Shown here: one piece after another, positions 1 through 64,000 of the stretch
How positions within the stretch are numbered: position 1 is the stretch's first letter
Layout of the letters: each line of letters starts with the position of its first letter
Sequence record: KM606994
Strand: one strand, 5' to 3'
DNA from: Escherichia phage RB3
DNA: 64,000 nucleotides
Position numbers and translations under genes: made by a program
The notes under the pieces: model-generated
Databases searched by the model: none
Told to the model about the DNA's origin: nothing
What the model saw: the letters and a program-made list of their open reading frames with translations, nothing else

Positions 1-2178
1 TTAGGCCGCAAGGGCCTTCATAGTTTTAGCGATTTGGGAAACTTCATCATCACTTAAAGAGTTGCGATAACCGATGAAGTCGGAAACAATACGGAATTTC
101 TTGGTAAACTCAGCAACCATTTTATCACTGTTTTTTGAAGCATTATTTGATAATACATCAAAAAGATTAGTTACTGTCCAGATGTCATGACCGATAGTAT
201 CTTTTCCACCATTAAAATATACACCCTGTAATGAACTAACCATATTAGCGAGTCGTGTATATTCTTCAGAAACTTCATCTACACTGAAGTACTTCATCAT
301 AAAATCTAGCTCAGGATACTTGATAATTTTATCAATATATCGTTTAGCTGAACTTGAATAACCTACATACTTATCATAATCTACATCATCAAAAGCATCT
401 ACATATAAATCACGCAAAGCTTCAAAAATACATTGGCACTGACCGAGTTCTTTTACCTTTTTCTGTAAAAGCGGACGAATAACATAAAATTCATTAATGC
501 CAATAAGATTAGCCATACGAATCAAAATATTCATAGATGGATGACAAAGAGATGTAGTACCATCCATAGAAAAAATATCAGAACGATGCATATACGCTAC
601 ATAACCAGTAATTTCATCTGCTTCTGACGTGAGCGTAAATAATTCCTCTTTTTCCCAGCGCCCGTCTTTAATTTCAAACTTAAATGCTGTAGCAGCTTTA
701 GGACGAGGAGCTTTACTTTTAACTACCTTTGGAATATAGCTTTTAACTAAAGCTTCAATTTCTGACAAATAATGAATGTTAACTTCATCACTTTCAAACA
801 TTGCCATAATATCAGGAAGCAAATCAATCTGCGATTCTACTTCTGGGTTAATAAACAGAAGACGCTCATTGTGATGAATATTCAAAGTGTTATTAAATTC
901 ACTATCATCTAACGCACGTGCTAATCCACGAACAATATTAACACGATTTTTAATATTATCAATAACGATATTAATTTTTGTTGTATTAATACCAAACAGA
1001 CGATAACTTGATGCAACGGCTGAAGTTTCATGGCTTTGCTTAATACGTTTCAGCCGAGGGTCAAGATTTACTTCATACACAACCCCTGCATTACATAACT
1101 TACTATCAGGTTCAAACATGCTCTGCATCTTCTTATATGACAGATTTTTAGTCGTGAATTTGACTGAATTACTAATCATATAATCTCGAGCAGAATACCC
1201 CATCTTCATCAATTCACGATATGTGTGACGAGGAGATGTAGATTCTTTAAATCGTTTTACATCTTCATTAAATGATTTCTCACTGAGTTCTTTAACTCGT
1301 TCAATAATATTTTTACGAGTACGATCATCCAGTGAAAGAGCCTCGCGAGATGGAGCAATATCAAGTGAACCCATTGGAAACTTAATGTAATTCACTTCAT
1401 TGCGAATGCTTAGCCAGTTACGGTCTCTAATAACACCATCAATAGGATAAACAATGCCGCCATAGATAGCATATAATCCACCACGATCAGGCCAGTATCT
1501 TTCTGGATTTACGCCGTAATAATCATCAAAATCCGGAAAATAATCAATTTCGCGGTCAAGACCATTAATGATAGCCAAATCTTTGAACGGCCGCATGATA
1601 TAAGAAACTTCATAAGCAAAGTTTCTAAAGTCTTTTTCTTCAACTGGAACTACGATTTCAATACCAGTTTTATCATCTGGACCCATTTCTTTTACGAATG
1701 TAGGTTTAATCTGTGGGCCATCACCATCCATATAAGCTACATAACCACGAATTTCACCTTTATGATACGAAGTAATACTAAACGTATCAGTATAACTAAA
1801 CGGAGATTTAGAACCTAAACCAAATCCGCCAATGAAATCGTTAGATTCAGCCTTAGATGAACTGAAGTATGAATTATACAGACCAGGAGAATTATCATCA
1901 CCCTGAATATCAAAATCACTCATACCCGGACCAAAATCTCGGCAAACAAATCGTGGATCTAAACGTCCAGGAACTTGAATGATAAATTTTTCAGGATTTC
2001 CATTGAGAGCATGGGCATCAATCATGTTGGTAATCAATTCACGGACTACTGCGCGAATTTTGTTTGTATACAAATCAGATGACAGAATTTTAAATACTTT
2101 AGGAGATGCTGTGATGCTAAATGCTTTTGATTTAGAACCATTACCAAGAATTGTTTCTTTTTCAGTGGTGATAATCAT
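1..2178 (-). CDS. rIIA: rIIA protein (725 aa, N-terminal GHKL-type ATPase-like region)
   Basis: Complete 725-aa ORF; ATG at 2176-2178 preceded by GAGGA; stop at window positions 1-3; length and sequence as T4 rIIA. Confidence 0.9.
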
Positions 2179-2188
2179 AATTTCCTCA

Positions 2189-2392
2189 TTAATTCATATT
2201 ACGCTTAATAACTTCAGCAACTTCTAGTAGTTCATCTTTAGTTGCGGTGTCGGATTGAATTTTATCTCTAATATCTTTAAAGCGGTTTTTAAATTCTTCG
2301 GCTTCTCCCATATCGAAAAAGCGTTGAATGATTCTATATTCTCGATAAACTGCTTTATCAAAAAGTTCTAAATTTACTCTATATGATTTCAT
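2189..2392 (-). CDS. small protein upstream of rIIA (rIIA.1 position)
   Basis: 67-aa ORF with ATG start, immediately upstream of rIIA on the same strand. Confidence 0.55.
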
Positions 2393-2417
2393 TTCAATAT
2401 CCTCATTTGCCCAATTA

Positions 2418-2447
2418 ATTATACCACATCCTTGTGGTAAAGTAAAC
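2418..2447 (-). promoter_or_regulatory. early promoter (GTTTAC -35, 18-nt spacer, TGGTATAAT -10 on minus strand)
   Basis: Plus strand reads attata-N18-gtaaac; an identical 30-mer recurs at 47011-47040. Confidence 0.6.
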
Positions 2448-4264
2448 TACTGGCTCATCCATTCTTTACGAAGGTCAGCATTATCTCCCATGAGCATTTC
2501 AAAAAGCTCTTTCCAGTTCTCAGGAAGTTTAACAACATCATATACTGGATTTTGAATCATCTCACGATATTCAGATTTTTCCAAAGAGCCAAGTCCCTTA
2601 ATATAACGGATACTATGTTTAGGTAGAGCATCTTTAGCACTCTCATATTCAGCGACTGTATAAAACCATTCTTGTTTTTTACCGACCTGAGCGATGATTA
2701 CAGGAGTTTTGACAAAGCGAATTCGTCCTTGCTCAAACAATTCTGGCCAATTACTAAAAAATCCGAGCAGAGAAGGATAAATGCTTCCTAAACCATCATG
2801 GTCAGCATCAGTCATAATAGCAATATTATGATAATTCAAGTTTTCAGCTTTTTCACCTAGAACTAAACCCGTGATTGCGCAAATATCAAACAGTTCTTTG
2901 TTTTTAAGCATATCAGCATATGACATACCCCAACTGTTGAGAACTTTACCACGCAATGGATAACCACCATGAAGTTCTTTATCACGAACATCAATAAGAT
3001 ATCCGATAGCAGAATCACCCTCAGTCAAGAAAAGAGTAGTGTCAGCATCTTTACCACAAAGATTCGCTTTAATATGTTTATGAACCTTAGCTTTAGAAGC
3101 CTTTTTAGCTGCTTTAGTTTCTGCTGCTTTTTCTGCTGCCAATTTACGAGCTAATGCTGCTTCAATAATTGGCATCAAAATTGCTTCATTATTTAGAATA
3201 GCGCGTGAAATCTTTTTAGCATCAAGTTGAATATGACTACGGATTTCACCAAATGGAGAAGTCAAACGCTCTTTAGTTTGAGAATCAAATCGCATGTTTT
3301 TCATATCACGAACAAACATAACGATAGTCAAACATTCTTTGACACGTGCTTTAGTTACATCAATTTTGAACTTACGTTTGATTTGTGGAATAAGGTCTTC
3401 ACAAATATCATCCATAACACAGTCAATGTGATGGCCACCATTCTTAGTGTGAATGTTATTCACATAAGTTAATTGACGAAATCCATCCGGTGAACGACCA
3501 ACCGCAATAGAACAATTTTCTTGTTCTTGAACAATAGCATGTTCATCATACTGTCGTGCATATTTCTTAAAATTGCCCTGAACCTTTTTACCATTAAAGG
3601 TAAATTGAATATCAGGATAAACAACAGCAAGTGTCTGGAGACGATCCAGTGTAATGTCAAGATAAACTTGGGACAGCTCATTAGTTTCAAATGACATAAA
3701 ATCAGGAATGAAAGTAACACGAGTTCCTTTCCATTTTCCAGGAATATCTTCCCATGATTTATTTTCCATGCCATTTGAACAACGAACTACAATATTATTT
3801 TGACCATCACCAGTTTCACCGACAAACATCACAGAAAAAATGTTTGTCAAACTAGAACCAACACCATTCATACCACCGGTGACGCGTTCTTTATCATCAC
3901 CGAAGTTACCACCTGCTTTTGGAATAGTCCACGCAGCAACAGGACCAGGAATTTCTTCACCTGTAGGTGTTTTAACCATCGCCTGTGGAATACCGCGACC
4001 GTTATCTTCAACTGTTACCTGATTATTTTTAATAGTAACATTAATTTTATTTGCGAATTTAAACTTAGTACGAATACCTTCATCTACTGAGTTATCAATA
4101 ATTTCATCAATAAGCTTAACAAGACCAGGTACATACTGAACACTTTCCCATTTACCAAACAGAAAGCGCTCATGCATTTCATTAGCAGAAGAGCCAATAT
4201 ACATGCCGCTACGCTTTTTGATATGTTCAATATCGCTCAGAATTTTAATTTCATTCTTAATCAT
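2447..4264 (-). CDS. 39: DNA topoisomerase II large subunit, uninterrupted (gene 39 fused with the gene 60 part), 605 aa from first ATG
   Basis: GyrB-like ATPase and TOPRIM motifs (EDNGRGIP, GGMNGVG); ORF-track start is GTG, ATG is codon 2; no interruption, no inserted endonuclease gene. Confidence 0.9.
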   Translation of the reverse strand: MIKNEIKILSDIEHIKKRSGMYIGSSANEMHERFLFGKWESVQYVPGLVKLIDEIIDNSVDEGIRTKFKFANKINVTIKNNQVTVEDNGRGIPQAMVKTPTGEEIPGPVAAWTIPKAGGNFGDDKERVTGGMNGVGSSLTNIFSVMFVGETGDGQNNIVVRCSNGMENKSWEDIPGKWKGTRVTFIPDFMSFETNELSQVYLDITLDRLQTLAVVYPDIQFTFNGKKVQGNFKKYARQYDEHAIVQEQENCSIAVGRSPDGFRQLTYVNNIHTKNGGHHIDCVMDDICEDLIPQIKRKFKIDVTKARVKECLTIVMFVRDMKNMRFDSQTKERLTSPFGEIRSHIQLDAKKISRAILNNEAILMPIIEAALARKLAAEKAAETKAAKKASKAKVHKHIKANLCGKDADTTLFLTEGDSAIGYLIDVRDKELHGGYPLRGKVLNSWGMSYADMLKNKELFDICAITGLVLGEKAENLNYHNIAIMTDADHDGLGSIYPSLLGFFSNWPELFEQGRIRFVKTPVIIAQVGKKQEWFYTVAEYESAKDALPKHSIRYIKGLGSLEKSEYREMIQNPVYDVVKLPENWKELFEMLMGDNADLRKEWMSQ

Positions 4265-4316
4265 CACTTATCCTCGTTTGGTTTCGGGAATATTATACTC
4301 CGGTAATCATAAAGCT

Positions 4317-4334
4317 AAAGGCCCGAAGGCCTTT
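4317..4334 (-). terminator. GC-rich hairpin (GGCC-UUCG-GGCC on minus transcript), possible terminator or RNA stability element
   Basis: Inverted repeat aaaggcc cgaa ggccttt between lipoprotein ORF and gene 39. Confidence 0.4.
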
Positions 4335-4594
4335 TATTTAAAACGAATAGTTGAATCCTTAAAGAACAGCCCAGAACATACTGTTCCTTCTACTTTCTGC
4401 CCGGTAGGTCCAATAGCACGAAATCCAGTATGCTGGAAATCATTTTCAGAGCAACCGAACCAATTATATCCAGTGATTTCAATATTAGTAAAACCACTTG
4501 AAGACAAAACTTTGGTTGCATTATCAGCATCAGTACATCCTACTAAAGACACTACTAATACTAATGCTGCGATAGAACGATTAATATATTTCAT
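4334..4594 (-). CDS. putative lipoprotein (signal peptide plus lipobox LVGC)
   Basis: ORF-track 115-aa ORF trimmed to internal Met MKYINRSIAALVLVVSLVGC. Confidence 0.45.
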   Translation of the reverse strand: MKYINRSIAALVLVVSLVGCTDADNATKVLSSSGFTNIEITGYNWFGCSENDFQHTGFRAIGPTGQKVEGTVCSGLFFKDSTIRFK

Positions 4595-4598
4595 AATT

Positions 4599-4970
4599 TC
4601 ACTTAAATTTAATGGCTTGAAGAAGACTAATAACTCCCAAGCGACTTCTTTCATCTTTAACTGTAAAAGAAAGAGGGTCACCAGACTTCATAGTAATAGT
4701 GCATTCAAAATCAAAACCTTCGGGAACTTCTTCGAATAGGTCAAATTCTTCATCATAAATTAGAACACTACTTTGCAGACTGTGAAGAGTTTTTCCAGCA
4801 TTTCCAGATGCTGTACCAATCATTGTAACATTATGACCTTTCATATCTTCAACGATAAATTCACTAGTCAATATTACAGCATTAATAGAACTATTCCTAT
4901 TACTAGCAGAAAGTAGAAATTTCTGTTCTTCACCTTCGCGAATACGATATTTCTTACCCATTTTAAACAT
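4599..4970 (-). CDS. hypothetical protein (123 aa)
   Basis: ORF track; ATG start; tight packing with neighbours. Confidence 0.45.
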   Translation of the reverse strand: MFKMGKKYRIREGEEQKFLLSASNRNSSINAVILTSEFIVEDMKGHNVTMIGTASGNAGKTLHSLQSSVLIYDEEFDLFEEVPEGFDFECTITMKSGDPLSFTVKDERSRLGVISLLQAIKFK

Positions 4971-4972
4971 AA

Positions 4973-5149
4973 TTATCCCTTAAGTAAGTCGTAAAATCCG
5001 CCATTCACATGCTTAGGAGCAGAAGCCCGACGAGTAGACAAACGATGACATTTAGGGCAAACATCATTTTCTCGTTCAGAAATCTTTTTAATTTTTTCAT
5101 ATTCATGCCCGCAATCTTCAGATTGGCATTTATAATCATACATTGGCAT
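4973..5149 (-). CDS. small zinc-ribbon protein (58 aa, two CxxC pairs)
   Basis: Hand-translated MPMYDYKCQSEDCGHEYEKIKKISERENDVCPKCHRLSTRRASAPKHVNGGFYDLLKG; fills the gap between two track ORFs; not in ORF track (under 60 aa). Confidence 0.45.
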   Translation of the reverse strand: MPMYDYKCQSEDCGHEYEKIKKISERENDVCPKCHRLSTRRASAPKHVNGGFYDLLKG

Positions 5150-5151
5150 AA

Positions 5152-5571
5152 TTATTCCTTAAAATGTGCTTTCAACATCTGATACAAGGACCATGCCTGT
5201 TCATTATTTTCAATAGTAACTTTCATTACCGGGAATTCTGTGAAATCTTCTATTTGTTCTTGCTCTTCCTGCTCTTGTTCTTTAGCATCCTGATATGGAT
5301 TTTCAACTTCATCAAAGAACCCAGCTTCGTTAGTAGAAAGCCAGATAAAGTTTTCGTCAAGGATATCACCATGTGTTGCATATCCAACTGTGCCAGTAGA
5401 TGTCACAATTTTAGTAGAACGACCAAGATGGTCAACATCTAAAATTTTAAAAGGATGCATACCTAAACGGCGTGCATAGATTCCGTTATCAGTATGGTCT
5501 TTAATAAAATTTTCTTGAGCCTGTTTATTTTTAAATTGATACCATTTATTAACTTCAAATTTAATAGCCAT
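5152..5571 (-). CDS. hypothetical acidic protein (139 aa)
   Basis: ORF track; EQEQEEQEQ acidic tract. Confidence 0.45.
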
Positions 5572-5786
5572 TAATAAATTTCCTTCCAGTAAGTTGTGCC
5601 ATCTTCAGTAATTTCACGAAATACACCGTAAATTGGTTGTTTATCACCAACCTTTTCATACACATAAACCGAAGTCAAGTGAGTAAACTTGATGGTGTGT
5701 TCCTTTTGAACTACTACCAAATCTGGATCGAATAATACATCTTCAAATTCGTCATTAGTGCAGTTCTGAACAATTTTACGTTTCAT
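5571..5786 (-). CDS. hypothetical protein (71 aa)
   Basis: ORF track; start/stop overlap with neighbours. Confidence 0.4.
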
Positions 5787-5799
5787 TACAATTTCCTCA

Positions 5800-6069
5800 T
5801 TAATTGAACAGTGGAGCGATACGTTTCAGAAGAGTAGCAGCACCTTTGGCAAATTTTACATCATGAAAAACAGTTTCTTCTTCCGTTACAACACGAGCTT
5901 TAATGTTTTCACAATCCCAATTTTTGCGAACAATCTTCAAAAGCTGCAGTAAATCTTTACATTCAGCAATATCGATAACACATCCACGAGAATCTTCCAT
6001 TATCGCACGATAACCGTAAGCCATACCATAATCATTGAAAGATTGCTCGATGATAATTAAATTTTCCAT
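5800..6069 (-). CDS. hypothetical protein (89 aa from first ATG)
   Basis: Track ORF trimmed to ATG preceded by GGAG within the shared leader cassette. Confidence 0.45.
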   Translation of the reverse strand: MENLIIIEQSFNDYGMAYGYRAIMEDSRGCVIDIAECKDLLQLLKIVRKNWDCENIKARVVTEEETVFHDVKFAKGAATLLKRIAPLFN

Positions 6070-6121
6070 TTTATTCTCCAAGTTTTTCTGTATCAGTAGT
6101 TGATATTGATATAGTACCATA
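6070..6121 (-). promoter_or_regulatory. copy of shared promoter-leader cassette (divergent -35)
   Basis: Transcribed-strand sequence ATGGTACTATATCAATATCAACTACTGATACAG...GGAGAATAAA-ATG closely matches copies at 24392-24458 and 52094-52160. Confidence 0.4.
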
Positions 6122-6175
6122 ATCAACTACTGATGTATATAGTTTTATGAAAAAAATTTTAAACTTTATGCAAAT

Positions 6176-6595
6176 TTATGCTAAAGCTGCTTCGCACCAT
6201 TTTTTAATTTGGAATTCAGGAACTACCATGAACTGGCCTGCAAAAACAATATTGTAGAGCTTGACACCATCTTCTACCCAACGGTCCGAAATAAAACCAG
6301 CGACTTGATTCGTTGTCCATGGAGTTCCATCTGTTGCCGCCGCAATTGTGAATTTATGGTCTTTTACAACTAAAACTGAAGAACAAAGTTTCCATTTAAA
6401 TGCGCTTTCTTCTGGCTCAATGAACTGACTTGAGACATAACCAATGTTACCATCAGCGTCACGAACTTTAACCTCGTTACGACCAAAAACTGGATCACTT
6501 ACAGAAAGAACTTCAACCAGCTTTCCTGCAACTTTAGAACGAGAAGCAACGGATACATATACGTAATCACCAGTAGAGAGATTTACAATATTCAT
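6176..6595 (-). CDS. paralog-family protein (139 aa), member 1 of 3
   Basis: C-terminal motif WVEDGVKLYNIVFAGQF shared with 6605-7123 and 7151-7588. Confidence 0.5.
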   Translation of the reverse strand: MNIVNLSTGDYVYVSVASRSKVAGKLVEVLSVSDPVFGRNEVKVRDADGNIGYVSSQFIEPEESAFKWKLCSSVLVVKDHKFTIAAATDGTPWTTNQVAGFISDRWVEDGVKLYNIVFAGQFMVVPEFQIKKWCEAALA

Positions 6596-6604
6596 AATAA
6601 TTCC

Positions 6605-7123
6605 TTAAGCTTTACGAGGAGAAGCATAACGAGTGATTTCAGATTCTTCAACAACCCGGAAGTCACCTAAGAATACGATATTGTAGAGCTTTTCACCATC
6701 TTCAACCCATTGGTCTGTGATGAAGCCACACATCCTATCAGTTTTACTTGGACCAGCGAAATCATCAATATAATCGAATTCTTCATCAGTTACAAATTCA
6801 ACGCCTTTACACAACGCCCATTTAAATTGTGCATTAGACTCAGTGGATTCAACTTCTTCAACAGAAGCAAAATGAGAGCTAACACGAGTTTCCAGAAATT
6901 TAGGACTTACGTAAGCGTACTGAGTTTCAGTTTTTCCAGAACTAGGAATGATTCGAACTTTAACTTCTTTAACACGACCAGTACCATTAGTACGAAGTCC
7001 TACCACTTCAACTAGACGACCTGCAGCTTTAGAACGAGATGCAGACGATACACGCTTAATTTCACCGATAGTAATCATAATTTTTCTCTCTTTGTTGTTA
7101 AGATTTATACTCCGCAGGACCAT
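6605..7123 (-). CDS. paralog-family protein (172 aa), member 2 of 3
   Basis: Shares ASRSKxAGxLVEV N-terminal and WVEDGEKLYNIVFLGDF C-terminal motifs with 6176-6595. Confidence 0.5.
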   Translation of the reverse strand: MVLRSINLNNKERKIMITIGEIKRVSSASRSKAAGRLVEVVGLRTNGTGRVKEVKVRIIPSSGKTETQYAYVSPKFLETRVSSHFASVEEVESTESNAQFKWALCKGVEFVTDEEFDYIDDFAGPSKTDRMCGFITDQWVEDGEKLYNIVFLGDFRVVEESEITRYASPRKA

Positions 7124-7150
7124 TATACTCTGGTCCCAAGAGTTTGTAAA

Positions 7151-7588
7151 TTAGCTTACACGAACATTAATCACTGCGCTGCGAGGAACTACAGAGTACT
7201 CTCCAGCATGAACTACGTTCAGAAGTTCAACACCATCTTCAATCCACTGATCAGTCACCCATCCACCCACAGGATTCGCGAATGGACGACGAATATAAAC
7301 TGCCTTACACAGCAGATCAGTTGGATCTTCAGGTTTTTCAATTTCTGTCAATAGACTAAAATCTTTTTCATAAATAATAAGCGATGATACCATTCCATAA
7401 TAGTTTCTAATTTCAATATACATCATACCGATAAGAATTCCGCTATTAACACTAATAACAGTAAAAGGATATCCGCCAGTTAAACCAAGAAGTTCACAAA
7501 ACTTATTATGAGCTGTATTAGACAGTACCGAAAAATTCTTAATTTCATCAAATTTTTTCAATTGATAAACAGCATTATTTTTAATCAT
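7151..7588 (-). CDS. paralog-family protein (145 aa), member 3 of 3
   Basis: C-terminal WIEDGVELLNVVHAGEY motif related to the two preceding genes. Confidence 0.45.
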   Translation of the reverse strand: MIKNNAVYQLKKFDEIKNFSVLSNTAHNKFCELLGLTGGYPFTVISVNSGILIGMMYIEIRNYYGMVSSLIIYEKDFSLLTEIEKPEDPTDLLCKAVYIRRPFANPVGGWVTDQWIEDGVELLNVVHAGEYSVVPRSAVINVRVS

Positions 7589-7598
7589 GATTTTCTCT

Positions 7599-8102
7599 TT
7601 AATCTAAAGTAATAAAGCCTTTTAATTCGGCATGTGATTTGCGGAACATTACTTGGTGCCCGCCAATGATAACTTGATCATCTGGAACTTCGTATACAGC
7701 GAGATAAAATCCTTTAGAAGATAATTCTTCACGCTCTTCTCGTGTGAACCATCTCATCATATCATATTCGCTAGCGAAAGCAAAATGATAAAGAGCTATA
7801 AACCATCCTGGAATATAGTGATCTACGCCTACATATTCTTCTTTCTCAAAATTAGTATTAATTGCTATATTAGCATTTTTAACTAATAATTTGTCTTCGT
7901 GTGGAAGAGGAATTCTTTTATTATCATTACTATGATGCATAAAATTAGGTCTGTCATAACCTACGTGTAATAACCACTCTTCGCTCCATGAATCTATTAT
8001 ACTCCTGTATGGCGTTATTTGAACACAAAGATTTCGACGTATTGTTATAGCATCTTCATTATTAAGAATACTAAAAGATGATTCAACACGATAAATTTTC
8101 AT
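7599..8102 (-). CDS. hypothetical protein (167 aa)
   Basis: ORF track; ATG start; early promoter just upstream. Confidence 0.45.
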   Translation of the reverse strand: MKIYRVESSFSILNNEDAITIRRNLCVQITPYRSIIDSWSEEWLLHVGYDRPNFMHHSNDNKRIPLPHEDKLLVKNANIAINTNFEKEEYVGVDHYIPGWFIALYHFAFASEYDMMRWFTREEREELSSKGFYLAVYEVPDDQVIIGGHQVMFRKSHAELKGFITLD

Positions 8103-8129
8103 TTTATTATCCTCAGTAGCTATAGTGTT

Positions 8130-8159
8130 ATAATACCATAACTAACCGAGGAAGTAAAC
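8130..8159 (-). promoter_or_regulatory. early promoter (GTTTAC, 18 nt, TATTAT)
   Basis: Plus strand ataata-N18-gtaaac upstream of ORF 7599-8102. Confidence 0.5.
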
Positions 8160-8165
8160 AACTTT

Positions 8166-8849
8166 TTATCGTTTTGTTGGAAGAGACAGAGGATCGCACT
8201 CTTCCTCTGACGGAGCATCTTCAAGACCCATAGCGTATCGCAAAGCATACTTCATCATCAGGATGTCTTTCGCGCAGTCATGAATAGAATCATGTGCAAC
8301 GAATCCATCTAAAGTTCCTTTTGGAAGAGGACACGTGGTCATATCACGAACAAGCAGAAGTGCTTCAATTCTGGTACGAATATCACGCTGATTCCAGAAT
8401 TTACAAGGTTCTAACTTAAATGTATCAAGCTCATTCTCGGAAACGCCGTTAAGACGTTGAATATCGCGAATGAGATCGACTAAAATTGGAAAATCAAACG
8501 ACATTCCACGGCACCAACCTTGAGATTTCCAAGGATCGATGTTATGTGCATTGATGTAATCATTAAATTTTGCAATACCATCGATAGTGCTTACATCTTC
8601 ATCGGATGGTGCAATATTTTTTCGAGCTTCAGGAGGCTGGTTTTTCCACCATTCGATAGTGCTTTTAGTAAAAAGACGATGTCCTTTTTGGCTTTTTAAA
8701 TCAAATTTGATTTTAATGCCACGTGAAACTAATTCATCAAATGTTTCAACAACTTCTGGGTTAGGGTCAAAGGCAATAACAGCCAAATCAATAACAGCTG
8801 CTTTTTCACCACTTCCCATTGTTTCAAAATCTATAATAAAATCAAACAT
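8166..8849 (-). CDS. dexA: exonuclease A (227 aa)
   Basis: Length and sequence as T4 DexA; DEDD-like exonuclease motifs (FIIDFET); position upstream of dda. Confidence 0.85.
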   Translation of the reverse strand: MFDFIIDFETMGSGEKAAVIDLAVIAFDPNPEVVETFDELVSRGIKIKFDLKSQKGHRLFTKSTIEWWKNQPPEARKNIAPSDEDVSTIDGIAKFNDYINAHNIDPWKSQGWCRGMSFDFPILVDLIRDIQRLNGVSENELDTFKLEPCKFWNQRDIRTRIEALLLVRDMTTCPLPKGTLDGFVAHDSIHDCAKDILMMKYALRYAMGLEDAPSEEECDPLSLPTKR

Positions 8850-9106
8850 TAAACTTTCCTCGCTAAATCGCGAATTTGGCCTACAGTATAGTCTTGAATA
8901 TAAACTTTATTAATAGGCTCATCAATAAATTTTGCCATAGATTCAATATCTTTTTGTATCTCTTCAAGACTGTATACTATCTTTGAAGCTTTTTCACGAA
9001 TAGTAATATTTTCAGGACCTGGATTTTCTTCAATGACAGCTTTAACATTTGTCATAAGAGATTTAAACTGGTACCAACTCAACTCAATCATTAATAATCG
9101 CCTCAT
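8849..9106 (-). CDS. small paralog-family protein (85 aa)
   Basis: ORF track; similar to 9084-9344. Confidence 0.4.
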   Translation of the reverse strand: MRRLLMIELSWYQFKSLMTNVKAVIEENPGPENITIREKASKIVYSLEEIQKDIESMAKFIDEPINKVYIQDYTVGQIRDLARKV

Positions 9107-9344
9107 AAAGATAGCTAATTTCGCCTAAAACGTAATCATTGATTGTAACAGTTTTCACTTCACCACAAAAGAATTCTAACGCAATTAAATCTCGTTCAAT
9201 TTCTTCTAATTGAAGCATCAACTTACTAGATTCAATTTTTACAGTTTCACGATTTTTACCATGAGCAATTTCATAAATTTCGCTAACTTTATCCTGAAGA
9301 AGATAAAACTGATCTTTAGTTATTTCCACGAATAGCTTCCTCAA
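9084..9344 (-). CDS. small paralog-family protein (86 aa)
   Basis: ORF track; MRKLF... N-terminus and YVLGEI motif parallel the neighbour. Confidence 0.4.
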   Translation of the reverse strand: MRKLFVEITKDQFYLLQDKVSEIYEIAHGKNRETVKIESSKLMLQLEEIERDLIALEFFCGEVKTVTINDYVLGEISYLYEAIIND

Positions 9345-9576
9345 ATTTAATTAGTAATTTACAGACACTTTCATCTAGTGTAATTACCGTATCTGTATTA
9401 CTGTGATATGATTGTTTTTCAATTCGTTTAATTGCTAATATAGTATCACTTATAAGATAAAGCTTATGAAGGAGCTCAGCTCCTGTTATCATAACATTAA
9501 GATTATCTTGCTTATTAGTATGCTTCCTTATACCATCTATTAGACGATTTAAATATTTTGAATTGATGTTAATCAT
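9316..9576 (-). CDS. small hypothetical protein (86 aa)
   Basis: ORF track; third ~85-aa gene in tandem. Confidence 0.4.
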   Translation of the reverse strand: MININSKYLNRLIDGIRKHTNKQDNLNVMITGAELLHKLYLISDTILAIKRIEKQSYHSNTDTVITLDESVCKLLIKFEEAIRGNN

Positions 9577-9582
9577 ATATCC

Positions 9583-10902
9583 TCACACATAAAATACGTC
9601 ATAACGACCACGGGTAACACCAACATAAAGAAGTTGTTGAGCCAATTCAGCATCTGCATAATGAATACAAGGTGTATAAATGAAAGCACGGTCTACAGAC
9701 ATACCCTGAGCTTTATGGAATGTTGATGCAGGAAGTGCTTTCACTTTACTAAACTGTGATTTAGCATCCCAAAAATCACTCCACGGAGCTTTTCCGCCTT
9801 TGTTCCAATTTTTATAAGTTTCTGCCGTTTTACCTAAAAATAGGTTAAACTTATATAGCTCTTCATCAGATGAAATTATTTTAATCTTTTCACGATAATA
9901 TTCATCATCGCCGTAAGTTTCTACTGTTAAATCCCAATGACGAATTAAGTATTCTCCATGAACACCACGGGCTTTAACAAACGTTGATGTATACTCTGCT
10001 TCTATAATACGAACTAATTGTCCGTTATTAAAAATAATTTCTGACACAGGCTTTCCATCAATTTTATATGTTTTAATTAATGGTTCCTGCATTACAATAA
10101 TTTCACCAACAATAAAATCTTTATCAGTTTCAAAAATCTTTTTACGAATAATGCTATTTAACTTGTCAACGGATTTATTCGTAAATGCCATTACGCGATT
10201 TTCAAACAAATCATCTAGTGATTTGACAATTGAAAAATAATTTACCATAAAATCGCGTAAAGCGGTATCACCAGTAAATCCACGTACTCCATGACCGTCA
10301 ACAACTTTATCATAAATCCACTTACCGTTGCGAACATCAGTAGCTACATCAATAATAGGAGCATTACTGCGTTTAACTTCAGTAAGTTCACACTGATAAA
10401 AATCTTTGTGTGTAAAGAATGGACTGATATAAGCAGTATTTTCTCCTGGATCAACAGGTCTAATTTGCTTATTATCACCTATTCCAATTATAGTACACCA
10501 AGGTGGAATAGTTGAAAGCAGAATTTTAAATAGCTTTCTATCATACATTGACACTTCGTCGCAGATTAATACCCTGCATTTAGCTAAATCTGGTACTTCC
10601 TTCTGTTCAAAAAGAACGTTTTCTTCATACGTAACTGGGTTAATTTTAAGAATACTATGAATAGTACTCGCTTCTTTCCCCGACAGTTTTGAAAGAATCT
10701 TTTTAGCTGCATGTGTAGGAGCTGCTAAAATAATACCAGTTTCACCCGTAGATATTAAAGCTTCAATGATGAATTTAGTAAGAGTAGTCTTACCGGTACC
10801 AGCAGGTCCATTAATAGTTACATGATGTTTCTTTTCTTTAATAGCCCTCATAACGATGTTAAAGGCATTTTTCTGGCCTTCTGTCAAATCATCAAATGTC
10901 AT
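9583..10902 (-). CDS. dda: Dda DNA helicase (SF1B, 439 aa)
   Basis: Walker A GPAGTGKT, Walker B LICDEVSM; length and sequence as T4 Dda. Confidence 0.92.
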   Translation of the reverse strand: MTFDDLTEGQKNAFNIVMRAIKEKKHHVTINGPAGTGKTTLTKFIIEALISTGETGIILAAPTHAAKKILSKLSGKEASTIHSILKINPVTYEENVLFEQKEVPDLAKCRVLICDEVSMYDRKLFKILLSTIPPWCTIIGIGDNKQIRPVDPGENTAYISPFFTHKDFYQCELTEVKRSNAPIIDVATDVRNGKWIYDKVVDGHGVRGFTGDTALRDFMVNYFSIVKSLDDLFENRVMAFTNKSVDKLNSIIRKKIFETDKDFIVGEIIVMQEPLIKTYKIDGKPVSEIIFNNGQLVRIIEAEYTSTFVKARGVHGEYLIRHWDLTVETYGDDEYYREKIKIISSDEELYKFNLFLGKTAETYKNWNKGGKAPWSDFWDAKSQFSKVKALPASTFHKAQGMSVDRAFIYTPCIHYADAELAQQLLYVGVTRGRYDVFYV

Positions 10903-11210
10903 CGGAAAGTCCCTGCAATTGGAATACTAACAATACGCCCAGTATCTAAAATTCGCTGATATAATCTTTGTGTGTCTACGTCAGGCTTAACATGTTTAAC
11001 TTCTATTTTATTAAACCAAAATTTACGTGGAGTCTCAACTAATCTTGGAATTCCCTTACCTAAAGCTAGTTGATACTGCTCTTTAAGAGTGGTAAATACT
11101 TTATCAGCAATCTTCCATTCAAAAAATACAGCAGGACGATGTTCATCGAGCGGAACTGGCGCCGTAAATCCGTCTTTGTCTCGGTAAACTATCGCATATA
11201 CATAAACCAT
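10899..11210 (-). CDS. hypothetical protein (103 aa, dda.1 position)
   Basis: ORF track; overlaps dda start by 4 nt. Confidence 0.45.
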   Translation of the reverse strand: MVYVYAIVYRDKDGFTAPVPLDEHRPAVFFEWKIADKVFTTLKEQYQLALGKGIPRLVETPRKFWFNKIEVKHVKPDVDTQRLYQRILDTGRIVSIPIAGTFR

Positions 11211-11211
11211 A

Positions 11212-11958
11212 TTATCCTCGGATAAGTTTAAAAATTGAACAATTTAGCGGGTATCCTCTTTTTAATTTGAGTTTATCAATAAATGATAAGTTTTGAAACC
11301 GCTCTACACCTTGAATAATTTTATCACACATATCATATTGCATTTCTGCTTCTGACAACTTTTTCACAATTTTCCAATCCGAGCCTTTAAGAAGAACGTT
11401 CAGTTTAACAACTTCAGCGCCTTCTGCTATACGAGAACCATCAATACGAGCTTTAAGTGCTATAATTCTTAGCTTAATGTCAGAGGTCTGTTTTGACTCA
11501 GAAAGCTGAGAAATGTGTTCAATTCGGTTTTCACGTTTTTTCTGTATAGCTTTAATTTGATTATAAGTCTTTTTGATTTTAGCCCATTTCTTTTCATCTA
11601 AATTTAGTTTATGAACTTTTTTCGCAGATGAACGACCAATTCGCAAAGCAAACAAATCACGTTTTTCAATCAACTCCTCTAAAGTATAATCAGAACGAAA
11701 TGTATTATACTTTTTCTTTACTGCAATAACATTCCCTTTAATGTATCCAACGTTATTATCAAAACGTTCTAATGATAATTTCTCTCCTTCAATACGATTA
11801 TCAAAAGGTTCTCCCGAGTAAGCACAAACTTTTTGATCTAAAATGTTCTTAATGTAATTGAAGTCTAAGTTAAAATCTTTAGAACGTCTTTTTGCAGATG
11901 CCTGAGTGTGCTCTAAACGACGTTTAATTTTACGAATTTGATTATTAGACAGTTTCAT
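11212..11958 (-). CDS. srd: Srd-like protein (248 aa)
   Basis: Size and position between dda and modA as T4 srd; basic, helical. Confidence 0.6.
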   Translation of the reverse strand: MKLSNNQIRKIKRRLEHTQASAKRRSKDFNLDFNYIKNILDQKVCAYSGEPFDNRIEGEKLSLERFDNNVGYIKGNVIAVKKKYNTFRSDYTLEELIEKRDLFALRIGRSSAKKVHKLNLDEKKWAKIKKTYNQIKAIQKKRENRIEHISQLSESKQTSDIKLRIIALKARIDGSRIAEGAEVVKLNVLLKGSDWKIVKKLSEAEMQYDMCDKIIQGVERFQNLSFIDKLKLKRGYPLNCSIFKLIRG

Positions 11959-11996
11959 ATTTTTCTCACATCTTACAGACGATTTAATACTTTATT

Positions 11997-12026
11997 ACTA
12001 TAACATTTTTACCTTAACTTGTAAAC
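11997..12026 (-). promoter_or_regulatory. early promoter (GTTTAC, 18 nt, TATAGT) upstream of srd
   Basis: Plus strand actata-N18-gtaaac. Confidence 0.5.
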
Positions 12027-12041
12027 AACTTTATGTAAAAA

Positions 12042-12066
12042 TGCTTTAAAAATTTCATGGTATAAT
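12042..12066 (+). promoter_or_regulatory. plus-strand MotA-box middle promoter (TGCTTTA, 12 nt, TGgTATAAT)
   Basis: Canonical MotA box and extended -10 on the plus strand, pointing into modA antisense. Confidence 0.4.
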
Positions 12067-12083
12067 GAATCTAAGTCCTTCCA

Positions 12084-12686
12084 TTATAGATTAAATCCTT
12101 CAAAATCAAGAGTATAGATAGTGTATGTTGAATACTTTTTATACTCATATCTATCTGCAATTCTAAATACACTTCCAGCTGGTATCATTACTTCTTGTTC
12201 ATCTGAAACTAATTCCATATTACGATAACGATGGCTATCCGGAAACTTAAAGTTTGGATTGTATTCTTTACAGCGTAGAGCTTTTATAGCATACTCCTGG
12301 AAATTGAATACCATAGGAGCTTTGAATTCAAAAATAACTTGTGTGTTATACTCTAAACCGGAAGCAAAATGTAGAGCTATATTTTTATCATATGAAGCTG
12401 ATACTACTTTATCAAATGTAATAATATCAATTCCTTGATTTAACACTTGCTTAGTCTCGACTGGAACACCTCTCCAAAGAGGTTTATCGTTTGGAACCAA
12501 ACGAGATTTGATTATTTCATTTAACCAAGTATGGTCATCTGGCTTATTAGTAATACAATGAATTAAAAGTTCAATTTCAGATAAATTAAACCCTTCAGAA
12601 AGTAATTCTTCACGAATAGAAGCACGCACCGATGCATCCATTGATTTTATTTTAAAATCTTTTAGTTGCATTACTGAGTATTTCAT
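12084..12686 (-). CDS. modA: ADP-ribosyltransferase ModA (200 aa)
   Basis: R-S-E ART motifs (LWRG, SAS, EQEVMIP); length as T4 ModA. Confidence 0.8.
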   Translation of the reverse strand: MKYSVMQLKDFKIKSMDASVRASIREELLSEGFNLSEIELLIHCITNKPDDHTWLNEIIKSRLVPNDKPLWRGVPVETKQVLNQGIDIITFDKVVSASYDKNIALHFASGLEYNTQVIFEFKAPMVFNFQEYAIKALRCKEYNPNFKFPDSHRYRNMELVSDEQEVMIPAGSVFRIADRYEYKKYSTYTIYTLDFEGFNL

Positions 12687-13306
12687 TCAACTACCTCAAT
12701 ATCATAAACTTTAAATGTTCCAAATGAATCGTGTAATTTTTCTTTTGAAATAGAAGTTATTTTATATTTTCCAATTGGAATCATCCATTCTTGTTCACGC
12801 ACAATCATCATTAAGTTATCAGTACGCTCTGAATCTAATCCATCAGTATCTTCATACGTGTACTTAAACTCAGTATTAGGAGAAGAAAGTATAATATCGC
12901 TGATATGGTCAGAATAATTAAAAGCTTTATCAGTTTTTAAGCGAAATATTATTTCAGTGAAATACTCAACATAAGAAAAACCACATGCTGTGTGCAAACT
13001 AGTAGTAAATGAATCTACCCTGTTCGTTGAAAACACTTCTCCAACTTGTAAATCTTTAATGAGTTCTTTTGTCGATTTTGATATACCACGATATAATTGA
13101 TAAGGTGATTTAGTTAAATGCTTTTTAACGATTTTATTCAACTGCCTATGAAGAGCTTCATTCTTTTTGGCTTCCATACATTGCCAAAGAATTGACTGTT
13201 CAAAGTCAGTAAATTTTTCACAGACCTTTTTATACATATCATATTGAAAATCAACGCTTTCAGCTTTTATAGATAACTGTTCAACATCTGCAAGATTAAT
13301 AATCAT
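12683..13306 (-). CDS. modB: ADP-ribosyltransferase ModB (207 aa)
   Basis: ART motifs (LYRG, STN, EQEWMIP); paralog of modA; length as T4 ModB. Confidence 0.8.
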   Translation of the reverse strand: MIINLADVEQLSIKAESVDFQYDMYKKVCEKFTDFEQSILWQCMEAKKNEALHRQLNKIVKKHLTKSPYQLYRGISKSTKELIKDLQVGEVFSTNRVDSFTTSLHTACGFSYVEYFTEIIFRLKTDKAFNYSDHISDIILSSPNTEFKYTYEDTDGLDSERTDNLMMIVREQEWMIPIGKYKITSISKEKLHDSFGTFKVYDIEVVE

Positions 13307-13373
13307 GATAGCCTCCGTATACTTCAGAAGCTATCATATCATCGTTAGAAAGGAAAGTAAACAACTTTTTGAA

Positions 13374-13556
13374 TTATTTTGCCCAGGGAGCCCAGGGCGG
13401 AGGGTCAAGATGGTATGAAGCTAGTTCTTCTAGAAGAGCATCTGGGGCTTCAATTCCATAATTCTGTAATACTATACGGTATTCTTTCTTATAATCACTA
13501 GAATCATTCTGGTTATTCGTAGAATGATTATCTTCTAACATCTCAAATAAATCCAT
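13374..13556 (-). CDS. hypothetical protein (60 aa)
   Basis: ORF track. Confidence 0.35.
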   Translation of the reverse strand: MDLFEMLEDNHSTNNQNDSSDYKKEYRIVLQNYGIEAPDALLEELASYHLDPPPWAPWAK

Positions 13557-13564
13557 ATTAATTC

Positions 13565-14035
13565 CTAGCGATAAAAACCAAAATGACGATTAGCTTCAAT
13601 AATCTTTCTTTCTTCTTCGGACATTCTCCAGCGTAGTCCAACATCAAAATGAGCCCAGACCATCTTAACAAATGCATTTATATCTTTAATATCTTCAATA
13701 ATGAATGTTTTACTTTTAGAAGGCTGACTCGCTAATTTAACTTTATCATCTTCAAACAGGTCAAAAAGACCATATTCATGAGCTCTTTTATAGCCTTTAA
13801 TAGTTAAAGCTTCGGAAGAAGAAAACGGTGAATCTGTATTCTGCAAAATATCTTCAGTATGCTTTATAATTAGAATAACATTTTCTGGATATTTTCTTTC
13901 TTTTATATCTTTAATTAAAAAATCCGGATTTTCTGCTAAAGGAATAATTAATGAGCATTTTTTACCAAGAGTATTTACTGATTTACCTTCTTTAGACATG
14001 AATTCTATTGAATAATGTTTTGCTACTTCAATCAT
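13565..14035 (-). CDS. hypothetical protein (156 aa)
   Basis: ORF track. Confidence 0.45.
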
Positions 14036-14188
14036 GTGATTTCCTTTTGCCTACTAATGGACCGTCGGGAATTTTGTTTTCCTGGATATATTTCTCATTT
14101 TCTTCCATCATTTTACTACCAATTTTAAGAAGCAAATCCATTGCTTCATTTGCTTTAGCTTTAGCCTCTTCTAACGTCATATCTTTGT

Positions 14189-14392
14189 TCATGATTTATC
14201 ACCATAGATGTCTCTCATCAATTTAAGCGCTGAGCGTTCTAATTTCTTTTCTTTCTCAGCACTAATCATTGATTTCATCCATTCTTCCGATTCGTTCTGC
14301 ATTTCTTTATTTGCTTGTTCAACCCAGCCATCATCAATATACATTGAGTTTGGTCTATTGAACCATTCAAACATTTTCTTCAGAACTTTCAT
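14189..14392 (-). CDS. hypothetical protein (67 aa)
   Basis: ORF track; ATGA overlap with next gene. Confidence 0.35.
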
Positions 14393-14864
14393 TTGTTTTA
14401 CCTAAAACAACAGTAGGAGCATCGTCAAATTTATGAATTTTTAGCAAATTTGGATGTAAACTATTCCATACAGAAGAAATAAAGTATGATAACGCATCTT
14501 CACTCGCAATTATAAATTTGTTTCCTTTGTCTATTTTCCAGTTATATACTGAATCGTACGAATAAAAAGATAAGGGTTTATCATTATATTGTTCTGCGCT
14601 AACATTAATGTATTCGGATTTAGTAAATGCTTCAATTGCTCTAAATGGAATATTTGGTACAGTTTCAATAATTCCGATCTTTTTAAGTTTTATTTCAGCA
14701 TCTTCTGGAACTGGCATTGAAACGAAATTTTCTACGAGATACATTGGGTCACAATAACCCTTATCAATCATTACTGCTACGGTAATTGGAACATCTTTAG
14801 CAAACGACATGCTATTACTGCTAATATACATTTCAAACAAAATTGCTTCCATAATTTTCCTCAA
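14367..14864 (-). CDS. hypothetical protein (165 aa)
   Basis: ORF track. Confidence 0.45.
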
Positions 14865-15193
14865 TCACAAGATGTAGATGAACAGCTAGAATCACAAGAA
14901 CTTCCGCATGAATCACCTGCCCATACATGAACAGGGACATTTGTATCATATGAATCAGAACTAGACTGTGTATTAGATGATGTAGTAGGTACTGACCAGC
15001 GCCAAGGATTTTTATAATATTCTTGGGCTTCTTCATAAGTCATAGTAACTGCTTCTACTGTTCCATCTCCCATATAAACATACTCAACTACAGTTAAAGG
15101 AAGGTAGTCATTTGAAATAGGAACTACACCTTCTCCAGGAGTCGTAGAGAAAAAATCTGTAAAGAAACTTTTAAACCAATTAAAGATAAACAT
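14861..15193 (-). CDS. hypothetical protein with Cys/Ser-rich C-terminus (110 aa)
   Basis: ORF track; C-terminal [15 protein letters not shown]. Confidence 0.4.
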
Positions 15194-15399
15194 TACAAAA
15201 AGCCTCTCTTAAATTCGACTTGCTTCTCGCCATAATCATATCGAATCTCTGCATTAAATTCGACAGAACCATCTGCGTACATCATAAATGAATGCACAAC
15301 AACTTCTGTAGACCATGGCTGTAGTTCATATTTCTTCATTACATGTCGTGAAATGATAATATCTAAATCTTCATTTGGTTTAATCCAGCGATTTAACAT
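15193..15399 (-). CDS. hypothetical protein (68 aa)
   Basis: ORF track; early promoter directly upstream. Confidence 0.4.
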   Translation of the reverse strand: MLNRWIKPNEDLDIIISRHVMKKYELQPWSTEVVVHSFMMYADGSVEFNAEIRYDYGEKQVEFKRGFL

Positions 15400-15425
15400 A
15401 GTGCTCTCCTCTATAAGATAATTCT

Positions 15426-15455
15426 ATTATACCATACTCATTTTGGAAAGTAAAC
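15426..15455 (-). promoter_or_regulatory. early promoter (GTTTAC, 18 nt, TGGTATAAT)
   Basis: Plus strand attata-N18-gtaaac. Confidence 0.55.
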
Positions 15456-15460
15456 CATTT

Positions 15461-15480
15461 AAATGAAAAAAGGACTCCCG
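15461..15480 (-). terminator. intrinsic terminator downstream of soc (stem, UUCG loop, U-run)
   Basis: aggactcc-cgaa-ggagtcct preceded by an A-run on the plus strand (U-run on minus transcript). Confidence 0.6.
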
Positions 15481-15495
15481 AAGGAGTCCTTGAAT

Positions 15496-15741
15496 TTATT
15501 CACCAGTTACTTTCCACAAATCTTCATTTGCAGCAATCCATTCAGTACGTTGATTTTCTTCATATACTGTAGAATATGCTGCTTTTTCTGAAGGGAATGT
15601 CTGATAATGAGCACCAGAAATTTTATGAACGTCAGAATAAAGAGGGAAAGCTACGGAAATTTCCTTTCCTTCAATTTTCTTATTTCCATCTAATTTCTGC
15701 TCAAATGTTTTGATATTAACATAACCGCGAGTACTAGCCAT
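15496..15741 (-). CDS. soc: small outer capsid protein Soc (81 aa)
   Basis: Sequence MASTRGYVNIKTFEQKLDGNKK... essentially as T4 Soc. Confidence 0.9.
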   Translation of the reverse strand: MASTRGYVNIKTFEQKLDGNKKIEGKEISVAFPLYSDVHKISGAHYQTFPSEKAAYSTVYEENQRTEWIAANEDLWKVTGE

Positions 15742-15771
15742 GTAATTCTCCTTTTATTTAAATTACATGAT

Positions 15772-15779
15772 TATTTATA
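15772..15779 (-). promoter_or_regulatory. late promoter TATAAATA upstream of soc
   Basis: Plus strand tatttata about 30 nt upstream of soc ATG. Confidence 0.55.
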
Positions 15780-15824
15780 ATAAATTCTCGCGGCTTTTAA
15801 GTCGTCGTTTATTTAAACGAGCTA

Positions 15825-16343
15825 TTAATAGCCTCGGTCTTGACGAGCGAAATTTTCAGCATTTTTCAGATAATAAAGTTTAAATATTTCTTCAGCTGAC
15901 ATTCCAAGAGCAATAAATTTATTCATGAAAAAGTGAAATTGATCAATCAGTTCAAATTTAATTTCAAGCTGATCTTCAGGAGATAAATCTTGAATTTTCT
16001 TGGATTGCATTTCAGAATAACGTTTCTTCCAAGGTTTCCATACAGCAGAAGCTTCTTTTTCACCATTACTCATACCACCAAGAGAAGTATATAGCTCGCG
16101 AGTTTCATCTGCGATATAATCGTCTTGGTTTCGCAACCAAGCAAGAACTTCTCCTGCAGTTTCAAGTGAATCAGGATGACGATTTGTTTCTGGTTTATCA
16201 TTAGCCAAACGAATCTGTAAATGCCGCTGCATGTCAAGCATAACCTGCAGTGGGTCAATATTGTGCATAATATTCTCAGCATATGCACGATTTGCTTTAT
16301 CAACACCTTCGATCAAATGAGCACATTCGTTAAAGTAAGCCAT
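15825..16343 (-). CDS. 56: dCTP/dUTP pyrophosphatase gp56 (MazG-like), 172 aa from first ATG
   Basis: Track ORF trimmed to MAYFNECAHL...; size and position (soc-56-61) as T4 gp56. Confidence 0.8.
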   Translation of the reverse strand: MAYFNECAHLIEGVDKANRAYAENIMHNIDPLQVMLDMQRHLQIRLANDKPETNRHPDSLETAGEVLAWLRNQDDYIADETRELYTSLGGMSNGEKEASAVWKPWKKRYSEMQSKKIQDLSPEDQLEIKFELIDQFHFFMNKFIALGMSAEEIFKLYYLKNAENFARQDRGY

Positions 16344-16414
16344 TATTTTTCCTTTCAATTCATGGGTTAGTAGATTAATTATACAATAAATATATAAAGC
16401 AATAAGGAGGACAT

Positions 16415-16615
16415 ATGGTACAAAAATTAATGGCACTTGTTAATGCCATCAAAGGTAATAAAAAACGTATAGCTTTTACTATTTCTGCTATGGTAGGAAT
16501 TTTACTCTGGAACTTTATTTTATCACCAATTGCTATTGCTCATGGCGTTAGTATTCCAGTAATTACTCTTGATACATTCGTAGATTTAGCATTTGCTTTA
16601 GTTGGGTTAATTTAA
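16415..16615 (+). CDS. plus-strand small hydrophobic protein (66 aa, two predicted TM helices)
   Basis: Strong SD AAGGAGG 4 nt before ATG; opposite strand to all neighbours; lies in the 56-61 intergenic region. Confidence 0.4.
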   Translation: MVQKLMALVNAIKGNKKRIAFTISAMVGILLWNFILSPIAIAHGVSIPVITLDTFVDLAFALVGLI

Positions 16616-16642
16616 ATCTTAGCATATTTAGATAACCGCATT

Positions 16643-17641
16643 TTAGCCATTAACCCCCTGGGCAATATTATTTTTCATATATTCCATAATTTGTTCAGGG
16701 GTTGCACCTTCCTTTCTAATCATATCATTGACATCTTTTGATTTCCAGGGAGATTTATCCCAAAACATAACCCTTTCTCCTGCATCAACTAATTTAGTCA
16801 TTCGTTTAATAGTGTCAGGGTGACGAGGTTCATTATCTAAGACCCACACTCGTCTATCTTTAAATGGAACAATTTCTAGGTCTAATTGACCACCCGTAAT
16901 AGCTATACCATTTTCAATAAAAAGTGAATCTATAGGTCCTTCTAGAACATATACATCACCATCTTTAACTCGTTCGACTCCATAGATTTTTGTTGCCTCA
17001 GGATAAGCTTTAATGGTGATATATTTTTGGGGAGCATCTTTCTTTAATGCACGTCCTTGAAAAGACTCAGCTTTTCCATTAGCATTATAAATTGGAATAA
17101 CAAGACGAGGCTCAGGTATTTCCTTTTTATATGTTCCCGGTGCTATACTATTAACCAATTTAGGCCATTCGGTTGTAAACCAAAGATATTTCCATTTATC
17201 CTTTGGAATACAACGAGCTTTTACATATTTTATAATTGGATGGTCTTCCGCCAGTTTATCTAATCTAACACATGACGGAAGAGATTTAATTATTTTCTTC
17301 TCAGGTTGTTTAGGAAGTTCTTTAGGTTTTTCTATTGGACGACTTTTACCTTTTTCTTTTCTTATTTCAAAGATATACTCACGATATAAATCAGGTTCAA
17401 ACTCCTTTAAATATATTCCGATTGGTGCATGATAGTTACAGTTATAACAATGAATATTTCCTTCATTATTATCACCATAATACCATCCACGAGCTTTATT
17501 CTGGTCGGTTTTTGAATCTCCACAAACAGGACATCTAAACCGTAATTTAAAAGTTGAACTATTATTTACTTGTGTGAATTTAGGTAAATGAGCTAATGCA
17601 CGATACGCAAACTCATTATCAATCCAAGGTATTGATGACAT
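16643..17641 (-). CDS. 61: DNA primase gp61 (332 aa)
   Basis: Zinc ribbon CPVCGD...CYNCNYH plus TOPRIM-like region; adjacent to gene 41. Confidence 0.9.
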   Translation of the reverse strand: MSSIPWIDNEFAYRALAHLPKFTQVNNSSTFKLRFRCPVCGDSKTDQNKARGWYYGDNNEGNIHCYNCNYHAPIGIYLKEFEPDLYREYIFEIRKEKGKSRPIEKPKELPKQPEKKIIKSLPSCVRLDKLAEDHPIIKYVKARCIPKDKWKYLWFTTEWPKLVNSIAPGTYKKEIPEPRLVIPIYNANGKAESFQGRALKKDAPQKYITIKAYPEATKIYGVERVKDGDVYVLEGPIDSLFIENGIAITGGQLDLEIVPFKDRRVWVLDNEPRHPDTIKRMTKLVDAGERVMFWDKSPWKSKDVNDMIRKEGATPEQIMEYMKNNIAQGVNG

Positions 17642-17644
17642 TCT

Positions 17645-17809
17645 TTACTCTTCTTTTTCTTTAGATTCCTCTTTCTTCTTTTTAGGAATCTGTTCAGGAC
17701 CTTTATTTACTACAGCGCCTGACGTTGTTCCAGTAGAGATATTTTCAGGATTACCACCTGAATCTCCAGCGACCATATCTTCTTTGATAAATTCTTTATA
17801 TGTTTTCAT
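17645..17809 (-). CDS. small protein (54 aa) with N-terminus resembling the internal-protein capsid targeting sequence
   Basis: Hand-translated MKTYKEFIKEDMVAGDSGGNPENISTGTTSGAVVNKGPEQIPKKKKEESKEKEE; not in ORF track. Confidence 0.35.
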   Translation of the reverse strand: MKTYKEFIKEDMVAGDSGGNPENISTGTTSGAVVNKGPEQIPKKKKEESKEKEE

Positions 17810-17821
17810 ATTAGCCTCTAA

Positions 17822-18115
17822 TTATTCACCTACCACTTCAGCGATGATATTTTTATTATTGAAGTTTTTATCACAATACAGAACGTAATTATACTGCATT
17901 ACACCACCAGACTTAAGCTGTTTTTGTACTTCAGCTTTCATTTCAGGGCGATCACGCTCAACGATATTCATAATATCTGCTTCAATCTGAGTTTCAACCT
18001 CAGTCTGATCTGCAGTCATAGACCATTCGCACAAATCTTTATCATAACCTGCCATAGCAGGCTGAGCAGCACAAGAAGCTAAAGCAAAAATTGCAGCAAA
18101 AACAAATTTTTTCAT
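17822..18115 (-). CDS. sp: secreted periplasmic protein, spackle-like (97 aa)
   Basis: Signal peptide MKKFVFAAIFALASCAAQPAMA; size and position as T4 sp (61.3). Confidence 0.55.
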   Translation of the reverse strand: MKKFVFAAIFALASCAAQPAMAGYDKDLCEWSMTADQTEVETQIEADIMNIVERDRPEMKAEVQKQLKSGGVMQYNYVLYCDKNFNNKNIIAEVVGE

Positions 18116-18144
18116 GATAATCTCCTCAGTAGTTTATGTTTATA

Positions 18145-18173
18145 TAGTATCTCAATTTCTAACAAAAGTAAAC
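18145..18173 (-). promoter_or_regulatory. early promoter (GTTTAC, 18 nt, TACTAT) upstream of sp
   Basis: Plus strand motif ending gtaaac at 18168-18173; GAGGAG RBS follows. Confidence 0.4.
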
Positions 18174-18427
18174 TATTTTATTTCCTCAAGTTCGTTAATC
18201 AATAAAAGTTCTCTGACGCTAAAAACAAAGAAAAATGTGTTCCCATCAACCAGAGCATGACCGCTAATAGAACACCCTCTGCGGAATTTAGAAACTTCAC
18301 AATCTAGAACTGTAAAGGGTTTTAATCCTATGACTTTAGCTGTGCGTCTATTCAGTTCACAACCACTTGCGAATTTTTCCAAATCTTCTTCTGATTTAAA
18401 CTGATATTCTCTATTAACTAGCATCAT
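18173..18427 (-). CDS. hypothetical protein (84 aa)
   Basis: ORF track. Confidence 0.4.
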   Translation of the reverse strand: MMLVNREYQFKSEEDLEKFASGCELNRRTAKVIGLKPFTVLDCEVSKFRRGCSISGHALVDGNTFFFVFSVRELLLINELEEIK

Positions 18428-18458
18428 TTTCTTTTCTCCGCGATTAGCTGATAGAATT

Positions 18459-18488
18459 ACTATAACACAACTCTATCAGCTTGTAAAC
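18459..18488 (-). promoter_or_regulatory. early promoter (GTTTAC, 18 nt, TATAGT)
   Basis: Plus strand actata-N18-gtaaac. Confidence 0.5.
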
Positions 18489-18490
18489 TA

Positions 18491-18733
18491 CTATTTTACT
18501 AGCATCAATAACTGTTTCTCTAACTTGACTATTTTACGAAAGTATCTTTTGCATTGGCGAATCTGTCGCTTCGTAGGGCGAACAGCAAACTTAATAAATT
18601 CCACTCGACCAAATGGAGGACTTTCTTCTGCTGGAATATCTAACACCAATTCCCACGTATCTGCAATAAGTGCTTTGAATTGAGTATTTTTCCTGACGTT
18701 ATACGGAGTAGGTTTAAATAAAACCGTATGCAT
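18491..18733 (-). CDS. hypothetical basic protein (80 aa from internal ATG)
   Basis: Track ORF trimmed to avoid overlap with dmd. Confidence 0.4.
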   Translation of the reverse strand: MHTVLFKPTPYNVRKNTQFKALIADTWELVLDIPAEESPPFGRVEFIKFAVRPTKRQIRQCKRYFRKIVKLEKQLLMLVK

Positions 18734-18734
18734 A

Positions 18735-18926
18735 TTACCCTCGCCAATCAGATTCAAAAACTTTTTTATCATTAACAAATGCTTTAACTAAAGCTTTATT
18801 AACTTCAGCAAGTTGTGAAGTGACCCATAGAATTTGATCTTTATCAGACACATCCATAGTGATTTCTTTGGTAAACATATTACCATTTTCAAACCAGCCA
18901 ATAAAAACAATCTTTGCTAATTCCAT
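18735..18926 (-). CDS. dmd: Dmd-like antitoxin (63 aa)
   Basis: Size and position immediately downstream of gene 41 as T4 dmd (61.5). Confidence 0.55.
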   Translation of the reverse strand: MELAKIVFIGWFENGNMFTKEITMDVSDKDQILWVTSQLAEVNKALVKAFVNDKKVFESDWRG

Positions 18927-18956
18927 AATAATTTCCCCAATTTAACCAACAAGACT

Positions 18957-18986
18957 ACTATACCATAGTCTTGTCAGCTTGTAAAC
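18957..18986 (-). promoter_or_regulatory. early promoter (GTTTAC, 18 nt, TATAGT) upstream of dmd
   Basis: Plus strand actata-N18-gtaaac. Confidence 0.5.
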
Positions 18987-20413
18987 TAAAATTTTAATTC
19001 ATTCGCCAAAGCATCTAACTGAGCTCGAGTGGATTCGTTTCTTTGATAGCGATTCTGTTCAGCCTGAATCTGTTGTGAACCTGCTACTTCGTTCACTTCA
19101 GTTGGAGTAGAATCTTGTTCAATTTCTACCCATTTCTGATTTCCCTTTTGAACACCCATCAAAAACTTATTCCACTTATTCTTATCGCCATATCGTGATT
19201 TGATTTGCTTAATGAGTTGTTGTTCAGCAGCTGCCAACTCCTCGGTTTCAATGACCGCAAGCATAAAATCAGCTGTTGCTGGAAGACCAGCAGATTCTGC
19301 GATATCACTCATGTTAACATCGGAAGAGTCCCAAGCTTGTTTACCAACCTGTGCTGCAGTCCAAAGAACAGTTTCGGTTTCAACAGCCAGAGCACGCAAT
19401 TCCTCTGCAATAGCTTTAACAGTTGTGTAACTATTTTCCGAATAAACTCGGATGCGACAAGATTTACAAATACCTAGATAGTCGACAATAATGATTGTTG
19501 GAACAAAATTCTTCTTGAGCTTCAATTCGTTTAAAAGTGATCGAAATGTATTAGCGTCTGCTCCACCAGTAGGATACTGTTTAACGATTAAACGACCAAG
19601 AGTAGATTTCTCACGCCATTTTTCCATTTTTCCTTTATACTCAGCGTAAGAAATATGCCCATCATCAATGTCATCAAGAGAAACATCAAGCATATTAGCA
19701 TCAATGCGCTTAGCACAGACTTCTTCTGCCATTTCCATGGAAATGTAAAGAACATTATGCCCGAGCTGCAAATAATCTGCTGCCAATGAACACAGACCTA
19801 ACGACTTACCAACGTTAACGCCAGCCATTAAAACGTTCAGTGTTCCAGTCTCAGCTCCGCCTTTAGTAATTTTGTTTAGAATTCTGAGTTTAAATGGAAC
19901 CTTACGAGCTTTATTCATATAAGATAGCCAACGTGCTTCGTAGTCATCCATCCAATCATGACCAACGTAGCTATCAAATGAAATTGATAATGCTTGGCGC
20001 ATGATGTCAGGAATAGCACCAACATCCGGCATTTTCTTATTTCGTTTTTCCGGAGGAAGCTCAGCATTAGTTTGAATTTCGATTATTTTAGACGTAGCAT
20101 TAAACATCGCCCTTTGCTGAACATATTTTTCTGTTTCTTTTACTAACCAGCTGTGGTCTTCCGGAGAATCGGCTAGTTTTGAAATAAGTGTTTTTACACC
20201 AGAATATTCTGTTTCAGTAAATGAACTATTTTCTAATGCAACATTTAACGCATTAATAGATGGAACGCTATGATACTCATTAACATGAGATTTAATTAAT
20301 TTGAATGTATTTTTAGCTGGACCACTTTCAAAATATTCTGAATCCATATATGGCCAAACTTTTGAAAAATAAGCTTGATCAAATATGAGATGAGAAAGAA
20401 TAATTTCTACCAC
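18986..20413 (-). CDS. 41: replicative DNA helicase gp41 (DnaB-like, 475 aa)
   Basis: GTG start preceded by AAGGAG; Walker A GVNVGKS; sequence MVEIILSHLIFDQAYF as T4 gp41. Confidence 0.92.
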   Translation of the reverse strand: MVEIILSHLIFDQAYFSKVWPYMDSEYFESGPAKNTFKLIKSHVNEYHSVPSINALNVALENSSFTETEYSGVKTLISKLADSPEDHSWLVKETEKYVQQRAMFNATSKIIEIQTNAELPPEKRNKKMPDVGAIPDIMRQALSISFDSYVGHDWMDDYEARWLSYMNKARKVPFKLRILNKITKGGAETGTLNVLMAGVNVGKSLGLCSLAADYLQLGHNVLYISMEMAEEVCAKRIDANMLDVSLDDIDDGHISYAEYKGKMEKWREKSTLGRLIVKQYPTGGADANTFRSLLNELKLKKNFVPTIIIVDYLGICKSCRIRVYSENSYTTVKAIAEELRALAVETETVLWTAAQVGKQAWDSSDVNMSDIAESAGLPATADFMLAVIETEELAAAEQQLIKQIKSRYGDKNKWNKFLMGVQKGNQKWVEIEQDSTPTEVNEVAGSQQIQAEQNRYQRNESTRAQLDALANELKF

Positions 20414-20422
20414 ACTTACTCC

Positions 20423-20785
20423 TTAAAAGAATTTAAATTTTTTCTTTGACCTTTTATTAAATGCATCTTGCAGTTGCATTGTAATACATTTTTCTACATG
20501 AGGAGCTAACTCAGCTTTTCTTTCTTGGTCAAGAACAGCAAAGTCCATTACAACCTTTCCATCAACCCAATCTAATTTTGTCACATACACAATGTGTGTA
20601 GAACCATCTTCTAGTTTAATGACAATCTCCTGGATAACATTTTCCATGGCAGATTTAATTATCTTAAGAGACTCGTTAAAAAGATGTTCTTTTCTTTCTT
20701 CTTCCCCCTCCGAAGAGGGGGATTCATCGATAATTTCTAGATCTAAGTCTAAATCATCTTTATTCATTAAATTCTTCCATATCAC
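20423..20785 (-). CDS. 40: gp40-like head assembly protein (120 aa)
   Basis: Position between uvsX and 41 as T4 gene 40; acidic N-terminus. Confidence 0.5.
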   Translation of the reverse strand: MIWKNLMNKDDLDLDLEIIDESPSSEGEEERKEHLFNESLKIIKSAMENVIQEIVIKLEDGSTHIVYVTKLDWVDGKVVMDFAVLDQERKAELAPHVEKCITMQLQDAFNKRSKKKFKFF

Positions 20786-21941
20786 TTAACTGTTCGAGGT
20801 CAGTTTCTAAATCAGCAGCTGATTTACTTTTACTTTCTGGGGATTTAAATTTTTCAACCTTTGAGTTAATCAATTCATCAACTTCAGCTTCAACAATTTC
20901 ATTACTATCAATAGCACCTAACTGATAAGCACGTTTAATAGCATCTCGGAATGGTTGATGCTTAAATAAAGGACCCCAGAATGTAGTGCAGTTAGTATCT
21001 TTTGCACGCCAAGATTTTTCTTCGCGAATCATCTCGCCGGTTTCTTCGTCAAGAAATTCACGAGCATACCAACCATTCTTAGGTTTTACTACAAATCCTA
21101 ATTCTAGAGCCATATCTAACAATCCAGAATAAGGATCGATACCACCGTCAAATTTAACATCAATAAAGAATTTACTTTTTTCTTTAACGGTACGAGATTT
21201 TTCTACATTTAGAACAAATTGATACCCCTGAAGATCAGAACCATCTTTAATCTGGCGTTTACCGATAATGAATACGGTATCAGCCGAATACATTACGCCT
21301 GTACCACCTGTCATCACGGTTTTACTAAACATTTCAATTGTTTCAATTGTATGGTTAACCGCAACACATGGAATATTTTTAATGCTAAAATAAGGAGTAA
21401 CAATACGGAATAATGACTTCAGTGATTTAGCACGAGTCATATCTGCCACAGATTTTTCATTCAAGGCATCTTCCGTTTCTTTCTTAGAAGCCATATTACC
21501 GATTGAGTCGATGAATACAATAACCTTTTCACCACGCTCAATAGCTTCAAGCTGGTTCACCATATCAATTTTCAGTTGTTCAACTGACTGAATTGGCGTA
21601 TGAATTACACGTTCCGGGTCAACTCCCATGGATCGCAAATAAGCTGGAGTAATACCAAATTCGCTATCATAGAATAGACAAACCGCGTCAGGATATTTGT
21701 TCAAATATGCCGCAACCATAGTCAAAGACATATTTGATTTAAAGTGTTTAGAAGGCCCTGCGAAAATAGTTAAACCAGACTGCATGCCGCCATCAATCGC
21801 ACCAGAAATAGCAATATTAAGCATTGGGATTTTTGTACGGATTACATCCTTTTCATTAAAGAATTTAGATGTAGTCAGTTCAGCAGTCATTTTAGAAGTG
21901 GAAGCTTTAATCAAACGGGATTTTAAATCTGCAATAGACAT
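20760..21941 (-). CDS. uvsX: UvsX recombinase (RecA-like, 393 aa)
   Basis: RecA-fold Walker A GPSKHFKS; near-identical to remembered T4 UvsX. Confidence 0.92.
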   Translation of the reverse strand: MSIADLKSRLIKASTSKMTAELTTSKFFNEKDVIRTKIPMLNIAISGAIDGGMQSGLTIFAGPSKHFKSNMSLTMVAAYLNKYPDAVCLFYDSEFGITPAYLRSMGVDPERVIHTPIQSVEQLKIDMVNQLEAIERGEKVIVFIDSIGNMASKKETEDALNEKSVADMTRAKSLKSLFRIVTPYFSIKNIPCVAVNHTIETIEMFSKTVMTGGTGVMYSADTVFIIGKRQIKDGSDLQGYQFVLNVEKSRTVKEKSKFFIDVKFDGGIDPYSGLLDMALELGFVVKPKNGWYAREFLDEETGEMIREEKSWRAKDTNCTTFWGPLFKHQPFRDAIKRAYQLGAIDSNEIVEAEVDELINSKVEKFKSPESKSKSAADLETDLEQLSDMEEFNE

Positions 21942-22018
21942 TCATTTTTTCCATAGGCATCATTATATTTTCCTCACTGGTTAAAGATAGAGTAATTATA
22001 ACACAATAAATTTAGGCA

Positions 22019-22861
22019 TTAATCAACTGCTATTGGATGAATAGCATTAAACTTATGAAATGCTTCTGATTTTTCTTTACGTGAAACACACATGCGAAGA
22101 ACCTTTAACGGCTCGTCTTCTTCACCCAACGATTTTCGTTTTTCAATATTCGATGTTTTCCAACGAGCTTGCTCTGGAAACTCTCTATTGATTTGCTCAA
22201 GCGCTCTATTATGTTTAGAATTACTACGAATTGAACTGCACCCGCCAGGAGCTTGTGCTTTTCCAGATACAACCAGATATTTGAACAAGGCCAAATGCGG
22301 ATAACCTTGATTAATTAAATTGAGAAATGCATACATATCTTCACATAAATCAATTTTTCCATACCCAATTTGTTCTGTTGTAAGTTTTCCGAGGTCATAC
22401 CATGTATTCGTGAATCCATATGAATTTTCACGATAATTACCCCAAGATGAAGTAATTTTAAAAATTGGTAGACGAGCATGACCATGATAATACCCGCAAT
22501 CCATGGCATCCTCAACATATTGAATCAATTCATAGAACTGTTCACGAGTTAATTGATTAATTTTATCTACACAACGACGATCATCTCTTTTTCGCATTGA
22601 ACTCATACGAATAGTAGTATCATCGTCAATCATCCAGATTCGTTGACCTGCATACATATCAGTAATTGCTTTACGAGTTCCAGCAATTCCGTTTACATCA
22701 TCAGGAATAGTTATAATTTTAGCTCTAGACCCATAGGCATCATAATAAGCTTTTTCTTCGTGTTCACGTACTACAATATGGGGTTCATAATCAGTCGGAA
22801 ACATATCAAGGGCAGAAACTGCCCCGACACGCTGATAACTTGGAATTACGAATTGAATCAT
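22019..22861 (-). CDS. GT-A-type glycosyltransferase at the beta-gt locus (280 aa from first ATG)
   Basis: DxD motif IWMIDDDTTI; sits between uvsX and 42 where T4 has beta-gt but is shorter and of a different fold. Confidence 0.5.
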   Translation of the reverse strand: MIQFVIPSYQRVGAVSALDMFPTDYEPHIVVREHEEKAYYDAYGSRAKIITIPDDVNGIAGTRKAITDMYAGQRIWMIDDDTTIRMSSMRKRDDRRCVDKINQLTREQFYELIQYVEDAMDCGYYHGHARLPIFKITSSWGNYRENSYGFTNTWYDLGKLTTEQIGYGKIDLCEDMYAFLNLINQGYPHLALFKYLVVSGKAQAPGGCSSIRSNSKHNRALEQINREFPEQARWKTSNIEKRKSLGEEDEPLKVLRMCVSRKEKSEAFHKFNAIHPIAVD

Positions 22862-23598
22862 TTCCACTCACCGTTATAATCTTTTTTCACAATATGAGTT
22901 TCGCCAGTATTCCACCAATGATCAACCAAGTAAAAATGACGAGAATATACATGAAGACTTCCAACATTCCATATAATAGAACCTGCTTTATACTGACGAG
23001 TTGAATCGCCTGCATTCAAATCAGATACTAATTTATCTAATACGTATTTTTGCCATGCATAATCATTACGGAATCCGAAGACCACGTCATTTGAGCGCAT
23101 GCTTACTACTGCATTGACTTTCTTATCACGAATCAGGTACTGTACTGTATTAGTACACATGAAATCTGACATGCCATCTTTATTGTAGTCAAATTGCATG
23201 GATGGACGAGTATAAATCATGATACCACGTCGAGAATCAGGATTTTGACCAAGTTCAGCTAAACACATATCATACTGGGCATAGTTATCTTCTGACCAAA
23301 TAGCCCAGCCATAATTCGAGTTAATTTCGCCTTTAGAAGATGCTACCTGCTGCCAAATCTTTGGTGTTTCACCTGGAATATCTTTAACAAACAGACTTTG
23401 AGACTTGTACCATTCAAGTTCACGCTGAATGTATTCATCATTAAGAGCGCCAAAAATAAAGGGTTCATCTGCTACAAATGATGCGCCAATAATTTCAATA
23501 GTTTTAACGCCAGTTTTATCAACTACGAAATCTTTTTCCTTTAATGCAGTTCCCAAATAAAAACGGATTTCTTCAACTGTCATAGAGTCATTAATCAT
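22858..23598 (-). CDS. 42: dCMP hydroxymethylase gp42 (246 aa)
   Basis: Thymidylate-synthase-like fold; length and sequence as T4 gp42. Confidence 0.9.
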   Translation of the reverse strand: MINDSMTVEEIRFYLGTALKEKDFVVDKTGVKTIEIIGASFVADEPFIFGALNDEYIQRELEWYKSQSLFVKDIPGETPKIWQQVASSKGEINSNYGWAIWSEDNYAQYDMCLAELGQNPDSRRGIMIYTRPSMQFDYNKDGMSDFMCTNTVQYLIRDKKVNAVVSMRSNDVVFGFRNDYAWQKYVLDKLVSDLNAGDSTRQYKAGSIIWNVGSLHVYSRHFYLVDHWWNTGETHIVKKDYNGEWK

Positions 23599-23751
23599 TT
23601 AAACCTCAATTGATGCATTCATATTTAAATTGTAACAGTAATAAACCCCACCCTATGATAAGAGTTGGAATCATAGCAGGAACTGTTACGCTATAGTATA
23701 TACTTATTATAACCATCAAGATTAAAAGCAACACTGCTATAATTTTGCTTT

Positions 23752-24003
23752 TCATTCTTTCTCTCTGATGATAATTACCTGATTTGGCTGTACAGACTTT
23801 TTAGTTTCACCTGCAATTGACCAAATAAATGTAATAAACCAACCAATAATTGACCAGTTAAACAGTAAAGACGTGAAAAAGATTCCTACTGTCGATTTTG
23901 ACCCACGCATCAAGGCGATAAACCATGGAAGCATGTATATAATAATAGCCAACACGCCTGAAACTAAAACCATAAAAATTGAACCTGCTACTAAAGTTTC
24001 CAT
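23752..24003 (-). CDS. imm: immunity protein Imm (83 aa)
   Basis: Two TM segments; length and sequence as T4 Imm. Confidence 0.75.
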   Translation of the reverse strand: METLVAGSIFMVLVSGVLAIIIYMLPWFIALMRGSKSTVGIFFTSLLFNWSIIGWFITFIWSIAGETKKSVQPNQVIIIREKE

Positions 24004-24010
24004 GTTTTCC

Positions 24011-24391
24011 TCACTTAGTCAAATTTTTTACACATGAATTATAAGAATTCACTACATACTCCATCGGAGCATTTTTACCTGTGCGCCATTGGTAATTATT
24101 AGCCCAATTTGCCCAAAGCACAGCGCAGTAGTTTTCAATTTTTTCTTCGCGTGTAATTACATCAGAATTACGATATGCTTGAGCAGATTCATCTGGACGA
24201 ATAGCTTCGTCAAAATTCGCCTGCATTTGTTCTACTGTTTGCTTTGGAGCTTCTTTATAACACTTGACATTAGGATTATAAAATTTGCTTGAACAGTTTA
24301 CAATTTTTCCTACATCAGACTGATTTACTACCGGTCCTTGAGCTACACAACCAGTAAGACCTAATGCAATAACCAAAATAGCGATTTTCAT
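24011..24391 (-). CDS. putative lipoprotein (126 aa from first ATG)
   Basis: Signal peptide MKIAILVIALGLTGC with lipobox; shared leader cassette upstream. Confidence 0.5.
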   Translation of the reverse strand: MKIAILVIALGLTGCVAQGPVVNQSDVGKIVNCSSKFYNPNVKCYKEAPKQTVEQMQANFDEAIRPDESAQAYRNSDVITREEKIENYCAVLWANWANNYQWRTGKNAPMEYVVNSYNSCVKNLTK

Positions 24392-24413
24392 TTCATTCTC
24401 CAAATCCGTATTA

Positions 24414-24458
24414 GTAGTTGATAGTTGTATAGTACCATGGAAGAACAGTCTTGTAAAC
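24414..24458 (-). promoter_or_regulatory. early promoter plus shared leader cassette
   Basis: gtagttgatagttgtatagtaccat then gtaaac at 24453-24458, followed by an A/T-rich UP-like tract. Confidence 0.5.
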
Positions 24459-24545
24459 AGTTTTGTGAAAATTTTTTAGGGAATTCTAAAGGTCCAGAAT
24501 CATCTGTTTTTCATAAGTATAGATTTATATTACTTGTATGAAAAA

Positions 24546-24561
24546 GGGACCCGGAGGTCCC
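24546..24561 (-). terminator. intrinsic terminator downstream of gene 43
   Basis: gggacc-cgga-ggtccc with A5 on plus strand (U5 on minus transcript). Confidence 0.6.
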
Positions 24562-24574
24562 TAGATTTATTCTA

Positions 24575-27271
24575 TCAGCCAAACAGGAAGTCTAACGAAG
24601 CTTTTTCTTCATAGTCCATACCAGCCGATTCACACATACCCGCAAGCGGTTTAACAAACGATTTTTGGAACAAAGTTGAGTAGTCAATCCAAGACAGTAC
24701 GTCAGAACGAATTTCCTTTGGAAGTTCTGTGCCCGACGGCCAAGCAATGCACTTGTCACCAAATGGATTTCCTTCGCGTAATGGAAGAACCATTACTTTA
24801 TTTCCATCCAAAATTGGAGCTACACCTAGACCACTAACAGCTCGACGATAAGTTAGCACACCACGAATATGGAACGGGCATTTAAATCCTGGCCAACCTT
24901 TATCATCATATTTCGCTATATCGTTCGCAGTTTTTACTTCAGCAATAACTTTATAGTCGAGTTGACGATATTCTTTCTCGAAGTTCTTGTAATATTCTTG
25001 GACAGACTCTTCACCTTCCTGAAGAATACGACGAATACTTTCTTCGAGAGCTTCTTGCACTGCCTTTGGTGTTGAACTCTGCTGAGTTTCCATACCCATG
25101 ATTTTTAGATGCGGTTCAGCAAATCGCTTATCTTCCATATCATAAACGTTCAGAGCATAACGCTTTTTCGCTTTCCAAAATCCGCCAACGCCCTTTGAAC
25201 CAAGTGGAGGGCAAGAAATAGCTTCACGGTCCATATGCATCAGATGCTCGCGGTTATTCATATAATCACATAACTCACGATATGCAACATCAATCATAGG
25301 TTCCATCTTTTTCTTACCAAACTGATTCATGAATTCAACTAAATCATTTTGTTCTTTAAAGCGGTCAAGACCTACTTTTTCAATTACTTTATCTACACAA
25401 ACATATACCGAATCAGTATCACCTGCTGCAATGAAATCTTCGCCATTAGTTCCGCATACTTTATTCAGATATTCATTAATTTTACGAGCAATCCACTGAA
25501 TACCAACTTGGCCGAAAATTGTGATAGCAGTAGCATTTCGCAAATCATAGTAACGAAAATGAATATTACCAAGAGCACCGTAAAGACTGTTAATAAGAAT
25601 TTTACGGTTCAGCTGATTTGTGTTAGCAAGTGTAGCTGCTTTTTCACATTCTTCAATCAAACTATTGAGAACAGATTCGGTGTAATTCGATAGTTCATTT
25701 AAGAAATCATCACTGAACTTAACATATCGTTCAACTTCAGGTTTAGTTGAACAAGACCCTGCGCCTTTCATAATAATCTTTTTAATAGCTTCGGCATTCA
25801 TTTCTTCAGCGAACATTTTCTTTTTCCAATCTTTACGCTGGAAAAATACTTTAGCGATTTCCTTTGGAATGATACCTTCTTGATGCTTATCATACATCCA
25901 TCCATTCGGAGAACAAGAATATTCATCACTCGGTTTAGGAGCTGTTCCTGCGATATATTCATGAATTGGATGAACTTTAAATTGTCCACGAATAGTCTCA
26001 GGACTAATGTTAACCTGGCGAATAATACTCGGATACAGAGACGTCAAGTCAAAACTCATAATGTATCGACGAGCAATTGGCTTAGGTTCAAATACAAATG
26101 CACCCGGAAAACTCTGTTTAACATGCGAACCTTGTTGAGGAATAACCTTATGTTCACCTTTCAATGAGTTAAAAATAATAGCATCCCAAGTTTTAATAGG
26201 ACTCATTACACCAGAAAAAGGCATTTTAGCGTAATAAGACATACTTAAAACTAGATCGATAAACCCGCGAATTTTATCAATTGCTTGAACTGATTCTACG
26301 TCAATGATGTTATAACTAATGTATCGTTGATGATTAGTCTCACGAAGTTTATTAATAGGACCATCATACGGTAATTTACCTTTTTTGGTTTCATGTTGAG
26401 CAACTGATTCCAAAGAGAATGACGGCAAATTAGTAAAAGCGAATTTCTTGTACAAATCTAAATAATCAAGAATAGATACGCCATCAATAGAATAAATTTC
26501 TTTGCTACCGTACATGTTTTGAATTAGTTTAGATTTTACTCGACCGATTGGAGAAAAGCGTTTCATACTGCGTTCACCGAGAACCATTTTAACGCGATTC
26601 ATGATATACGGAACGTCAAATCCCTCAATATTCCAACCGGTAAAAATAGCAGGTCGTTTCTGTTCCCAGAGATTGATATATTCCATGAGCATATCACGCT
26701 CATTATCAAATGGCATATAAATTACTCGGTCAAGAATTTCTTGAGGAACTTCATCGCCACCTTCACAGTCAAGCTTAGCAGCTAACTTTGCATCCCATTT
26801 TGATACTGAACCGTACATTGAATTCAAAAGGTCGAAAACATAAAAACGATCATCAATTGAATCGTAATGAGTGATAGCATCAATTTCATATTCAGCTTTC
26901 ATTGGGTCAGGAAATTTATCACCAGTAACCTCAATGTCACAGTTAGCTACACGAACAAATTTTCGGTCATAAACAATTTCTGAACCATATGTATCACTGA
27001 TATAAGCGAGTTTAAAATCGTTCATACCGAGAGCTTCGAGACCGATGTCTTCCATTCGCTTCATCCAATCTCGTGCATCTTTCATTGATGGAAATTTTTG
27101 AGGAGCGCAGTTTTTACCATAAATGTCTTTGTATTTTGACTCTTCCTTACAATGCCTAAACATAGTTGGAAGATATTCTACTTCACGAGTACGTTCCTTT
27201 CCGTTTTCATCAATATAACGTTCAACAATGTTATTTCCGACTGTTTCAATAGAGATATAAAATTCTTTCAT
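24575..27271 (-). CDS. 43: DNA polymerase gp43 (family B, 898 aa)
   Basis: Exonuclease and polymerase motifs (YGDTDS); length as T4 gp43. Confidence 0.95.
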   Translation of the reverse strand: MKEFYISIETVGNNIVERYIDENGKERTREVEYLPTMFRHCKEESKYKDIYGKNCAPQKFPSMKDARDWMKRMEDIGLEALGMNDFKLAYISDTYGSEIVYDRKFVRVANCDIEVTGDKFPDPMKAEYEIDAITHYDSIDDRFYVFDLLNSMYGSVSKWDAKLAAKLDCEGGDEVPQEILDRVIYMPFDNERDMLMEYINLWEQKRPAIFTGWNIEGFDVPYIMNRVKMVLGERSMKRFSPIGRVKSKLIQNMYGSKEIYSIDGVSILDYLDLYKKFAFTNLPSFSLESVAQHETKKGKLPYDGPINKLRETNHQRYISYNIIDVESVQAIDKIRGFIDLVLSMSYYAKMPFSGVMSPIKTWDAIIFNSLKGEHKVIPQQGSHVKQSFPGAFVFEPKPIARRYIMSFDLTSLYPSIIRQVNISPETIRGQFKVHPIHEYIAGTAPKPSDEYSCSPNGWMYDKHQEGIIPKEIAKVFFQRKDWKKKMFAEEMNAEAIKKIIMKGAGSCSTKPEVERYVKFSDDFLNELSNYTESVLNSLIEECEKAATLANTNQLNRKILINSLYGALGNIHFRYYDLRNATAITIFGQVGIQWIARKINEYLNKVCGTNGEDFIAAGDTDSVYVCVDKVIEKVGLDRFKEQNDLVEFMNQFGKKKMEPMIDVAYRELCDYMNNREHLMHMDREAISCPPLGSKGVGGFWKAKKRYALNVYDMEDKRFAEPHLKIMGMETQQSSTPKAVQEALEESIRRILQEGEESVQEYYKNFEKEYRQLDYKVIAEVKTANDIAKYDDKGWPGFKCPFHIRGVLTYRRAVSGLGVAPILDGNKVMVLPLREGNPFGDKCIAWPSGTELPKEIRSDVLSWIDYSTLFQKSFVKPLAGMCESAGMDYEEKASLDFLFG

Positions 27272-27330
27272 AGATATTCCTTAGTTTATAGCCCGAGTTA
27301 TTAGGCTCTTGATATATTATACTCCAATTA

Positions 27331-27346
27331 AGGGGCCGAAGCCCCT
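27331..27346 (-). other. GC hairpin with UUCG loop between regA and gene 43
   Basis: aggggc-cgaa-gcccct in the intergenic region. Confidence 0.45.
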
Positions 27347-27349
27347 TGC

Positions 27350-27718
27350 TTAATTACCAATCGTATATTTAGGAACGAGTTTCCATTCATGTTTTTGTTT
27401 AAAAGAAATAACTCGGAAATTATTAGTTAAATCTTTCATAAAAGTTCTTTGACCAGGAATGATTTCAATCAGTCCCCAATCTTCTAACAACCATGCAATC
27501 GAATCACGACGAACTTCATCTTCTTCTGTCATTTCAACCTGGCGACCATCCATACGAAGCATTTCTTTAAAATGAACGATATAGTATAGTCCTTTTTTCT
27601 GAAGAATATGGCAGGACTGATACAGAACTTTATCTTTATTATTAGCAATTCCCATACGAGTCAAAGTTTCTTTTACTTTCAGAAAATCTTCAGGTTTTTT
27701 AAGAGTAATTTCAATCAT
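27350..27718 (-). CDS. regA: translational repressor RegA (122 aa)
   Basis: Length and sequence as T4 RegA. Confidence 0.85.
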   Translation of the reverse strand: MIEITLKKPEDFLKVKETLTRMGIANNKDKVLYQSCHILQKKGLYYIVHFKEMLRMDGRQVEMTEEDEVRRDSIAWLLEDWGLIEIIPGQRTFMKDLTNNFRVISFKQKHEWKLVPKYTIGN

Positions 27719-27719
27719 T

Positions 27720-28283
27720 TTACCATTCCAATGCTAGTTTTTTGAGTTGTTTCTGTTCTTTTACGTTCTTAGTCACTTCTTTCAAAAAATCATCCGTGAC
27801 TAAACCTTTTAGTTCTTTTAATACTAAAGGAAGTTTTCCATTTTTAGTAAGAATTGATTTATAGTTAATTGCATCATTTGTATTAACTTGATACCGCTTA
27901 GCAAGTAACTTAATAATCAATACTTCGGTGGAATCTTCAACCAGTTTTGCCCATTTACCATATCTTTTACCACGAGGAACTGCAGCCATTAGATAATTAA
28001 AATGAGCTTCATCACTTAAACCTGATCCAATTAAATTCATAGCATATACAGCTGGCATGCACTCTGGAAATTGTGATAATGCATTTTCAACCATGAATTT
28101 TGAATAATCTTTTTGAGCAATAGAGCATTTAGTTTTATTATTAATAGCTCCAATTATTTCAAAAAACTCATTTTCAGCTTTTTCTTTAAAAGAATCAGCA
28201 GCGGATTGGACAGCTGTCCAATCTTTTGAATACCAAGCAACTTGATGCTCGTTTAATTGAATATCATCTTCAAATAAGCTCAT
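27720..28283 (-). CDS. 62: clamp loader small subunit gp62 (187 aa from first ATG)
   Basis: Track ORF trimmed to MSLFEDD...; position between regA and 44. Confidence 0.8.
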
Positions 28284-28284
28284 A

Positions 28285-29244
28285 TCACTTCCACTGCATT
28301 TCACATGCTAATTGAATGAAAAGATAAGCTAAATGCAATTCAGTATTAGCTGCAATACCATGATACTGATTATTTTCGCCGACAATTTCGTACATACGAA
28401 TAATACTCTGTGGAGTTACACGTGAATAGATTTCTTCGGCAAGTTTACCCACGAACCACGAATAATCGGCTGCATATTTTGGTGCTAAAGCTCTGAGTTG
28501 TTTAACATCTTTATTTTTGAGAGACTCAAGAACATCATCAATAGCACCACGATCGTTAGTAACCAGTGATAAAATACCAGCATCCAAAACACCTTTAGAT
28601 GAATAACTATCGAGCTCGCCAATAGTTTTACGAAAATCAGGAAAATTCTTTTTAACCAAAGCTGCTACAACTTTCATATCAGCTATAGCAATTCCTTCAT
28701 GCTTGCAGATTTCAGTCAATCGACGAATCATCTGCTTCATCATTTCAATTTTATCTTCATCAGTTGGTTGACCGAATGTAATAACTCGGCAACGTGACTG
28801 AAGTGGTTTAATAATACCATCAATATTGTTAGCAGTAATAATAATACTACAGTTTGAACTATAAGCTTCCATAAAGGAACGAAGATGTCGCTGAGACTCT
28901 GCTAACCCTGAACGGTCAAATTCATCAATAACGATTACTTTTTGACGACCGTCAAATGAAGCTGCGCTGGCAAAATTAGTCAAAGGACCACGAACGAAAT
29001 CAATTTTACAATCTGATCCATTCACAAACATCATATCAGCATTTACATCATGACACAATGCTTTTGCTACAGTTGTTTTACCTGTTCCTGGAGAAGGAGA
29101 ATGAAGAATAATATGTGGAATCTTACCTTTACTTGTAATAGATTTAAAGGTTTCTTTATCAAAGGCGGGAAGAATACATTCATCGATAGTAGATGGACGA
29201 TATTTCTGTTCAAGAATGTGTTCTTTTTCATTTACGGTAATCAT
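28285..29244 (-). CDS. 44: clamp loader large subunit gp44 (AAA+, 319 aa from first ATG)
   Basis: Walker A GTGKTT, DEFD, SRC motif; track start is TTG, ATG at codon 6 with GAGGA RBS. Confidence 0.9.
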
Positions 29245-29276
29245 AATTTCCTCATTCAAGTTTTAGTGTAAATTAT

Positions 29277-29294
29277 AAAGGGCCGAAGCCCTTT
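29277..29294 (-). other. GC hairpin with UUCG loop between 45 and 44
   Basis: aaagggc-cgaa-gcccttt. Confidence 0.45.
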
Positions 29295-29295
29295 A

Positions 29296-29982
29296 TTAAA
29301 AATCGTGGGTAGAATCAGCTTCAAGAGCTACTACATAATTCGCATGTTCACCTTCAAATTTAGCAGCGCCTTGTTTACCTTTTGCCCAGAGCAGAAGTTT
29401 ATAATTTCCTGGTTGCATTTTCATATTTGCCATATTGATAATGAAATTAAATGTATTTTCACCATCATAATCACCAAGAGTCAAAGAATATTTAACACGG
29501 GTCAGAGCAGAATCTTCTACTTTATTAAAACCGTTAATTACGATTTTACCTTCTTTTACTGTGATAGCAATTGTATCAATTTGCAGACCACGAGATACAC
29601 GCAACAGTTGTTGAAGGTCTTCAGCTTTAATTTCAGTAACAACAGATGCTACCGGGAATGGAATTGGTTTATTAGGAGCAACTACTGTACTCGGATCGGC
29701 TGCTGGCCAAAAAATTGTTGAACGAGCATCAGCAATTTTAATATTTCCATCTTCTGACTGGGAAATTTCTGCATCATCATTAACTAGAGACAGAATACCG
29801 AGAAAACCGTTCAAATCGTAAATTGCTACATCAAAATCAATAACGTCAGAAATATTTGCTTCCGCGTAAGTTGTACCATTAACTGCGCGAGTCATAATAA
29901 ATTGACCGGATTTAAGCATAATGCCAGAGTTAATAGTAGCGAAATTTTTAAGCAGAGCAGTAGTATCTTTAGACAGTTTCAT
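29296..29982 (-). CDS. 45: sliding clamp gp45 (228 aa)
   Basis: Length and sequence as T4 gp45. Confidence 0.92.
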   Translation of the reverse strand: MKLSKDTTALLKNFATINSGIMLKSGQFIMTRAVNGTTYAEANISDVIDFDVAIYDLNGFLGILSLVNDDAEISQSEDGNIKIADARSTIFWPAADPSTVVAPNKPIPFPVASVVTEIKAEDLQQLLRVSRGLQIDTIAITVKEGKIVINGFNKVEDSALTRVKYSLTLGDYDGENTFNFIINMANMKMQPGNYKLLLWAKGKQGAAKFEGEHANYVVALEADSTHDF

Positions 29983-30011
29983 GTAATTTCCTTCAATTCA
30001 AATGAGATTTA

Positions 30012-30036
30012 ATTTTATAACTAATTTAATAAAGCA
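30012..30036 (-). promoter_or_regulatory. MotA-box middle promoter upstream of gene 45
   Basis: Minus strand TGCTTTA then 10-12 nt then TAAAAT/TATAAA. Confidence 0.4.
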
Positions 30037-30037
30037 A

Positions 30038-30427
30038 TTAACGATTAAAATCAGCCGCAATTGTTTCCGCAACAATTTGAGCAGCAACAATTAGACGTTC
30101 ATCTGCATTACCGCAATAATCATCTTCAAGACGTTCACCACATGAAGTCATAATAAATTTAGCACCGGCGTTTAGGGATTCTGTAGTATGTTTGCGCATT
30201 AGTTCAATCCATTTATTACTTACTTCACGATCGATAGCTTCATAATACGCATGACGAGCAGGTGCAGATTTAATTTTATTCTGAATAACTTCCATTGCGT
30301 TATCAGAAAGAGACAAAACCCATGCTCGACGAATTTTATTTTGGTTTTGTGGATTTGATTCAGAACGCACGTGTTTTGGCTGAATATCTTTTACATCAAC
30401 AGTATAATTCACAGTAATTTTAGTCAT
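30038..30427 (-). CDS. rpbA: RNA polymerase binding protein RpbA (129 aa)
   Basis: Size and position upstream of 45 as T4 rpbA. Confidence 0.7.
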
Positions 30428-30436
30428 AATACACCT

Positions 30437-30625
30437 TTAGTCATAATAATCAGTAACAGTCCAAGCTTCATTTCTATTGGACATTATTTTTGTATATTCT
30501 GCTTTAAATGCATTCCTAAGCATAGATTCAGTAACTATATGCTCTTCATTAGAAAAATTATTTCTCAGAATATATCGTTTTATTTCAGGAATAGTTAATA
30601 GATGCTGTCCAGTTGAATATTCCAT
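30437..30625 (-). CDS. hypothetical protein (62 aa)
   Basis: ORF track. Confidence 0.4.
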   Translation of the reverse strand: MEYSTGQHLLTIPEIKRYILRNNFSNEEHIVTESMLRNAFKAEYTKIMSNRNEAWTVTDYYD

Positions 30626-30680
30626 GTTTTTCCTCCATAGAGATTATACTCTAATAAATTAAAGCATAATCTCTTATAAA

Positions 30681-32363
30681 TTAAACCATTACAGTAAATC
30701 GACCAACTTTCTTCATTTGAAGATGCTGACCATATTCTTGCGGGTCATGGTCTTTATGCGAAATTATAAAGACATTAGTGTTTTTCATTGAATTTATAAT
30801 ATTAGCTACACCTTTAATACCTTCGGCATCAAATGACCCATCAAACACTTCATCAAGAATTAATGTACTAATACTAACACCAGATACGATAGAAGCAATA
30901 TCACGCCAAGTAAATAAAAGAGCAATATCAATTCGTGCCTTTTCACCTTCACTAAATGAAGCATAACTAAAATCTTCACGACCACGGGATTTAATTGTCT
31001 CATTAAATTCTTCATCTAATGTAAACACATAATCCGCTTCCATTATTTTAAGATAATGGTTAATCTGCTTATTAAATAATGGAATGTACTTTTTAATAAT
31101 AGCACCTTTAATACCAGAATCTTTGAGCATATCAGTCAAAATTCCTCGGTGGTATTTTTCCATTACTAAATTAGTTTTTGTCTTAACAATTTTATCAAGT
31201 TCTTCTTGAAGCAGTGCTATTTCATCAGCATGGTCAATAAACTCAGAAGATGCTTTTTCTATAGCCGCTTTAACCTTTTTAGCTTTATCTACTGCTGCGA
31301 TCAGAGATTGCTTTTTATTGCGAATATCATTTGCCAACGACTGTTGGGTTTTAATATTATCTCGGTATTCATCAACAAGAACTTTTAAATTATCACGATG
31401 CGTTGAAAGCTGTTCAAATGAATGTGTGCATTCAGAAACTTTATCTTTAATTTTAGAAACAACTTTATCACCGGAACTTAATTGTGACAAACAGGTTGGG
31501 CATAATCCACCTTCGTGATACATATTAATGACTTTATTATACGAGTCAATTTTTGATTTAATTAAAACTGCTTCTTGACCGATTTTATTAAATGCATCAG
31601 TCGGGTCTTCATCCAAAACAATATTAACTAATCTTTCATTAGCTTCTTCTATTTCCGATTTTAGCGTTCTAGCTTCTTTTGCCAAATCATCATACATATT
31701 TTGCAGACGAGTAAGGTTGTCACCAGTTAATTTTTTCTGGCGTTCAACGTTATCATTATATATTTTAATTTGTTGGATAATACTATCTTTTTTAACATCA
31801 AGCACTTGGTTCTGCGAATTTAATTCACGTATTAGTGCTTTATTAAGCTTATCCATTTCAGCTAATGTTCCTACCTCAAGCAGGTCTTCCACAAGCTTTC
31901 TTCGCGCAGGGGTCGACAAACCCATGAAAGGGGTATACCCTGCTGTACCAAGGACAACAATCTGCTTGAAACTGGCATATGACATTCCGATAAGCTGTTC
32001 AAATTCTGCTTGGAAATCTTTACTGCTGGCAGATTCATTAAGACGTGTACCGTTAACGGTGATTTCGAAAACGTTCGGTTTTTGTCCTCTTTTGATATAG
32101 TACTTTTTCTCATCATATTCCATCCACAGTTCAACTAAAAGTTCTTTCTTATTTGTGCTGTTTATTAATTGACCTTTCTTTACATCACGAAATGGCTTGC
32201 CAAAAAGCCCAAATGTGATGGCTTCTAACATAGTAGACTTACCACCGCCATTTCGTCCAGTAATAAGAGTTTTTTGAACCTTATCTAATTGAATGTCAAT
32301 AGGATTTCCACCTACTGACATTATATTTTGATACCTAACTCGGTTTAGTTTAAAATTCTTCAC
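30681..32363 (-). CDS. 46: recombination nuclease subunit gp46 (Rad50/SbcC-like, 560 aa)
   Basis: Walker A GRNGGGKST, coiled coil with CPTC zinc hook, C-terminal signature. Confidence 0.9.
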   Translation of the reverse strand: MKNFKLNRVRYQNIMSVGGNPIDIQLDKVQKTLITGRNGGGKSTMLEAITFGLFGKPFRDVKKGQLINSTNKKELLVELWMEYDEKKYYIKRGQKPNVFEITVNGTRLNESASSKDFQAEFEQLIGMSYASFKQIVVLGTAGYTPFMGLSTPARRKLVEDLLEVGTLAEMDKLNKALIRELNSQNQVLDVKKDSIIQQIKIYNDNVERQKKLTGDNLTRLQNMYDDLAKEARTLKSEIEEANERLVNIVLDEDPTDAFNKIGQEAVLIKSKIDSYNKVINMYHEGGLCPTCLSQLSSGDKVVSKIKDKVSECTHSFEQLSTHRDNLKVLVDEYRDNIKTQQSLANDIRNKKQSLIAAVDKAKKVKAAIEKASSEFIDHADEIALLQEELDKIVKTKTNLVMEKYHRGILTDMLKDSGIKGAIIKKYIPLFNKQINHYLKIMEADYVFTLDEEFNETIKSRGREDFSYASFSEGEKARIDIALLFTWRDIASIVSGVSISTLILDEVFDGSFDAEGIKGVANIINSMKNTNVFIISHKDHDPQEYGQHLQMKKVGRFTVMV

Positions 32364-32623
32364 AAAAGATTCCTTTTAATGTATCTTTTAGACCATTCTA
32401 TCATATCATCATAATCTAAAAAGTATTCATCAAATTCAGCCATGCAAACAACGCCTTGTGCTGCTTTTGATGTGATATAAATTATTCCAACATATCTAGA
32501 ATCTTCTTCGGTGTAATCAATATTTGCTATGAATTCATCATTAATGTCAAATGTCGAAAACTTCACAGTATGCATCCTTAATACAAGATACAGCCATATC
32601 TTGTAATGATTTAGGTGTGTCAT
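32360..32623 (-). CDS. hypothetical protein (87 aa)
   Basis: ORF track; between 46 and 47. Confidence 0.4.
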   Translation of the reverse strand: MTHLNHYKIWLYLVLRMHTVKFSTFDINDEFIANIDYTEEDSRYVGIIYITSKAAQGVVCMAEFDEYFLDYDDMIEWSKRYIKRNLL

Positions 32624-32810
32624 TATCTAAAATGTTGAAGTTAAAAGATACAGCCCAGTCAGTGTAGACCGTGACCTTTTTAATACAATTATCTTCAACC
32701 TCTAGCGGTTCAAACCAATATTCAATAATTTCTTTATGCCCAATATCATCTTTTACTTCGCATTCAAAATGCTGACCCATCATAACATTTTTAAATTCAT
32801 CAAAAGTCAT
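32547..32810 (-). CDS. hypothetical protein (87 aa)
   Basis: ORF track; overlaps neighbour in another frame, start uncertain. Confidence 0.4.
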   Translation of the reverse strand: MTFDEFKNVMMGQHFECEVKDDIGHKEIIEYWFEPLEVEDNCIKKVTVYTDWAVSFNFNILDNDTPKSLQDMAVSCIKDAYCEVFDI

Positions 32811-33826
32811 TGTGTTGCCTCTACATATAACTGATTTGCATATTGAATAAGTGCTTCACGGTCAGAATCAGTGATGTCTGGAATTGCATTAATATACTCT
32901 TCCATTAATGTCTGAAGCGATTGGACTTCAACTTCTTCACTGTCATCTGACTCGACAGAGTTATCAATCTTTGACACAACTCGTAATGAATGCACAACTT
33001 TTTCTAGTTCAGATTCGAACTTCGTCAGATTTTTGTCTACTTCAGTTACTATAACACGTACTGATAGATTTGTAAAATCTTTATAGTCAATTTTTCCTTT
33101 AAATGGATAATGAATTCTACGATGCCAGGTAGTATTGTTTGGAATAAATTCCATTCGTTCTGTTTCTGTATCAAACATCCAGAACCCACGAGGGTCATTC
33201 TCGTCACCTGCAGTTAGTGTCCATGGTGTCCCAATATATCTGACGTTTGCAGCCTCAGAGATAGTATGGAAGTGACCAGACCACACTTCTTTATAAGTCT
33301 TAAGGAAATCAGGTTCAAGACCGTGAGATTTCATTCCTTTATAAAAATAAAATCCATTCAGTTCCCAGTGACCAACACAAAAAGAAGCAGATGAAGTTTT
33401 GATATGCTCAAGAATTTCACCAGTATTTTCTTCGCACATCCAAGGAATTAAATCAATCAAACATCCGTCAAAATCTACTGTAGTAGGCTTATCATATACT
33501 TTAACATTAGGATATTTAGCCAAAAGCTCAGTAGAAGCATTTGGATGCATTACATTTTTGTAGTGGAGATCGTGATTTCCTACAATAGTATGTAATGTGA
33601 TTCCAGCACCATCAAGCATTTGAACTATTTCACGGGCAAACTCCATAGTTTTATGCGTGATTGCTTTTCGCACATCAAAAATATCACCGTATTGAATCCA
33701 GGTAGTAATTCCATTTTTCTTAGAATATTCTATTGCTTGTTTAATTCCATCAATTTGAATACCGCGAATCCACTCATCATCAGCTTTAACGCCTAAATGC
33801 CAATCACCTAAATTTAAAATTTTCAT
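32807..33826 (-). CDS. 47: recombination nuclease subunit gp47 (Mre11/SbcD-like, 339 aa)
   Basis: Phosphoesterase motifs (GDWH, GDIFD, GNHD, GHWE, GHFH); length as T4 gp47. Confidence 0.9.
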   Translation of the reverse strand: MKILNLGDWHLGVKADDEWIRGIQIDGIKQAIEYSKKNGITTWIQYGDIFDVRKAITHKTMEFAREIVQMLDGAGITLHTIVGNHDLHYKNVMHPNASTELLAKYPNVKVYDKPTTVDFDGCLIDLIPWMCEENTGEILEHIKTSSASFCVGHWELNGFYFYKGMKSHGLEPDFLKTYKEVWSGHFHTISEAANVRYIGTPWTLTAGDENDPRGFWMFDTETERMEFIPNNTTWHRRIHYPFKGKIDYKDFTNLSVRVIVTEVDKNLTKFESELEKVVHSLRVVSKIDNSVESDDSEEVEVQSLQTLMEEYINAIPDITDSDREALIQYANQLYVEATQ

Positions 33827-33963
33827 ATATCAAGAACCGTCATTGAAATGCAAAATAAAATTATTGAAATAAACCCATCTGGTGTGCTAAAGAACCCAAT
33901 CCAACACGCTCTAGTGAATAGATAAAATGCAAGAAAAAGTATCACATATCCAAGAAATATCAT
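33823..33963 (-). CDS. possible small membrane protein (46 aa)
   Basis: Hand-translated hydrophobic ORF MIFLGYVILFLAFYLF...; overlaps gp47 start; not in ORF track. Confidence 0.25.
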   Translation of the reverse strand: MIFLGYVILFLAFYLFTRACWIGFFSTPDGFISIILFCISMTVLDI

Positions 33964-33986
33964 TATATCAAACTCCGTATAAAGCT

Positions 33987-34004
33987 AAAGGGCCGAAGCC
34001 CTTT
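33987..34004 (-). other. GC hairpin with UUCG loop overlapping alpha-gt stop
   Basis: aaagggc-cgaa-gcccttt. Confidence 0.45.
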
Positions 34005-35205
34005 ATTTTGTAATAATGTCAAACTGTTCTTTAAAGCAGAAGCTTGAATCTTGATGCTGATACAAAAATTCATATGCTTTTTCTCGCTCACGGTCATAAA
34101 GAGCTCGGTCAGATGACAGTTCTTTAATACGCTCGAATGTTGATTCCATGTCATTTTCATCAAACCAAATGATACCGCTATCATGCGAGGTCAAAGGAGT
34201 ATTATCAACACGGAATTTTAAATTATCACCCGTTGATTTCCAGAAAACAGGAATTGTACCGCAAGCACCTAATTCAAGATGAGTATATTCGAGTGAGCGT
34301 TGTAGATATTTTTTATCCAACTTACTCAACTGATAACCAAAACCGGATTTACTCATACGTTCAAGCATTTCGCTATTTACATAACGGTCAAGAATTTGCG
34401 TTGGCAAATTAGGAGCAATTTTAATTTGGTCTACTTGATGAAGACGATAATACTCGTATGGAATTCCTTTTTCTTTAATGGGAATGAACGCTGGAGAACG
34501 TTCCAGACCTTCCATAATAGTACTTAGTCCTGCAGGTTTAAGATGTTTTTCATGAAAATCAAACATCTGATAAAAACCTTTCCACGTAGTCGTACGACCA
34601 ATCCAACGGTTAATATTCATGTTAATTTCAGAAACATCTTTCCAGTAGGTTGACCGAACCTTCGCAATATCCATAGGAGGCTGAAAGTTATATACGGTCG
34701 GTGCTTCTTCAATATCATCAAACAGAGAAACTGTTTCAGGATACCATTCTTTCATCAGAACTTTATTAAAATCGCCATTATCAGAATGACTAAAAATAAC
34801 ATCAGCTCGACGAACAGTTTCTTCTAATCCCAAATTTCGACGCAAAGAAAGAGAAGAATGGTCATGTTGATAAACTACAACACGAACCGAAGGTTTAATG
34901 TTATCAATAATTTTTTTATAGTTATTAATTGTGTCTTCTTCGACTGAAGTAGCAGGAACTGAATTGATAATTAGAATATCACAATCATTTACCAGCTTAA
35001 GTGTTTTATCGTATTCTTTTGCCAATAAAACCGGAATTGAAAATGATTTATAATCATGCGCGCAGTTACGAGTAAATGATTTATCTTTAGCATAAACCAA
35101 AGTTACTTCATGACCATTTTTAATAAACCAATCACGCTGCTCAAGAGAAAATTTAGTTACACCGCAACCTTCAAGACCTCGAGCCATAAAAATACATACT
35201 TTCAT
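34003..35205 (-). CDS. a-gt: DNA alpha-glucosyltransferase (400 aa)
   Basis: Length and sequence as T4 alpha-gt (GT-B fold). Confidence 0.88.
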   Translation of the reverse strand: MKVCIFMARGLEGCGVTKFSLEQRDWFIKNGHEVTLVYAKDKSFTRNCAHDYKSFSIPVLLAKEYDKTLKLVNDCDILIINSVPATSVEEDTINNYKKIIDNIKPSVRVVVYQHDHSSLSLRRNLGLEETVRRADVIFSHSDNGDFNKVLMKEWYPETVSLFDDIEEAPTVYNFQPPMDIAKVRSTYWKDVSEINMNINRWIGRTTTWKGFYQMFDFHEKHLKPAGLSTIMEGLERSPAFIPIKEKGIPYEYYRLHQVDQIKIAPNLPTQILDRYVNSEMLERMSKSGFGYQLSKLDKKYLQRSLEYTHLELGACGTIPVFWKSTGDNLKFRVDNTPLTSHDSGIIWFDENDMESTFERIKELSSDRALYDREREKAYEFLYQHQDSSFCFKEQFDIITK

Positions 35206-35229
35206 TTAATATCCTCATTGTTTTGGTTT

Positions 35230-35253
35230 ATTTTACCAAAAATTTATAAAGCA
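35230..35253 (-). promoter_or_regulatory. MotA-box middle promoter upstream of alpha-gt
   Basis: Minus strand TGCTTTA, 11 nt, TAAAAT. Confidence 0.35.
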
Positions 35254-35256
35254 ATA

Positions 35257-35274
35257 TAGGAGCCGAAGCTCCTA
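35257..35274 (-). other. GC hairpin with UUCG loop
   Basis: taggagc-cgaa-gctccta. Confidence 0.4.
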
Positions 35275-35448
35275 TCCGCATAATACGCCATACAAAGGCT
35301 CGTTAGAGCTTCTAAATTTTATACGCTTATATGTTATAGTTCCTTCTGCTTTAGCTTTATCATGAGACTCTTTAAAGCGTCTCATCATTTCTACTTTAGA
35401 GGAACGAATTTTATTATAATCTATTTCAGAAGTCTGGGTGTTCATCTT

Positions 35449-35655
35449 TCACAGTTGCCACCATTTTTTGACTTGGTAAGAATCAACCCACACTTTCATA
35501 TTAGGGTCTGCTCTTACAATGGGAGGATTAACTTCTTTAATTGAACTATCGTGGTATTCTTTTTCAGAAATTTTCACACAAAGATGACCATTCAAAGATT
35601 CAGTAAATCCTGCATTAATTTTAAGACGCTTGAATTTTACGTGTGTAAGCATCAA
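35449..35655 (-). CDS. hypothetical protein (68 aa)
   Basis: ORF track. Confidence 0.4.
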   Translation of the reverse strand: MMLTHVKFKRLKINAGFTESLNGHLCVKISEKEYHDSSIKEVNPPIVRADPNMKVWVDSYQVKKWWQL

Positions 35656-35938
35656 TCATATCCTCAATCTGCGATCTAGTAGTCTTCCAAAGAATACTGA
35701 TGAGTTCATCGTTATATGGCTGTTTTAGAATATCCCGACTTTTCTTGATAGCATATTCGTATTGAGCAAAATTATTATTTTCAGCTGCAATCTGAGCGTG
35801 CTTATAAAGACGATTCAGTTCGCGTTTGTTTTTAGACAATAACTTATTTGCTTTTCTTTCTGCTTCAAGACGGTTCTTTTCTTCAATAGAAGAAATAAGC
35901 TTTTCCACTTCATCATTAATTTCGGGTTTATCAGTCAT
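35621..35938 (-). CDS. hypothetical coiled-coil protein (105 aa)
   Basis: ORF track. Confidence 0.4.
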   Translation of the reverse strand: MTDKPEINDEVEKLISSIEEKNRLEAERKANKLLSKNKRELNRLYKHAQIAAENNNFAQYEYAIKKSRDILKQPYNDELISILWKTTRSQIEDMIDAYTRKIQAS

Positions 35939-35939
35939 A

Positions 35940-36158
35940 TTATTTCTCTAATATAAAATAAAAATCATCATCTGTTAAATGATACCGATAGTTTAATTCT
36001 ACACCATTAGATTTAAAAGCGGTATCATACGGATTTTCTGGGTCAATATCAATGTCAAGAGCTAAAACTTCCCTGAGATACATTTTAAGTAAATAGGGAA
36101 TAGCTTCAACTTCAGGTATTTCTTCCAAGAATCCGGAGAGGTTAATCGTTAGCCTCAT
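35940..36158 (-). CDS. hypothetical protein (72 aa)
   Basis: ORF track. Confidence 0.4.
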
Positions 36159-36699
36159 ATAAAAAATCCAAACTAGGAGAATCGTCTACAACACTTTTCT
36201 TTTCAGCCCCCGGTGTTCTATAGGTTGATTCTTCGTAATGCGTCATTTTATCGTAGATGTCTTGAATAAAAGTTTCATCTACTAACGCAACCATATCGTC
36301 GTCACGGCTGTCATAGACATTGTGAACGAAGTAACTATATTTCTTTGCAACTTCCTTACGTTCTTTTTTAATACGTTGGACGAATGCATTAAAACAAGCT
36401 TGAGTTATATACGCATGTGGGTTTTTATATTTCGTTTCATCAAAATTATGAAGCCCCTTAATAGAAGCTTCTATACCATCTGCAATCATTTCTTGTTTCC
36501 AAGACTGGGTGTATCCTGAAAAGTTGAAACGTTTAGATAAGCCTTCTGCAATAAGCATAATGGCTAATCCGATAGTATCATTCTGACGAACTACTTTATT
36601 TGGGTCTTTATTATTTGCTAATTCTGTTTTCCAATCAATAATAGCTTGTAAAAGCTCTTTATTGTTTACGTAATTATATTTAGGCTTAGTTTCTGACAT
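36142..36699 (-). CDS. 55: late sigma factor gp55 (185 aa from first ATG)
   Basis: Sequence [24 protein letters not shown] as T4 gp55; track start is GTG two codons upstream. Confidence 0.9.
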
Positions 36700-36779
36700 T
36701 TTCACCTCTTAGCTCAATTCATAGATCTATTATATCATAATATTTGAAGATCTATCTTAAAGCATAGAGGATGAATCAG

Positions 36780-37049
36780 TTATCTAAGTAAACAGTATGC
36801 TTGGAACACTTTCTCCATCATCTTTTTAAATTCATGAATATCTATATAATGACTAGTTAAATCAGCATGATATAAAAAGTCTAAAAACTTTTCATGTGTG
36901 CTAACATATTCACTTTCATTTAATTCAGAAACATGACTTTCCCAATATCCAACACCAGTCTTATTTGGGAAAAATGAAATTTTCATGTATTGGTCAACAT
37001 AGAAAATGCCATAATTTTCAATAGTAATAGAAATATTAATAAATTTCAT
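36780..37049 (-). CDS. hypothetical protein (89 aa)
   Basis: ORF track. Confidence 0.4.
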   Translation of the reverse strand: MKFINISITIENYGIFYVDQYMKISFFPNKTGVGYWESHVSELNESEYVSTHEKFLDFLYHADLTSHYIDIHEFKKMMEKVFQAYCLLR

Positions 37050-37261
37050 ACATTCATCAACTTAGCCGCTTCAAGAGCTGCATCTAGTGAATCAAATTGA
37101 TCGACATATTCAATCAGTTCGCCGTAATTAGCATATAACCACCATTGGCTAAATTCATACTCAAGGATGAATCCGTTTCCTTCAATTTGAGTTAAACCAA
37201 TGCCATTTGTATTTACTTCATACCCAGCAAGACGTAAATCGTTAATAAGAGCTTCGTTCAT
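37046..37261 (-). CDS. hypothetical protein (71 aa)
   Basis: ORF track. Confidence 0.4.
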   Translation of the reverse strand: MNEALINDLRLAGYEVNTNGIGLTQIEGNGFILEYEFSQWWLYANYGELIEYVDQFDSLDAALEAAKLMNV

Positions 37262-37263
37262 AA

Positions 37264-37590
37264 TTATACCTTAGTAATTTTCAGGTCTGCAAATTTTTTC
37301 TTGCGTTGATTTTTCATACGACGAATAGTTTTATCGGAAATTTCATGCTTTTGATAAGCTTTAGATTCTACACCAAAAGCTTTAACATCAAATTCTGACA
37401 AGATATATTGAACCAACAATTCACGGACAGTATTGCGTCCAATCTTCTGATCATTCTGTTTCATCGTCTGATGAAGCTCTTTTTCCCATTTATCCAAAAT
37501 TTGAGGAGTTACAATATCGCCTTTTTCTAGCAAAGAAACTACTTTATCATATGCGTAAGAATTAATGACGTTTTTAATTTGAATAGTCAT
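37264..37590 (-). CDS. hypothetical protein (108 aa)
   Basis: ORF track. Confidence 0.45.
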   Translation of the reverse strand: MTIQIKNVINSYAYDKVVSLLEKGDIVTPQILDKWEKELHQTMKQNDQKIGRNTVRELLVQYILSEFDVKAFGVESKAYQKHEISDKTIRRMKNQRKKKFADLKITKV

Positions 37591-37628
37591 ACATTATCCT
37601 CAATTACGTTAAAATTTTATTATCCAAA

Positions 37629-37644
37629 AAGGGCCGAAGCCCTT
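37629..37644 (-). terminator. intrinsic terminator (UUCG-loop hairpin plus U-run)
   Basis: aagggc-cgaa-gccctt with A5 on plus strand; overlaps stop of ORF 37643-37843. Confidence 0.55.
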
Positions 37645-37843
37645 AGCTAAACTTTTTGGCACCCTTCCAGCCTTCATACATCATTGCGGCTGATATTAAT
37701 ATTGCTCCTGAGCAACTTGAATATTTGTGATTCCAAAACCAGTTTAGAAAAACTTCATCATCAATACCTTGGGCTATCATATTTTCAAAGAACTGACGAC
37801 GAGCTTCGGCAATTCGCTGCGATAATTTAGATTCAGGATTCAT
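37643..37843 (-). CDS. hypothetical protein (66 aa)
   Basis: ORF track. Confidence 0.4.
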   Translation of the reverse strand: MNPESKLSQRIAEARRQFFENMIAQGIDDEVFLNWFWNHKYSSCSGAILISAAMMYEGWKGAKKFS

Positions 37844-38059
37844 TTAAATTTCCCAATTGCCATTTTCATCAATAAATTTAATCCAGTCATTTACTGACCA
37901 CTTGGTCGTATCACCTTTTGGAGTAACATTTAAAGTGTATAGCCCTTGCTTAAAAAGCATTCGTTTGATATTCATATTTTCCTCAGCTGTAACGATAACA
38001 CTCGTTTGATTTACGTTTAGCAACTCGTTGAGAAGTATTATAATCAAAATCATCGTCAA
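37844..38059 (-). CDS. hypothetical protein (71 aa)
   Basis: ORF track. Confidence 0.4.
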   Translation of the reverse strand: MTMILIIILLNELLNVNQTSVIVTAEENMNIKRMLFKQGLYTLNVTPKGDTTKWSVNDWIKFIDENGNWEI

Positions 38060-38276
38060 TGTAAACTGATTTTTTCAACTTTCTTACTTCACCGCGTAAT
38101 TGACGATTTAGCTCATCTTTAACTTCTGAATCAATACCTTTCATTCTACGCCATTTATCTGAGCGAAAAATGTTTTCAACCATATCTTTATGACTTACAC
38201 CATCAGGAGCTTTACGCTTTCCGAAATAGTCATAATCACGCACTTTTAAATCTTTACGACGATACGTTTTACCCAT
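37983..38276 (-). CDS. hypothetical basic protein (about 98 aa from internal ATG)
   Basis: Track ORF 37983-38321; start uncertain. Confidence 0.35.
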   Translation of the reverse strand: MGKTYRRKDLKVRDYDYFGKRKAPDGVSHKDMVENIFRSDKWRRMKGIDSEVKDELNRQLRGEVRKLKKSVYIDDDFDYNTSQRVAKRKSNECYRYS

Positions 38277-38451
38277 GGAGTTTAATTTCCTTAGCAACTG
38301 AACTAAATACAGCACGGTCACAAATCATCTGTTTATGTAACTTGAGTATAAGATAATAAACTTCAAAACCGTTTACATAAGTAACACGAACAACATTACC
38401 ATTAATAAAATAATACTGTCCCTTTTTAATTTCTTTATCAATCATAACCAT
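38269..38451 (-). CDS. hypothetical protein (60 aa)
   Basis: ORF track; early promoter upstream. Confidence 0.4.
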   Translation of the reverse strand: MVMIDKEIKKGQYYFINGNVVRVTYVNGFEVYYLILKLHKQMICDRAVFSSVAKEIKLHG

Positions 38452-38481
38452 ATCAATTCCTCAAAGGCAATTCATATGTTA

Positions 38482-38511
38482 ATAATACCACGGTTTGAAC
38501 TTGTTGTAAAC
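38482..38511 (-). promoter_or_regulatory. early promoter (GTTTAC, 18 nt, TATTAT)
   Basis: Plus strand ataata-N18-gtaaac followed by an A/T-rich tract. Confidence 0.5.
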
Positions 38512-38592
38512 AACTTTGTGAAAAATATTTTAGGGAATGATAAGAAAGGAACGATAGCTTAGAATGGTAATATACAGAATGTGAGAAAGAAA

Positions 38593-38605
38593 GGCCCAGA
38601 GGGCC
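38593..38605 (-). terminator. intrinsic terminator downstream of nrdH
   Basis: ggccc-aga-gggcc followed by a T-rich run on the minus transcript. Confidence 0.5.
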
Positions 38606-38609
38606 CGTC

Positions 38610-38918
38610 TTAGTCTTCTATGATATCTCTATCATATCCAAGTGAAATGAGAGTTTCTTTGAAGTGTTTAATGTTCTTTTGTCTAGAATCATTAATGAAA
38701 ATGACTGGATAACGAATGTTAAGAGATGTGAATCCAGCGCGTTTAGCAAGAGATACAATCAGTGGACGATCATACTCAATCTTACCATTATTTGTAAGAA
38801 CTTTATAGAAAGTAAAAGGAGCATTGAGCTCCTTTAGAAGTTTTGTAACTGATTGACATCCAGGACAACGACCTACTTCATCTGGAATTCCATAGACTTC
38901 AATCTTATTTTGTTTCAC
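38610..38918 (-). CDS. nrdH: glutaredoxin-like protein NrdH (102 aa)
   Basis: CPGC redox motif; thioredoxin-fold size; adjacent to nrdG. Confidence 0.75.
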   Translation of the reverse strand: MKQNKIEVYGIPDEVGRCPGCQSVTKLLKELNAPFTFYKVLTNNGKIEYDRPLIVSLAKRAGFTSLNIRYPVIFINDSRQKNIKHFKETLISLGYDRDIIED

Positions 38919-38920
38919 AA

Positions 38921-39133
38921 CTATTCCTTACTAAGAGCAGCATTCAGCTTGTTAGTAATTTTATCCAAACGTTCATTGAACTCGCTAGAAGATAGTCCTT
39001 TTTCTGGAGAAATCAAACTAATCACGAAAAATATAGCAATAAAAGGAATAAGGAAAATAGCTCCAACTGCCATAAACAAAAAGAATGTTACAGTTGTAAG
39101 AAAATCAGCTAAACCTTTACGAAATTTATACAT
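38921..39133 (-). CDS. small membrane protein (70 aa)
   Basis: ORF track; two hydrophobic segments. Confidence 0.45.
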   Translation of the reverse strand: MYKFRKGLADFLTTVTFFLFMAVGAIFLIPFIAIFFVISLISPEKGLSSSEFNERLDKITNKLNAALSKE

Positions 39134-39248
39134 ATTTTACCCTTAATTAATTAACCAAGCATTTATAAGCACTAAACTATATTGGGAATAAAATTCTGGA
39201 CCAAAATGAAAAATCATATCATTTATAGTATCCATAATGTAATTCAAT

Positions 39249-39719
39249 TTAATCATGTTTCCACACCCCATCGGTATTTGACCAAAGTCGCTGATTATCT
39301 GATCCTCGCCACAGCTTTTTAGTCGGAAGATTTTTCTCATACTTCCCATCAATAATAACATCAACATATTTAAGCATTTCTAGTTGTTTAATATCTTCAA
39401 ACTTATATCCTGTCCACAACCAAATGCTTTTATTGGGATAAAGATTTTTTACTGTTTGAACAATGCAATGAATAACATCTCGATTGTCAGGATAGAGAGG
39501 GTCTCCTCCGGTTATAGTCAATCCTTCTATATAATCATTATTCAAACATTCAATTAATTGTTCTAGTGTTTCACCAGTGAATGGAATACCATTTCTAGCA
39601 TTCCATGTTGATTTATTATAACACCCTTCGCATTTATGCAAACAACCTGTAACGAAAAGAACGACCCTGCATCCAGGGCCATTCACGAAGCAGCACGGGT
39701 ATATTCTGTCATAATTCAT
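39249..39719 (-). CDS. nrdG: anaerobic ribonucleotide reductase activase NrdG (radical SAM, 156 aa from first ATG)
   Basis: CxxxCxxC cluster (CLHKCEGC); track start is TTG, first ATG gives the T4 NrdG length. Confidence 0.85.
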   Translation of the reverse strand: MNYDRIYPCCFVNGPGCRVVLFVTGCLHKCEGCYNKSTWNARNGIPFTGETLEQLIECLNNDYIEGLTITGGDPLYPDNRDVIHCIVQTVKNLYPNKSIWLWTGYKFEDIKQLEMLKYVDVIIDGKYEKNLPTKKLWRGSDNQRLWSNTDGVWKHD

Positions 39720-40546
39720 AATAATATCCAATTTTTCCAAGCTTCATCAGTAGAATTACAGCGTTTTAGTATAAGATGTCTAGAAACTTTTATGGCATTT
39801 GAGCACTTTTTAATTGAATCATATTTAATACCGTCAACTGAAACGGTTTTGCTAGTTGGAGAAATTTTTCCATACATTGGATTTTTTGAACCAACTTGAA
39901 GTCCTTTTAAAGCTTTTGAAAGCTTTTGTCTAGATTCCAATGACATGGGAGAATTCTTTTTACCTTCAATAATTCGCTTGCGATGAAGTTCGCGTTCTTC
40001 TTCACTCAAAGAATTGTAATATTTTTTAACACCGTTTGATATAGATAATTTATCTTTCTCAGACCGCTCTCCAGCTAATTTACTTCTAACATCTTTTCGC
40101 TTCATAGCTATGCTTACGGCTTTATTTAAATTTGCTTGATGCTCTGGCGTACGTTTATATTTCTTTAAAGCACGTGAAATAGCTATTTTAGTTTCTTCTG
40201 TTCTCTTTTTACCTTTATTTGCTAAACTATTTTTGCGGCGATGTTCAAGTGTCTGTTCATAGGCAGTTCCACCTTTTCCACCAGGTTTAATATTATATGT
40301 ATTTTCTTTTAGACAATACTCTTCGGTTACGAGTTCAGCTTCTTTATCATACATTTGTTTTTCATTATCAAAAACATGTAAAATTTCTTTATTAAAATTT
40401 TTTCTACCATATTTTAATAAAGCGGCACGAATCAATGTTCCTGACCCCATATAACCGTCATTTATGTTATCGGTGCTATGCGCACCGATATATTCCTTTG
40501 AATTAATTATATTTGTTATTTTATAAATTATATAATACCTATGCAT
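39716..40546 (-). CDS. free-standing GIY-YIG homing endonuclease (276 aa)
   Basis: N-terminal GIY-YIG motif (YYIIYKITN...EYIGAHST), basic DNA-binding C-terminal region; lies between nrdG and nrdD. Confidence 0.8.
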   Translation of the reverse strand: MHRYYIIYKITNIINSKEYIGAHSTDNINDGYMGSGTLIRAALLKYGRKNFNKEILHVFDNEKQMYDKEAELVTEEYCLKENTYNIKPGGKGGTAYEQTLEHRRKNSLANKGKKRTEETKIAISRALKKYKRTPEHQANLNKAVSIAMKRKDVRSKLAGERSEKDKLSISNGVKKYYNSLSEEERELHRKRIIEGKKNSPMSLESRQKLSKALKGLQVGSKNPMYGKISPTSKTVSVDGIKYDSIKKCSNAIKVSRHLILKRCNSTDEAWKNWILL

Positions 40547-42356
40547 GTTTTACTCGTTTTACCATTTCTTTCATTTTACCTAAATTCCATGGGACAACGC
40601 TAGGAGTTCCAAGATATCCGCATGTTCTTCTTATTGTGTTCATCTTTTTGGGATCAGTTTCTCCACAAATAGAACAAACAAATCCGTTTTCAGTAGGAGT
40701 CATTTCATGGGTACTTCCGCATGTAAAACATTTATCTACTGGCATATTAACACCAAAATAATCTAAATGTTGTGCAGCATAATCCCATACGGCCTCAAGA
40801 CCCTTTAAGTTATTTTTCATATCAGGAAGTTCAACATAAGAAATGTGACCACCTGTCGCAATGAAATGATATGGCGCTTCACGAGAAATCTTTTCAAACG
40901 GAGTAATATTTTCTTCTACTGAAACATGGAAACTGTTAGTGTACCAACCTTTATCGGTAACATCTTTTACGCTTCCATATTTTTCTGTATCGAGTTTACA
41001 GAAGCGATAACAAAGGTTTTCAGCAGGAGTCGAATATAAACTAAAAGCAAATCCAGTTCTTTCAGTCCACTGTTTAAGATGAGCATTCATTTTAGTTAAA
41101 ATTTCCTGTCCAATATCACGACCGACAAGAATATTCAATTCATGAATACCAATGTATCCTAGGGACACTGAACTTCTACCGTTTTTAAATAACTCAATTA
41201 TGTCGTCATCAGGTTTAAGACGAACCCCGAATGCACCTTCTTGGTAAAGAATAGGAGCAACAGTAGCTTTAACTCCTTTTAAGGAACTAATTCTACACAT
41301 CAAGGCTTCAAAACACAGGTCCATTCGCTCATCAAACAATTCAGTAAATTTCTGTTCATTGAACTGTGTTCCAATATAAGAATCTAACGCGATGCGAGGA
41401 AGATTCAGTGTTACAACACCAAGATTATTACGTCCATCAAGAATTTCATTACCAGTCGAATCTTTCCATACGCTCAAGAAACTACGGCAACCCATTGGAG
41501 AAACAGGAACAGATGAACCAGTGATAGCTTTATTGTTCTTAGCTGAAATAATATCAGGATACATCCTTTTGCTTGCACACTCTAGAGCAAGCTGCTTAAT
41601 ATCATAGTTCGGATCGTCTTTGTAAAGATTAACGCCTTCTTCGACGAACATAACAAGCTTAGGAAAAATAGGAGTTATCCCATCACGACCGAGACCTTTA
41701 ATACGATTTTTCAGAATTGCTTTCTGAATCATTCGTTCAGTCCAGTCAGTTCCCGTACCAAATGTAATTGTTACAAAAGGAGTTTGTCCGTTTGAACTAA
41801 AGAGAGTATTTACTTCATATTCATAAGCTTGGAATGCATCGTATACGTCTTTTTCTGTTTTAGATTGAGCATAATTCAACGCATCGGCGATTTGCCATTT
41901 TTCTGCATCCTCAATATGTTTTGCATAGGTGCGTTTAACATAAGGAGAAAGTACTTTATCTACATTAGCAAAAGTCGTTCCGCCATATTGGTGAGAAGCA
42001 ACCTGTGCAGTAATTTGTGCCATAATTGCAGTAGCAACACCGATTGATTTAGGAGTTTCAATCTGCGCATTACCAAGCTTAAATCCGTTCTCAAGCATTC
42101 CTTTTAAATCTACTAAACAGCAATTAGTAAATGGAAGAGCAGGGGAATAATCAATATCATGGAAATGGATAATTCCGCTTTCATGCGCTTTCATAATAAA
42201 AGACGGGACCATATTTTTGGCAATGTGTTTAGACACAATACCAGCCATAAGGTCCCGTTGAGTTGGAAAAACACGAGAATCTTTATTAGCATTCTCGTTT
42301 AAAAGGTCTTTATTAGTTTTATGAATCAATCCTTCAATTTCTTTTTCAATTGTCAT
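40539..42356 (-). CDS. nrdD: anaerobic ribonucleoside-triphosphate reductase NrdD (605 aa), uninterrupted
   Basis: C-terminal glycyl radical motif RRTCGYLG and Cys zinc site; single ORF, no intron. Confidence 0.92.
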   Translation of the reverse strand: MTIEKEIEGLIHKTNKDLLNENANKDSRVFPTQRDLMAGIVSKHIAKNMVPSFIMKAHESGIIHFHDIDYSPALPFTNCCLVDLKGMLENGFKLGNAQIETPKSIGVATAIMAQITAQVASHQYGGTTFANVDKVLSPYVKRTYAKHIEDAEKWQIADALNYAQSKTEKDVYDAFQAYEYEVNTLFSSNGQTPFVTITFGTGTDWTERMIQKAILKNRIKGLGRDGITPIFPKLVMFVEEGVNLYKDDPNYDIKQLALECASKRMYPDIISAKNNKAITGSSVPVSPMGCRSFLSVWKDSTGNEILDGRNNLGVVTLNLPRIALDSYIGTQFNEQKFTELFDERMDLCFEALMCRISSLKGVKATVAPILYQEGAFGVRLKPDDDIIELFKNGRSSVSLGYIGIHELNILVGRDIGQEILTKMNAHLKQWTERTGFAFSLYSTPAENLCYRFCKLDTEKYGSVKDVTDKGWYTNSFHVSVEENITPFEKISREAPYHFIATGGHISYVELPDMKNNLKGLEAVWDYAAQHLDYFGVNMPVDKCFTCGSTHEMTPTENGFVCSICGETDPKKMNTIRRTCGYLGTPSVVPWNLGKMKEMVKRVKHA

Positions 42357-42826
42357 TTTAAACTCTTTCTAAGCTGCTTCTTAAATGAAGCTATTAACTG
42401 TGTTTTGGTGTCAGATTCATTATATTCAAATCCTCTTTGAAGCATCTCGGCCATCATTTCCTCTTTTCCTAAACGAGAAAATTCCTTTGATTTATCTCCA
42501 ACAAAGTTAGGGTGAATATTATTTTGGGTGTAATCGGATTTTAAATAAGTAAGTAAATTTTCTAACCATTCAAGATAATCAACACCTTGTCCCTTTAAGC
42601 CAGAACGATTAAATTTATGCTTCATTTGACCTTCTGCGGCATTGCAGAGATTACAAAGCAATCCACGCACCTTTCCTGCTTTTGGTCCATTTAATTCATG
42701 GTCATGGTCGAGGTGATTAGCTTGAACATCAGGATTTAGTTCTCGTTGGCAAATTAAGCATTTACCGTTTTGTGCATTATAAAATTTTTGTTTTTCTTCT
42801 TTGTATAATTTGCCAGTCAATAACAT
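42353..42826 (-). CDS. 49: endonuclease VII (Holliday junction resolvase, 157 aa)
   Basis: Zn-binding CLICQ...CNLCN and HDH motifs; length as T4 gp49. Confidence 0.88.
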   Translation of the reverse strand: MLLTGKLYKEEKQKFYNAQNGKCLICQRELNPDVQANHLDHDHELNGPKAGKVRGLLCNLCNAAEGQMKHKFNRSGLKGQGVDYLEWLENLLTYLKSDYTQNNIHPNFVGDKSKEFSRLGKEEMMAEMLQRGFEYNESDTKTQLIASFKKQLRKSLK

Positions 42827-42867
42827 AATAAACCCTTACCTTAAATAGATAAGGGTATTTATTATTT

Positions 42868-43371
42868 TCAAGTATTGTAAAACATTTGATTCAATCGCTT
42901 ATATTGCCGAATCTTTTGGTCAGAAAAAGAAATTTGGGTTTCAAGCCATTCAATATATTCTGCCGCAGCTTGCATCAAATTTCCTTCATAGCCATCGTTA
43001 TTTTCTTGTGCAGCTAATTTAGCTAATGCGTATGAAATACGTTCACCTTGAAAATCAGCTTTAGGCTTCTGAACAACTTGATTAGTTCTCTCTACAACTT
43101 CTTCAATTTCGCCATTTTCTACTGATTCAGTATTCCACAAGCACCAATACGTAATTGGCTTATCGTAGATGTTAATAATCTTTCCATCAGAAAGTTCAAT
43201 TTCAATAATTCCAGTGTCAGGCTCTATATCATCTTCACATTCTTTTGCGAGTTCACGAACTTTAAAGACAGTACCTGCACTAAGTTCCGGCCAGTAATTA
43301 CACAGCCCTGTATCAGCACGATTAATTCTAAACCACTTATCTACTGTAATCATGTCCCATCTCCATATCAA
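42868..43371 (-). CDS. hypothetical protein (167 aa; 161 aa from second Met)
   Basis: ORF track; size and position compatible with T4 pin region, sequence not recognised. Confidence 0.4.
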   Translation of the reverse strand: MIWRWDMITVDKWFRINRADTGLCNYWPELSAGTVFKVRELAKECEDDIEPDTGIIEIELSDGKIINIYDKPITYWCLWNTESVENGEIEEVVERTNQVVQKPKADFQGERISYALAKLAAQENNDGYEGNLMQAAAEYIEWLETQISFSDQKIRQYKRLNQMFYNT

Positions 43372-43476
43372 TTAAGTCATTTATCGTTGGTTCATTATAT
43401 ACTGTTTCTTCATCAGTGTAAACCGGTTCTTCCGGCTCTGGCTCTACAGTTTCCCATCTAGCCGCCCACCAAGGTT

Positions 43477-43797
43477 TTATAGCGTAATCCATTCTCGTAC
43501 TGTCTGAGTTACTACACGTTCATGGGGCTCGACTAGTTCAACAGTCGGAACTGCATAATACCAGTCAGAATGATAAGAACCTGACCGAGATTCATTTACA
43601 GCCACATGTACATTATGTTTTGGACTAAAGTAAACACACTGACGATATTGACATTTACCATCTTGCACCCAGTCTTCTATTTCGACAGGTTTAAGATAAT
43701 CGGAAAAATCGAAATCATAGTTTTCCGAAAATGCATCATGGTCTTCAATGATTTCGCTCAGAACTGCATCAACATCTAATTTATTTTCAATAGTCAT
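43477..43797 (-). CDS. hypothetical protein (106 aa)
   Basis: ORF track. Confidence 0.4.
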   Translation of the reverse strand: MTIENKLDVDAVLSEIIEDHDAFSENYDFDFSDYLKPVEIEDWVQDGKCQYRQCVYFSPKHNVHVAVNESRSGSYHSDWYYAVPTVELVEPHERVVTQTVREWITL

Positions 43798-43981
43798 TTT
43801 TTCACCAATTAATTTCGCAATTTATTAAGTTCTTCATCATCAATCCAGGATTCTAGTCCTGATGGCAGGGCACATTCAATTTCCCAAAGAAGTTCTTCAA
43901 TTTTCTGAAGACGATCTAGTTCTTCGGCTGGAATAGTAACCATTGACGGAGCTCGTGATACATTAATATCGTAAATCATAT

Positions 43982-44197
43982 TTACCCCAATTTAACCATA
44001 CAATCGCCGTATTTCCACTTAGAAATAGACTTTTCACCATTAGAATAATAAACTTCGAGTTTAGCACGATTATTTTTAATTTGAATAACCTTGGCTGTCA
44101 TCAAAGTTCCATACCCATAATAAACTGCAACTTCATCACCTACATATACCGCGCTTCCGCGGTAATCATGAATATAGTCAGTTCCTTCGAGCATCAT
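43982..44197 (-). CDS. hypothetical protein (71 aa)
   Basis: ORF track. Confidence 0.4.
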   Translation of the reverse strand: MMLEGTDYIHDYRGSAVYVGDEVAVYYGYGTLMTAKVIQIKNNRAKLEVYYSNGEKSISKWKYGDCMVKLG

Positions 44198-44457
44198 TTA
44201 AAATATTCTCGCAGTTGGTCAAATCCACCAATATGACTTCCATCAGGAGCAAATACCTGGGGCATTGTCAAGCCGATTTGAGTATCACGACCTAGTTTAG
44301 TCAGAAGCTCAGCGATTTTCTCATCATCAAAAACACCTTTTTCCGGCATAATGTTGATAAATTCAAACGGCTGTTTCTTCACGGTCAAAAGACGTTTTGC
44401 ATTATCGCAATACACACATTTATGAATGTTGCTATCATAACCATATACTTTAAACAT
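44194..44457 (-). CDS. nrdC: thioredoxin/glutaredoxin NrdC (87 aa)
   Basis: CVYC active site; length and sequence as T4 NrdC. Confidence 0.85.
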   Translation of the reverse strand: MFKVYGYDSNIHKCVYCDNAKRLLTVKKQPFEFINIMPEKGVFDDEKIAELLTKLGRDTQIGLTMPQVFAPDGSHIGGFDQLREYFK

Positions 44458-44458
44458 A

Positions 44459-44842
44459 TTATTCCTTAATTCCTAGTACTTGTTTAAAAGTCTCGTCGTA
44501 ATCAAGACTTTGGCCCGTTTGTTCTTTATGTTTGTATATAATATCACTTACTTCTGATAGCATATTTTTATATGAACGAGTTAAAGCAGATTTAAGCACG
44601 CTGTATCTATCAGGAAATTTACCATGTTCATTATAATAAGCTATTGCTAATTCACGGACTGCCTTTTCAGCAGTCTCCATATATTCTTTACGCTTTGTCA
44701 TTTTCTTCTCGGTCAAATCGGTGTTTACAATGGCGACATTTATAACGAAGATTATTAGTCTGCCAATGGACCAATTGCACCTGTTCAGTTCCACATTCAG
44801 GGCAATTAGGAACGTTTTTAGAAGCACGTTCGCGGCGTTCAA
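44459..44842 (-). CDS. hypothetical protein (start uncertain, likely internal)
   Basis: ORF track; overlaps next ORF in another frame. Confidence 0.35.
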
Positions 44843-45002
44843 CCATGACCATTACAGAATCCCAATTAATAGGGCTGCTGTAATCATCACAACCATGAAT
44901 CTTTCCACGCATTTCTAGATCGTCTTCTTCACCAGCCATAATAATTTTAATTAGACTAGAATTACTTGAAGCTGCAATGTCTTCTAATAGACGCTTTTTC
45001 AT
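44688..45002 (-). CDS. small zinc-finger protein (104 aa)
   Basis: CPECG...CRHCKH motif. Confidence 0.4.
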
Positions 45003-45928
45003 TTCAATACCTCAATAGCATTACGTAAACCATTTGCTTTTGCATTAAGAGCTTTTAACAATTTGGTGTGTTCTGCAATTTGGGCTTCAACTTCAGTCAA
45101 ACGGGCATTGAGATATTCACGTTCTTCACTCAGATTATCAACCTTTTCTACTTTAGGCTCTTTTACAACTGTCTTATATGTATTAGGGTTCTTCAGTTTA
45201 ATTAGAATGCGTGAACTGTATAACATTGAACCATTATCTTCGGTTTCGTCATACATTTCCACTACGTCCATAATTTTTAACATCATGCGGAGTTTATAAG
45301 ACAACGAACGAATAGTTTTGTTGTGCTTATTAATTTCTTTAGCTGTCATGGTGCCAAGATTACGTGAGTAATAATAAGGAACCTGGATATTAATTAATAC
45401 TGATGAACCACCTGGCTTGTGTGTTACTTCATCAGCAATAACCCAGTCCTTAACATGAACTGTATTTGTACGGTCATCGCCTGCAGTAAACAGCTTGCGA
45501 GCATGCTTAAAAAGCATATTCACTTGGTCATTGAATTGACAAGCAAATTTATCAGCAAATTTAGTTTCAGGAATGGTAGATAACCAATCAGCCAAATGGG
45601 TCTTTTTAACATCGTTAACAATAGTAAATTGAACCAAATCGGTTATAGATGTCGCAGATTTAATGAAGCTCGGCTTCATAAAGTTTTTAATGTTATCACG
45701 AGCTACAGTAGAAGATAACATACGAGAACGTTTAAACCATTCAAGCAAATTGCCTAACGAATGAGAATAAGCGTTTTGAGTATCTTTACAGATATGATTT
45801 TCCTGACCAACATATTGAAGGAAATCACGAAGAATATTATTGATTACTGCTCTGTGCCCGATCTGATAATTACGGTGTTTAGTAATAAGACTATCAAAAT
45901 AATCAATATAATGTTTACGAGTTTTCAT
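44999..45928 (-). CDS. uncharacterized protein with C-terminal coiled coil (309 aa), array member 1
   Basis: ORF track; ATG start; heptad-like C-terminus. Confidence 0.5.
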   Translation of the reverse strand: MKTRKHYIDYFDSLITKHRNYQIGHRAVINNILRDFLQYVGQENHICKDTQNAYSHSLGNLLEWFKRSRMLSSTVARDNIKNFMKPSFIKSATSITDLVQFTIVNDVKKTHLADWLSTIPETKFADKFACQFNDQVNMLFKHARKLFTAGDDRTNTVHVKDWVIADEVTHKPGGSSVLINIQVPYYYSRNLGTMTAKEINKHNKTIRSLSYKLRMMLKIMDVVEMYDETEDNGSMLYSSRILIKLKNPNTYKTVVKEPKVEKVDNLSEEREYLNARLTEVEAQIAEHTKLLKALNAKANGLRNAIEVLK

Positions 45929-45980
45929 GTTCTTCTCACTTGGTTAATGATTTATGCTCCGAGCCATCCTTGGCTTTAAA

Positions 45981-46982
45981 TTACTTAATTAACTGTAAAG
46001 CTTGTTCCAAACGATCAAGACGATTAACAGATTCTTCCCAAATCTTTTTAGCCTGCTCATATTCTTTCTGCGCTTTATTAGAAATTTCTAGAACTTCCTT
46101 ATAAGCTTTTTCTAGTGCAATAACTTCTGGACGAATTTCTATCGGTTCAGGTGAATCGTCAAGACATTCCATTAGTTCCTCAAGGGTAGTTTCTTCTTTA
46201 GGAGTATTCACAATTTCATCACATTTTTGTTGGTAAATTTCTTTATCAGTAGGTGAATAAGCACATTTCACTTCACGAAGGCTAATTACGAGTTTATATC
46301 CTTCCCAACCACCCATATTTTTGAAAGGATATGTATGAATACTTTTTACAGTTTCCATACAATCCAAAGCCGTCTCTAATTGACGAGTTATAGTGCTAGC
46401 AATTGAGAAAAATTTATTAATATTCTTTTGGTTAGCTTCTGGTGTAAAAAATTCGTAATTCACAAAAATAGCTACTTTATTTTTATCAAGCTCATATTCT
46501 TTTACGATAATCATATCAGAAGCCAAAGGATGAATTTGACGATAATCGCCATAACATAATTTAGAAGCTGATTTTAGAATTTGTCCTTTAAAAAGTCTGA
46601 AATTACTAATCCAACGACGAGTAAAAATATTCTTAGGGTCTTCTTTGATATTAAGATGATAAGAATTAACATCACCGAACCAATTGTATCCTATTACACC
46701 TTTAGTTCGTTTAATTTCTTTCCCAAAATTACCAAGAATATCCCGATTAACCAAATATGAAAGAAGACGAGACCCTTTAAAGATTATCTTAATATCATCT
46801 TTATCTACACGGCTAGAAATTTCACGAACTTCATGAATAAATTTACTGGAAGAAACAATACTTGCATCAATACTGCTGAGCCATTGATTGATAATAGAAA
46901 GAACAGCGTTCTGACTAGACATGGGTTTAACTTTATCATCAATAACGCTATTGAATGATTTGATATATTCGTTACGAGTCAT
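45981..46982 (-). CDS. uncharacterized protein with C-terminal coiled coil (333 aa from first ATG), array member 2
   Basis: Track ORF trimmed to ATG with GAGGAG RBS, downstream of promoter at 47011-47040. Confidence 0.5.
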   Translation of the reverse strand: MTRNEYIKSFNSVIDDKVKPMSSQNAVLSIINQWLSSIDASIVSSSKFIHEVREISSRVDKDDIKIIFKGSRLLSYLVNRDILGNFGKEIKRTKGVIGYNWFGDVNSYHLNIKEDPKNIFTRRWISNFRLFKGQILKSASKLCYGDYRQIHPLASDMIIVKEYELDKNKVAIFVNYEFFTPEANQKNINKFFSIASTITRQLETALDCMETVKSIHTYPFKNMGGWEGYKLVISLREVKCAYSPTDKEIYQQKCDEIVNTPKEETTLEELMECLDDSPEPIEIRPEVIALEKAYKEVLEISNKAQKEYEQAKKIWEESVNRLDRLEQALQLIK

Positions 46983-47010
46983 AATAATCTCCTCAGTAGA
47001 AAGTAAGAAC

Positions 47011-47040
47011 ATTATACCACATCCTTGTGGTAAAGTAAAC
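47011..47040 (-). promoter_or_regulatory. early promoter, exact duplicate of the 2418-2447 promoter
   Basis: Identical 30-mer attataccacatccttgtggtaaagtaaac. Confidence 0.6.
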
Positions 47041-48062
47041 TAGTTCAGTGCATTTAGTGCATTGCTCAGTTTAGAACGTTGCTTCGTGAGATTTTTGACT
47101 TTTTCTTGTGCTTTTTCTAGCATCTTTTCAGCTTCTAACACTTCATTAGTTGCTTTAACGAGTTCATCATCTACTGCCTTGATAGACTTCTCAATCGCAT
47201 CCGCGTGCCATTTTTCAACAGGTTTAAGACTCGGATTTTCAACAGGAAGAAAATTCACTTTATTGAATTTCCATGCATCTTTATTACCTGAGCTATACAT
47301 CCAAAATTTAGGATCGTTTGATAAGTAATTGGATAAATTTAAGTTATCTTGCACTTCCTGCTTTTTCTCTTGCGGGACTTCGTCCTTTCTCAAAAAATCG
47401 TATTTAAATGAAACGATCATATCAAGTTCATATGTTGTTGTATGTTCCCAATTTCGCTCAAAACGAGGTAAAATCTTAGATTGAACAGCAGCAACAACAT
47501 CCATATACTTAAATGCTTCTGTCAACTGCGATTTAAGGCATTCACAAATTGAAAGAGAATTTTTTGTATTAGGTTTAAAGCTAATTCGCGCAGTTCTATT
47601 ATTTTCTTTTAATGGTCTTACTTCCATCTGAAGAGTATAACCATCAAATTTCAGGTTCTTTAAGTTAATATCAGAGCCTTTTAATCGACTAGCAGTAGAC
47701 AAAATTTGCTTTAATTGTTTACGGAATAGAGCAATAAATCTCCATTCAATACGATAATGATTTGGATTGAAAAATCCAGATGATAAATCGACCTTACTTT
47801 GACCAACGCCTTGAACAATCAAAGGATTTTTATAATCAATAGTTTTACAGAAATCGGTGAGCTGTTCACGAGCAGTCATTTGTGTAATATACCCTGCTTT
47901 ACTAAAATTACGCACCCATTCACTGCTATTCGTATACTTAAAGTGATGAATAACACGATTAACTTTATCAGGGTCTAAATTATTTTCACACAAAAATGTC
48001 ATAACATCACGAGTATAGCTGGCATTACGAACCATATCTTCAATTTGAGAACGAGTTTTCAT
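47040..48062 (-). CDS. uncharacterized protein with C-terminal coiled coil (340 aa), array member 3
   Basis: ORF track; ATG start with AAGGAA RBS. Confidence 0.5.
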   Translation of the reverse strand: MKTRSQIEDMVRNASYTRDVMTFLCENNLDPDKVNRVIHHFKYTNSSEWVRNFSKAGYITQMTAREQLTDFCKTIDYKNPLIVQGVGQSKVDLSSGFFNPNHYRIEWRFIALFRKQLKQILSTASRLKGSDINLKNLKFDGYTLQMEVRPLKENNRTARISFKPNTKNSLSICECLKSQLTEAFKYMDVVAAVQSKILPRFERNWEHTTTYELDMIVSFKYDFLRKDEVPQEKKQEVQDNLNLSNYLSNDPKFWMYSSGNKDAWKFNKVNFLPVENPSLKPVEKWHADAIEKSIKAVDDELVKATNEVLEAEKMLEKAQEKVKNLTKQRSKLSNALNALN

Positions 48063-48070
48063 GGTGTTCC

Positions 48071-48958
48071 TTAAGATTTAAGTAAATCAACAATTTTAAT
48101 TAACTTTTCACGCTCAGATTTAGCTTTACTACTCAGTCCAGATAGTCTGAAAATTTCATCATCATATTGCTGAATAGAAATATTCAGCTCTTCAATCTGC
48201 TTATTAAAATAATCAATTTGTTCAGAATGTTTTTCGTTACTACGAACTGGTACAGGTTTTGTAGGTAATTTAGATGAACTGGATTCATCCGGGCGATAAA
48301 TTAAAATACAACTTGAACCAATTGGACATTTTGCACCAGATGAATATTCTAATGTTCCGGCTTCTTTTAAAACTTCAAAAGCTAAACAGAGATGATGCCC
48401 CATATTAACATAATCAGTAGAGCGAGCTCTGACGTAATAATCATCTCCACGAGTACTAAATTTAAAGCATTTAAGGTCTTCTGTATTATTGGTCTTAAAA
48501 ATCATTTGTTTATCTAGACCTTTAGCTAATCGAGCGCCTAATGCTAATAATCGTCGTTGATTTTCCCACAAATCCGCAATCATTTGATCGAATGATAATT
48601 TCGGCATTAGTCGACCATAAAGGTCATATCCTTTATTATAATTGCGAAGGATTTCACTCGCATTAATACGAGACAACGCTCCAATTTTATTAAGGGCTTT
48701 CATGATGCGATTAGATAAACCCATTCCAGACCCGTTTGTTCGTTGTAAATGTTTATCTAATCCAAACCCAATATCAACTTTAAATTTATCTAAAATTTCA
48801 GCATGAACATCTCTGTCAATAACATTCAAATCCAAAGTTGGGTTAAATCTATGAAAAAATTTATCTGGCTCTCCACGACGAAGTACAGTCCATTCATTCA
48901 ATTTTTTATTAACTAAAGATTTAATTACTGCATTGACATTATTAATTACTACTGACAT
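48071..48958 (-). CDS. uncharacterized protein with C-terminal coiled coil (295 aa from first ATG), array member 4
   Basis: Track start is TTG; first ATG has GAGGA RBS. Confidence 0.5.
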   Translation of the reverse strand: MSVVINNVNAVIKSLVNKKLNEWTVLRRGEPDKFFHRFNPTLDLNVIDRDVHAEILDKFKVDIGFGLDKHLQRTNGSGMGLSNRIMKALNKIGALSRINASEILRNYNKGYDLYGRLMPKLSFDQMIADLWENQRRLLALGARLAKGLDKQMIFKTNNTEDLKCFKFSTRGDDYYVRARSTDYVNMGHHLCLAFEVLKEAGTLEYSSGAKCPIGSSCILIYRPDESSSSKLPTKPVPVRSNEKHSEQIDYFNKQIEELNISIQQYDDEIFRLSGLSSKAKSEREKLIKIVDLLKS

Positions 48959-48965
48959 ATTTTCC

Positions 48966-49373
48966 TCACTCAATTTCAATTTTACTAAATACGCAGAATA
49001 TGATGGAAAAGACTATATAAGCACCGCATACAGATTGAACTAATACCATTCCAAAGAACCAAACAATATTATCAAACAATGTCTGTTTTACGTCGAAAGG
49101 ACGTAAACTTACAATAATATTATCACCTTTTTCTATTGAAGAATACATCTCTGGTGAAATATATTCGCTAAATCTATAACCGTCATTTAGTTCATATACG
49201 GCAATAAACGATAAACTAGACCCCTTTCCTTGAGTTCCTGTAAGGGTATTAACTACAGTAACATCATAATCTTTATAATGCATATAATCATTAATAGCAT
49301 AATAACCATATGCAACTACTACACATAAACAGCATATCAATAAATTCAATCTTTTAATTATCAACTGTTTCAT
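48966..49373 (-). CDS. membrane protein (135 aa, N- and C-terminal TM helices)
   Basis: ORF track; hydrophobic segments at both ends. Confidence 0.45.
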   Translation of the reverse strand: MKQLIIKRLNLLICCLCVVVAYGYYAINDYMHYKDYDVTVVNTLTGTQGKGSSLSFIAVYELNDGYRFSEYISPEMYSSIEKGDNIIVSLRPFDVKQTLFDNIVWFFGMVLVQSVCGAYIVFSIIFCVFSKIEIE

Positions 49374-49428
49374 AATAATCTCAATTAAAAGGGCTTAGAA
49401 CCATTATACCATCCTTGGTATAAAGCGG

Positions 49429-49956
49429 TTATGCGAGTACCGTCTTTAACCGTTCTTCAAACTTCCGAAGAGTATTCTGGCGTTCAGCTCTTTGCTTTTT
49501 ATAAGTTTCAATACGCTCTGAAATGAGAGTGCATCGTTCATTTACTGATTCTTTCATAAAATCAGGAATTTCACGAGAAGCTTTAATCTCATCAAATTTA
49601 TCAATAACAGCTTGCTCTTCAGCAATTAAGTTATCATACATCAAAATATCTTTCTTGATGAACTCAATATCTTCTTGAGTTACACGAGATAACTTAGATG
49701 CTTTATCCTTTTTGTACTGTTCGTTAGTATCACGAGACCAATGTAATGTACGATTTTTATTCGTATTCTTGTAAATTTCTACGATACCAATCTCATCAAT
49801 AATAACGATCCAATTCCAACGGGATTTGTAAATTTGTCCTCCATCAACCGTGATTTCACCACCGATTGAGACATCATTAAAGAACTTGCTTTGAGCTTCA
49901 GATTTAAATTTACCATCGTTGTAATTTACCAGGTTGAAAATATCTTTAGCGTTCAT
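49429..49956 (-). CDS. hypothetical protein with C-terminal coiled coil (175 aa)
   Basis: ORF track; GGAGGA RBS; shared leader cassette upstream. Confidence 0.45.
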   Translation of the reverse strand: MNAKDIFNLVNYNDGKFKSEAQSKFFNDVSIGGEITVDGGQIYKSRWNWIVIIDEIGIVEIYKNTNKNRTLHWSRDTNEQYKKDKASKLSRVTQEDIEFIKKDILMYDNLIAEEQAVIDKFDEIKASREIPDFMKESVNERCTLISERIETYKKQRAERQNTLRKFEERLKTVLA

Positions 49957-49969
49957 TTTGTGTTCCTCC

Positions 49970-50014
49970 GTAGTTGATAGTTGTATAGTACCACAGAGGA
50001 ACAGTCTTGTAAAC
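49970..50014 (-). promoter_or_regulatory. early promoter plus shared leader cassette
   Basis: gtagttgatagttgtatagtacca then gtaaac at 50009-50014. Confidence 0.5.
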
Positions 50015-50016
50015 CA

Positions 50017-50331
50017 CTAAAAGAAACTTCTTTCACAATTTTTTCCACTGAACCATGCGCTCACTGCTTTCTTAGTCTCAGGAGCAGTGTTATCCATAAA
50101 CCATTCAAAGGCAGCCTTTTTATGATTCTGGAGGGCTTCTCGGGCTTTAATCTGCTCACGGTCTATTAACACTAACATATGAGCCTTTCTTGTCACCAGG
50201 GGCTTCTTATGATTTTTTGAATATTCCCAATCATTTGTCCATCGCATCGTTGTTGCGAACTGGAATACAGCTTCTTTAATCTTAGTTTCGTAAATTTCAC
50301 GAGCCTTTGAGTATAACATCATTACCTCCAT
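50017..50331 (-). CDS. hypothetical protein (104 aa)
   Basis: ORF track. Confidence 0.4.
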   Translation of the reverse strand: MEVMMLYSKAREIYETKIKEAVFQFATTMRWTNDWEYSKNHKKPLVTRKAHMLVLIDREQIKAREALQNHKKAAFEWFMDNTAPETKKAVSAWFSGKNCERSFF

Positions 50332-50401
50332 TTACCAGTTTAATTCTAGTCATCTTTTTGATGACAGTCCATATAATCTATTTCTGAACTGCCTTTTTGT
50401 C

Positions 50402-51128
50402 TTAGGATTCTTCTAAATGTCTTTTCTGAAAAGTTGATACCATACTACGATACGGTTCATTTGGATACCCGTGTTTTATAGCTTCCTTTGTAAATTTTCT
50501 CCATCCATATTTAGTTTTTTTCCAAAGCTCGAATAATTCATCTTCATATTGCCATATAGTTAAATGAGAACGCTTTGCAGCTTTAATTCCATTAATATGC
50601 TTTTCTTTTACTACAGGATTGCTTAGTTTCTTTTTAATAATATTACTAACTTTTCTAACAAAAACTGGGTCCTTATATCGTTGCGAAGTTTTTATTGAAG
50701 TGTTTAATTTAGCTTCCGGCGTGGATGTAACCTCTTTCATCTTTTTCTTCATATGCTGTATATGATTAGGATTTTTCCATAAATTTATAGAATGCTTTTT
50801 GCATTTTATCCTAGTTTCATCTGCAACCTTTCCTCCTTCACCCCCCCCCCCCGTATGACAGGTTAACACAGTTTTTTCCATATTTCAATTTACCTGCCAT
50901 GATATATAATATTTCAGCTTGTACCATTTTATCATAATTATCAAAAACTTCTAAAACCGTTTTTGATAATATGTGGTCATTTGACACTTTTACACGTTCT
51001 ATATAATTTCCACTACCAACATACGAATCATTGATGTTATTAGTTATATGTCGACCATAATAGTATTTCTTAATACCTGTCTTTAAATTTAATATTTCAG
51101 TTTTATAGATAGTAAAATATTTTTTCAT
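50402..51128 (-). pseudogene. GIY-YIG homing endonuclease gene split in two frames at a homopolymer tract
   Basis: ORF 50838-51128 carries the GIY-YIG motif and ends ...SYGGGG; ORF 50402-50881 starts ...TGGGGEGG in another frame; one base fewer in the tract would fuse them into about 240 aa. Confidence 0.6.
50841..50852. repeat. C12 homopolymer (G12 on coding strand)
   Basis: Twelve consecutive C at the frame junction of the split endonuclease gene. Confidence 0.9.
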
Positions 51129-52093
51129 TTTAATAATACCGTTTCAGCAATTTCTTCCCAATGGTTTTTGTCGGTCATAATAAAGTCAGCAAGATAAAGT
51201 GCAGTACGCAGTGAAACATTGCGTAAACGATTAACATTGACTTTCATCCATGATAATGCTTTATAAGTTTCTTCATCAGAAAGACCGCGCTTTTGCATCA
51301 TGTCAGTTGAAAGAATAACATCTTCAACCCTGACCATAATTTCTTCATTAGTGTGAACACCCAAATCCAAATAAACTGAGCGGGACACTAATGCTTGTAA
51401 GTGTGGGGCAAGTTTAGTACCACGGTCTAATTCGCGGTCAATGTCAACGTTTGTGATAAAAACAATCGTTCCTTTAAATTCAAACTCACGCTCAATGCCT
51501 TTTTCTTCTAAGTAAGAAGATGCAGTGCTCCAGCAGACTTTACGGGTCTCTCCAGTGTCCAGAGCAGCTTTTAGAAGATTAAGAATGTCCATATCAGAGA
51601 AAACATCCACATCATCAATCAAAAGGACAGAATTCTCTTCACGATTATTCCAAAGTTGTTCATAAAGACCGATACCGGAGATTTTACCGTTAATGCTTTT
51701 ATATTCAATGTATCCAATATCATTTGCTTTATTTAAAGCTTTATCTAAAGAATACGTTTTACCAATGCCTGCTGCTCCTGAGATAATTAATGAACGAATG
51801 TTTCCGTTAATAATACCATTCGTCATCATTCCCATAACATTAAATCTTTTATTAATGCGGGTTTTCATATCTTCATATGATTCTTTAACTTCTTCAACTT
51901 TTACGCCATCATATGAAATGTCTGATTTGTAAACCCAAACACCGCGACGCTTACCGTCAATTTCAACAAAAACTTTACCATCTCCTTGTGCATCTACCGG
52001 AGCATTATCTGGGAACCATTCGCCTAAGAGCTCAAAAGTTCCAGAGATTTCTTTACCAAAGTAGATACCCTTATTGATAGTTACAGTTTTCAT
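51125..52093 (-). CDS. AAA+/P-loop ATPase (322 aa from first ATG)
   Basis: Walker A GAAGIGKT and Walker B LLIDDVD; track start is TTG, first ATG has GGAG RBS. Confidence 0.6.
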   Translation of the reverse strand: MKTVTINKGIYFGKEISGTFELLGEWFPDNAPVDAQGDGKVFVEIDGKRRGVWVYKSDISYDGVKVEEVKESYEDMKTRINKRFNVMGMMTNGIINGNIRSLIISGAAGIGKTYSLDKALNKANDIGYIEYKSINGKISGIGLYEQLWNNREENSVLLIDDVDVFSDMDILNLLKAALDTGETRKVCWSTASSYLEEKGIEREFEFKGTIVFITNVDIDRELDRGTKLAPHLQALVSRSVYLDLGVHTNEEIMVRVEDVILSTDMMQKRGLSDEETYKALSWMKVNVNRLRNVSLRTALYLADFIMTDKNHWEEIAETVLLK

Positions 52094-52115
52094 TTTATTC
52101 TCCAAATCTGTATCA

Positions 52116-52160
52116 GTAGTTGATAGTTGTATAGTACCATAAAGCTTTATGCTTGTAAAC
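52116..52160 (-). promoter_or_regulatory. early promoter plus shared leader cassette
   Basis: gtagttgatagttgtatagtaccat then gtaaac at 52155-52160 and an A/T-rich upstream tract. Confidence 0.5.
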
Positions 52161-52190
52161 CATTTTGTGAAAAATTTTTGAAATAAAAAA

Positions 52191-52208
52191 GGGAGCCCGA
52201 AGGCTCCC
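52191..52208 (-). terminator. intrinsic terminator downstream of the nucleotidyltransferase-fold gene
   Basis: gggagcc-cgaa-ggctccc with A-run on plus strand (U-run on minus transcript). Confidence 0.6.
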
Positions 52209-52210
52209 TA

Positions 52211-53221
52211 TCATTTATAATAACTTCGATGGTTTTCGAGATACACCTTCTCAAGGAAGTCATCCCAGAAACCCATGTCCACTTTTTGCTGCATACCGTT
52301 CTTAGAAGCTTCAGTAGATGCTGCTTCTACTTGATCGACCACATCTTCCAAAAACTCTTGAACTGTTTTAAATGGATGCTTACCCAACTTCACGTCGAGA
52401 ATAAATGGAGCATCTTGGAGTGGATAAACCAAGTCACCAGTTTTGTAAATTTCCAATAGTTGGAGTCCACCACGACAAGCATGACTCAGAGCTTTCCAGT
52501 CAATGCCTTCATTGGCTTCGGCCTTACGAGCGCGTTCACCATATTCAGCATCTAATTTGTTCAGTGACTGCTTAAGCTCAATAAGAGAAAGAGTTGTCTG
52601 ATATTTACGACCCAACACAGTGTAGAACGTTTGTGGGCCTGTTTTCTCATGATTATGGAACACCCATTCACAGAATTCGTTTTCTGGAAGACGATGCTTA
52701 ATATCTTCAACTTTAGTGCGACGCTGCTTAATGGAACCGTCTTCTTGGTAATCAACCCATTGCTCAGGGATTTGATTAACTACTTTCAATACATCGCGTA
52801 ATGCAGCCAAACGAGAACCCTTGACACCGTATTTAGAAGCTTGCTTGCGAACATATCCTAAATAGGATTTCATGTTAGTCGTATAAAAACGAGAACGGTT
52901 GTCTTGAATAAACTTCCACACATCAGGCAAATCAGATTTAACTACTAGTTCAGGTGGAGTATGAAGCATATCTAATGCTACAGTTTCACCATCTGCTGCT
53001 AATTTAAAGAAATACTTAAGACTATACAATTCGTGGTCAATATCATCTTTAGTGTTTTTAGATGATGTATTGTTAGTGTTTTTACTCATATGCTCTTTAA
53101 CATTTCCGATAAGAATATCGCGAGCAGGAGGAACAAAGATTTCTTTAAAATCTACATCAGATTCTGGAGTAGAAGTTCCATAAAGATGACTACCAAAATA
53201 AGACTTAACTACAGTTTTCAT
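52211..53221 (-). CDS. nucleotidyltransferase-fold protein (Pol-beta superfamily minimal NTase), about 336 aa
   Basis: hG[GS]-x10-DxD motif (YFGSHLYGTSTPESDVD) near N-terminus, helical C-terminal domain; start chosen at third in-frame ATG, uncertain. Confidence 0.5.
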   Translation of the reverse strand: MKTVVKSYFGSHLYGTSTPESDVDFKEIFVPPARDILIGNVKEHMSKNTNNTSSKNTKDDIDHELYSLKYFFKLAADGETVALDMLHTPPELVVKSDLPDVWKFIQDNRSRFYTTNMKSYLGYVRKQASKYGVKGSRLAALRDVLKVVNQIPEQWVDYQEDGSIKQRRTKVEDIKHRLPENEFCEWVFHNHEKTGPQTFYTVLGRKYQTTLSLIELKQSLNKLDAEYGERARKAEANEGIDWKALSHACRGGLQLLEIYKTGDLVYPLQDAPFILDVKLGKHPFKTVQEFLEDVVDQVEAASTEASKNGMQQKVDMGFWDDFLEKVYLENHRSYYK

Positions 53222-53984
53222 TATTAGACCTTTCATAATCTTCATTAAATTGTACAATCAATCGATGATAATTAGATTTTGGATATCCTAATTTACTTAT
53301 ATAAGTTCCGAATGACCCACGTTTAGGTCTATTTAATTTAATCCATAACTTATAAAGTAAGTCATAGTCTTGCCAATGTTTACCAGTTCTTTGTCTAATT
53401 TTAGATGAATTTGATTGTTTCTTTTTAGTTTCAAAATTATTCAAAGATTTTTTGACTGCAGCAGAGTGTTTTTCTTTAACTCCCGGTCGTTTAAAAGCAG
53501 CTTTCACCCCTTTAGATATTTTTTCTTTAACTTCCGGTTTGTTTTGTGCTTCTAACTGGGATTCTGAAATTTTAGCCCTTATTTCAGGAAGACTTAATGT
53601 TATCGAACGTTTTTCTCTGTATTCATTAGACTTCCACATTTCTTTCATTGTATTAGAATGTATTTTTGAAAATTTTTCTCTAACTAACTGATATCCTCTT
53701 GAAGTTAATTTGAGATTTCTTCCTAAAGAATCTTCTCCAAAATTATAAAATGACCACCATGCATAAATTAATCCAGGCGAATTATAATGAATTTTAGCTA
53801 AAAGCCAATGGGCTATAAAATGCTCTCTAGCTGTTAATAAAACTAGATTATCAGAATCATCATTACCACCAATACAAGATGGAATAATATGATGCTTTTC
53901 CGTATAAAAATTTAATTTAGATTTATCTAATTTTCTGAGTTTTCCTTTCTTAATTAAATTATTATATACTTTAGTATAATTCAT
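53205..53984 (-). CDS. HNH homing endonuclease (259 aa, mobD-like position)
   Basis: HNH motif EKHHIIPSCIGGNDDSDNLVLLTAREHFIAH; basic C-terminus. Confidence 0.75.
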   Translation of the reverse strand: MNYTKVYNNLIKKGKLRKLDKSKLNFYTEKHHIIPSCIGGNDDSDNLVLLTAREHFIAHWLLAKIHYNSPGLIYAWWSFYNFGEDSLGRNLKLTSRGYQLVREKFSKIHSNTMKEMWKSNEYREKRSITLSLPEIRAKISESQLEAQNKPEVKEKISKGVKAAFKRPGVKEKHSAAVKKSLNNFETKKKQSNSSKIRQRTGKHWQDYDLLYKLWIKLNRPKRGSFGTYISKLGYPKSNYHRLIVQFNEDYERSNNENCS

Positions 53985-54058
53985 TGGTTCTTCGTCTCAT
54001 TTAATTTTGCTTTGCATTTATAACACATGTCTGTTCCACTTGAAATAAACATATTTCC

Positions 54059-54613
54059 TCACTTTGAAATCATAGTTGGAATAACAGAATCAAGATAAGT
54101 CTTTAACGCAATAGCTTCGTCTTTGTTTAATGTAATGATATGTGATCGAAAATCGTCAATTTGACGAATAGATACTACATCTCCCTCTTCATAGCATTTT
54201 GACACATTTAAAATAGTTTCATCATTCTGATTACAGGGGTTAGTAATAATAGCATTGCAATTTTTGAGCCATTTTAAACTATGTTTTCTTTCATTAGAAT
54301 AATAAAAATATTTAATCTTAGCTATAAAACTATCCCAATGGATAACTGATAAACACATTGACTCACTTTTAATATTAAATCCTGGGCATGAAGAATAAAA
54401 ATGAATTTTGTGCTCATCATTGATGCTTACTATTTTATCAGTATAAGGATATTCAATTTGGGTTAAATGAATAATTTCACTAGGTGTAAAATACAGCATA
54501 TCGTCTTCTTGCGTCAAACGATACATATTATTTACTTTTTCTATAGCCAATTCACCAAAAAGTGGACTAACTTCTAATACTAATCGTTTCATATTAATCC
54601 TTTTTAATGGCAT
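54059..54613 (-). CDS. hypothetical protein (184 aa)
   Basis: ORF track. Confidence 0.45.
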   Translation of the reverse strand: MPLKRINMKRLVLEVSPLFGELAIEKVNNMYRLTQEDDMLYFTPSEIIHLTQIEYPYTDKIVSINDEHKIHFYSSCPGFNIKSESMCLSVIHWDSFIAKIKYFYYSNERKHSLKWLKNCNAIITNPCNQNDETILNVSKCYEEGDVVSIRQIDDFRSHIITLNKDEAIALKTYLDSVIPTMISK

Positions 54614-54872
54614 GAATTTGTTCTAAAATTTTAGAGTATTCCTTTATATCAGATTTACGTACAATCGATACACTATAAGGCATACTATCGGTGTCTTTTA
54701 TAAAGCGTTCCAAATGACACTCTAACAAAATTTCTGGATTATAAATCGTGTACATCAAATTACCTGTTGCTCCACGATATTGACAGATTTCTACTGATTG
54801 AGCATCATTCCACAATTTTGTTAAGACTAAATCACCTACTTCTAATTTAGGAAAGCCCATGTTATTCACCAA
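54594..54872 (-). CDS. hypothetical protein (92 aa)
   Basis: ORF track. Confidence 0.4.
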   Translation of the reverse strand: MVNNMGFPKLEVGDLVLTKLWNDAQSVEICQYRGATGNLMYTIYNPEILLECHLERFIKDTDSMPYSVSIVRKSDIKEYSKILEQIHAIKKD

Positions 54873-55047
54873 TTAAAGTTTCAATATAAGAATCAAGATT
54901 TACTTTAGCTTCTTCCATAAGAGTTTTGTATTTAATCTTGTTAGCATGTCCGGAGAAAGCTGATTCATCAATAACTGTTGCTGTATGAACAGCTTTGCTA
55001 TATGTTTCAATTAATTCTCTTAATTTAAAAGCCTGCTCACTTGTCAT
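54862..55047 (-). CDS. hypothetical protein (61 aa)
   Basis: ORF track; early promoter upstream. Confidence 0.4.
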   Translation of the reverse strand: MTSEQAFKLRELIETYSKAVHTATVIDESAFSGHANKIKYKTLMEEAKVNLDSYIETLIGE

Positions 55048-55169
55048 TACATACTCCTCTGAATCATATCAATAATGTTATTCACCAAATTATAAGTAAA
55101 CATTGGGTAATTATATTGAATCATCACATACACAACAAACAAAACTTTCATTCTCTTCTCCTTGGCAGT

Positions 55170-55209
55170 TGACAAGATTACTATACCATAACCTTGCCAA
55201 CTTGTAAAC
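55170..55209 (-). promoter_or_regulatory. early promoter (GTTTAC, 18 nt, TATAGT)
   Basis: Plus strand actata-N18-gtaaac. Confidence 0.5.
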
Positions 55210-55374
55210 CATTAAATGACGTTTTCGATAAAATTCTGAAGCTTTGTATGAGCATCAACCATGATTTTCATTTCTTCTTTGGCGAAAGCTATACCTCTTT
55301 CCCGAGAAGAACATTCATAGTCAGAAACTGCATTAGCGTATTCTTCAATTAGCTTCATTAAAAACATCTGCTTT

Positions 55375-55569
55375 TCAGTTTTCATTATTCCACCTAATCA
55401 TTTCAAGATATTGAACTAACTTAGCTTTAGATTTATCCAAATCCTTTTTAGCTGCTTCTATACCGTCGTATGAATATCCTTCACAATGCTCAACTGCTAA
55501 TTGATATGAATCTATTTCAATATCATGCGCTAATTTAATGATTTTTTCAAACTGTTCGCGTGTTAGCAT
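55375..55569 (-). CDS. hypothetical protein (64 aa)
   Basis: ORF track. Confidence 0.4.
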   Translation of the reverse strand: MLTREQFEKIIKLAHDIEIDSYQLAVEHCEGYSYDGIEAAKKDLDKSKAKLVQYLEMIRWNNEN

Positions 55570-55571
55570 AC

Positions 55572-55799
55572 TTACACTCTCGTATTATGATCGATAATTT
55601 CATCAAGAAACATATCTAACGCTTCTACAGCATTATTAAATTTAGCTTCAAATTCTTCAATACCTGATAAACCTGATAAGGCAAAGTTAATGCGTTCCTC
55701 ATCTGCTTTACGAATTAAAGCTACCAATTCCTTAATTTTGTCCGCTTGTTCGATACTAATCATTATTCCACCACATATGAAAGAGAGAATATTGCACAC
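55572..55799 (-). CDS. hypothetical protein (75 aa)
   Basis: ORF track. Confidence 0.4.
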
Positions 55800-55951
55800 G
55801 CCATGTGAGTTGCAACTTCATCACACATATTATAACGTTTCTTAAGAAGTTCTACAAGTTCTTCACTAGTAACTTCATCCATGTCGACGAAAAAATCACC
55901 ATTAATGATGACGTAGATATTTCCTTCTTGATTGAGTGCTTCAATTTTCAT
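55763..55951 (-). CDS. hypothetical protein (62 aa from first ATG)
   Basis: Track ORF trimmed to ATG with GAGGAG RBS inside the shared leader cassette. Confidence 0.4.
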
Positions 55952-55971
55952 GATGTTCTCCTCTTTATCCG

Positions 55972-56009
55972 ATAGTTGTATAGTACCACAGCTCAAACGG
56001 AAAGTAAAC
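55972..56009 (-). promoter_or_regulatory. early promoter plus shared leader cassette
   Basis: gatagttgtatagtaccac then gtaaac at 56004-56009. Confidence 0.5.
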
Positions 56010-56024
56010 CGGTAAAATGAAAAA

Positions 56025-56042
56025 AGTCTCCCGAAGGAGACT
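56025..56042 (-). terminator. intrinsic terminator downstream of ORF 56047-56433
   Basis: agtctcc-cgaa-ggagact with A5 on plus strand. Confidence 0.6.
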
Positions 56043-56046
56043 AATG

Positions 56047-56433
56047 CTATTCGAGGGAAAGAAGATATTTACTTTGGTAAAACATTCCAGTAATATCATC
56101 TATCGTGCTTTGGATGGCTGGAGGCATTTCTTTATAAATGCTGTTAGATTGGTCTAGTATGCGATCAATCATTTTAATTGTGTCGGTAGGAAGTTTACTG
56201 GCATCTGGAATTGAAGGCGTGTATTTTCTACCAGAATACCCCAAATATTGCTCACCAAATTTATCAATCAAATCTGGCAACTCGGAGAAAATAAAATCGT
56301 ATGCTTTGTGTCTAGCATAACTTTTAGTTTCAAAATGTGCAGAATGAAAATAAGCTTGTGCAGCCATTAATAAACCTAAGTATTCATCTGCCTTTGAAGG
56401 TTTTCCACTTTGTGAAAAGTCGCTGAATTTCAT
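56047..56433 (-). CDS. hypothetical protein (128 aa; rI.-1 position)
   Basis: ORF track; immediately downstream of rI. Confidence 0.45.
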
Positions 56434-56723
56434 TCAGTCTCCAATTTAATGTTCATAATTCTAGCGTATGATTGTGCCATCTCCGCGCCTCGTTCTATAC
56501 ATTCAAAATCAGAAGAGCACGGGTCATTTTTATAGGTCGTTCTCATAAAACTATAGAATTGTTCAGACGATTCTACGCTTTTATTTTCAAAAAGCATATA
56601 AACGTGCCTAATACCAGATTCCATAAATTTATCAAAATGAGGATCGACATTCGCTTCAATTGGTGGAGATAAAGCAAATGACAATCCTAGCATGGCAAAT
56701 AGTGCCGTTGCTTTTAAGGCCAT
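56430..56723 (-). CDS. rI: lysis inhibition regulator RI (97 aa, signal-anchor)
   Basis: Sequence MALKATALFAMLGLSFALSPPIEANVDPHFDKF... closely matches remembered T4 RI. Confidence 0.8.
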   Translation of the reverse strand: MALKATALFAMLGLSFALSPPIEANVDPHFDKFMESGIRHVYMLFENKSVESSEQFYSFMRTTYKNDPCSSDFECIERGAEMAQSYARIMNIKLETE

Positions 56724-56735
56724 AAAGGCCTCCTA

Positions 56736-56948
56736 TCATTTTTGTCCTGTATTTACTTTATGCCGATGCACGGCCTTAACTTTATCAAGGTATTTTTCAA
56801 AATTTCGCAATCTAGTATAGTCTGCCGGAGATTGGTTGAGTGATACTTCTCGACGCAAAGCTGAAATGATATTTCCAACTTCCCTACGAATTTCATCTAA
56901 TTGAAGCACAGTAAGATTGCGAAGTTGCTTTTCAGTTAATTGTAGCAT
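56736..56948 (-). CDS. hypothetical protein (70 aa; rI.1 position)
   Basis: ORF track; late promoter upstream. Confidence 0.45.
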
Positions 56949-56973
56949 ATATACCCCTTTAGTTAGATAAACC

Positions 56974-56981
56974 TATTTATA
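56974..56981 (-). promoter_or_regulatory. late promoter TATAAATA upstream of the rI.1/rI genes
   Basis: Plus strand tatttata about 25 nt upstream of ORF start. Confidence 0.45.
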
Positions 56982-56990
56982 ACTTTTGCA

Positions 56991-57572
56991 CTAACCGAGC
57001 TTTTTAGTTAATTCATTCCAATGTTTTCTACACAAAGAAACATAAATTTCATCACCAATACAGATTTGATTACCTTCTTTAACTGGTGTTCCATCTTCCA
57101 TTAATCGAGCTGTCATAATCGCTTTTTTACCGCAATGACAAACTGCCTTTAGTTCAATAAGTTTATCTGCAATCGCTAAAAGTTCTTTAGAACCTTCAAA
57201 TAATTTTCCAGCGAAATCAGTCCTTAATCCATAAGCCATAACAGGAACATTATATGTATCAACAATTCGACTTAATTGATGCACCTGTTCAGTTTTTAAA
57301 AATTGGGCTTCATCTACAAATACGCAATGAATATCTTTTTGTGCTTCAGCCCATTTATAGAACTCGAAAATATCCATATCATCTGTAATAATATTCGCTT
57401 CCTGTTTAATTCCAATGCGAGAAACAACTTCACAGACAGAATCGCGAGTATCAATAGCGGGTTTAAGAACTAATACACTCATTCCACGTTCTTTATAATT
57501 ATGTGCGGCAGTCAAAAGAGAAGCAGATTTTCCAGCATTCATTGCTGCATAAGTAAAAATTAAACTCGCCAT
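56991..57572 (-). CDS. tk: thymidine kinase (193 aa)
   Basis: P-loop AAMNAGKS, zinc motif CHCGKK; length as T4 Tk. Confidence 0.92.
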   Translation of the reverse strand: MASLIFTYAAMNAGKSASLLTAAHNYKERGMSVLVLKPAIDTRDSVCEVVSRIGIKQEANIITDDMDIFEFYKWAEAQKDIHCVFVDEAQFLKTEQVHQLSRIVDTYNVPVMAYGLRTDFAGKLFEGSKELLAIADKLIELKAVCHCGKKAIMTARLMEDGTPVKEGNQICIGDEIYVSLCRKHWNELTKKLG

Positions 57573-57581
57573 ATCACCTTC

Positions 57582-57767
57582 TTAAAGCGTATTCACATAA
57601 GCTATTAATTCATTTTCTTTCTTATCAAACCGATCAGCAAATTCTTCCTGCTGTTCGGGAGATAACGGGCCGTATTCATCATAAAAGGTGTTTGCTTCTG
57701 TATGCTCATCTAGAAGTTCATGGATAAGCTCAAATAATTTATCTTTTTGTTCTTTACTCAGACTCAT
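57582..57767 (-). CDS. hypothetical acidic protein (61 aa)
   Basis: ORF track. Confidence 0.4.
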   Translation of the reverse strand: MSLSKEQKDKLFELIHELLDEHTEANTFYDEYGPLSPEQQEEFADRFDKKENELIAYVNTL

Positions 57768-57933
57768 ATATTAATTTCCAGGAGTTTTAAAATAATTCGC
57801 TTTTGCTTAAATATTTCCATAGTTAAATGACCAGTATCTTTTTGACCGATTCCAATGGCAAAACCTTTATTAACAGCGAGTTCAATTAAATTATCAAGCT
57901 CACGTAACACTTCGTATTGTAACTCAAAACTAT

Positions 57934-58146
57934 TCATTTTGGTTTACCTTCTTTAACGAAATCTGGATAAGGATAAAATCCCGAATAAAATCCTTCACCT
58001 TTATGATTGATACATCCTTTATTAGAACAATAGCACCAATAATCGAAATCACAAGCCATTTCATCGTTGCATAAAGCAAAAACAACCGGCCACTTACACT
58101 TTTCACAATGGGCATTTTTAAGAATACTAGTTTGGCTCATAACCAT
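57934..58146 (-). CDS. Cys-rich small protein (70 aa)
   Basis: Eight Cys in CxxC-like arrangement. Confidence 0.4.
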   Translation of the reverse strand: MVMSQTSILKNAHCEKCKWPVVFALCNDEMACDFDYWCYCSNKGCINHKGEGFYSGFYPYPDFVKEGKPK

Positions 58147-58349
58147 GTCACCTTTAAGCAGTATTCTTCTACATGCTGTTTACGACCTTTCTTATCAATA
58201 AAGGTATATTCAACGAATGTTCCAATGTAGTCTTTATCTACATCATGTAGGCTATTAATTGGGCATTTAGTACGGCAAATGCGTTCCCATTGACGAATAA
58301 TTTCTGCTTTGTTTTTAGGATCAAACGGATGCGGGTAATGCACTTTCAT
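58137..58349 (-). CDS. hypothetical protein (70 aa)
   Basis: ORF track. Confidence 0.4.
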   Translation of the reverse strand: MKVHYPHPFDPKNKAEIIRQWERICRTKCPINSLHDVDKDYIGTFVEYTFIDKKGRKQHVEEYCLKVTWL

Positions 58350-58800
58350 AATCCACCACTATTAAATCAATATCAGGAGTAAACATGTCGATTAATTTAG
58401 AAACCTTATCCCAATCACCGCCAGCAATACCACAACCTATGCGTGGAATGTAAATTACTGGTTTAAACAAAAGGGTTTCTGCCTGTAGATTTAATTCTAT
58501 CATGCAGTTTACTAAAGCACCATAATCAAGATTAGGACCTGGTTCGTATTGCGTATACAAGTTATAACATATGCCAAAACCATTAGGTTTATGTTTAAAA
58601 ACAATAGACATATCACCGAGTTTTTCACGCGAACCATATTCAGTAGTAGTTTTATCTATTTCTAAAATTTTAGGATAGGCCCTTGCTAATTGACCCGCTA
58701 CACCTGAACCCATAGTATGAAAACAGTTACACCCGTGCGCAATAATATTACCTTCAAGAAAGAGGGCGACAATATCGCCCTTGATATATTTTACAATCAT
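58321..58800 (-). CDS. macro-domain-like protein (159 aa), putative ADP-ribose binding/hydrolase
   Basis: Motif IIAHGCNCFHTMGSGVAGQLA resembles the macro-domain N-x-x-GGGV signature; assignment from motif only. Confidence 0.45.
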   Translation of the reverse strand: MIVKYIKGDIVALFLEGNIIAHGCNCFHTMGSGVAGQLARAYPKILEIDKTTTEYGSREKLGDMSIVFKHKPNGFGICYNLYTQYEPGPNLDYGALVNCMIELNLQAETLLFKPVIYIPRIGCGIAGGDWDKVSKLIDMFTPDIDLIVVDYESALPASV

Positions 58801-59144
58801 CTAGTACTCAATCCTCGATTATAAGAATCTACCAAACGGTCAACCATTGAATGACAAGCGGCTTTATCTTTCTCCTCCGCAACTGAACATTCTAAGGTAT
58901 TCCACTTTTTAGCATATCGTTTTAATAATGTATCGTTTTTGTATCTGCTTGATTTATCTCTTTCTCCGTCTTTATATGCATATATTAATTTCTGCGCAAA
59001 TTCAGCTTGGCATGCTTTATTTTTCCCACAATAATCTGCCGCAGTGCGATTTACATATTCTCTAATTTCAGTATATGATGTATCTGCTGACGCAGAAGCA
59101 GAAAATGAAATTAATCCTATACATAAAACCAAAATTTTAGTCAT
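58797..59144 (-). CDS. secreted protein with signal peptide (115 aa)
   Basis: N-terminal MTKILVLCIGLISFSASASA; four Cys in mature part. Confidence 0.45.
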   Translation of the reverse strand: MTKILVLCIGLISFSASASADTSYTEIREYVNRTAADYCGKNKACQAEFAQKLIYAYKDGERDKSSRYKNDTLLKRYAKKWNTLECSVAEEKDKAACHSMVDRLVDSYNRGLSTR

Positions 59145-59682
59145 TTACTATTTCCAAAAGTTTATTATTTTTAAGATAATTAGCCTTTTCTAGGACTTCA
59201 GAAGCATATTTAGAACCAGCTTTAACATTCCATCCCGAATTATAAGAGGATATTGCTTTTCTTATATCTCCCTTGTGTATATTTAACCAATAAGAAAGTT
59301 CAATGTACGCCCAGGAAGCTGAATTGGATCGTTTATTCAACATTCTTTTTATTTCAGCATCGGTCATATTATAACCAAGTTCCTTAACTCTCGCTCGCAT
59401 AGTAGGCAAATAATTTTGGAACATTCCGTAGGCGTGATGCTTTGGTTTAGATTTTAAATTAACTCCGCCAGAGCTTTCTTGCCATAAAATAGCAGCCATT
59501 ATATGACCTAATCCGCTCTTGTGGATATTTTTGTGTGTTTTATATTTTCCATCCTTAGAAAATTGTTCCCCGAATTGATACGCGTAACGCATGTTATCGA
59601 GTTGGACATTACTGAAAGTATGCTCGGAGCTATGTGCCATCATTGAAATGGCCAATAGACCAGCGAGTAGTGCTTTTCTCAT
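59137..59682 (-). CDS. secreted lytic transglycosylase-like protein (181 aa)
   Basis: Signal peptide MRKALLAGLLAISMMAHS; SLT-like motifs ILWQESSGG, AYGMFQ, YNSG. Confidence 0.5.
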   Translation of the reverse strand: MRKALLAGLLAISMMAHSSEHTFSNVQLDNMRYAYQFGEQFSKDGKYKTHKNIHKSGLGHIMAAILWQESSGGVNLKSKPKHHAYGMFQNYLPTMRARVKELGYNMTDAEIKRMLNKRSNSASWAYIELSYWLNIHKGDIRKAISSYNSGWNVKAGSKYASEVLEKANYLKNNKLLEIVND

Positions 59683-59689
59683 GCTTACC

Positions 59690-60151
59690 TCATTGAGTTT
59701 TAATTACTGCTTTAGAAGCCTTTCCTGGTAAACGACGACTGTTAATAATTGCCATCCTGCATTGAAGCGACGGGTCTTTGAACTTCGCATTAGGTTTACA
59801 AACTGTAAATCCAAGCCAAAGATTTCCATCTGTGATTTCTAAACGTCCAGGACGATATTCAACCCCATCAATAAAATCCTCGTCAATGTCAGGACGCGGA
59901 GGCATACTCAGGGATTCATTAACTTCTAAAACATGGTCTTTTATTTTATGGAATAATTCAAAAACATATGTCTCATCAATCTCCCGTTGAATTGCGCGAT
60001 CAAGAAGATGTTGAGAATATTTTAGATGAAACGATGAGACTCCTGCTGCTTTTGATGCCTCACGAATCTCATTGTTAATTTGACGAAACTCCGACTCAAA
60101 GTGACGACGAAGCTTATTTCGACGGATAAAAACTTCTGTATTGATAGTCAT
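59690..60151 (-). CDS. regB: endoribonuclease RegB (153 aa)
   Basis: Length as T4 RegB; GAGGAG RBS; early promoter upstream. Confidence 0.75.
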   Translation of the reverse strand: MTINTEVFIRRNKLRRHFESEFRQINNEIREASKAAGVSSFHLKYSQHLLDRAIQREIDETYVFELFHKIKDHVLEVNESLSMPPRPDIDEDFIDGVEYRPGRLEITDGNLWLGFTVCKPNAKFKDPSLQCRMAIINSRRLPGKASKAVIKTQ

Positions 60152-60178
60152 GTTATTCTCCTCTTAACTGATAGAAAA

Positions 60179-60208
60179 ATTATACCACAGTCAAGAGGAA
60201 AAGTAAAC
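60179..60208 (-). promoter_or_regulatory. early promoter (GTTTAC, 18 nt, TGGTATAAT) upstream of regB
   Basis: Plus strand attata-N18-gtaaac. Confidence 0.6.
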
Positions 60209-60210
60209 AG

Positions 60211-60531
60211 TTATTCTTTAAATCTGATCAATTTATTCATAGACTTTGAAACTTCTGCACGAACCTCATGTAGATTTTTGAGCTGTTCAAGACGCTGCGC
60301 ATAGTAAGCAATTTCATCTTCTTCGAGACAGTCCTGTGAATCTTCTTTAAGATAACGCGCATAGTCCTGGAAAGCATTACGAATTACTTCTTGGAAGTCA
60401 TCAAGACTTTGAATTTTCTTAGGAGCAGCAGATACACGACGAGGGGCAGTATAATACTCATAACCAAACCCTGCGCTTAATTGAGCCATTAGTATTTTTC
60501 CTCTGGTTGGAACACAGCACGGCAAGCCCAC
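60211..60531 (-). CDS. hypothetical protein (106 aa)
   Basis: ORF track. Confidence 0.4.
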
Positions 60532-60791
60532 ATACTGGCTTCTTTGAGTTTCGTTTTAGCAATAGTTAACTGATCGAGGCTTTCAGCATAATTCTTCGCG
60601 AGTTCATCATCTTCACAGCTATCGAATGCTTCCCAGAATTCATCGTATAAAGCATCAAAGATAAGTCCTAAACGAACTTCAGCGTCTTTGATAGCATTCA
60701 CTTTACCGATTTTCTCTTCAGTATGCGGCTTATAACCTTTAATGTCTTCAATCATATTTGACTTCCTCACCAGTACATAAATCATATTCAA
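60489..60791 (-). CDS. hypothetical protein (100 aa)
   Basis: ORF track; start may be internal. Confidence 0.4.
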
Positions 60792-60969
60792 CTAAACGAA
60801 TAGGTTCATGAATGCCATATCCTTGAACAGAAATTTCTGTTGTAGGATAAATTCCATCAATATCACCCATATTCCAGGCTTCATTAAATTGCTGTTCGCC
60901 TGAATTACTAAACCACTCGGCGAAAGCATTTAGCACATCTTTAGAACCTTCAATAATTATCTTTGCCAT
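60748..60969 (-). CDS. hypothetical protein (73 aa)
   Basis: ORF track. Confidence 0.4.
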   Translation of the reverse strand: MAKIIIEGSKDVLNAFAEWFSNSGEQQFNEAWNMGDIDGIYPTTEISVQGYGIHEPIRLVEYDLCTGEEVKYD

Positions 60970-61331
60970 TACAGACTCTCAGTAAAGGTACGAGCGATAA
61001 CGTCGCGCTGCTGTTCCGGAGTCAGAGAGTTAAAGCGAACTGCATAACCTGATACACGGATGGTCAGCTGCGGATATTTTTCCGGATGCTTAACTGCATC
61101 TTCCAGAGTTTCGCGACGCAGAACGTTAACGTTCAGGTGTTGACCACCTTCAATTTTAACTGTAGGTTGTGTTTCAATTTCAATTTCACGGGCATGCAAA
61201 CCGTAGAAAATTTCTGGGTCTACAAAAGAGTCCTCTTTAAAAGTTTTAGAGACAATAATTCGTGCTTGAATACCATCTTCAAAATAAATAGTACCTTTGT
61301 GTGTGCCTTCAAGAATTTGATATGCTTTCAT
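60969..61331 (-). CDS. grcA: autonomous glycyl radical cofactor GrcA/YfiD-like protein (120 aa)
   Basis: C-terminal ~58 aa ([59 protein letters not shown]) carry the RVSGY glycyl-radical motif and match remembered E. coli GrcA almost exactly. Confidence 0.75.
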
Positions 61332-61338
61332 ATAAACC

Positions 61339-61719
61339 TCAATTAGAAAATAAATTTATCCAAGATTGTTCTTTAATTAAAAACGGCTCAGAATCATATG
61401 CCATTAAACTCTGTGTGATTAGTCCTTTAAAAGGACCATCAATAAATTCCATGGTAAAATATGGAATTTTATTCATTAGCCGTGCATTAGGAGCAGTACA
61501 CAAAACTCTGCATCCTTTGAATACGCCTTTTTGTAATTTGTATTGCTTGGGATAAAATTCGCTCAAAATGTTATTATTTGCTAAAATTTCAAAATGATTC
61601 ACCAATTTATTTTTAATAGTTTTTGGCGAAAAATAAAGATATTCGAAAAGCTGAGTGTCTGTCATCATTGCATTCCGATTACGAAAAACTGTGGACGAGT
61701 AATACCACCAATACAACAT
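61339..61719 (-). CDS. hypothetical protein (126 aa)
   Basis: ORF track; overlaps upstream ORF by 55 nt in another frame. Confidence 0.35.
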
Positions 61720-62207
61720 TTAATATTACAGCAGCAGTGTACAGTGTCAATATGGACACTATAAATCTTATCCATATCAGGAGATTTGACAGGCTCATCA
61801 ATTATATACAAAATTCGCGAAAGCGATAAACCTCTGAACTTGCTTCCTTTATTACCTATAAAACTGCGCACAGAATCAGTAAATAAACGAAAACGTATAT
61901 CATCATTAGAATAACGCGAAAATTCCTTTTTAATGTTATTTGCAGAAATTTTAGCGTAAGCTGAAGTATTAGAAAGAACAATAACTGTTCCGCCATCATA
62001 CAGCCAATTAGCGGCAAAGTTAGTCACAGCAATTGATTTACCGGATTGACGTCCACCATCTATACGAAGTGTGCAGTACTCTTTAAATAAATGTAATGAA
62101 TAAGGTACATGAAATCCACTATTACAAATTTCTTCTACTCTAGCATCAGAATGGTGTGTAAAAGCATTCATCAGGGATAGATAAGGACCAGTTAAAAATG
62201 TTCTCAT
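61665..62207 (-). CDS. P-loop NTPase-like protein (180 aa)
   Basis: Walker A GGRQSGKS and Walker B ILYIIDEP; odd Cys-rich C-terminus in the overlap region. Confidence 0.4.
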   Translation of the reverse strand: MRTFLTGPYLSLMNAFTHHSDARVEEICNSGFHVPYSLHLFKEYCTLRIDGGRQSGKSIAVTNFAANWLYDGGTVIVLSNTSAYAKISANNIKKEFSRYSNDDIRFRLFTDSVRSFIGNKGSKFRGLSLSRILYIIDEPVKSPDMDKIYSVHIDTVHCCCNIKCCIGGITRPQFFVIGMQ

Positions 62208-62349
62208 TTTATTCTCTCTAGGTTTGGGCCATTCCGGTGGCGCATGAATTGTCCATTTCTGTATTTACCCATTACCGCACTTGGGCTCGACCTTATTACA
62301 GGTTGGCGGGAATCCCTCATAGAATCATGAGGTCCAGGTTGTTCCCATA

Positions 62350-62823
62350 TTATTTGAACGATTTAACGTACTGAATAGAACCTTTACTATTCACGAAAGC
62401 GATTTTACCATTTTTATTATACATGGTAGCAGTACGCTGATAGCCATAAGTTTGCTTACCAGATTGATAACCAACTAATGCAAAATTATCTTCACCCATT
62501 TTATTCTGTTTAGCGCGAATGCGTTCATGACCATGCGCCATAAGAACCTTAGCATCACCAGTTGCAATGGATCGACGAGTTTTTTCATCTTCAACTGTAT
62601 TAACAAAGTCGTCAAATGAATCAAATTTAGCATGAGATTTATTATACAGTTTTCCATCTACTGCATAATTATATCCCTGTACATCCATCTCAACTTCTGT
62701 ACCATCATCCAGTACAGCAGTGATTTTCTGTCCTTTTTTAAATTTCAAAAGATCAGTAAAAGATTCAGCAATAATTTGAGAATTAATAGCTGCTTCAGTA
62801 ATAAATTCTTGATATGTTTTCAT
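62350..62823 (-). CDS. internal protein (capsid-targeted, IPII/IPIII-type, 157 aa)
   Basis: N-terminal MKTYQEFITEA matches the T4 capsid targeting sequence; located upstream of e. Confidence 0.65.
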   Translation of the reverse strand: MKTYQEFITEAAINSQIIAESFTDLLKFKKGQKITAVLDDGTEVEMDVQGYNYAVDGKLYNKSHAKFDSFDDFVNTVEDEKTRRSIATGDAKVLMAHGHERIRAKQNKMGEDNFALVGYQSGKQTYGYQRTATMYNKNGKIAFVNSKGSIQYVKSFK

Positions 62824-62917
62824 GTGTATCCTTTAAATGTAAATATTTTAATTAATAATTTATCTCTTCAAGTAACTGTGAATATACTATCACAATTCTA
62901 GGAGAAAGTAAATAACT

Positions 62918-63905
<988 letters not shown>

Positions 63906-64000
63906 TCAGTGATAAAGTTATTTAAATTTTGAGTATATTTCTTTTCATCAAAAATCTTTTGTTGTCTGCGTAGCCGCCATGGCATTTCAATGAACGTGTA

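Follow-up and report, generated by a model that had tools for sequence, protein, structure and literature searches.

In the window, a stretch of 64,000 nucleotides from Escherichia phage RB3, the interval between uvsX and gene 42 holds an open reading frame on the minus strand, which almost certainly encodes a beta-glucosyl-HMC-alpha-glucosyltransferase of the T2/T6 type (ba-gt, also named ggt or TAGT; EC 2.4.1.28). An earlier note on this DNA had placed a 280-aa protein between uvsX and gene 42 without stating its strand, and the reading frame is indeed located there. According to the ORF listing, its longest form extends from 22019 to 22867 with a GTG start (282 aa), while the ATG at 22861 yields a protein that begins with MIQFVIPSYQR and carries the sequence IWMIDDDTTI at residues 75-84. 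The relevant features are as follows.

20760..21941, minus strand: uvsX, the downstream flank of the ba-gt cassette (ORF listing and RB5 annotation)
21930..22875, no strand: segment without DNA homology to T4 (blastn), in place of T4 23556..25496 (segA and b-gt)
22019..22861, minus strand: coding sequence assigned to ba-gt (ggt/TAGT, PF20691), 280 aa; ATG at 22861, stop codon at 22019..22021
22337..22339, minus strand: codon of D175, which belongs to the ED motif LCEDMY and does not vary in the alignment of 91 sequences
22619..22627, minus strand: codons of D79-D80-D81 (DxD motif), read from the sequence
22829..22831, minus strand: R11 codon (CGT); the Arg is invariant across the family and replaced by His in T2 alone
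22858..22861, minus strand: ATGA, in which the ATG of ba-gt overlaps the TGA that ends gene 42, with GGTGAG in front of it; sequence ...AACGGTGAGTGGAAATGATTC...
22858..23598, minus strand: gene 42, dCMP hydroxymethylase (synthesis of the hmC precursor), upstream of ba-gt
34003..35205, minus strand: a-gt, alpha-glucosyltransferase, 400 aa (annotated as RB5_059)

The ATGA overlap suggests that ba-gt is translationally coupled to gene 42. Between gene 42 and imm, a 49-aa hydrophobic ORF is found (23606..23755, minus strand), which is annotated as 42.1 in RB5 and has a counterpart in EH2; the T4 and T6 records have no annotated CDS at this position.

Between positions 15000 and 30000, the DNA of the window is 100% identical to that of RB5, RB6 and RB10 and practically the same as that of RB7 and RB9, all five of which belong to the species Tequatrovirus RB3. 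Hereby, the reading frame is 100% identical to RB5_042 (AIT73051.1), which carries the annotation 'b-gt: beta-glucosyl-HMC-alpha-glucosyl-transferase'. The identification as such is thus already known, as the gene is annotated in RB5 and hundreds of T4-like phages possess it; the T2 and T6 genes were reportedly cloned and sequenced in 1993. In a paper from 2018, RB5 is tabulated with homologues of a-gt and ba-gt and with no b-gt homologue in its genome (PMC6024577, Table 1), and the T2 and T6 enzymes are cited there as UniProt Q06717 and Q06718 (PMC6024577).

Using tblastn, we found a homologue of ba-gt in 687 phage records, with 80% or more of its length covered in 683, so that the frame represents a real, conserved gene and no chance ORF. 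About 470 of the records, from Tequatroviruses of Escherichia, Shigella, Yersinia and Salmonella, are at least 90% identical to ba-gt, and about 200, from Klebsiella and Enterobacter phages, are 60-80% identical. In Pfam, the TET-associated glycosyltransferase family (TAGT, PF20691) is the sole significant match, with 38.3 bits compared to a gathering score of 27.5, and residues 3-207 of the protein cover the profile end to end (positions 2-205 of 205). Among the PHROG profiles the protein matches phrog_842, beta-glucosyl-HMC-alpha-glucosyltransferase, with E=7e-89. The earlier note had proposed an enzyme of the T2/T6 type and a direct comparison with the two. This comparison, together with the PHROG match and the common locus, bears the proposal out: over 280 aa the window protein is 98.9% identical to the T2 enzyme (3 differences: R11H, I101V, P251S) and 98.2% identical to that of the T6 record MH550421.1 (5 differences, including a stop at codon 10). 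With 99.6% identity the EH2 protein is closer still, the one difference (I101V) being conservative and located in a non-conserved column. The order gene 42, ba-gt, uvsX is common to T2, T6, RB5 and EH2.

The stop in the T6 record concerns the record rather than the window. In MH550421.1, codon 10 of ba-gt reads TAG (amber) in place of CAG, and the annotated CDS is shortened to 261 aa starting from Met20, which would lose the first beta-strand (MIQFVIPSY). The amber codon is unique to this record; in the T6 records AP018814.1 and NC_054907.1, a single base of an 81-nt stretch is different. It is thus either a mutation specific to one stock or a sequencing error. We also considered whether a published study (PMC13216743) had taken the N-terminally truncated form as its T6 protein from RefSeq; this is probably not the case, given that the amber is confined to MH550421.1 and the RefSeq record is NC_054907.1.

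For a deep alignment of the family, 335 relatives were collected by an exhaustive search of the representatives of a library clustered at 50%, where a word-indexed search had yielded 11 proteins. An alignment was built from 90 of the relatives and the query (91 sequences), most of the relatives being only 20-30% identical to the query. R11, D80, D175 and G207 are invariant in this alignment, and I6, P7, R63, D79, D81, G186, G206, R212 and P229 are conserved in at least 90% of the sequences; all invariant residues are intact in the window protein. The DxD motif that the earlier note had pointed out thus lies at a conserved site, with D80 invariant and D79 and D81 conserved to at least 90%. In searches of the PDB, neither the sequence alone nor the profile of 91 sequences yielded a meaningful match (best matches: IGF2BP3 and BUD31, at E ~0.4-1), and the fold was therefore addressed through a predicted structure. 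Based on the 91-sequence alignment, AlphaFold2 returned a model with a mean pLDDT of 93.7 and a pTM of 0.92, which consists of a single GT-A domain and a C-terminal extension. Its best Foldseek matches in the PDB are the GT-A enzymes TarS, WrtF, K4CP, TarP, CgT, RmlT and KfiA (E 4e-6 to 1e-4, probability 1.00, TM ~0.45-0.53), followed by sugar-nucleotidyltransferases of related fold; no GT-B enzyme occurs among the 50 PDB matches listed. Among viral models, TM values range between 0.6 and 0.93; a Klebsiella phage ba-gt (TM 0.93) and proteins with a TAGT domain match best. Model, structural matches and the conserved DDD together agree with the GT-A type that had been suggested from the motif.

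Certain functions may be assigned to the conserved residues. Drawing on the enzymology of GT-A proteins, D79-D81 most likely bind a divalent metal ion and the diphosphate of UDP. D175 is most likely the catalytic base, as a candidate for this role in an inverting GT-A transfer. This latter role is drawn by analogy with the GT2 enzymes; TarS, TarP and K4CP are inverting beta-glycosyltransferases. For R11, we infer a contribution to donor binding. A GT-A fold and a sister relation to GT2 were reported independently for the T6 protein (PMC13216743); fold and synteny with T4 beta-gt were published in 2026.

An alpha-gt elsewhere in the window, as had been noted before, is found as a full-length gene at 34003..35205; its product is 91% identical to T4 a-gt over 400 aa (tblastn) and shows 2 differences from the a-gt of EH2. 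With this set of genes, gene 42 and the replication machinery would place 5-hydroxymethylcytosine (hmC) into the phage DNA. To this base a-gt would add a first glucose from UDP-glucose in alpha linkage, thereby generating alpha-glucosyl-hmC as acceptor. By analogy with the relatives for which this step has been shown, ba-gt would then attach a second glucose to the first in beta-1,6 linkage, which yields gentiobiosyl-hmC, and a phage without a T4-type beta-gt should contain no beta-glucosyl-hmC in its DNA. Synthesis of hmC via gp42, its incorporation at replication and the consecutive action of alpha-gt and ba-gt (beta-1,6) to give gentiobiosyl-hmC represent the established scheme (PMC6024577, PMC13216743). 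Deletion of ba-gt in T6 leaves alpha-glucosyl-hmC only and increases the sensitivity to Brig1 (PMC11078745); in the DNA of T6 delta-g-gt, about 75% alpha-glucosyl-5hmC was found (bioRxiv 10.64898/2026.02.25.707755).

The presence of the ba-gt gene alone does not reveal how far the DNA is diglucosylated, because gentiobiosyl-hmC accounts for about 5% in T2 and about 72% in T6 although the two enzymes are ~98% identical. For EH2, analysis of the DNA by HPLC/MS gave about one third hmC and about two thirds alpha-gentiobiosyl-hmC; alpha-glucosyl-hmC was scarce and beta-glucosyl-hmC absent (PMC13390438). An intermediate pattern of 1:2:2 has been described for the Durham phages EL, BGP and Geo (PMC13390438). 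Since ba-gt and a-gt of the window are nearly identical to those of EH2 (1 and 2 substitutions, respectively) and R11 is kept, we predict with moderate confidence an EH2/T6-like DNA with about two thirds gentiobiosyl-hmC and about one third bare hmC, and not the 5% of T2. A glycosylation pattern unlike that of T4, as implied in the earlier note, is hence to be expected, given that the near-identical EH2 contains gentiobiosyl-hmC and lacks the beta-glucosyl form (PMC13390438).

The prediction would fail if ba-gt were weakly active in the window phage, resulting in a T2-like pattern with ~70% alpha-glucosyl-hmC and ~5% gentiobiosyl-hmC, which we regard as unlikely. Although the a-gt of the window is of the T2 type (99.8% identical to T2, 91% to both T6 and T4), the same applies to EH2, whose a-gt shows 1 difference from T2 and whose DNA is nevertheless about two-thirds diglucosylated (PMC13390438). 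Likewise, by number of differences ba-gt is slightly nearer to T2 (3) than to T6 (5), but it shares R11 and P251 with EH2 and T6 and lacks the T2-specific H11 and S251. The intermediate patterns of some relatives (PMC13390438) would be compatible with a weak enzyme, whereas the intact set of invariant residues argues against it.

The preferred EH2/T6-like reading draws in part on residue 11, where the T2 enzyme has a His and all 91 aligned family members have an Arg. Among the 685 records with the gene, the exact T2 N-terminus occurs only in seven T2 records, which stem from several laboratories, and in SV76. When T2 and EH2 are compared across ba-gt, 200 nt of DNA upstream of it and the spacer that leads to uvsX, 12 nucleotide differences appear, none of them in the ribosome-binding region; in the protein these changes amount to R11H and P251S only, and the two a-gt proteins are one residue apart. 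R11H is a plausible cause of the weak diglucosylation in T2 because these few differences are otherwise all that separates T2 from EH2 in the two enzymes. We tentatively suggest that this single substitution could account for the contrast between T2 (~5%) and T6 (~72%), while considering it somewhat less probable than the opposite. The literature we searched, which lies outside the 1993 cloning paper, contains no statement that R11H causes the weak diglucosylation of T2. If this were the case, the window phage, having kept R11, would diglucosylate heavily even with an a-gt of the T2 type, and its DNA would largely escape defences directed against alpha-glucosyl-hmC such as Brig1.

Very improbable, in our view, is a TAGT-family enzyme of different specificity at this locus, i.e. 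one that uses another sugar or another acceptor, or that modifies hmC directly. The family is diverse, as the 20-30% identity of most relatives illustrates, and in many phages a TAGT stands alone, with neither alpha-gt nor beta-gt present (PMC13216743). However, the window protein is separated from that of EH2 by one conservative substitution in a non-conserved column and from those of T2 and T6 by 3 and 5 changes, and deletion of the T6 orthologue costs the second glucose only (PMC11078745).

As the earlier note had stated, T4 encodes a beta-gt of 351 aa at this map position; it is accompanied there by segA, and the two genes make up the T4 uvsX-42 interval. In blastn, homology between the window and T4 stops at 21929, in the 5' end of uvsX, and returns at 22876, in the 3' end of gene 42, which amounts to a clean cassette difference of 946 bp in the window and 1941 bp in T4. 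The adjoining block 22876..24500, which contains gene 42 sequence, is 94.9% identical to T4 DNA. A truncated or diverged T4-type beta-glucosyltransferase of GT-B fold, which would beta-glucosylate bare hmC and for which the position between uvsX and gene 42 is the one point in favour, can practically be dismissed, as BLASTP of the window protein with T4 b-gt returns noise (E=3.4), the Pfam search (E<=1) contains no beta-gt domain (PF09198), the model matches GT-A and not GT-B enzymes, the T4 homology breaks exactly at the edges of the cassette, and EH2, with a 99.6% identical protein, is without beta-glucosyl-hmC (PMC13390438). The two findings that the earlier note had named as fatal to its proposal, a truncated T4 beta-gt or a protein unrelated to glycosyltransferases, are both ruled out by these data and by the PF20691 match. 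Moreover, no T4-type beta-gt is present anywhere in the 64,000-nt window, the best match having E=1.5.

The base composition differs between the two cassettes. While ba-gt has a GC content of 36.4%, close to its neighbours (36.1-36.3%), the values are 30.9% for T4 b-gt and 30.3% for T4 segA. The lower GC suggests that the beta-gt/segA cassette of T4 is the later arrival at the locus, which agrees with the published view that the T4 arrangement is the unusual one (PMC13216743).

Differences in homing endonucleases are also seen at a-gt. In T4, the HNH homing endonuclease gene mobB adjoins a-gt, whereas the corresponding stretch of the window (35206..35271) leads directly from a-gt to a-gt.2 with mobB absent, as in T6. 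Thus, both T4 glucosyltransferase genes are flanked by homing endonucleases (segA, mobB) that the window phage is without at these sites. A GIY-YIG homing-endonuclease ORF is located between nrdG and nrdD (39716..40546, minus strand) and comprises 276 aa when read from its first ATG. At the N-terminus it shares 49% identity with T4 SegA; the RB5 annotation, segD, uses a start further downstream. Another short SegA-like match is seen at ~50988..51068.

The second glucose alters how the phage DNA is perceived by defence systems. In vitro, T6 DNA resists the Brig1 glycosylase owing to its gentiobiosyl-hmC, and deletion of ba-gt raises the sensitivity of T6 (PMC11078745). The glucosyltransferase set of a T4-like phage is therefore a guide to how sensitive it will be to type IV restriction, DNA glycosylases and CRISPR. 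Within Tequatrovirus, the combination of alpha-gt and TAGT prevails, of which the window phage is a textbook case, while the pairing of alpha-gt and beta-gt as in T4 is a rare exception found in 6/753 genomes (PMC13216743). What may be new is the T2-only substitution R11H at an otherwise invariant residue.

In comparison to known systems, RB5_042 and the identical genes of RB6, RB7, RB9 and RB10 are the same gene as the window ba-gt, with zero difference. The T2 and T6 genes share with it the length of 280 aa, the position between gene 42 and uvsX, the presence of alpha-gt and the absence of beta-gt; they are set apart by only 3-5 substitutions, with R11 kept in the window but not in T2 and the codon-10 amber confined to MH550421.1. 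Within the PF20691 TAGT family, the window protein is tied to the gp42-type hmC pathway and alpha-gt, and not to a TET/JBP dioxygenase, and it extends beyond the domain by an extra ~70 residues at the C-terminus. Bacterial GT2-type GT-A enzymes (TarS, 5tze; TarP, 6h4m; K4CP, 2z86) have the GT-A fold and the DxD motif in common with ba-gt. At 9-14% identity and TM ~0.45-0.5, however, they are invisible to sequence and profile searches of the PDB, and their acceptor is teichoic acid or a polysaccharide in contrast to a sugar on DNA. T4 b-gt (PF09198; structure PDB 1JG7, as cited in PMC13216743) shares with ba-gt the uvsX-42 interval, the UDP-glucose donor, the beta linkage formed and hmC DNA as substrate class. 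Yet the two show no sequence similarity and differ in fold (GT-B compared to GT-A), length (351 compared to 280 aa), GC content, the company of the homing endonuclease segA in T4, and acceptor, which is bare hmC for the T4 enzyme and alpha-glucosyl-hmC for ba-gt.

Follow-up and report, generated by a model that had tools for sequence, protein, structure and literature searches.

Five copies of a cassette consisting of a promoter, a leader and a translation start are found in the window, by which we mean the whole 64,000-nucleotide stretch of Escherichia phage RB3 (KM606994) that was analysed, and comparison with related phages indicates that these cassettes are favoured joints between accessory genes. 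Based on its sequence, each copy is very probably a T4-type immediate-early promoter followed by a standard 5′ leader and a translation start. The first-pass annotation had described a nearly identical cassette before at least five unrelated genes and had likened it to the mobile early-promoter cassettes proposed to shuffle modules in T4-type genomes. The repeat is real and this reading is correct, with some details overstated; the early-promoter role and the recombination-joint role have both been published already, and there is nothing new in principle. The word 'mobile' refers here to a recombination linker and not to a transposing element.

The region 23000–27000 of the window (the 4 kb compared) is 100% identical to RB5, RB6, RB7, RB9 and RB10, and its identity to T6 and to numerous further Tequatrovirus phages is ~98%. 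The RB5 gene coordinates follow the ORFs of the window with an offset of 0–8 bases over its full length, and therefore the window represents the initial 64 kb of an RB5-like T-even genome, starting from rIIA. All annotated genes but two are located on the minus strand, as are all five copies. The genes found 3′ of copies 1 to 5 are RB5_009 (89 aa, in the motB–cef interval), imm.1, nrdC.8 (175 aa), nrdC.10 and mobD.5 (62 aa), respectively. They are indeed unrelated, and the five proteins have no Pfam family in common. The imm.1 product belongs to DUF5481 (Pfam) and its N-terminus MKIAILVIALGLTGC reads as a lipoprotein signal; the nrdC.10 product (322 aa) gives only sub-threshold P-loop/AAA matches. 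Concerning the neighbourhood of RB5_009, the gene RB5_010 (6176–6595) encodes a MotB-like paralogue in tandem with motB and motB.1. Its DNA is ~82% identical to Mosigvirus motB-like genes, with repeats reaching 6636–6728 and 7231–7269, and it is missing in T4 and in most Tequatrovirus records.

Copy 1 (6070–6172), upstream of RB5_009, comprises an UP element (~6172–6141), a −35 box ATATAC (6140–6135), TGG followed by TACTAT (6116–6111), and a leader (6110–6070) with the 3′ end GGAGAATAAA, after which the ATG is found at 6069. The −35 box matches GTTTAC at four of six positions, and copy 1 was not called by a generic sigma-70 promoter scan. A hairpin at 6092–6134, with a 13-bp outer stem (ATCAGTAGTTGAT/ATCAACTACTGAT) and a 5-bp inner stem, covers the spacer, the −10 and the start region; the same hairpin is present in T4 and W143. 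Its folding energy is −20.2 kcal/mol (z-score −6.4) and none of 200 shuffled sequences folds as well. The spacer carries an inverted copy of the leader, and the promoter of copy 1 is thus enclosed in a 13+5-bp hairpin. Copy 2 (24392–24490), upstream of imm.1, contains the UP element ccctaaaaaattttcacaaaact, GTTTAC (24458–24453), TACTAT (24434–24429) and the Shine–Dalgarno (SD) end GGAGAATGAA (24401–24392), followed by the ATG at 24391. The terminator hairpin of gene 43 (24545–24562, AGGGACC-UCCG-GGUCCCU plus a U-run) is located ~87 nt 5′ of its −35 box. Copy 3 (49957–50045), upstream of nrdC.8, consists of GTTTAC (50014–50009), TACTAT (49990–49985), a short leader and GGAGGAACACAAA, with the ATG at 49956; its −35 box lies a few bases past the end of nrdC.9. 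Copy 4 (52094–52189), upstream of nrdC.10, contains the UP element atttcaaaaatttttcacaaaatg, GTTTAC (52160–52155), TACTAT (52136–52131) and the SD end GGAGAATAAA (52103–52094), with the ATG at 52093. The nrdC.11 terminator (52190–52209, AGGGAGCC-UUCG-GGCUCCCU plus a U-run) abuts its UP element. Copy 5 (55952–56024), upstream of mobD.5, contains GTTTAC (56009–56004), TACTAT (55985–55980) and the leader acaactatcggataaagaggagaacatc, with the ATG at 55951 and only an 18-mer core in common with the other copies. The rI.-1 terminator (56025–56042, AGUCUCC-UUCG-GGAGACU plus a U-run) is found 16 nt 5′ of the copy-5 −35 box.

The common trait of all five copies is TGG-TACTAT, as well as an SD sequence with a downstream start codon at the 3′ end of the cassette. 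The gap from GTTTAC to TACTAT is 18 nt, which equals 17 nt counted from TTTACA. The UP motif aaaa(a/t)ttttt(c)a(c/t)aaaa is present 5′ of the −35 box in copies 1, 2 and 4, and T-rich or A/T-rich runs are found there in copies 3 and 5. As the first-pass annotation had them, the intervals of the copies all stop one base short of the start codon annotated for the gene that follows; they begin at the −35 box, and that of copy 1 at the start of a 25-mer. This 25-mer, ATGGTACTATACAACTATCAACTAC, which had been given as common to the family, is present on the minus strand at 24414–24438 and 52116–52140 (0 mismatches), 49970–49994 (one) and 6096–6120 (three) and is absent from the fifth copy, which shares TGGTACTATACAACTATC and nothing else of it; no chance match was found in 100 dinucleotide shuffles. 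GTTTAC, claimed upstream of each copy, precedes four of the five but not the 6.1 kb copy, which has ATATAC. The leader end that had been described as frequent exists as GGAGAATAAA-ATG in the 6.1 kb and 52.1 kb copies and as GGAGAATGAA-ATG in the 24.4 kb copy, but not in the others. Concerning the three UUCG terminators that had been reported, two are adjacent to their copies (52209–52190 and 56042–56025), while the third (24562–24545) has a UCCG loop and lies at the distance given above; the 6.1 kb and 50.0 kb copies lack a terminator. UUCG-loop terminator hairpins also form a dispersed repeat family of their own (29276–29297, 33986–34007, 27329–27350, 37627–37648 and 4316–4337, with further repeats at 15460–15486, 52179–52205 and 56013–56039), in which two 22-mers, 3′ of genes 45 and a-gt, are identical.

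For comparison, pattern and weight-matrix scans of the window supplied nine more promoters built in the same way. Over 85 ungapped positions the mean identity is 0.60 among the five copies, 0.44 among the other promoters and 0.28 for random pairs. Over the −10 hexamer and the 25 nt that follow it is 0.69 for the five copies vs 0.34 for the others, and the −10 of the copies is always TACTAT. The alignment thus shows the copies to be closer to one another than to the other early promoters, which are also less alike among themselves, and in a repeat search the cassettes (families D1–D3) are the largest dispersed direct-repeat families in the window. The family is a mosaic: copies 2 and 3 agree at 15 of the 18 spacer positions, copies 2 and 4 are 94% identical over 54 nt through the whole leader (family D3), and copies 1 and 4 have the leader and GGAGAATAAAATG in common. 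Copy 5 is similar to the 15455 promoter in the terminator, the UP element and the −35 half; upstream of TGGTACTATACAACTATC its identity to that promoter is 0.64, vs 0.46–0.58 to the other four copies.

Such likeness could also be the result of selection towards one promoter and start optimum at sites that do not move, the indels beside them being ordinary microhomology events at gene boundaries; we regard this as unlikely, though deserving of serious attention. Consistent with it, the related motifs CCTATCAA and CTACTGAGGAG recur in other early promoters, and the Mosigvirus orthologue of nrdC.8 keeps GTTTAC and CTATCAACTAC while its spacer has diverged and its −10 is TATTAT, from which the start region appears to be under constraint and the spacer free to change. 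The extent of the identity argues in the opposite direction. The spacers that are so alike before imm.1 and nrdC.8 are among the stretches not read by RNA polymerase and are free to diverge between genera, and the likeness of the imm.1 and nrdC.10 copies extends through the whole leader.

Other groups of similar early-promoter sequences are also present in the window. A terminator–promoter composite at 15455–15486 resembles the copy-5 composite at 56009. Identical 32-mers, GTTTAC tttaccacaaggatgtgg TATAAT, at 2418–2449 and 47011–47042, are the promoter cores of rIIA.1 and nrdC.4 and represent a second near-identical early-promoter pair, 44.6 kb apart. The repeat search also revealed further early promoters near 12026, 18488 and 18986. 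Another sub-family, GTTTAC aagctgacaagactatgg TATAGT agtcttgt, is found at 18949–18986, 55172–55209, 18451–18488 and 11989–12026, and in it the spacer and the start region are inverted repeats of each other (acaagact/agtcttgt).

T4 early promoters have reportedly been described by Liebig & Rüger in 1989 and by Miller et al. in 2003. The five loci are found in synteny in both T4 and W143, and the T4 equivalents are found at 6609, 27059, 53922, 55363 and 58759; T4 contains one more such element 5′ of e.8 and a partial one 5′ of denV. In the T4 record U76612 the nrdC.10 site is annotated as 'early promoter 54.4' together with a terminator, and −35/−10 signals are annotated before nrdC.8. The T4 early class is described as UP/−35/TGn/−10 'with additional regions of consensus' (Hinton 2010, PMC2988021), GTTTAC occupies −36 to −31 in T4 early promoters (PMC1524935), and the class dates from Liebig & Rüger 1989, as cited in PMC9391042. 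The copies share with the promoters reviewed in PMC2988021 the UP element, GTTTAC, TTTACA-N17, TGn, TAnnnT, the extra conserved positions and the location before early genes. There is no substantive difference; the five copies are a sub-family with TACTAT and the start region ACAACTATCAACTAC, and in copy 1 the −35 is degenerate. Nothing usable came from a search of the literature for T4 transcription start sites mapped over the whole genome.

The 3′ ends of the leaders can be compared with the target of the RegB endoribonuclease, which together with ribosomal protein S1 inactivates early mRNAs; the T4 RegB/S1 target consensus is GGAGAAUAAAA, more generally GGAGRAYARAA (Durand et al. 2006, PMC1702504). 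Directly before the AUG, copies 1 and 4 contain GGAGAAUAAAA, matching the T4 consensus at 11 of 11 positions, and GGAGAAUGAAA of copy 2 matches at 10 of 11. GGAGGAACACA of copy 3 and GGAGAACAUCA of copy 5 are off at two, three or more positions of GGAGRAYARAA and therefore fit poorly. The leaders have no excess structure relative to shuffled sequences (z-scores −0.14 to +1.23), and in the minimum-energy folds GGAG is unpaired for four copies and partly paired for copy 5, whose fold is weak (−3.2 kcal/mol). The leaders are thus predicted to be unstructured, which fits the single-stranded context needed by the RegB/S1 target. The copies therefore resemble the sites in PMC1702504 in the exact T4 consensus of copies 1 and 4 and in the predicted single-stranded context; they differ in the deviating copies 3 and 5, and the cleavage suggested here is predicted from the target match. 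A candidate hairpin at the 5′ terminus of the leader (UAUCA/UGAUA) was rejected, since it reaches −0.6 kcal/mol at best, is similar to shuffled sequences and is broken by natural variants.

Based on this anatomy and on the work on T4, host sigma-70 RNA polymerase would bind the UP element, the GTTTAC −35, the extended −10 TGG and the TACTAT −10, and transcription would start ~7 nt past the −10, inside the conserved CTATCAAC. The leader would be ~25–45 nt long and unstructured and would close with the SD, which in the best copies would coincide with the 11-nt RegB/S1 target. From the combination of a strong promoter with an SD/RegB target, the message would be expected to be made and translated at once and to be inactivated by RegB minutes later. 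The upstream terminator hairpin, where present, may shield the unit from read-through transcription. Since a stretch of 25–70 bp occurs about six times per genome in one orientation, the very active homologous recombination of T4 could cross over between copies, with the short repeats at the cassette edges as possible alternative crossover points; such crossovers would delete, insert or swap the ORFs lying between copies.

The distribution of the cassette is wide. A 91-nt cassette query matches 3418 places in 544 phage records (~6.3 per genome), whose prevailing names are Escherichia, Shigella, Yersinia, Salmonella, Citrobacter and Serratia phages. An exact 24-mer scan of IMG/VR yielded 12 stretches on five contigs, which are too few for statistics; in these contigs the 24-mer is also found before motA, e.8, a 78-aa signal-peptide ORF and a 37-aa membrane ORF. 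The first-pass annotation had proposed to look for cassettes at gene-content breakpoints in relatives, and their edges do lie there at three of the five loci (imm.1, nrdC.10 and the 6.1 kb locus), but not at nrdC.8 and mobD.5. At the former three loci, together with an extra cassette of the nrdC.8 type, the copies do not precede the same genes in all relatives.

The most informative locus is nrdC.11–nrdC.10, where 16 of 40 records, taken as a spread sample, contain insertions of ~260–1360 nt. The alleles are none (the window and T4), A (T2 and W143), B+C (D5505), D (KAW1E185) and A+B+C+D (FT). Each of ORFs A, B and D has its own GTTTAC-type promoter, and a degenerate promoter of this type precedes nrdC.10 in FT and KAW1E185. 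The promoter–ORF–terminator modules in W143, T2 and FT are placed behind the T-run of the nrdC.11 terminator and before the copy-4-type promoter; the ORF A module of W143 and T2 sits between the terminator T-run and the UP element. The promoter with the spacer aagcataaagctttatgg has one of three partners, nrdC.10, ORF B or ORF D, with divergence setting in directly past TAYTATACAACTATCAA. One promoter is thus found with three genes and the switch point lies within the conserved core, which argues against sites shaped by selection alone. As a natural example of the published model, the allele series is unusually clear. In the adjacent nrdC.10–nrdC.9 interval, an 'intron-like' DNA endonuclease gene (50402–51128) is present in W143 and missing in T4 (a 740-nt insertion), and its borders contain no cassette of this family. 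A leader with a 3-nt deletion, caactgatacgg, is found before nrdC.10 in T4 (55363) and T2 and before imm.1 in W143 (23640); in these few genomes, the variant could have arisen through slippage in the ACTACT run on more than one occasion, or through gene conversion, the two copies lying 28 kb from each other.

At imm.1, an ORF of 78 aa interrupts two IMG/VR loci precisely at the start codon, and each of its junctions carries ATGAAAAT. In many phage records the 4-kb imm.1 region gives a two-piece match ~245 bp longer than the query, which is taken to be the same insertion. At cef–motB, 113 nt of the window (6060–6172) form an island of homology between variable flanks in ~600 phage records. Its upstream flank is motB or the MotB-like RB5_010, and its downstream flank is the 89-aa ORF, either complete or with the internal deletion of the T4 type, which leaves an 11-codon remnant and is also found, unannotated, in TOPO13. 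The T4 deletion (window 5862–6059 vs T4 6548–6557) has an AAAATT microhomology at the junction and leaves the promoter cassette intact. Finally, a 67-nt cassette of the nrdC.8 type, 95.5% identical, precedes an unrelated 37-aa ORF in another genome, and that locus has no other similarity to the window or to the first 80 kb of T4; this occurrence at an unrelated locus is likewise difficult to reconcile with sites that do not move.

Several observations at the level of the whole window are nevertheless in accordance with static sites. The nrdC.8 locus is uninterrupted in 497 of 652 matching records and the mobD.5 locus in 497 of 500. When the window was compared with T4 and W143, 4 of the 32 indels of at least 40 nt had an edge inside an early-promoter cassette; the other 28 are found elsewhere, and most of those outside cassettes are homing-endonuclease genes or small ORFs. 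The indel edges in cassettes number 5, vs ~2 expected by a rough estimate; with a promoter list that lacked those at ~12026, 18488 and 18986, this is too weak to claim an excess. Furthermore, the junctions at imm.1 and at the T4 cef–motB deletion are microhomologies of 6–8 bp at start codons and not cassette-to-cassette crossovers, and T4 is known to rearrange at 6–10-bp microhomologies anywhere in its genome (PMC9391042). Based on the invariant loci, the few cassette indels and the microhomology junctions, the cassettes are favoured joints; they are not the main engine of rearrangement and not mobile elements themselves.

The interpretation of the cassettes as promoter early stem-loops (PeSLs), proposed in the first-pass annotation, is supported by both anatomy and consensus. 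PeSLs are composites of a terminator, an early promoter and an SD, for which modular shuffling in RB49/phi1 has been proposed and partly shown experimentally (Arbiol 2010, PMC2839356). For T4/PST PeSLs, Comeau 2014 (PMC4122927) gives the consensus TTTACW-N17-TAYWAT and degraded copies near indels at ~43–51 kb of PST, which is probably the same nrdC region; the paper also describes PeSLs in KVP40/nt-1 and cites Repoila et al. 1994 as having noted the same at internal-protein loci. The consensus of PMC4122927 fits all four GTTTAC copies. The cassettes studied here share with PeSLs an early promoter followed by an SD and a start codon, with a terminator or stem-loop in some copies, the presence of multiple copies concentrated among accessory ORFs and the location at indel or replacement junctions of close relatives, and the hairpin of copy 1 corresponds to the PeSL subclass in which the stem-loop overlaps the −10 (PMC2839356). 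There are also differences: an adjacent stem-loop is found only in copies 4 and 5, it overlaps the promoter in copy 1, is absent at copy 3 and is 87 nt away in copy 2, and two of the five loci show no plasticity. A broader resemblance exists to integron cassettes, lambdoid 'morons' and Botstein–Campbell linkers, in which small gene units are exchanged at conserved boundaries and arrays hold differing subsets; the A+B+C+D array of FT and its subsets are an example. Unlike integron-type systems, the loci studied here have no integrase or attC-type site, the repeated boundary is a promoter, and general recombination, homologous or through microhomology, accounts for the exchange.

It is highly improbable that the core (~−15 to +17, TGGTACTATACAACTATCAACTACTGATA) is instead the site of a candidate phage factor, either a shut-off repressor or a recombinase, nuclease or recombination-targeting protein. 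The core is conserved past the known polymerase contacts and holds an imperfect palindrome, TATCA-ACTAC-TGATA, and copy 1 has a strong 13-bp inverted repeat around its −10. T4 early-promoter shut-off is without explanation (PMC2988021), and a specific recombination protein was raised as a possibility by Arbiol et al. (PMC2839356). If such a factor did exist, the core would be the missing shut-off repressor site for some early promoters, or a target directing recombination to the cassettes. However, the palindrome arms are only 5 bp long in A/T-rich DNA, copies 3 and 5 lack the 3′ arm, which in copy 2 is mutated (TAATA), the spacing of the arms is altered by the 3-nt deletion in the T4 nrdC.10 and W143 imm.1 copies, and homologous recombination alone suffices for the junctions. 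Equally hard to credit is that the differences in gene content are by-products of homing endonucleases, through co-conversion around seg/mob genes: mobD lies just 5′ of nrdC.11, the endonuclease-like gene at 50402–51128 is absent from T4, and many indels relative to T4 are mobA, segF, segA, mobB, mobC/segD and I-TevII, but the extra nrdC.11–nrdC.10 ORFs are small, do not encode endonucleases and have promoters of their own, and the junctions lie in terminator T-runs, UP elements and the promoter core rather than at the borders of endonuclease genes.

As early promoters that also act as recombination joints, the cassettes represent a ready-made expression signal for newly acquired accessory genes of T-even phages, many of which probably function in host takeover or counter-defence. 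The signal would offer strong immediate transcription, efficient translation and a timed shut-off by RegB, and its repetition along the genome provides joints at which accessory genes may be swapped or lost. In genome annotation, such sites would serve to place the true starts of early transcription units and to point out the accessory spots most prone to change.

Follow-up and report, generated by a model that had tools for sequence, protein, structure and literature searches.

In phage T4 the nrdD gene, which encodes the large subunit of the anaerobic ribonucleotide reductase, is split by a 1033-nt group I intron encoding the endonuclease I-TevII; the initial annotation of the present locus had noted an endonuclease-encoding group I intron there. 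In Escherichia phage RB3, by comparison, nrdD is continuous, and a separate reading frame of endonuclease type lies between it and nrdG. The arrangement had been described as what an intron-less homing-endonuclease target locus is expected to look like, and it raises the question of whether the free-standing gene has anything to do with the missing intron or is an element in its own right. The locus was analysed within a window of 64,000 nucleotides of RB3 sequence (record KM606994), and all coordinates below are positions in that window.

Layout and predicted expression of the nrdD-nrdG region

The ORF list contains four minus-strand ORFs in the region:

42353..42826, minus strand: gene 49 (endonuclease VII), the upstream neighbour (ORF list; Pfam Endonuclease_7)
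40539..42356, minus strand: nrdD, anaerobic ribonucleotide reductase large subunit, uninterrupted, 605 aa (Pfam, colinearity with T4, Rfam)
39716..40546, minus strand: segH, free-standing GIY-YIG homing endonuclease gene, 276 aa, stop codon included
39249..39719, minus strand: nrdG activase, 156 aa from the ATG at 39719

Pfam matches support both reductase genes, with NRDD (E = 7e-172) and Gly_radical found in nrdD and Fer4_12 (E = 3e-48) in nrdG. As had been noticed at the outset, segH overlaps each neighbour by a few nucleotides. The overlap with nrdD is 8 nt, the segH ATG lying within ...AAA CAT GCA TAG as read from the sequence, while that with nrdG is 4 nt and takes the form ATGA, the segH TGA sharing bases with the nrdG ATG. 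The same 4-nt overlap is annotated in T6 and in the original RB3 and T6 GenBank entries, and the nrdG ATG at 39719 matches the start annotated in T6, RB3 and UTI-E4. A 25-nt segH/nrdG overlap taken from the ORF list was rejected as an artefact, because nrdG had there been called from an upstream TTG. The initial annotation placed the endonuclease gene in front of nrdD; by direction of transcription, segH comes after it.

The T4 late-promoter sequence TATAAATA was not found anywhere near segH, and sigma-70-like promoter matches near the gene were fewer than in shuffled sequence. No unusual RNA structure masking the segH ribosome-binding site was detected (z = -1.2), the AUG region being mostly open. 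SegH would be translated from a polycistronic nrdD-segH-nrdG mRNA, on which the stop codon of nrdD and the segH AUG share sequence.

Identification of the junction ORF as segH

The ORF at 39716-40546 was compared with the RB3 entry AY262138.2 ('SegH, homing endonuclease') and found to match at 831 of 831 nucleotides; the length (831 nt) and the 8-nt and 4-nt overlaps are equal, and no difference was seen. That record is credited to Sandegren, Nord and Sjöberg (NAR 2005), the source of the name SegH. The same gene is annotated as segH in T6 (AY262137.2) and LZ2 (AY262139.2), and phages RB5, RB6, RB7, RB9 and RB10 are 100% identical to the window in this region, the sequence being that of a Tequatrovirus of the RB3/RB5 type. 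The T6 gene is slightly diverged: the window SegH differs by 5 amino acids from the copy in the T6 genome (MH550421), and by 10 nucleotides and 6 amino acids from AY262137.2. At codon level, 6 non-synonymous and 4 synonymous changes separate the segH of the window from that of T6, which fits the weak purifying selection expected of a selfish gene.

Nothing speaks against the identification as segH. Gene identity, position, domain layout and patchy distribution (see below) are established in this analysis, and we hold with high confidence that the ORF is the selfish T-even phage gene segH, which encodes a free-standing GIY-YIG homing endonuclease and would spread by the homing mechanism proposed below. 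Such weaknesses as there are lie with the mechanism. The finding is real but ordinary: the gene has been known since 2005, because the ORF is identical to the deposited RB3 segH of Sandegren et al. 2005.

In the public RB5-RB10 genomes segH is labelled 'segD' and started at an internal ATG (244 aa), and nrdG is truncated. The present analysis thus corrects the name, the shortened segH start and the truncated nrdG of those annotations.

Domain organisation of SegH

SegH matches phrog_314 ('homing endonuclease') with E = 2.4e-60 and TIGR01453 ('group I intron endonuclease') with E = 3.3e-13, the latter at 50.2 bits and hence below its trusted cut-off of 56.05. NUMOD3 is matched at 33.8 bits (E = 3.1e-8, cut-off 20.4) in three stretches, the best covering residues 200-228. 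Two further Pfam matches remain under threshold, namely GIY-YIG PF01541 (8.7 bits, E = 2.9; cut-off 22.6) and PF19835 (18.6 bits; cut-off 25). Given the phrog_314, TIGR01453 and NUMOD3 matches together with the visible IIY and YIG motifs, a chance origin of the reading frame is rejected, and the original description of a 276-aa free-standing GIY-YIG gene between nrdG and nrdD proves accurate. The protein was divided as follows:

40262..40546, minus strand: N-terminal GIY-YIG catalytic domain, approximately aa 1-95 (motifs, BLASTP, MAFFT)
39863..40255, minus strand: central linker with NUMOD3-type repeats, approximately aa 98-228 (Pfam NUMOD3)
39728..39871, minus strand: predicted C-terminal I-TevI-like DNA-binding domain, aa 226-273 (PF20987, BLASTP)

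The motifs read from the sequence are IIY at residues 6-8, YIG at 19-21, E69/E71 and N85. SegH was aligned with I-TevI, I-TevII and SegG using MAFFT. I6-I7-Y8 and Y19-I20-G21 align to the GIY and YVG of I-TevI, with the expected spacing of 10-11 residues, and E69/E71 and N85 (in TYNI) align with the ERENFW and GYNI segments that contain I-TevI E75 and N90. E69 and N85 are invariant in SegH, I-TevII and the F2 homologue. BLASTP against T4 I-TevI pairs SegH residues 7-101 with 5-106 (E = 0.002). A counterpart of I-TevI Arg27 is not evident in the alignments, where the R27 segment falls opposite a gap and the Arg27-bearing helix of I-TevI is absent from SegH. SegH R40 is a candidate for the catalytic Arg.

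At the C-terminus, PF20987 is matched with E = 3e-4, under its cut-off, and BLASTP aligns SegH 224-276 with I-TevI 194-243 (E = 3e-4). PDB sequence searches with SegH alone or with a four-sequence profile did not reach I-TevI, and a single-sequence AlphaFold model (pLDDT 43, pTM 0.19) was too poor to use. In I-TevI and T4 SegA-SegG the parts follow the same order as in SegH, with GIY-YIG at the N-terminus, then a NUMOD3-type linker, and a DNA-binding domain of helix-turn-helix type at the C-terminus, but the target locus is different.

Occupants of the nrdD-nrdG junction and their flanks

Approximately 67-69 of roughly 680 close relatives carry segH, a patchy presence as expected of a mobile element, and the nrdD-nrdG gap is empty in about 90%. 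Intact segH is kept at 95% identity or more in some 68 records; in PD112 it is reduced to a remnant by an internal deletion of approximately 577 bp, with the tail retained. A different gene, mobC, is found in 32 records. This HNH gene holds in T4 the gap that segH occupies here, and shares with it both the slot and the polycistronic, promoter-less position. The MobC fold (HNH, PF01844) is however unrelated to SegH, with no sequence similarity between the two. Their surroundings also differ: mobC opens with a duplicated nrdG 5' end and is accompanied by a divergent nrdG allele, only about 81-83% identical to the nrdG of other Tequatroviruses, whereas segH is accompanied by an altered end of nrdD:

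40539..40617, minus strand: recoded nrdD 3' tail, 24 codons after the glycyl-radical Gly580 (allele alignment)

When segH, empty-site and mobC alleles are aligned, this tail reads LGTPSVVPWNLGKMKEMVKRVKHA rather than LGNPNERGFNLGKNKEIMHRVKHQ. Every segH allele carries the recoded 24-codon tail, and the segH ribosome-binding region and start codon lie within it. The 70-nt tail was found in only 79 records, each at least 95.7% identical, and no donor was found among phage records beyond these 79 carriers; the nearest other protein match, in Klebsiella phages, is at 76%. On the nrdG side, a segH-linked patch at nt 12-30 (window 39690-39708) reads PCC, not PCD. Judging from the alleles compared, the flanks are co-inherited with segH.

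Strict linkage between tail and segH was considered and rejected, as a few phages, those of the ELT1 type, have the recoded tail beside mobC. In these phages mobC lies between segH-type flanks, with the junction at a shared 10-nt CATGCATAGG. The combination suggests that one endonuclease gene replaced the other at the site. Both the recoded nrdD tail and the ELT1-type pairing of tail and mobC go beyond existing annotation.

Across the approximately 680 genomes, the locus displays the life cycle of such a gene: an empty site, invasion accompanied by co-conversion of the flanks, loss of an internal segment, and displacement by a rival endonuclease gene. One could go further and view the nrdD-nrdG junction as contested ground on which competing endonuclease cassettes displace one another, each dragging along a foreign piece of a reductase gene, a reading we regard as possible but rather doubtful. 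If true, the recoded tail would mark a SegH recognition or immunity region, and the hybrids would provide the first evidence for present or past mobility of MobC, an enzyme not known to be active. We do not claim the tail as proven SegH immunity: the 2005 abstract of Sandegren et al. reportedly has SegH cutting DNA both with and without segH.

Relation of segH to the nrdD intron

That nrdD forms one continuous frame of 605 aa in the window, as first described, was confirmed by the ORF list, by colinearity with spliced T4 nrdD (1818 nt) and by Rfam. No Rfam match to a group I intron was obtained between window positions 38500 and 43500, even at E<=1; the T4 locus, used as positive control, returned RF00028 at 105 bits. 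The position that the intron takes in T4 can be located:

41818..41819, minus strand: vacant site at which the group I intron sits in T4 nrdD (splice-junction fit against T4)

The best fit puts the site after base 538 of the nrdD coding sequence, and the 35 nt on either side are identical to those of the intron-less phage UTI-E4. The window sequence at this point is a typical intron-less allele.

An endonuclease functionally tied to such an intact intron-less nrdD could be either an escaped I-TevII-like ORF or a cutter of the intron site (collaborative homing). Elsewhere, intron insertion sites are known to be cut by free-standing endonucleases, F-CphI being one and mobE, with I-TevIII, another. 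I-TevII is moreover, like SegH, a GIY-YIG enzyme associated with nrdD, and the two are weakly similar (30% identity over 128 aa, E = 7.5e-6). However, segH and the nrdD intron are found together in at least 21 of the approximately 69 segH-carrying records, with a T4-type intron in 4 (e.g. EC128) and a variant intron in at least 17 (e.g. F2), while most intron-less relatives lack an endonuclease gene at the nrdD-nrdG junction (e.g. UTI-E4). I-TevII is encoded in a self-splicing intron 1.27 kb upstream of segH and occurs independently of it. The flanks linked to segH are the 3' tail of nrdD and the head of nrdG rather than the surroundings of the intron site, and the slot is that of mobC in T4. 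Nor does the ORF itself have the features of an intron-encoded gene: it lacks an Rfam intron match, is intergenic and overlaps both neighbouring genes. We therefore consider a functional tie to the intron-less state highly improbable. segH is independent of the nrdD intron, not its alternative, and the proposed link between the free-standing gene and an intron-less target locus finds no support. As to whether relatives with the intron also carry the gene at this position, the outcome is divided: it is not present in all relatives, in keeping with the initial proposal, yet it does occur alongside the intron, which runs counter to it. Free-standing and intron-borne endonucleases at nrdD thus stand as independent elements.

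Proposed homing of segH

A route of spread can be proposed if I-TevI and the T4 Seg enzymes are taken as the model. A long DNA site near segH would be bound by the NUMOD3 repeats together with the I-TevI-like domain at the C-terminus, and the N-terminal GIY-YIG domain would cut the double strand. In a mixed infection, recombination from a segH genome would then mend the broken segH-less one, a repair that would carry segH and its flanks (recoded nrdD tail and nrdG head) into the recipient. The outcome would be intronless homing, which may also be visible as marker exclusion. Reliance on the repair of double-strand breaks, with the flanks co-converted, would be common to SegH, I-TevI and the T4 Seg enzymes, SegF and SegG for example. 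The scattered distribution of segH among close relatives and the flanks inherited along with it lend indirect support to preferential inheritance in mixed infections. SegH was named by Sandegren, Nord and Sjöberg (2005), who reportedly tested it in T4-like phages, and the case for its cleavage and homing activity depends on that study.

It could be argued that segH is instead a decaying or domesticated remnant, no longer homing and kept for the nrdD stop codon and for translational coupling to nrdG. The nrdD stop codon does sit inside the segH cassette, and PD112 has already lost approximately 577 bp of the gene yet kept the tail; the 6 non-synonymous to 4 synonymous differences from T6 and the lack of an evident counterpart of Arg27 point in the same direction. 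Set against this, the window ORF has its full length and does not differ from the RB3 gene, which the authors who assayed SegH designated a homing endonuclease. We thus see very little chance that segH is such a remnant, and favour a homing endonuclease gene: the approximately 68 records with intact segH speak for its retention, and SegH itself keeps the GIY, YIG, Glu and Asn motif residues.

Gene order and identity of the ORF

The ORF listing for the minus strand of the window contains four genes arranged head to tail, in the order 49, nrdD, a 276-aa ORF and nrdG:

42353-42826, minus strand: gene 49, endonuclease VII (ORF listing; Pfam Endonuclease_7)
40539-42356, minus strand: nrdD, a single uninterrupted 605-aa ORF (Pfam NRDD, E = 7e-172, and Gly_radical)
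39716-40546, minus strand: segH, the 276-aa ORF (ORF listing, sequence)
39249-39719, minus strand: nrdG, with its ATG at 39719 (Pfam Fer4_12, E = 3e-48)

The placement of segH is polycistronic, with start and stop codons overlapping its neighbours. Its ATG sits within ...AAA CAT GCA TAG, giving an overlap of 8 nt with nrdD, while its TGA is fused with the nrdG ATG as ATGA, an overlap of 4 nt. The Pfam-confirmed neighbours, the ORF layout and these overlaps therefore show that the initial annotation, which placed a 276-aa ORF between nrdD and nrdG with overlaps of a few nucleotides, described the locus accurately. Its statement that the endonuclease gene precedes nrdD needs reversing, as in the direction of transcription the gene lies downstream of nrdD. 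The ORF listing also offers a longer nrdG beginning with a TTG at 39740, which is an artefact; the ATG is the annotated start in T6, RB3 and UTI-E4.

The segment 39200-42900 was found to be 100% identical to phages RB5, RB6, RB7, RB9 and RB10. Its identity to T6, PP01 and others is 96-98%, with the ORF annotated as segH in both T6 and PP01. GenBank entries titled 'NrdD, SegH, NrdG' are available for T6 (AY262137.2), RB3 (AY262138.2) and LZ2 (AY262139.2), and the RB3 segH and the window ORF agree at 831/831 nt. In T4, by contrast, the HNH gene mobC fills exactly the nrdD/nrdG gap that segH fills here. Given the complete match and this shared slot, the ORF can thus be identified from its sequence as segH, a gene already named and already assayed. 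The observation is confirmed and is itself of low interest. The identity of segH does amend the public annotation of RB5-RB10. These genome records (GenBank KM606995 for RB5; window 39249-40546) mislabel the gene as 'segD' and give it an internal ATG as its start codon (244 aa, ending at window 40450); they also shorten nrdG to 39249-39641, versus the nrdG start at 39719.

No T4 late promoter was found near segH, and folding revealed no unusual RNA structure around its start. Within the coding region, a hairpin of 9 perfectly paired bp and a 5-nt loop (TATCGGTGC/GCACCGATA; window 40468-40490) spans the YIGAHSTD codons, 56-78 nt past the AUG, and leaves the ribosome-binding site uncovered.

Modular architecture of SegH

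SegH matched phrog_314 'homing endonuclease' (E = 2.4e-60) and TIGR01453 'group I intron endonuclease' (E = 3.3e-13, slightly below the trusted cut-off), with NUMOD3 exceeding its cut-off in three stretches. Pfam also gave weaker matches, to the GIY-YIG domain of SegE and to the DNA-binding domain of I-TevI. Pairwise BLASTP against T4 I-TevI yielded two collinear matches, corresponding to the catalytic domain (SegH 7-101 with I-TevI 5-106, E = 0.002) and the C-terminal DNA-binding domain (SegH 224-276 with I-TevI 194-243, E = 3e-4). SegH IIY, YIG, E69/E71 and N85 align with GIY, YVG, E75 and N90 of I-TevI, whereas the I-TevI helix bearing Arg27 has no counterpart in SegH in these alignments. 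The generic Pfam GIY-YIG model fell short of significance on SegH, PDB sequence searches did not reach I-TevI, and a single-sequence structure model was too poor for use.

By analogy with I-TevI and the Seg enzymes, the C-terminal modules would bind DNA over a long site close to the nrdD/nrdG junction, and the GIY-YIG domain would make a double-strand break. Recombination-dependent repair from the segH genome would then copy the cassette into the broken genome. According to a 2005 study, SegH reportedly cuts close to its own locus, in segH-containing as well as segH-less DNA, and is said to home in mixed infections.

segH and the nrdD intron

The T4 annotation gives nrdD as a join of two exons that flank I-TevII, and alignment with the window yields two blocks, separated in T4 by 1033 inserted nt that follow coding base 538 (between window 41819 and 41818). 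Spliced T4 nrdD is 1818 nt, the same as nrdD of the window. Rfam returned zero RNA family matches for window 38500-43500 even at E ≤ 1, and recovered the group I intron of the T4 locus at 105 bits. The window nrdD, a single 605-aa ORF colinear with the spliced T4 gene, is therefore intron-less, and T4 nrdD is split by an endonuclease-encoding intron, both as initially proposed.

We compared approximately 680 phage records containing this region at ≥90% identity. In most of these, nrdD abuts nrdG directly (ATGA overlap) and has no intron, as for example in UTI-E4; such records span ~2878 bp in a spread listing of the ~680 matches. Full-length segH is present in 67-69 records, mobC in 32 and the T4-type nrdD intron in 25-27. 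The comparison with T4, the RB phages, T6 and others thus finds segH in only part of the relatives, with mobC in its place in T4. The full-length gene is absent from all but those 67-69 records, yet it does occur in some that carry an intron: segH accompanies the T4-type intron in four records (EC128, RPN226 and two of fPS-2), and a variant intron, inserted where the T4 one is, in at least 17 records among the matches listed (for example F2, GRNsp7 and HY03).

The arrangement had been taken as what an intron-less target locus should look like. Since segH coexists with nrdD introns, shares only ~30% identity with I-TevII over 128 residues and lies 1.27 kb from the intron insertion site, the locus therefore bears no such signature; most intron-less relatives, moreover, lack the gene in the junction. 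The initial interpretation is partly right, in that segH does encode a homing endonuclease of the GIY-YIG type, stands free of any intron and occupies a polymorphic site; its link to the missing intron is wrong. segH and the nrdD intron are two independent mobile elements sharing one operon by chance.

The variant intron (F2 3447-4457; ELT1, MZ892903, 4529-5540) occupies the T4 insertion site and encodes an I-TevII homologue with a protein identity of only 56%; it was not called by Rfam at the gathering threshold. Six synonymous changes, all in one 13-nt stretch of exon 2 (+8 to +20; window 41799-41811), set the alleles with the intron (T4, EC128) apart from those that lack it (window, UTI-E4). 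They lie just downstream of the insertion site, in the region where I-TevII cuts, and parallel the recoded nrdD tail beside segH. Another free-standing GIY-YIG ORF, resembling SegG (VVYKLSF...YYYIGSK) and carrying NUMOD3, lies between gene 49 and nrdD in Lutter (2625-3446), Pu-Krd-SF4 (2710-3447) and PD112 (2860-3681), which makes this gap a third place around nrdD where an endonuclease gene has inserted.

Recoded flanks of segH

Alignment of segH alleles (window, T6, EC128) with empty alleles (UTI-E4, Lutter) and T4 shows these to be near-identical as far as the codons of the glycyl-radical motif, RRTCG(580)Y. Beyond it, from codon 582 through the stop codon (window ~40613-40539), every segH allele differs at both nucleotide and protein level, with a recoded tail of LGTPSVVPWNLGKMKEMVKRVKHA versus LGNPNERGFNLGKNKEIMHRVKHQ otherwise. 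A smaller segH-linked patch occurs at nrdG nt 12-30 (PCC versus PCD). The 70-nt recoded tail, which includes the segH translation start region, was found in 79 records, with an identity of ≥95.7% in each, and in no other phage; at the protein level the closest match outside this set, from Klebsiella phages, reaches 76%. Such a pattern would arise if foreign sequence flanking the endonuclease gene was co-converted along with it, and the recoded tail may have a bearing on target recognition or immunity.

PD112 (MH837626) retains the recoded tail next to a segH remnant (742-1052) with a ~577 bp internal deletion (window 40407-39831) and an overlap of ~12 nt at the joint; this remnant is a decaying copy of segH. 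The junction may be a site of turnover of endonuclease genes and recoded reductase flanks, a reading of only modest interest.

The 10-mer CATGCATAGG (window 40537-40546) spans the nrdD stop and segH start. The standard nrdD tail has this 10-mer as well, 16 nt farther upstream, and there it is translated as M-H-R, matching the first three residues of SegH. This may be microhomology that arose by chance or a relic of the original insertion.

mobC hybrids and the linked nrdG

ELT1 (locus 2480-3360), SHFML-11 and BCPEco_001 contain a T4-type mobC (99.3% identical) flanked on one side by a segH-type nrdD tail and on the other by an nrdG head that is partly of segH type. At the left junction these hybrids have the same 10-mer, common to both allele types, with 12 nt of the standard nrdD tail left behind as a remnant. 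The hybrid alleles suggest that one endonuclease gene replaced the other, whether mobC for segH or the reverse.

T4-type nrdG (T4 locus 2447-2917) shares only ~80-83% identity with its counterparts in the window and in other Tequatroviruses, versus 95-98% for nrdD. At full length and ≥98.8% identity it occurs in only ~30 records, the same set as the mobC carriers, and its nearest other relatives are in Klebsiella phages (88-89%). mobC thus seems to travel with its own nrdG. Both T4 mobC and the MobC-like HNH gene of Klebsiella phage Roth04 (2534-3370) begin with a duplicated NrdG N-terminus (MNYDRIY in T4 MobC, MNFDRIYPSDFVN in Roth04), and it appears that the nrdG start, together with its translation signals, became duplicated when mobC inserted.

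Follow-up and report, generated by a model that had tools for sequence, protein, structure and literature searches.

A tandem array of variable-head, coiled-coil-tailed proteins, nrdC.3-nrdC.6, in Escherichia phage RB3: probable paralogues and candidate counter-defence genes

Background

Four consecutive genes of Escherichia phage RB3 (KM606994) code for proteins of similar architecture, and the question raised by this locus is whether they form a single family and what such an array might do for the phage. The window, the 64,000-nucleotide stretch of that record analysed here, had been described in an initial annotation as carrying four co-oriented genes for proteins of 295-340 aa. The open reading frames and the RB14 and T4 annotations agreed with this layout. 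All four frames were present on the minus strand, the peptides quoted earlier were found in the proteins, and the products of 309, 333, 340 and 295 aa were nrdC.3, nrdC.4, nrdC.5 and nrdC.6, respectively, long annotated in T4 as ORFs of unknown function.

48071..48958, minus strand: nrdC.6, 295 aa, first transcribed gene of the array; phrog_2257, Pfam PF26899
47040..48062, minus strand: nrdC.5, 340 aa; Pfam DUF7235 (PF23882), phrog_2351
45981..46982, minus strand: nrdC.4, 333 aa; phrog_1435, Pfam PF26897
44999..45928, minus strand: nrdC.3, 309 aa; phrog_1435, paralogue of nrdC.4

One of the four already has a phenotype. T4 nrdC.5 overcomes the defence-associated sirtuin Dsr1, restoring infection (Srikant, Guegler and Laub, eLife 2022; PMC9391042), in an assay that covered the T4 protein only, the ECOR17 Dsr1 only and complementation only. 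The window gene at 47040-48062 is the orthologue of T4 nrdC.5, with 95.0% identity over 340 aa, and is likewise flanked by nrdC.6 and nrdC.4. A phenotype is known for nrdC.5 only, and its action on Dsr1 may be an indirect one. The literature on the Pfam names and on newer Dsr1 inhibition by T4 yielded nothing beyond the same paper (PMC9391042).

Gene identities and selection

Each of the four proteins was a full-length, high-scoring member of one of three families of unknown function. The PHROG search gave E values of 8.7e-153 for nrdC.6 (phrog_2257) and of 3.2e-165 and 2e-115 for nrdC.4 and nrdC.3 (both phrog_1435), while nrdC.5 matched DUF7235 (PF23882) over its full length, residues 1-340, with 439.5 bits at a Pfam cut-off of 30 bits. 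The Pfam assignment of nrdC.6, PF26899, was precomputed. All four genes were under purifying selection, with dN/dS of 0.07-0.29 relative to T4; values below 0.3 in all four gave no signal of gene-wide positive selection in nrdC.3-nrdC.6. The nrdC.3 gene was the RB14-type allele, 61% identical to the T4 allele with a dS of 1.07, and between the two deep alleles the tail was 73-100% identical, as compared with 40-57% in the core.

Paralogy of nrdC.3, nrdC.4 and nrdC.5

The proposal that the array arose as a paralog family by duplication held at the sequence level for three of the genes, whereas for nrdC.6 it was supported by fold and not by significant profile similarity. Pairwise BLASTP of the four proteins matched nrdC.3 to nrdC.4 alone. 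HHalign gave 98.1% for this pair, and 96.1% at full length for nrdC.3/4 against an nrdC.5 profile that had been enriched with divergent homologues from fetched loci; the shallow nrdC.5 profile used before enrichment gave 57% against nrdC.4 and 78% against merged nrdC.3/4. The similarity of the N-terminal regions, on which the initial annotation had made its proposal depend, was found in the heads of nrdC.3/4 and nrdC.5, where profile-profile similarity was significant, with 93.9% after removal of the tails. Head identity among the paralogues was nevertheless 13-25% or less.

Another gene product with a strong heptad tail, nrdC.8, was considered as a truncated member and rejected (HHalign <1%).

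Place of nrdC.6

When nrdC.6 was compared with the other paralogues, HHalign reached at most 23%, even with merged profiles and secondary structure. This value would be expected if nrdC.6 were no true paralogue, its architecture being convergent or its tail alone having been gained from a neighbour, so that the array would consist of three homologues and an unrelated gene. Tail-exchanging recombination is clear in the locus (Manna_094), and the Foldseek TM-scores were low (0.2-0.5, and 0.35-0.5 where the nrdC.6 head is concerned), although the multidomain architecture accounts for these. Against this reading, which we regard as unlikely, a Foldseek search reached the JS10 nrdC.6 with an E value of 2.3e-4, the probability was 1.0 in both directions between nrdC.6 and nrdC.4-type proteins, and the reciprocal hit lists overlapped and contained only T4-like phage proteins of similar length. 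Moreover, the order of secondary-structure elements was alike in the AF2 models of nrdC.4 and nrdC.6, and the alignment was colinear, with FKGSRLLSYLVNRDILGNFGK / LNKIGALSRINASEILRNYNKG and SASKLCYGD / LGARLAKGLD in matching order. Common ancestry of nrdC.6 with nrdC.3-nrdC.5, judged from the models, is thus probable but not proven.

PHROG 1435, 2351 and 2257, or Pfam PF26897, PF23882 and PF26899, are three separate families in those collections; what is new here is that nrdC.3, nrdC.4 and, by fold, nrdC.6 are joined with nrdC.5 in one superfamily with a variable head and a conserved tail.

Heads and linkers

The globular region that had been put at ~250 aa was present and proved to be two subdomains, an N-terminal helical subdomain and an alpha/beta subdomain (about 220-240 aa together), followed by a flexible linker of 20-45 aa. 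The AF2 models had pLDDT values of 85.6 for nrdC.4 and 77.3 for nrdC.6. Profile searches of the proteins detected no enzymatic or nucleic-acid-binding families, in accord with the earlier remark that no enzymatic motifs had been recognised.

Three weak matches were set aside. The tyrosine-recombinase N-terminal SAM-like domain (PF02899) was sub-threshold in nrdC.3 only (E 0.072 in Pfam, 0.0015 in NCBIfam) and, occurring in one of 34 family members, was taken as noise; a PHL-domain match (E 6.7e-4), below the cut-off and also in one of the 34, was disregarded. The sole match of the proteins to the PADLOC defence models, between the nrdC.4 tail and BrxC (E 0.0044, 13 bits), was a coiled-coil artefact.

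Coiled-coil tails

The heptad-rich C-terminus ascribed to each protein was borne out in all four.

48074..48226, minus strand: nrdC.6 tail, residues 245-295, helices 245-271 and 277-294 with a kink at SGLSS (AF2, heptad score)
47043..47189, minus strand: nrdC.5 tail, about residues 292-340 (heptad score)
45984..46130, minus strand: nrdC.4 tail, single helix, residues 285-333 (AF2, heptad scores)
45002..45148, minus strand: nrdC.3 tail, about residues 261-309 (heptad scores)

The heptad score, a measure of our own rather than COILS or MARCOIL, was higher for each tail than in 199 or more of 200 shuffled versions of the same protein. When the 69 window ORFs that do not overlap and reach 100 aa or more were ranked by the heptad score of their C-termini, nrdC.5 came 1st, nrdC.3 3rd, nrdC.4 4th and nrdC.6 7th. 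The tails had about seven heptads in one unbroken register, with a phase from the C-terminus common to all four, and hydrophobic residues (LIVMF plus A/Y) occupied 12-15 of the 16 a/d positions (15 in nrdC.5). They thus showed the continuous 3-4 periodicity over at least four heptads, with predicted helix, that defines a coiled coil. AF2 modelled the nrdC.4 tail as one helix (285-332, block pLDDT ~71-86) and the nrdC.6 tail as the two helices listed, each preceded by a low-confidence linker. The e/g charge pattern of the tails gave no indication of homo- versus hetero-pairing.

The tail was the best-conserved segment in every family. Many alignment columns of the nrdC.4 tail were almost invariant, and in nrdC.6 the non-core residues D266, D267, E268 and R271 were invariant as well. 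The last 18 residues had a motif and register common to the four paralogues (SKAKSEREKLIKIVDLLK in nrdC.6, KNLTKQRSKLSNALNALN in nrdC.5).

Distribution and copy number

The copy number of the array varied from three to four paralogues, and natural isolates have often lost its genes or carry fusions or replacements. The natural chimeras Manna_094 and P0120 had an intact tail, and the C-terminal ending was kept in distant members from Merlin and an Acinetobacter phage. Further superfamily members were found in Moonvirus and Acinetobacter phages and in other genera, with relatives in Klebsiella, Acinetobacter, Serratia and Yersinia phages. No family member was evident near nrdC in the Krischvirus locus (GEC-3S), and an exhaustive HMMER search of 1.84 billion proteins with the nrdC.3/4 profile returned only 10 representatives and no bridge to other families.

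Proposed function and alternatives

The reading that we consider probable is that nrdC.3-nrdC.6 are diverged tandem paralogues of T4-like phages (Straboviridae) that serve as dispensable accessory counter-defence genes, with target-specific heads and oligomerising tails. In this design a head made of an N-terminal helical bundle and a small alpha/beta domain is joined by a flexible linker to a conserved tail, a coiled coil of some seven heptads. T4 nrdC.5 neutralises Dsr1, a SIR2-type, NAD+-depleting defence. In the proposed mechanism each head would bind directly to a different host immune protein, or to a variant of one, and block its activation, and the tail would oligomerise the inhibitor, giving it avidity for defence proteins that likewise form oligomers. 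Since nrdC.5 disarms a bacterial immune protein, nrdC.3, nrdC.4 and nrdC.6 are good candidates for a similar job. With the head identities found here, a target in common with nrdC.5 cannot be assumed.

The functional parallel is DSAD1, a phage protein that, like nrdC.5, lacks enzymatic motifs and disarms a SIR2-domain NADase defence. DSAD1 binds DSR2 directly (Garb et al. 2022; structures PMC10973363, PMC10981675, PMC11087589). It belongs to Bacillus phages, however, and is likened to nrdC.5 by function alone, with nothing hinting at homology. Within the T-even phages, the dmd-tifA-adfA 'anti-TA island', gp49.2 and ipI-ipIII resemble the array: they are early genes that the phage can do without, they cluster in hyperplastic regions, are subject to loss by microhomology-mediated deletion, determine host range and are confined to T4-like phages. 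Those inhibitors are small, unrelated and single-copy, whereas the array has 3-4 tandem paralogues of ~300-340 aa with a coiled-coil tail.

The array lies in a stretch of the genome that already contains proven counter-defence genes. The gene for gp49.2, which in T6 is anti-OLD according to the literature, is 1.2 kb away.

In line with the idea of a common partner in the initial annotation, the conserved tail could instead dock all paralogues onto one host hub or phage protein with no self-association, the heads differing in activity; a candidate partner is nrdC.7, a small membrane protein whose gene is adjacent. Such an adaptor would fit the conservation of the tail in every family, the invariant non-core residues of nrdC.6, the C-terminal motif and register common to the paralogues, and the retention of the tail in both chimeras and of the ending in the Merlin and Acinetobacter phage members. 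We hold it to be improbable, though less so than the account that follows: self-association in a coiled coil is the simplest explanation of a canonical 3-4 hydrophobic seam over about seven heptads, and surface conservation within a family may also reflect oligomerisation specificity. It is quite unlikely that the genes encode early proteins for host takeover or regulation, with nucleic acid or nucleotide metabolism as one conceivable target, in which case the paralogues would be no dedicated immune inhibitors and nrdC.5 would rescue infection from Dsr1 indirectly, for instance by buffering NAD+ or by masking or removing a trigger of phage origin. The profile searches are against this, the nrdC.1-6 block can be deleted with no laboratory phenotype (literature), and frequent loss, fusion and replacement in isolates are typical of host-range accessory genes and not of core takeover.

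A more speculative extension of the counter-defence reading, and a very unlikely one, is that the tails co-assemble into one hetero-oligomeric coiled coil, a multi-headed particle with 3-4 different inhibitor heads, as the paralogue tails share length, heptad phase and C-terminal motif. The number of copies (3 or 4) would in that case follow bundle stoichiometry, and the complex could be re-armed by swapping heads or replacing alleles. In a variant of this idea, the tail may be a conserved address tag that docks every head onto one host hub.

The link to nrdC.5 makes nrdC.3, nrdC.4 and nrdC.6, until now orphans, specific counter-defence candidates together with their counterparts in other phages, and the natural chimeras and allele classes are ready-made test variants. 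T4-like phages are widely used in therapy, so that knowing the accessory genes that widen host range has practical value.

A candidate promoter and the start of nrdC.4

In a consensus scan, promoter-like sites were not commoner than in shuffles, and a single one was plausibly placed.

47011..47039, minus strand: promoter-like site, TTTACT-17-TATAAT with TG, 10/12 consensus matches, in the nrdC.5/nrdC.4 gap

This site is a candidate promoter, to be taken as a lead only, and its position favours the 333-aa start of nrdC.4 over a 343-aa ORF.

Gene content of the array

Four minus-strand ORFs, for which the initial annotation had given the right coordinates, lengths and peptides, corresponded in the RB14 and T4 annotations to nrdC.3 to nrdC.6, transcribed in the order nrdC.6, nrdC.5, nrdC.4, nrdC.3 towards nrdC. 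A further gene considered here, nrdC.8, was located two genes upstream.

44999-45928, minus strand: nrdC.3, 309 aa
45981-46982, minus strand: nrdC.4, 333 aa
47040-48062, minus strand: nrdC.5, 340 aa
48071-48958, minus strand: nrdC.6, 295 aa
49429-49956, minus strand: nrdC.8, 175 aa, ending ...RKFEERLKTVLA

The region 44900-49100 shared 100% identity with RB5, RB6, RB9 and RB10 and 97% with RB14, all of which are Tequatrovirus (T4-like) phages. A promoter-like site, TTTACT-17-TATAAT, in the nrdC.5/nrdC.4 gap may speak for the 333-aa nrdC.4 start over a longer 343-aa ORF, but this is only a lead because such sites were not enriched relative to shuffled sequence.

Paralogy of the heads

The sole pair detected by BLASTP was nrdC.3 and nrdC.4 (24% over 226 aa). 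PHROGs placed these two in one family and nrdC.5 and nrdC.6 each in a separate family, and Pfam likewise had three families, PF26897, PF23882 (DUF7235) and PF26899. Profile-profile comparison of nrdC.3 with nrdC.4 gave 98.1% (E 1.4e-13), while the first comparisons with nrdC.5 gave 57-78%, because its alignment held near-identical sequences only. When the fetched loci were scanned, more distant nrdC.5 homologues (268-307 aa) came to light in the same slot of Dhaka-, Mosig- and Gaprivervirus-type genomes, and with these added the match of nrdC.3/4 to nrdC.5 reached 96.1% (E 3.2e-9, 251 colinear columns). When the C-terminal tails were removed, the similarity survived (93.9%, E 1.5e-7, 175 columns), so the homology resides in the N-terminal heads, not in an artefact of the coiled coils. 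Moreover, a metagenomic relative (P0232) bridged the families, its body resembling nrdC.4 (E 3.7e-5) and its tail nrdC.5 (E 4.8e-7). It can be held with high confidence that nrdC.3, nrdC.4 and nrdC.5 are paralogues.

Comparison of the nrdC.6 profile with the others did not reach significance (at most 16% plain and at most 23% with AF2-derived secondary structure). The sub-significance alignment was nevertheless colinear end to end, pairing FKGSRLLSYLVNRDILGNFGK with LNKIGALSRINASEILRNYNKG, ILKSASKLCYGD with LLALGARLAKGLD, and the C-terminal motif. The nrdC.4 model retrieved the annotated nrdC.6 of phage JS10 in BFVD (E 2.3e-4, probability 1.0), and the nrdC.6 model retrieved the same uncharacterised proteins of 300-370 aa as the nrdC.4 model, the common matches being in IME523, PM2, fHyAci03, Acj61, fHe-Yen9-01, CBH8 and Mineola. 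The order of elements in the two models was identical: N-terminal helices, helix pair, β-hairpin, helix, β-hairpin, disordered linker and long helix. The architecture described in the initial annotation was confirmed and its interpretation supported in part. The paralogue family stands by profile for nrdC.3/4/5, and nrdC.6, whose sequence similarity was not significant, probably belongs to the same superfamily.

By sequence, nrdC.3/4 form a tiny family restricted to T4-like phages, with only 10 representatives among 1.84 billion proteins in an exhaustive HMMER search, whereas structure searches showed that the fold family reaches across the Straboviridae. Distant members were found directly upstream of nrdC in Acinetobacter phage AB-Navy71 (L025:7913-8920) and Citrobacter phage Merlin (L024:6267-7271), both retaining the family tail ending (…ARKVSALEETIKILSK and …RRQKLASAVEALNE), and the Merlin91 head matched the merged nrdC.3/4/5 profile at 62%. 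No family member was evident in the Krischvirus GEC-3S locus.

Coiled-coil tails

The proposal that each protein ends in a heptad-rich segment was borne out by several measures. A simple heptad score, which rewarded hydrophobic a/d and polar surface positions and penalised Pro and Gly, was higher for the C-terminal 40-58 residues of every protein than for 199 or more of 200 shuffles of the same protein. When 69 non-overlapping window ORFs of at least 100 aa were ranked by the best 28-residue heptad window inside the last 45 residues, nrdC.5 was 1st, nrdC.8 2nd, nrdC.3 3rd, nrdC.4 4th and nrdC.6 7th, so the tail characterises this cluster and does not reflect the composition of phage proteins. 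Each tail fits a single uninterrupted register of about 7 heptads, with 12-15 of 16 a/d positions hydrophobic (LIVMF plus A/Y), and the phase relative to the C-terminus was identical in all four, allowing for one additional last residue in nrdC.6. The AF2 models had, after a low-confidence linker, one helix in nrdC.4 (residues 285-332; pLDDT 85.6) and two in nrdC.6 (245-271 and 277-294; pLDDT 77.3).

Aligned from the C-terminal end, the final 18 residues of the four tails, one of which ends in SKAKSEREKLIKIVDLLK, needed no gaps. The sum-of-pairs score of 94 was higher than any of 1,000 controls taken from internal positions of these tails, which peaked at 88, and than any of 1,000 shuffled tails, which peaked at 71. 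Column entropy was lowest in the tail in each of the three family alignments. In nrdC.4, the residues R321-L322-D-R-L325-E326 (residues 321-333 correspond to window 45984-46022, minus strand) place R, L, L and E at heptad positions g, a, d and e; these four are near-invariant in the nrdC.4 family. The segment would fit the R-h-x-x-h-E motif for trimerisation in short coiled coils (Kammerer et al. 2005), a motif absent from the nrdC.3, nrdC.5 and nrdC.6 tails.

Membership of nrdC.8 in the family was rejected (HHalign below 1%, no profile similarity); it is a small protein of its own that shares the operon-like block and has a tail of similar appearance.

Gene loss, recombination and allelic variation

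The gene order was conserved in Tequatrovirus loci, while Dhaka-, Mosig- and Gaprivervirus-type loci had three copies, lacking nrdC.3. The phage collection held 652 records of nrdC.3, 552 of nrdC.4, 583 of nrdC.5 and 740 of nrdC.6. nrdC.4 was missing from two viral contigs, broken into two ORFs in two fetched loci (L003 and L014) and matched T2 in three pieces; BFVD contains fragment entries from G8 and T2. ACG-C40 had only nrdC.6 and an out-of-frame remnant in which the nrdC.5 start was joined to the nrdC.3 tail (L027:4305-4716), and all that Pinarejo retained was an out-of-frame deletion remnant comprising the first 20 and the last 47 codons of nrdC.6 (L028:4447-4641). Salmonella phage Manna encoded a chimera in which the nrdC.6 head ran in frame, through a 'DEI' microhomology, into the linker and tail of nrdC.4 (L029:3715-4752), and protein entry P0120 was an nrdC.5-nrdC.3 fusion with the junction '(K/Q)VN'. 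In the 378-aa nrdC.6 of Shigella phage Sf25 (P0121), about 83 residues were duplicated in tandem inside the protein, from the end of the α/β domain through the linker into the beginning of the tail.

The window nrdC.3 was 96% identical to the RB14 allele but only 61% identical to that of T4, with a dS against T4 of 1.07 as compared to 0.06-0.17 for the other genes compared. Allele differences were concentrated in the α/β core and linker (40-57% identity), with conservation over the N-terminal 60 residues (87-90%) and in the tail (73-100%). In the phage collection, 356 nrdC.3 records fell at 90% identity or above, 211 at 60-80% and 81 below 60%. All four array genes were under purifying selection (dN/dS 0.07-0.29). 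A mosaic breakpoint was located at the nrdC.2/nrdC.3 boundary (window 44688-45928, minus strand); the window nrdC.2 was 97% identical to T4 and 80% to RB14 (dS 0.85).

Possible function

Searches of Pfam, NCBIfam and PADLOC gave no credible functional family for the array proteins, the PDB contained no sequence relatives, and the modelled fold says very little about function. A weak match of nrdC.3 to a recombinase SAM-like domain was rejected, as it occurred in only 1 of 34 family members. In the literature searched, nrdC.3, nrdC.6 and the array Pfam names were unmentioned and nrdC.4 appeared only in one genome announcement. nrdC.1-6 were deleted as a single block in a T4 genome-reduction study (PMC9825161).

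[quoted passage not shown] The window nrdC.5 is syntenic with and 95.0% identical to that of T4. Since the published data are complementation only, nrdC.5 may also act by an indirect mechanism.

The array fits host-range accessory genes: laboratory growth does not require it, a single phage lineage carries it, it clusters with proven inhibitors and it consists of tandem duplicates; the variable head, constant tail and frequent loss and recombination also fit. Taken with the nrdC.5 phenotype, these properties make a counter-defence protein family the most likely reading, with heads that would recognise different components of host immunity and a tail that would mediate oligomerisation. As the main alternative, suggested in the initial annotation, the tail may dock onto a common partner, and the conserved non-core tail residues fit docking and oligomerisation equally well. 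As the genes were already annotated and one is functionally characterised, a counter-defence family would not be a new kind of system. The new element is modest, a superfamily link with a head-linker-tail design and natural chimeras; through this link, nrdC.3, nrdC.4, nrdC.6 and related proteins throughout the T4-like phages become candidates for an anti-defence role.

Neighbouring genes

Inhibition of the OLD defence by T6 gp49.2 was reported in 2026 (PMC13096335), and the gp49.2 orthologue was found in the window at 43477-43797 (minus strand), 1.2 kb from the array. Together, pin (a Lon inhibitor), the gp49.2 orthologue and nrdC.5 (anti-Dsr1) make 42.8-49 kb a counter-defence neighbourhood. 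At 43809-44197 (minus strand), two small ORFs of 56 and 71 aa (RB32ORF081c/082c-like) replaced T4 gene 49.3. The corresponding nrdC-pin interval of ACG-C40 and Pinarejo contains small ORFs that carry the annotation 'antitoxin from a toxin-antitoxin system'. At 50402-51128 (minus strand), a seg-like GIY-YIG homing-endonuclease gene that is intact in RB14 (240 aa) was represented by overlapping ORFs of 96 and 159 aa, split around 50852 by a 7-nt insertion within a run of about 12 G, which may be a real frameshift or pseudogene, or else a homopolymer sequencing artefact.
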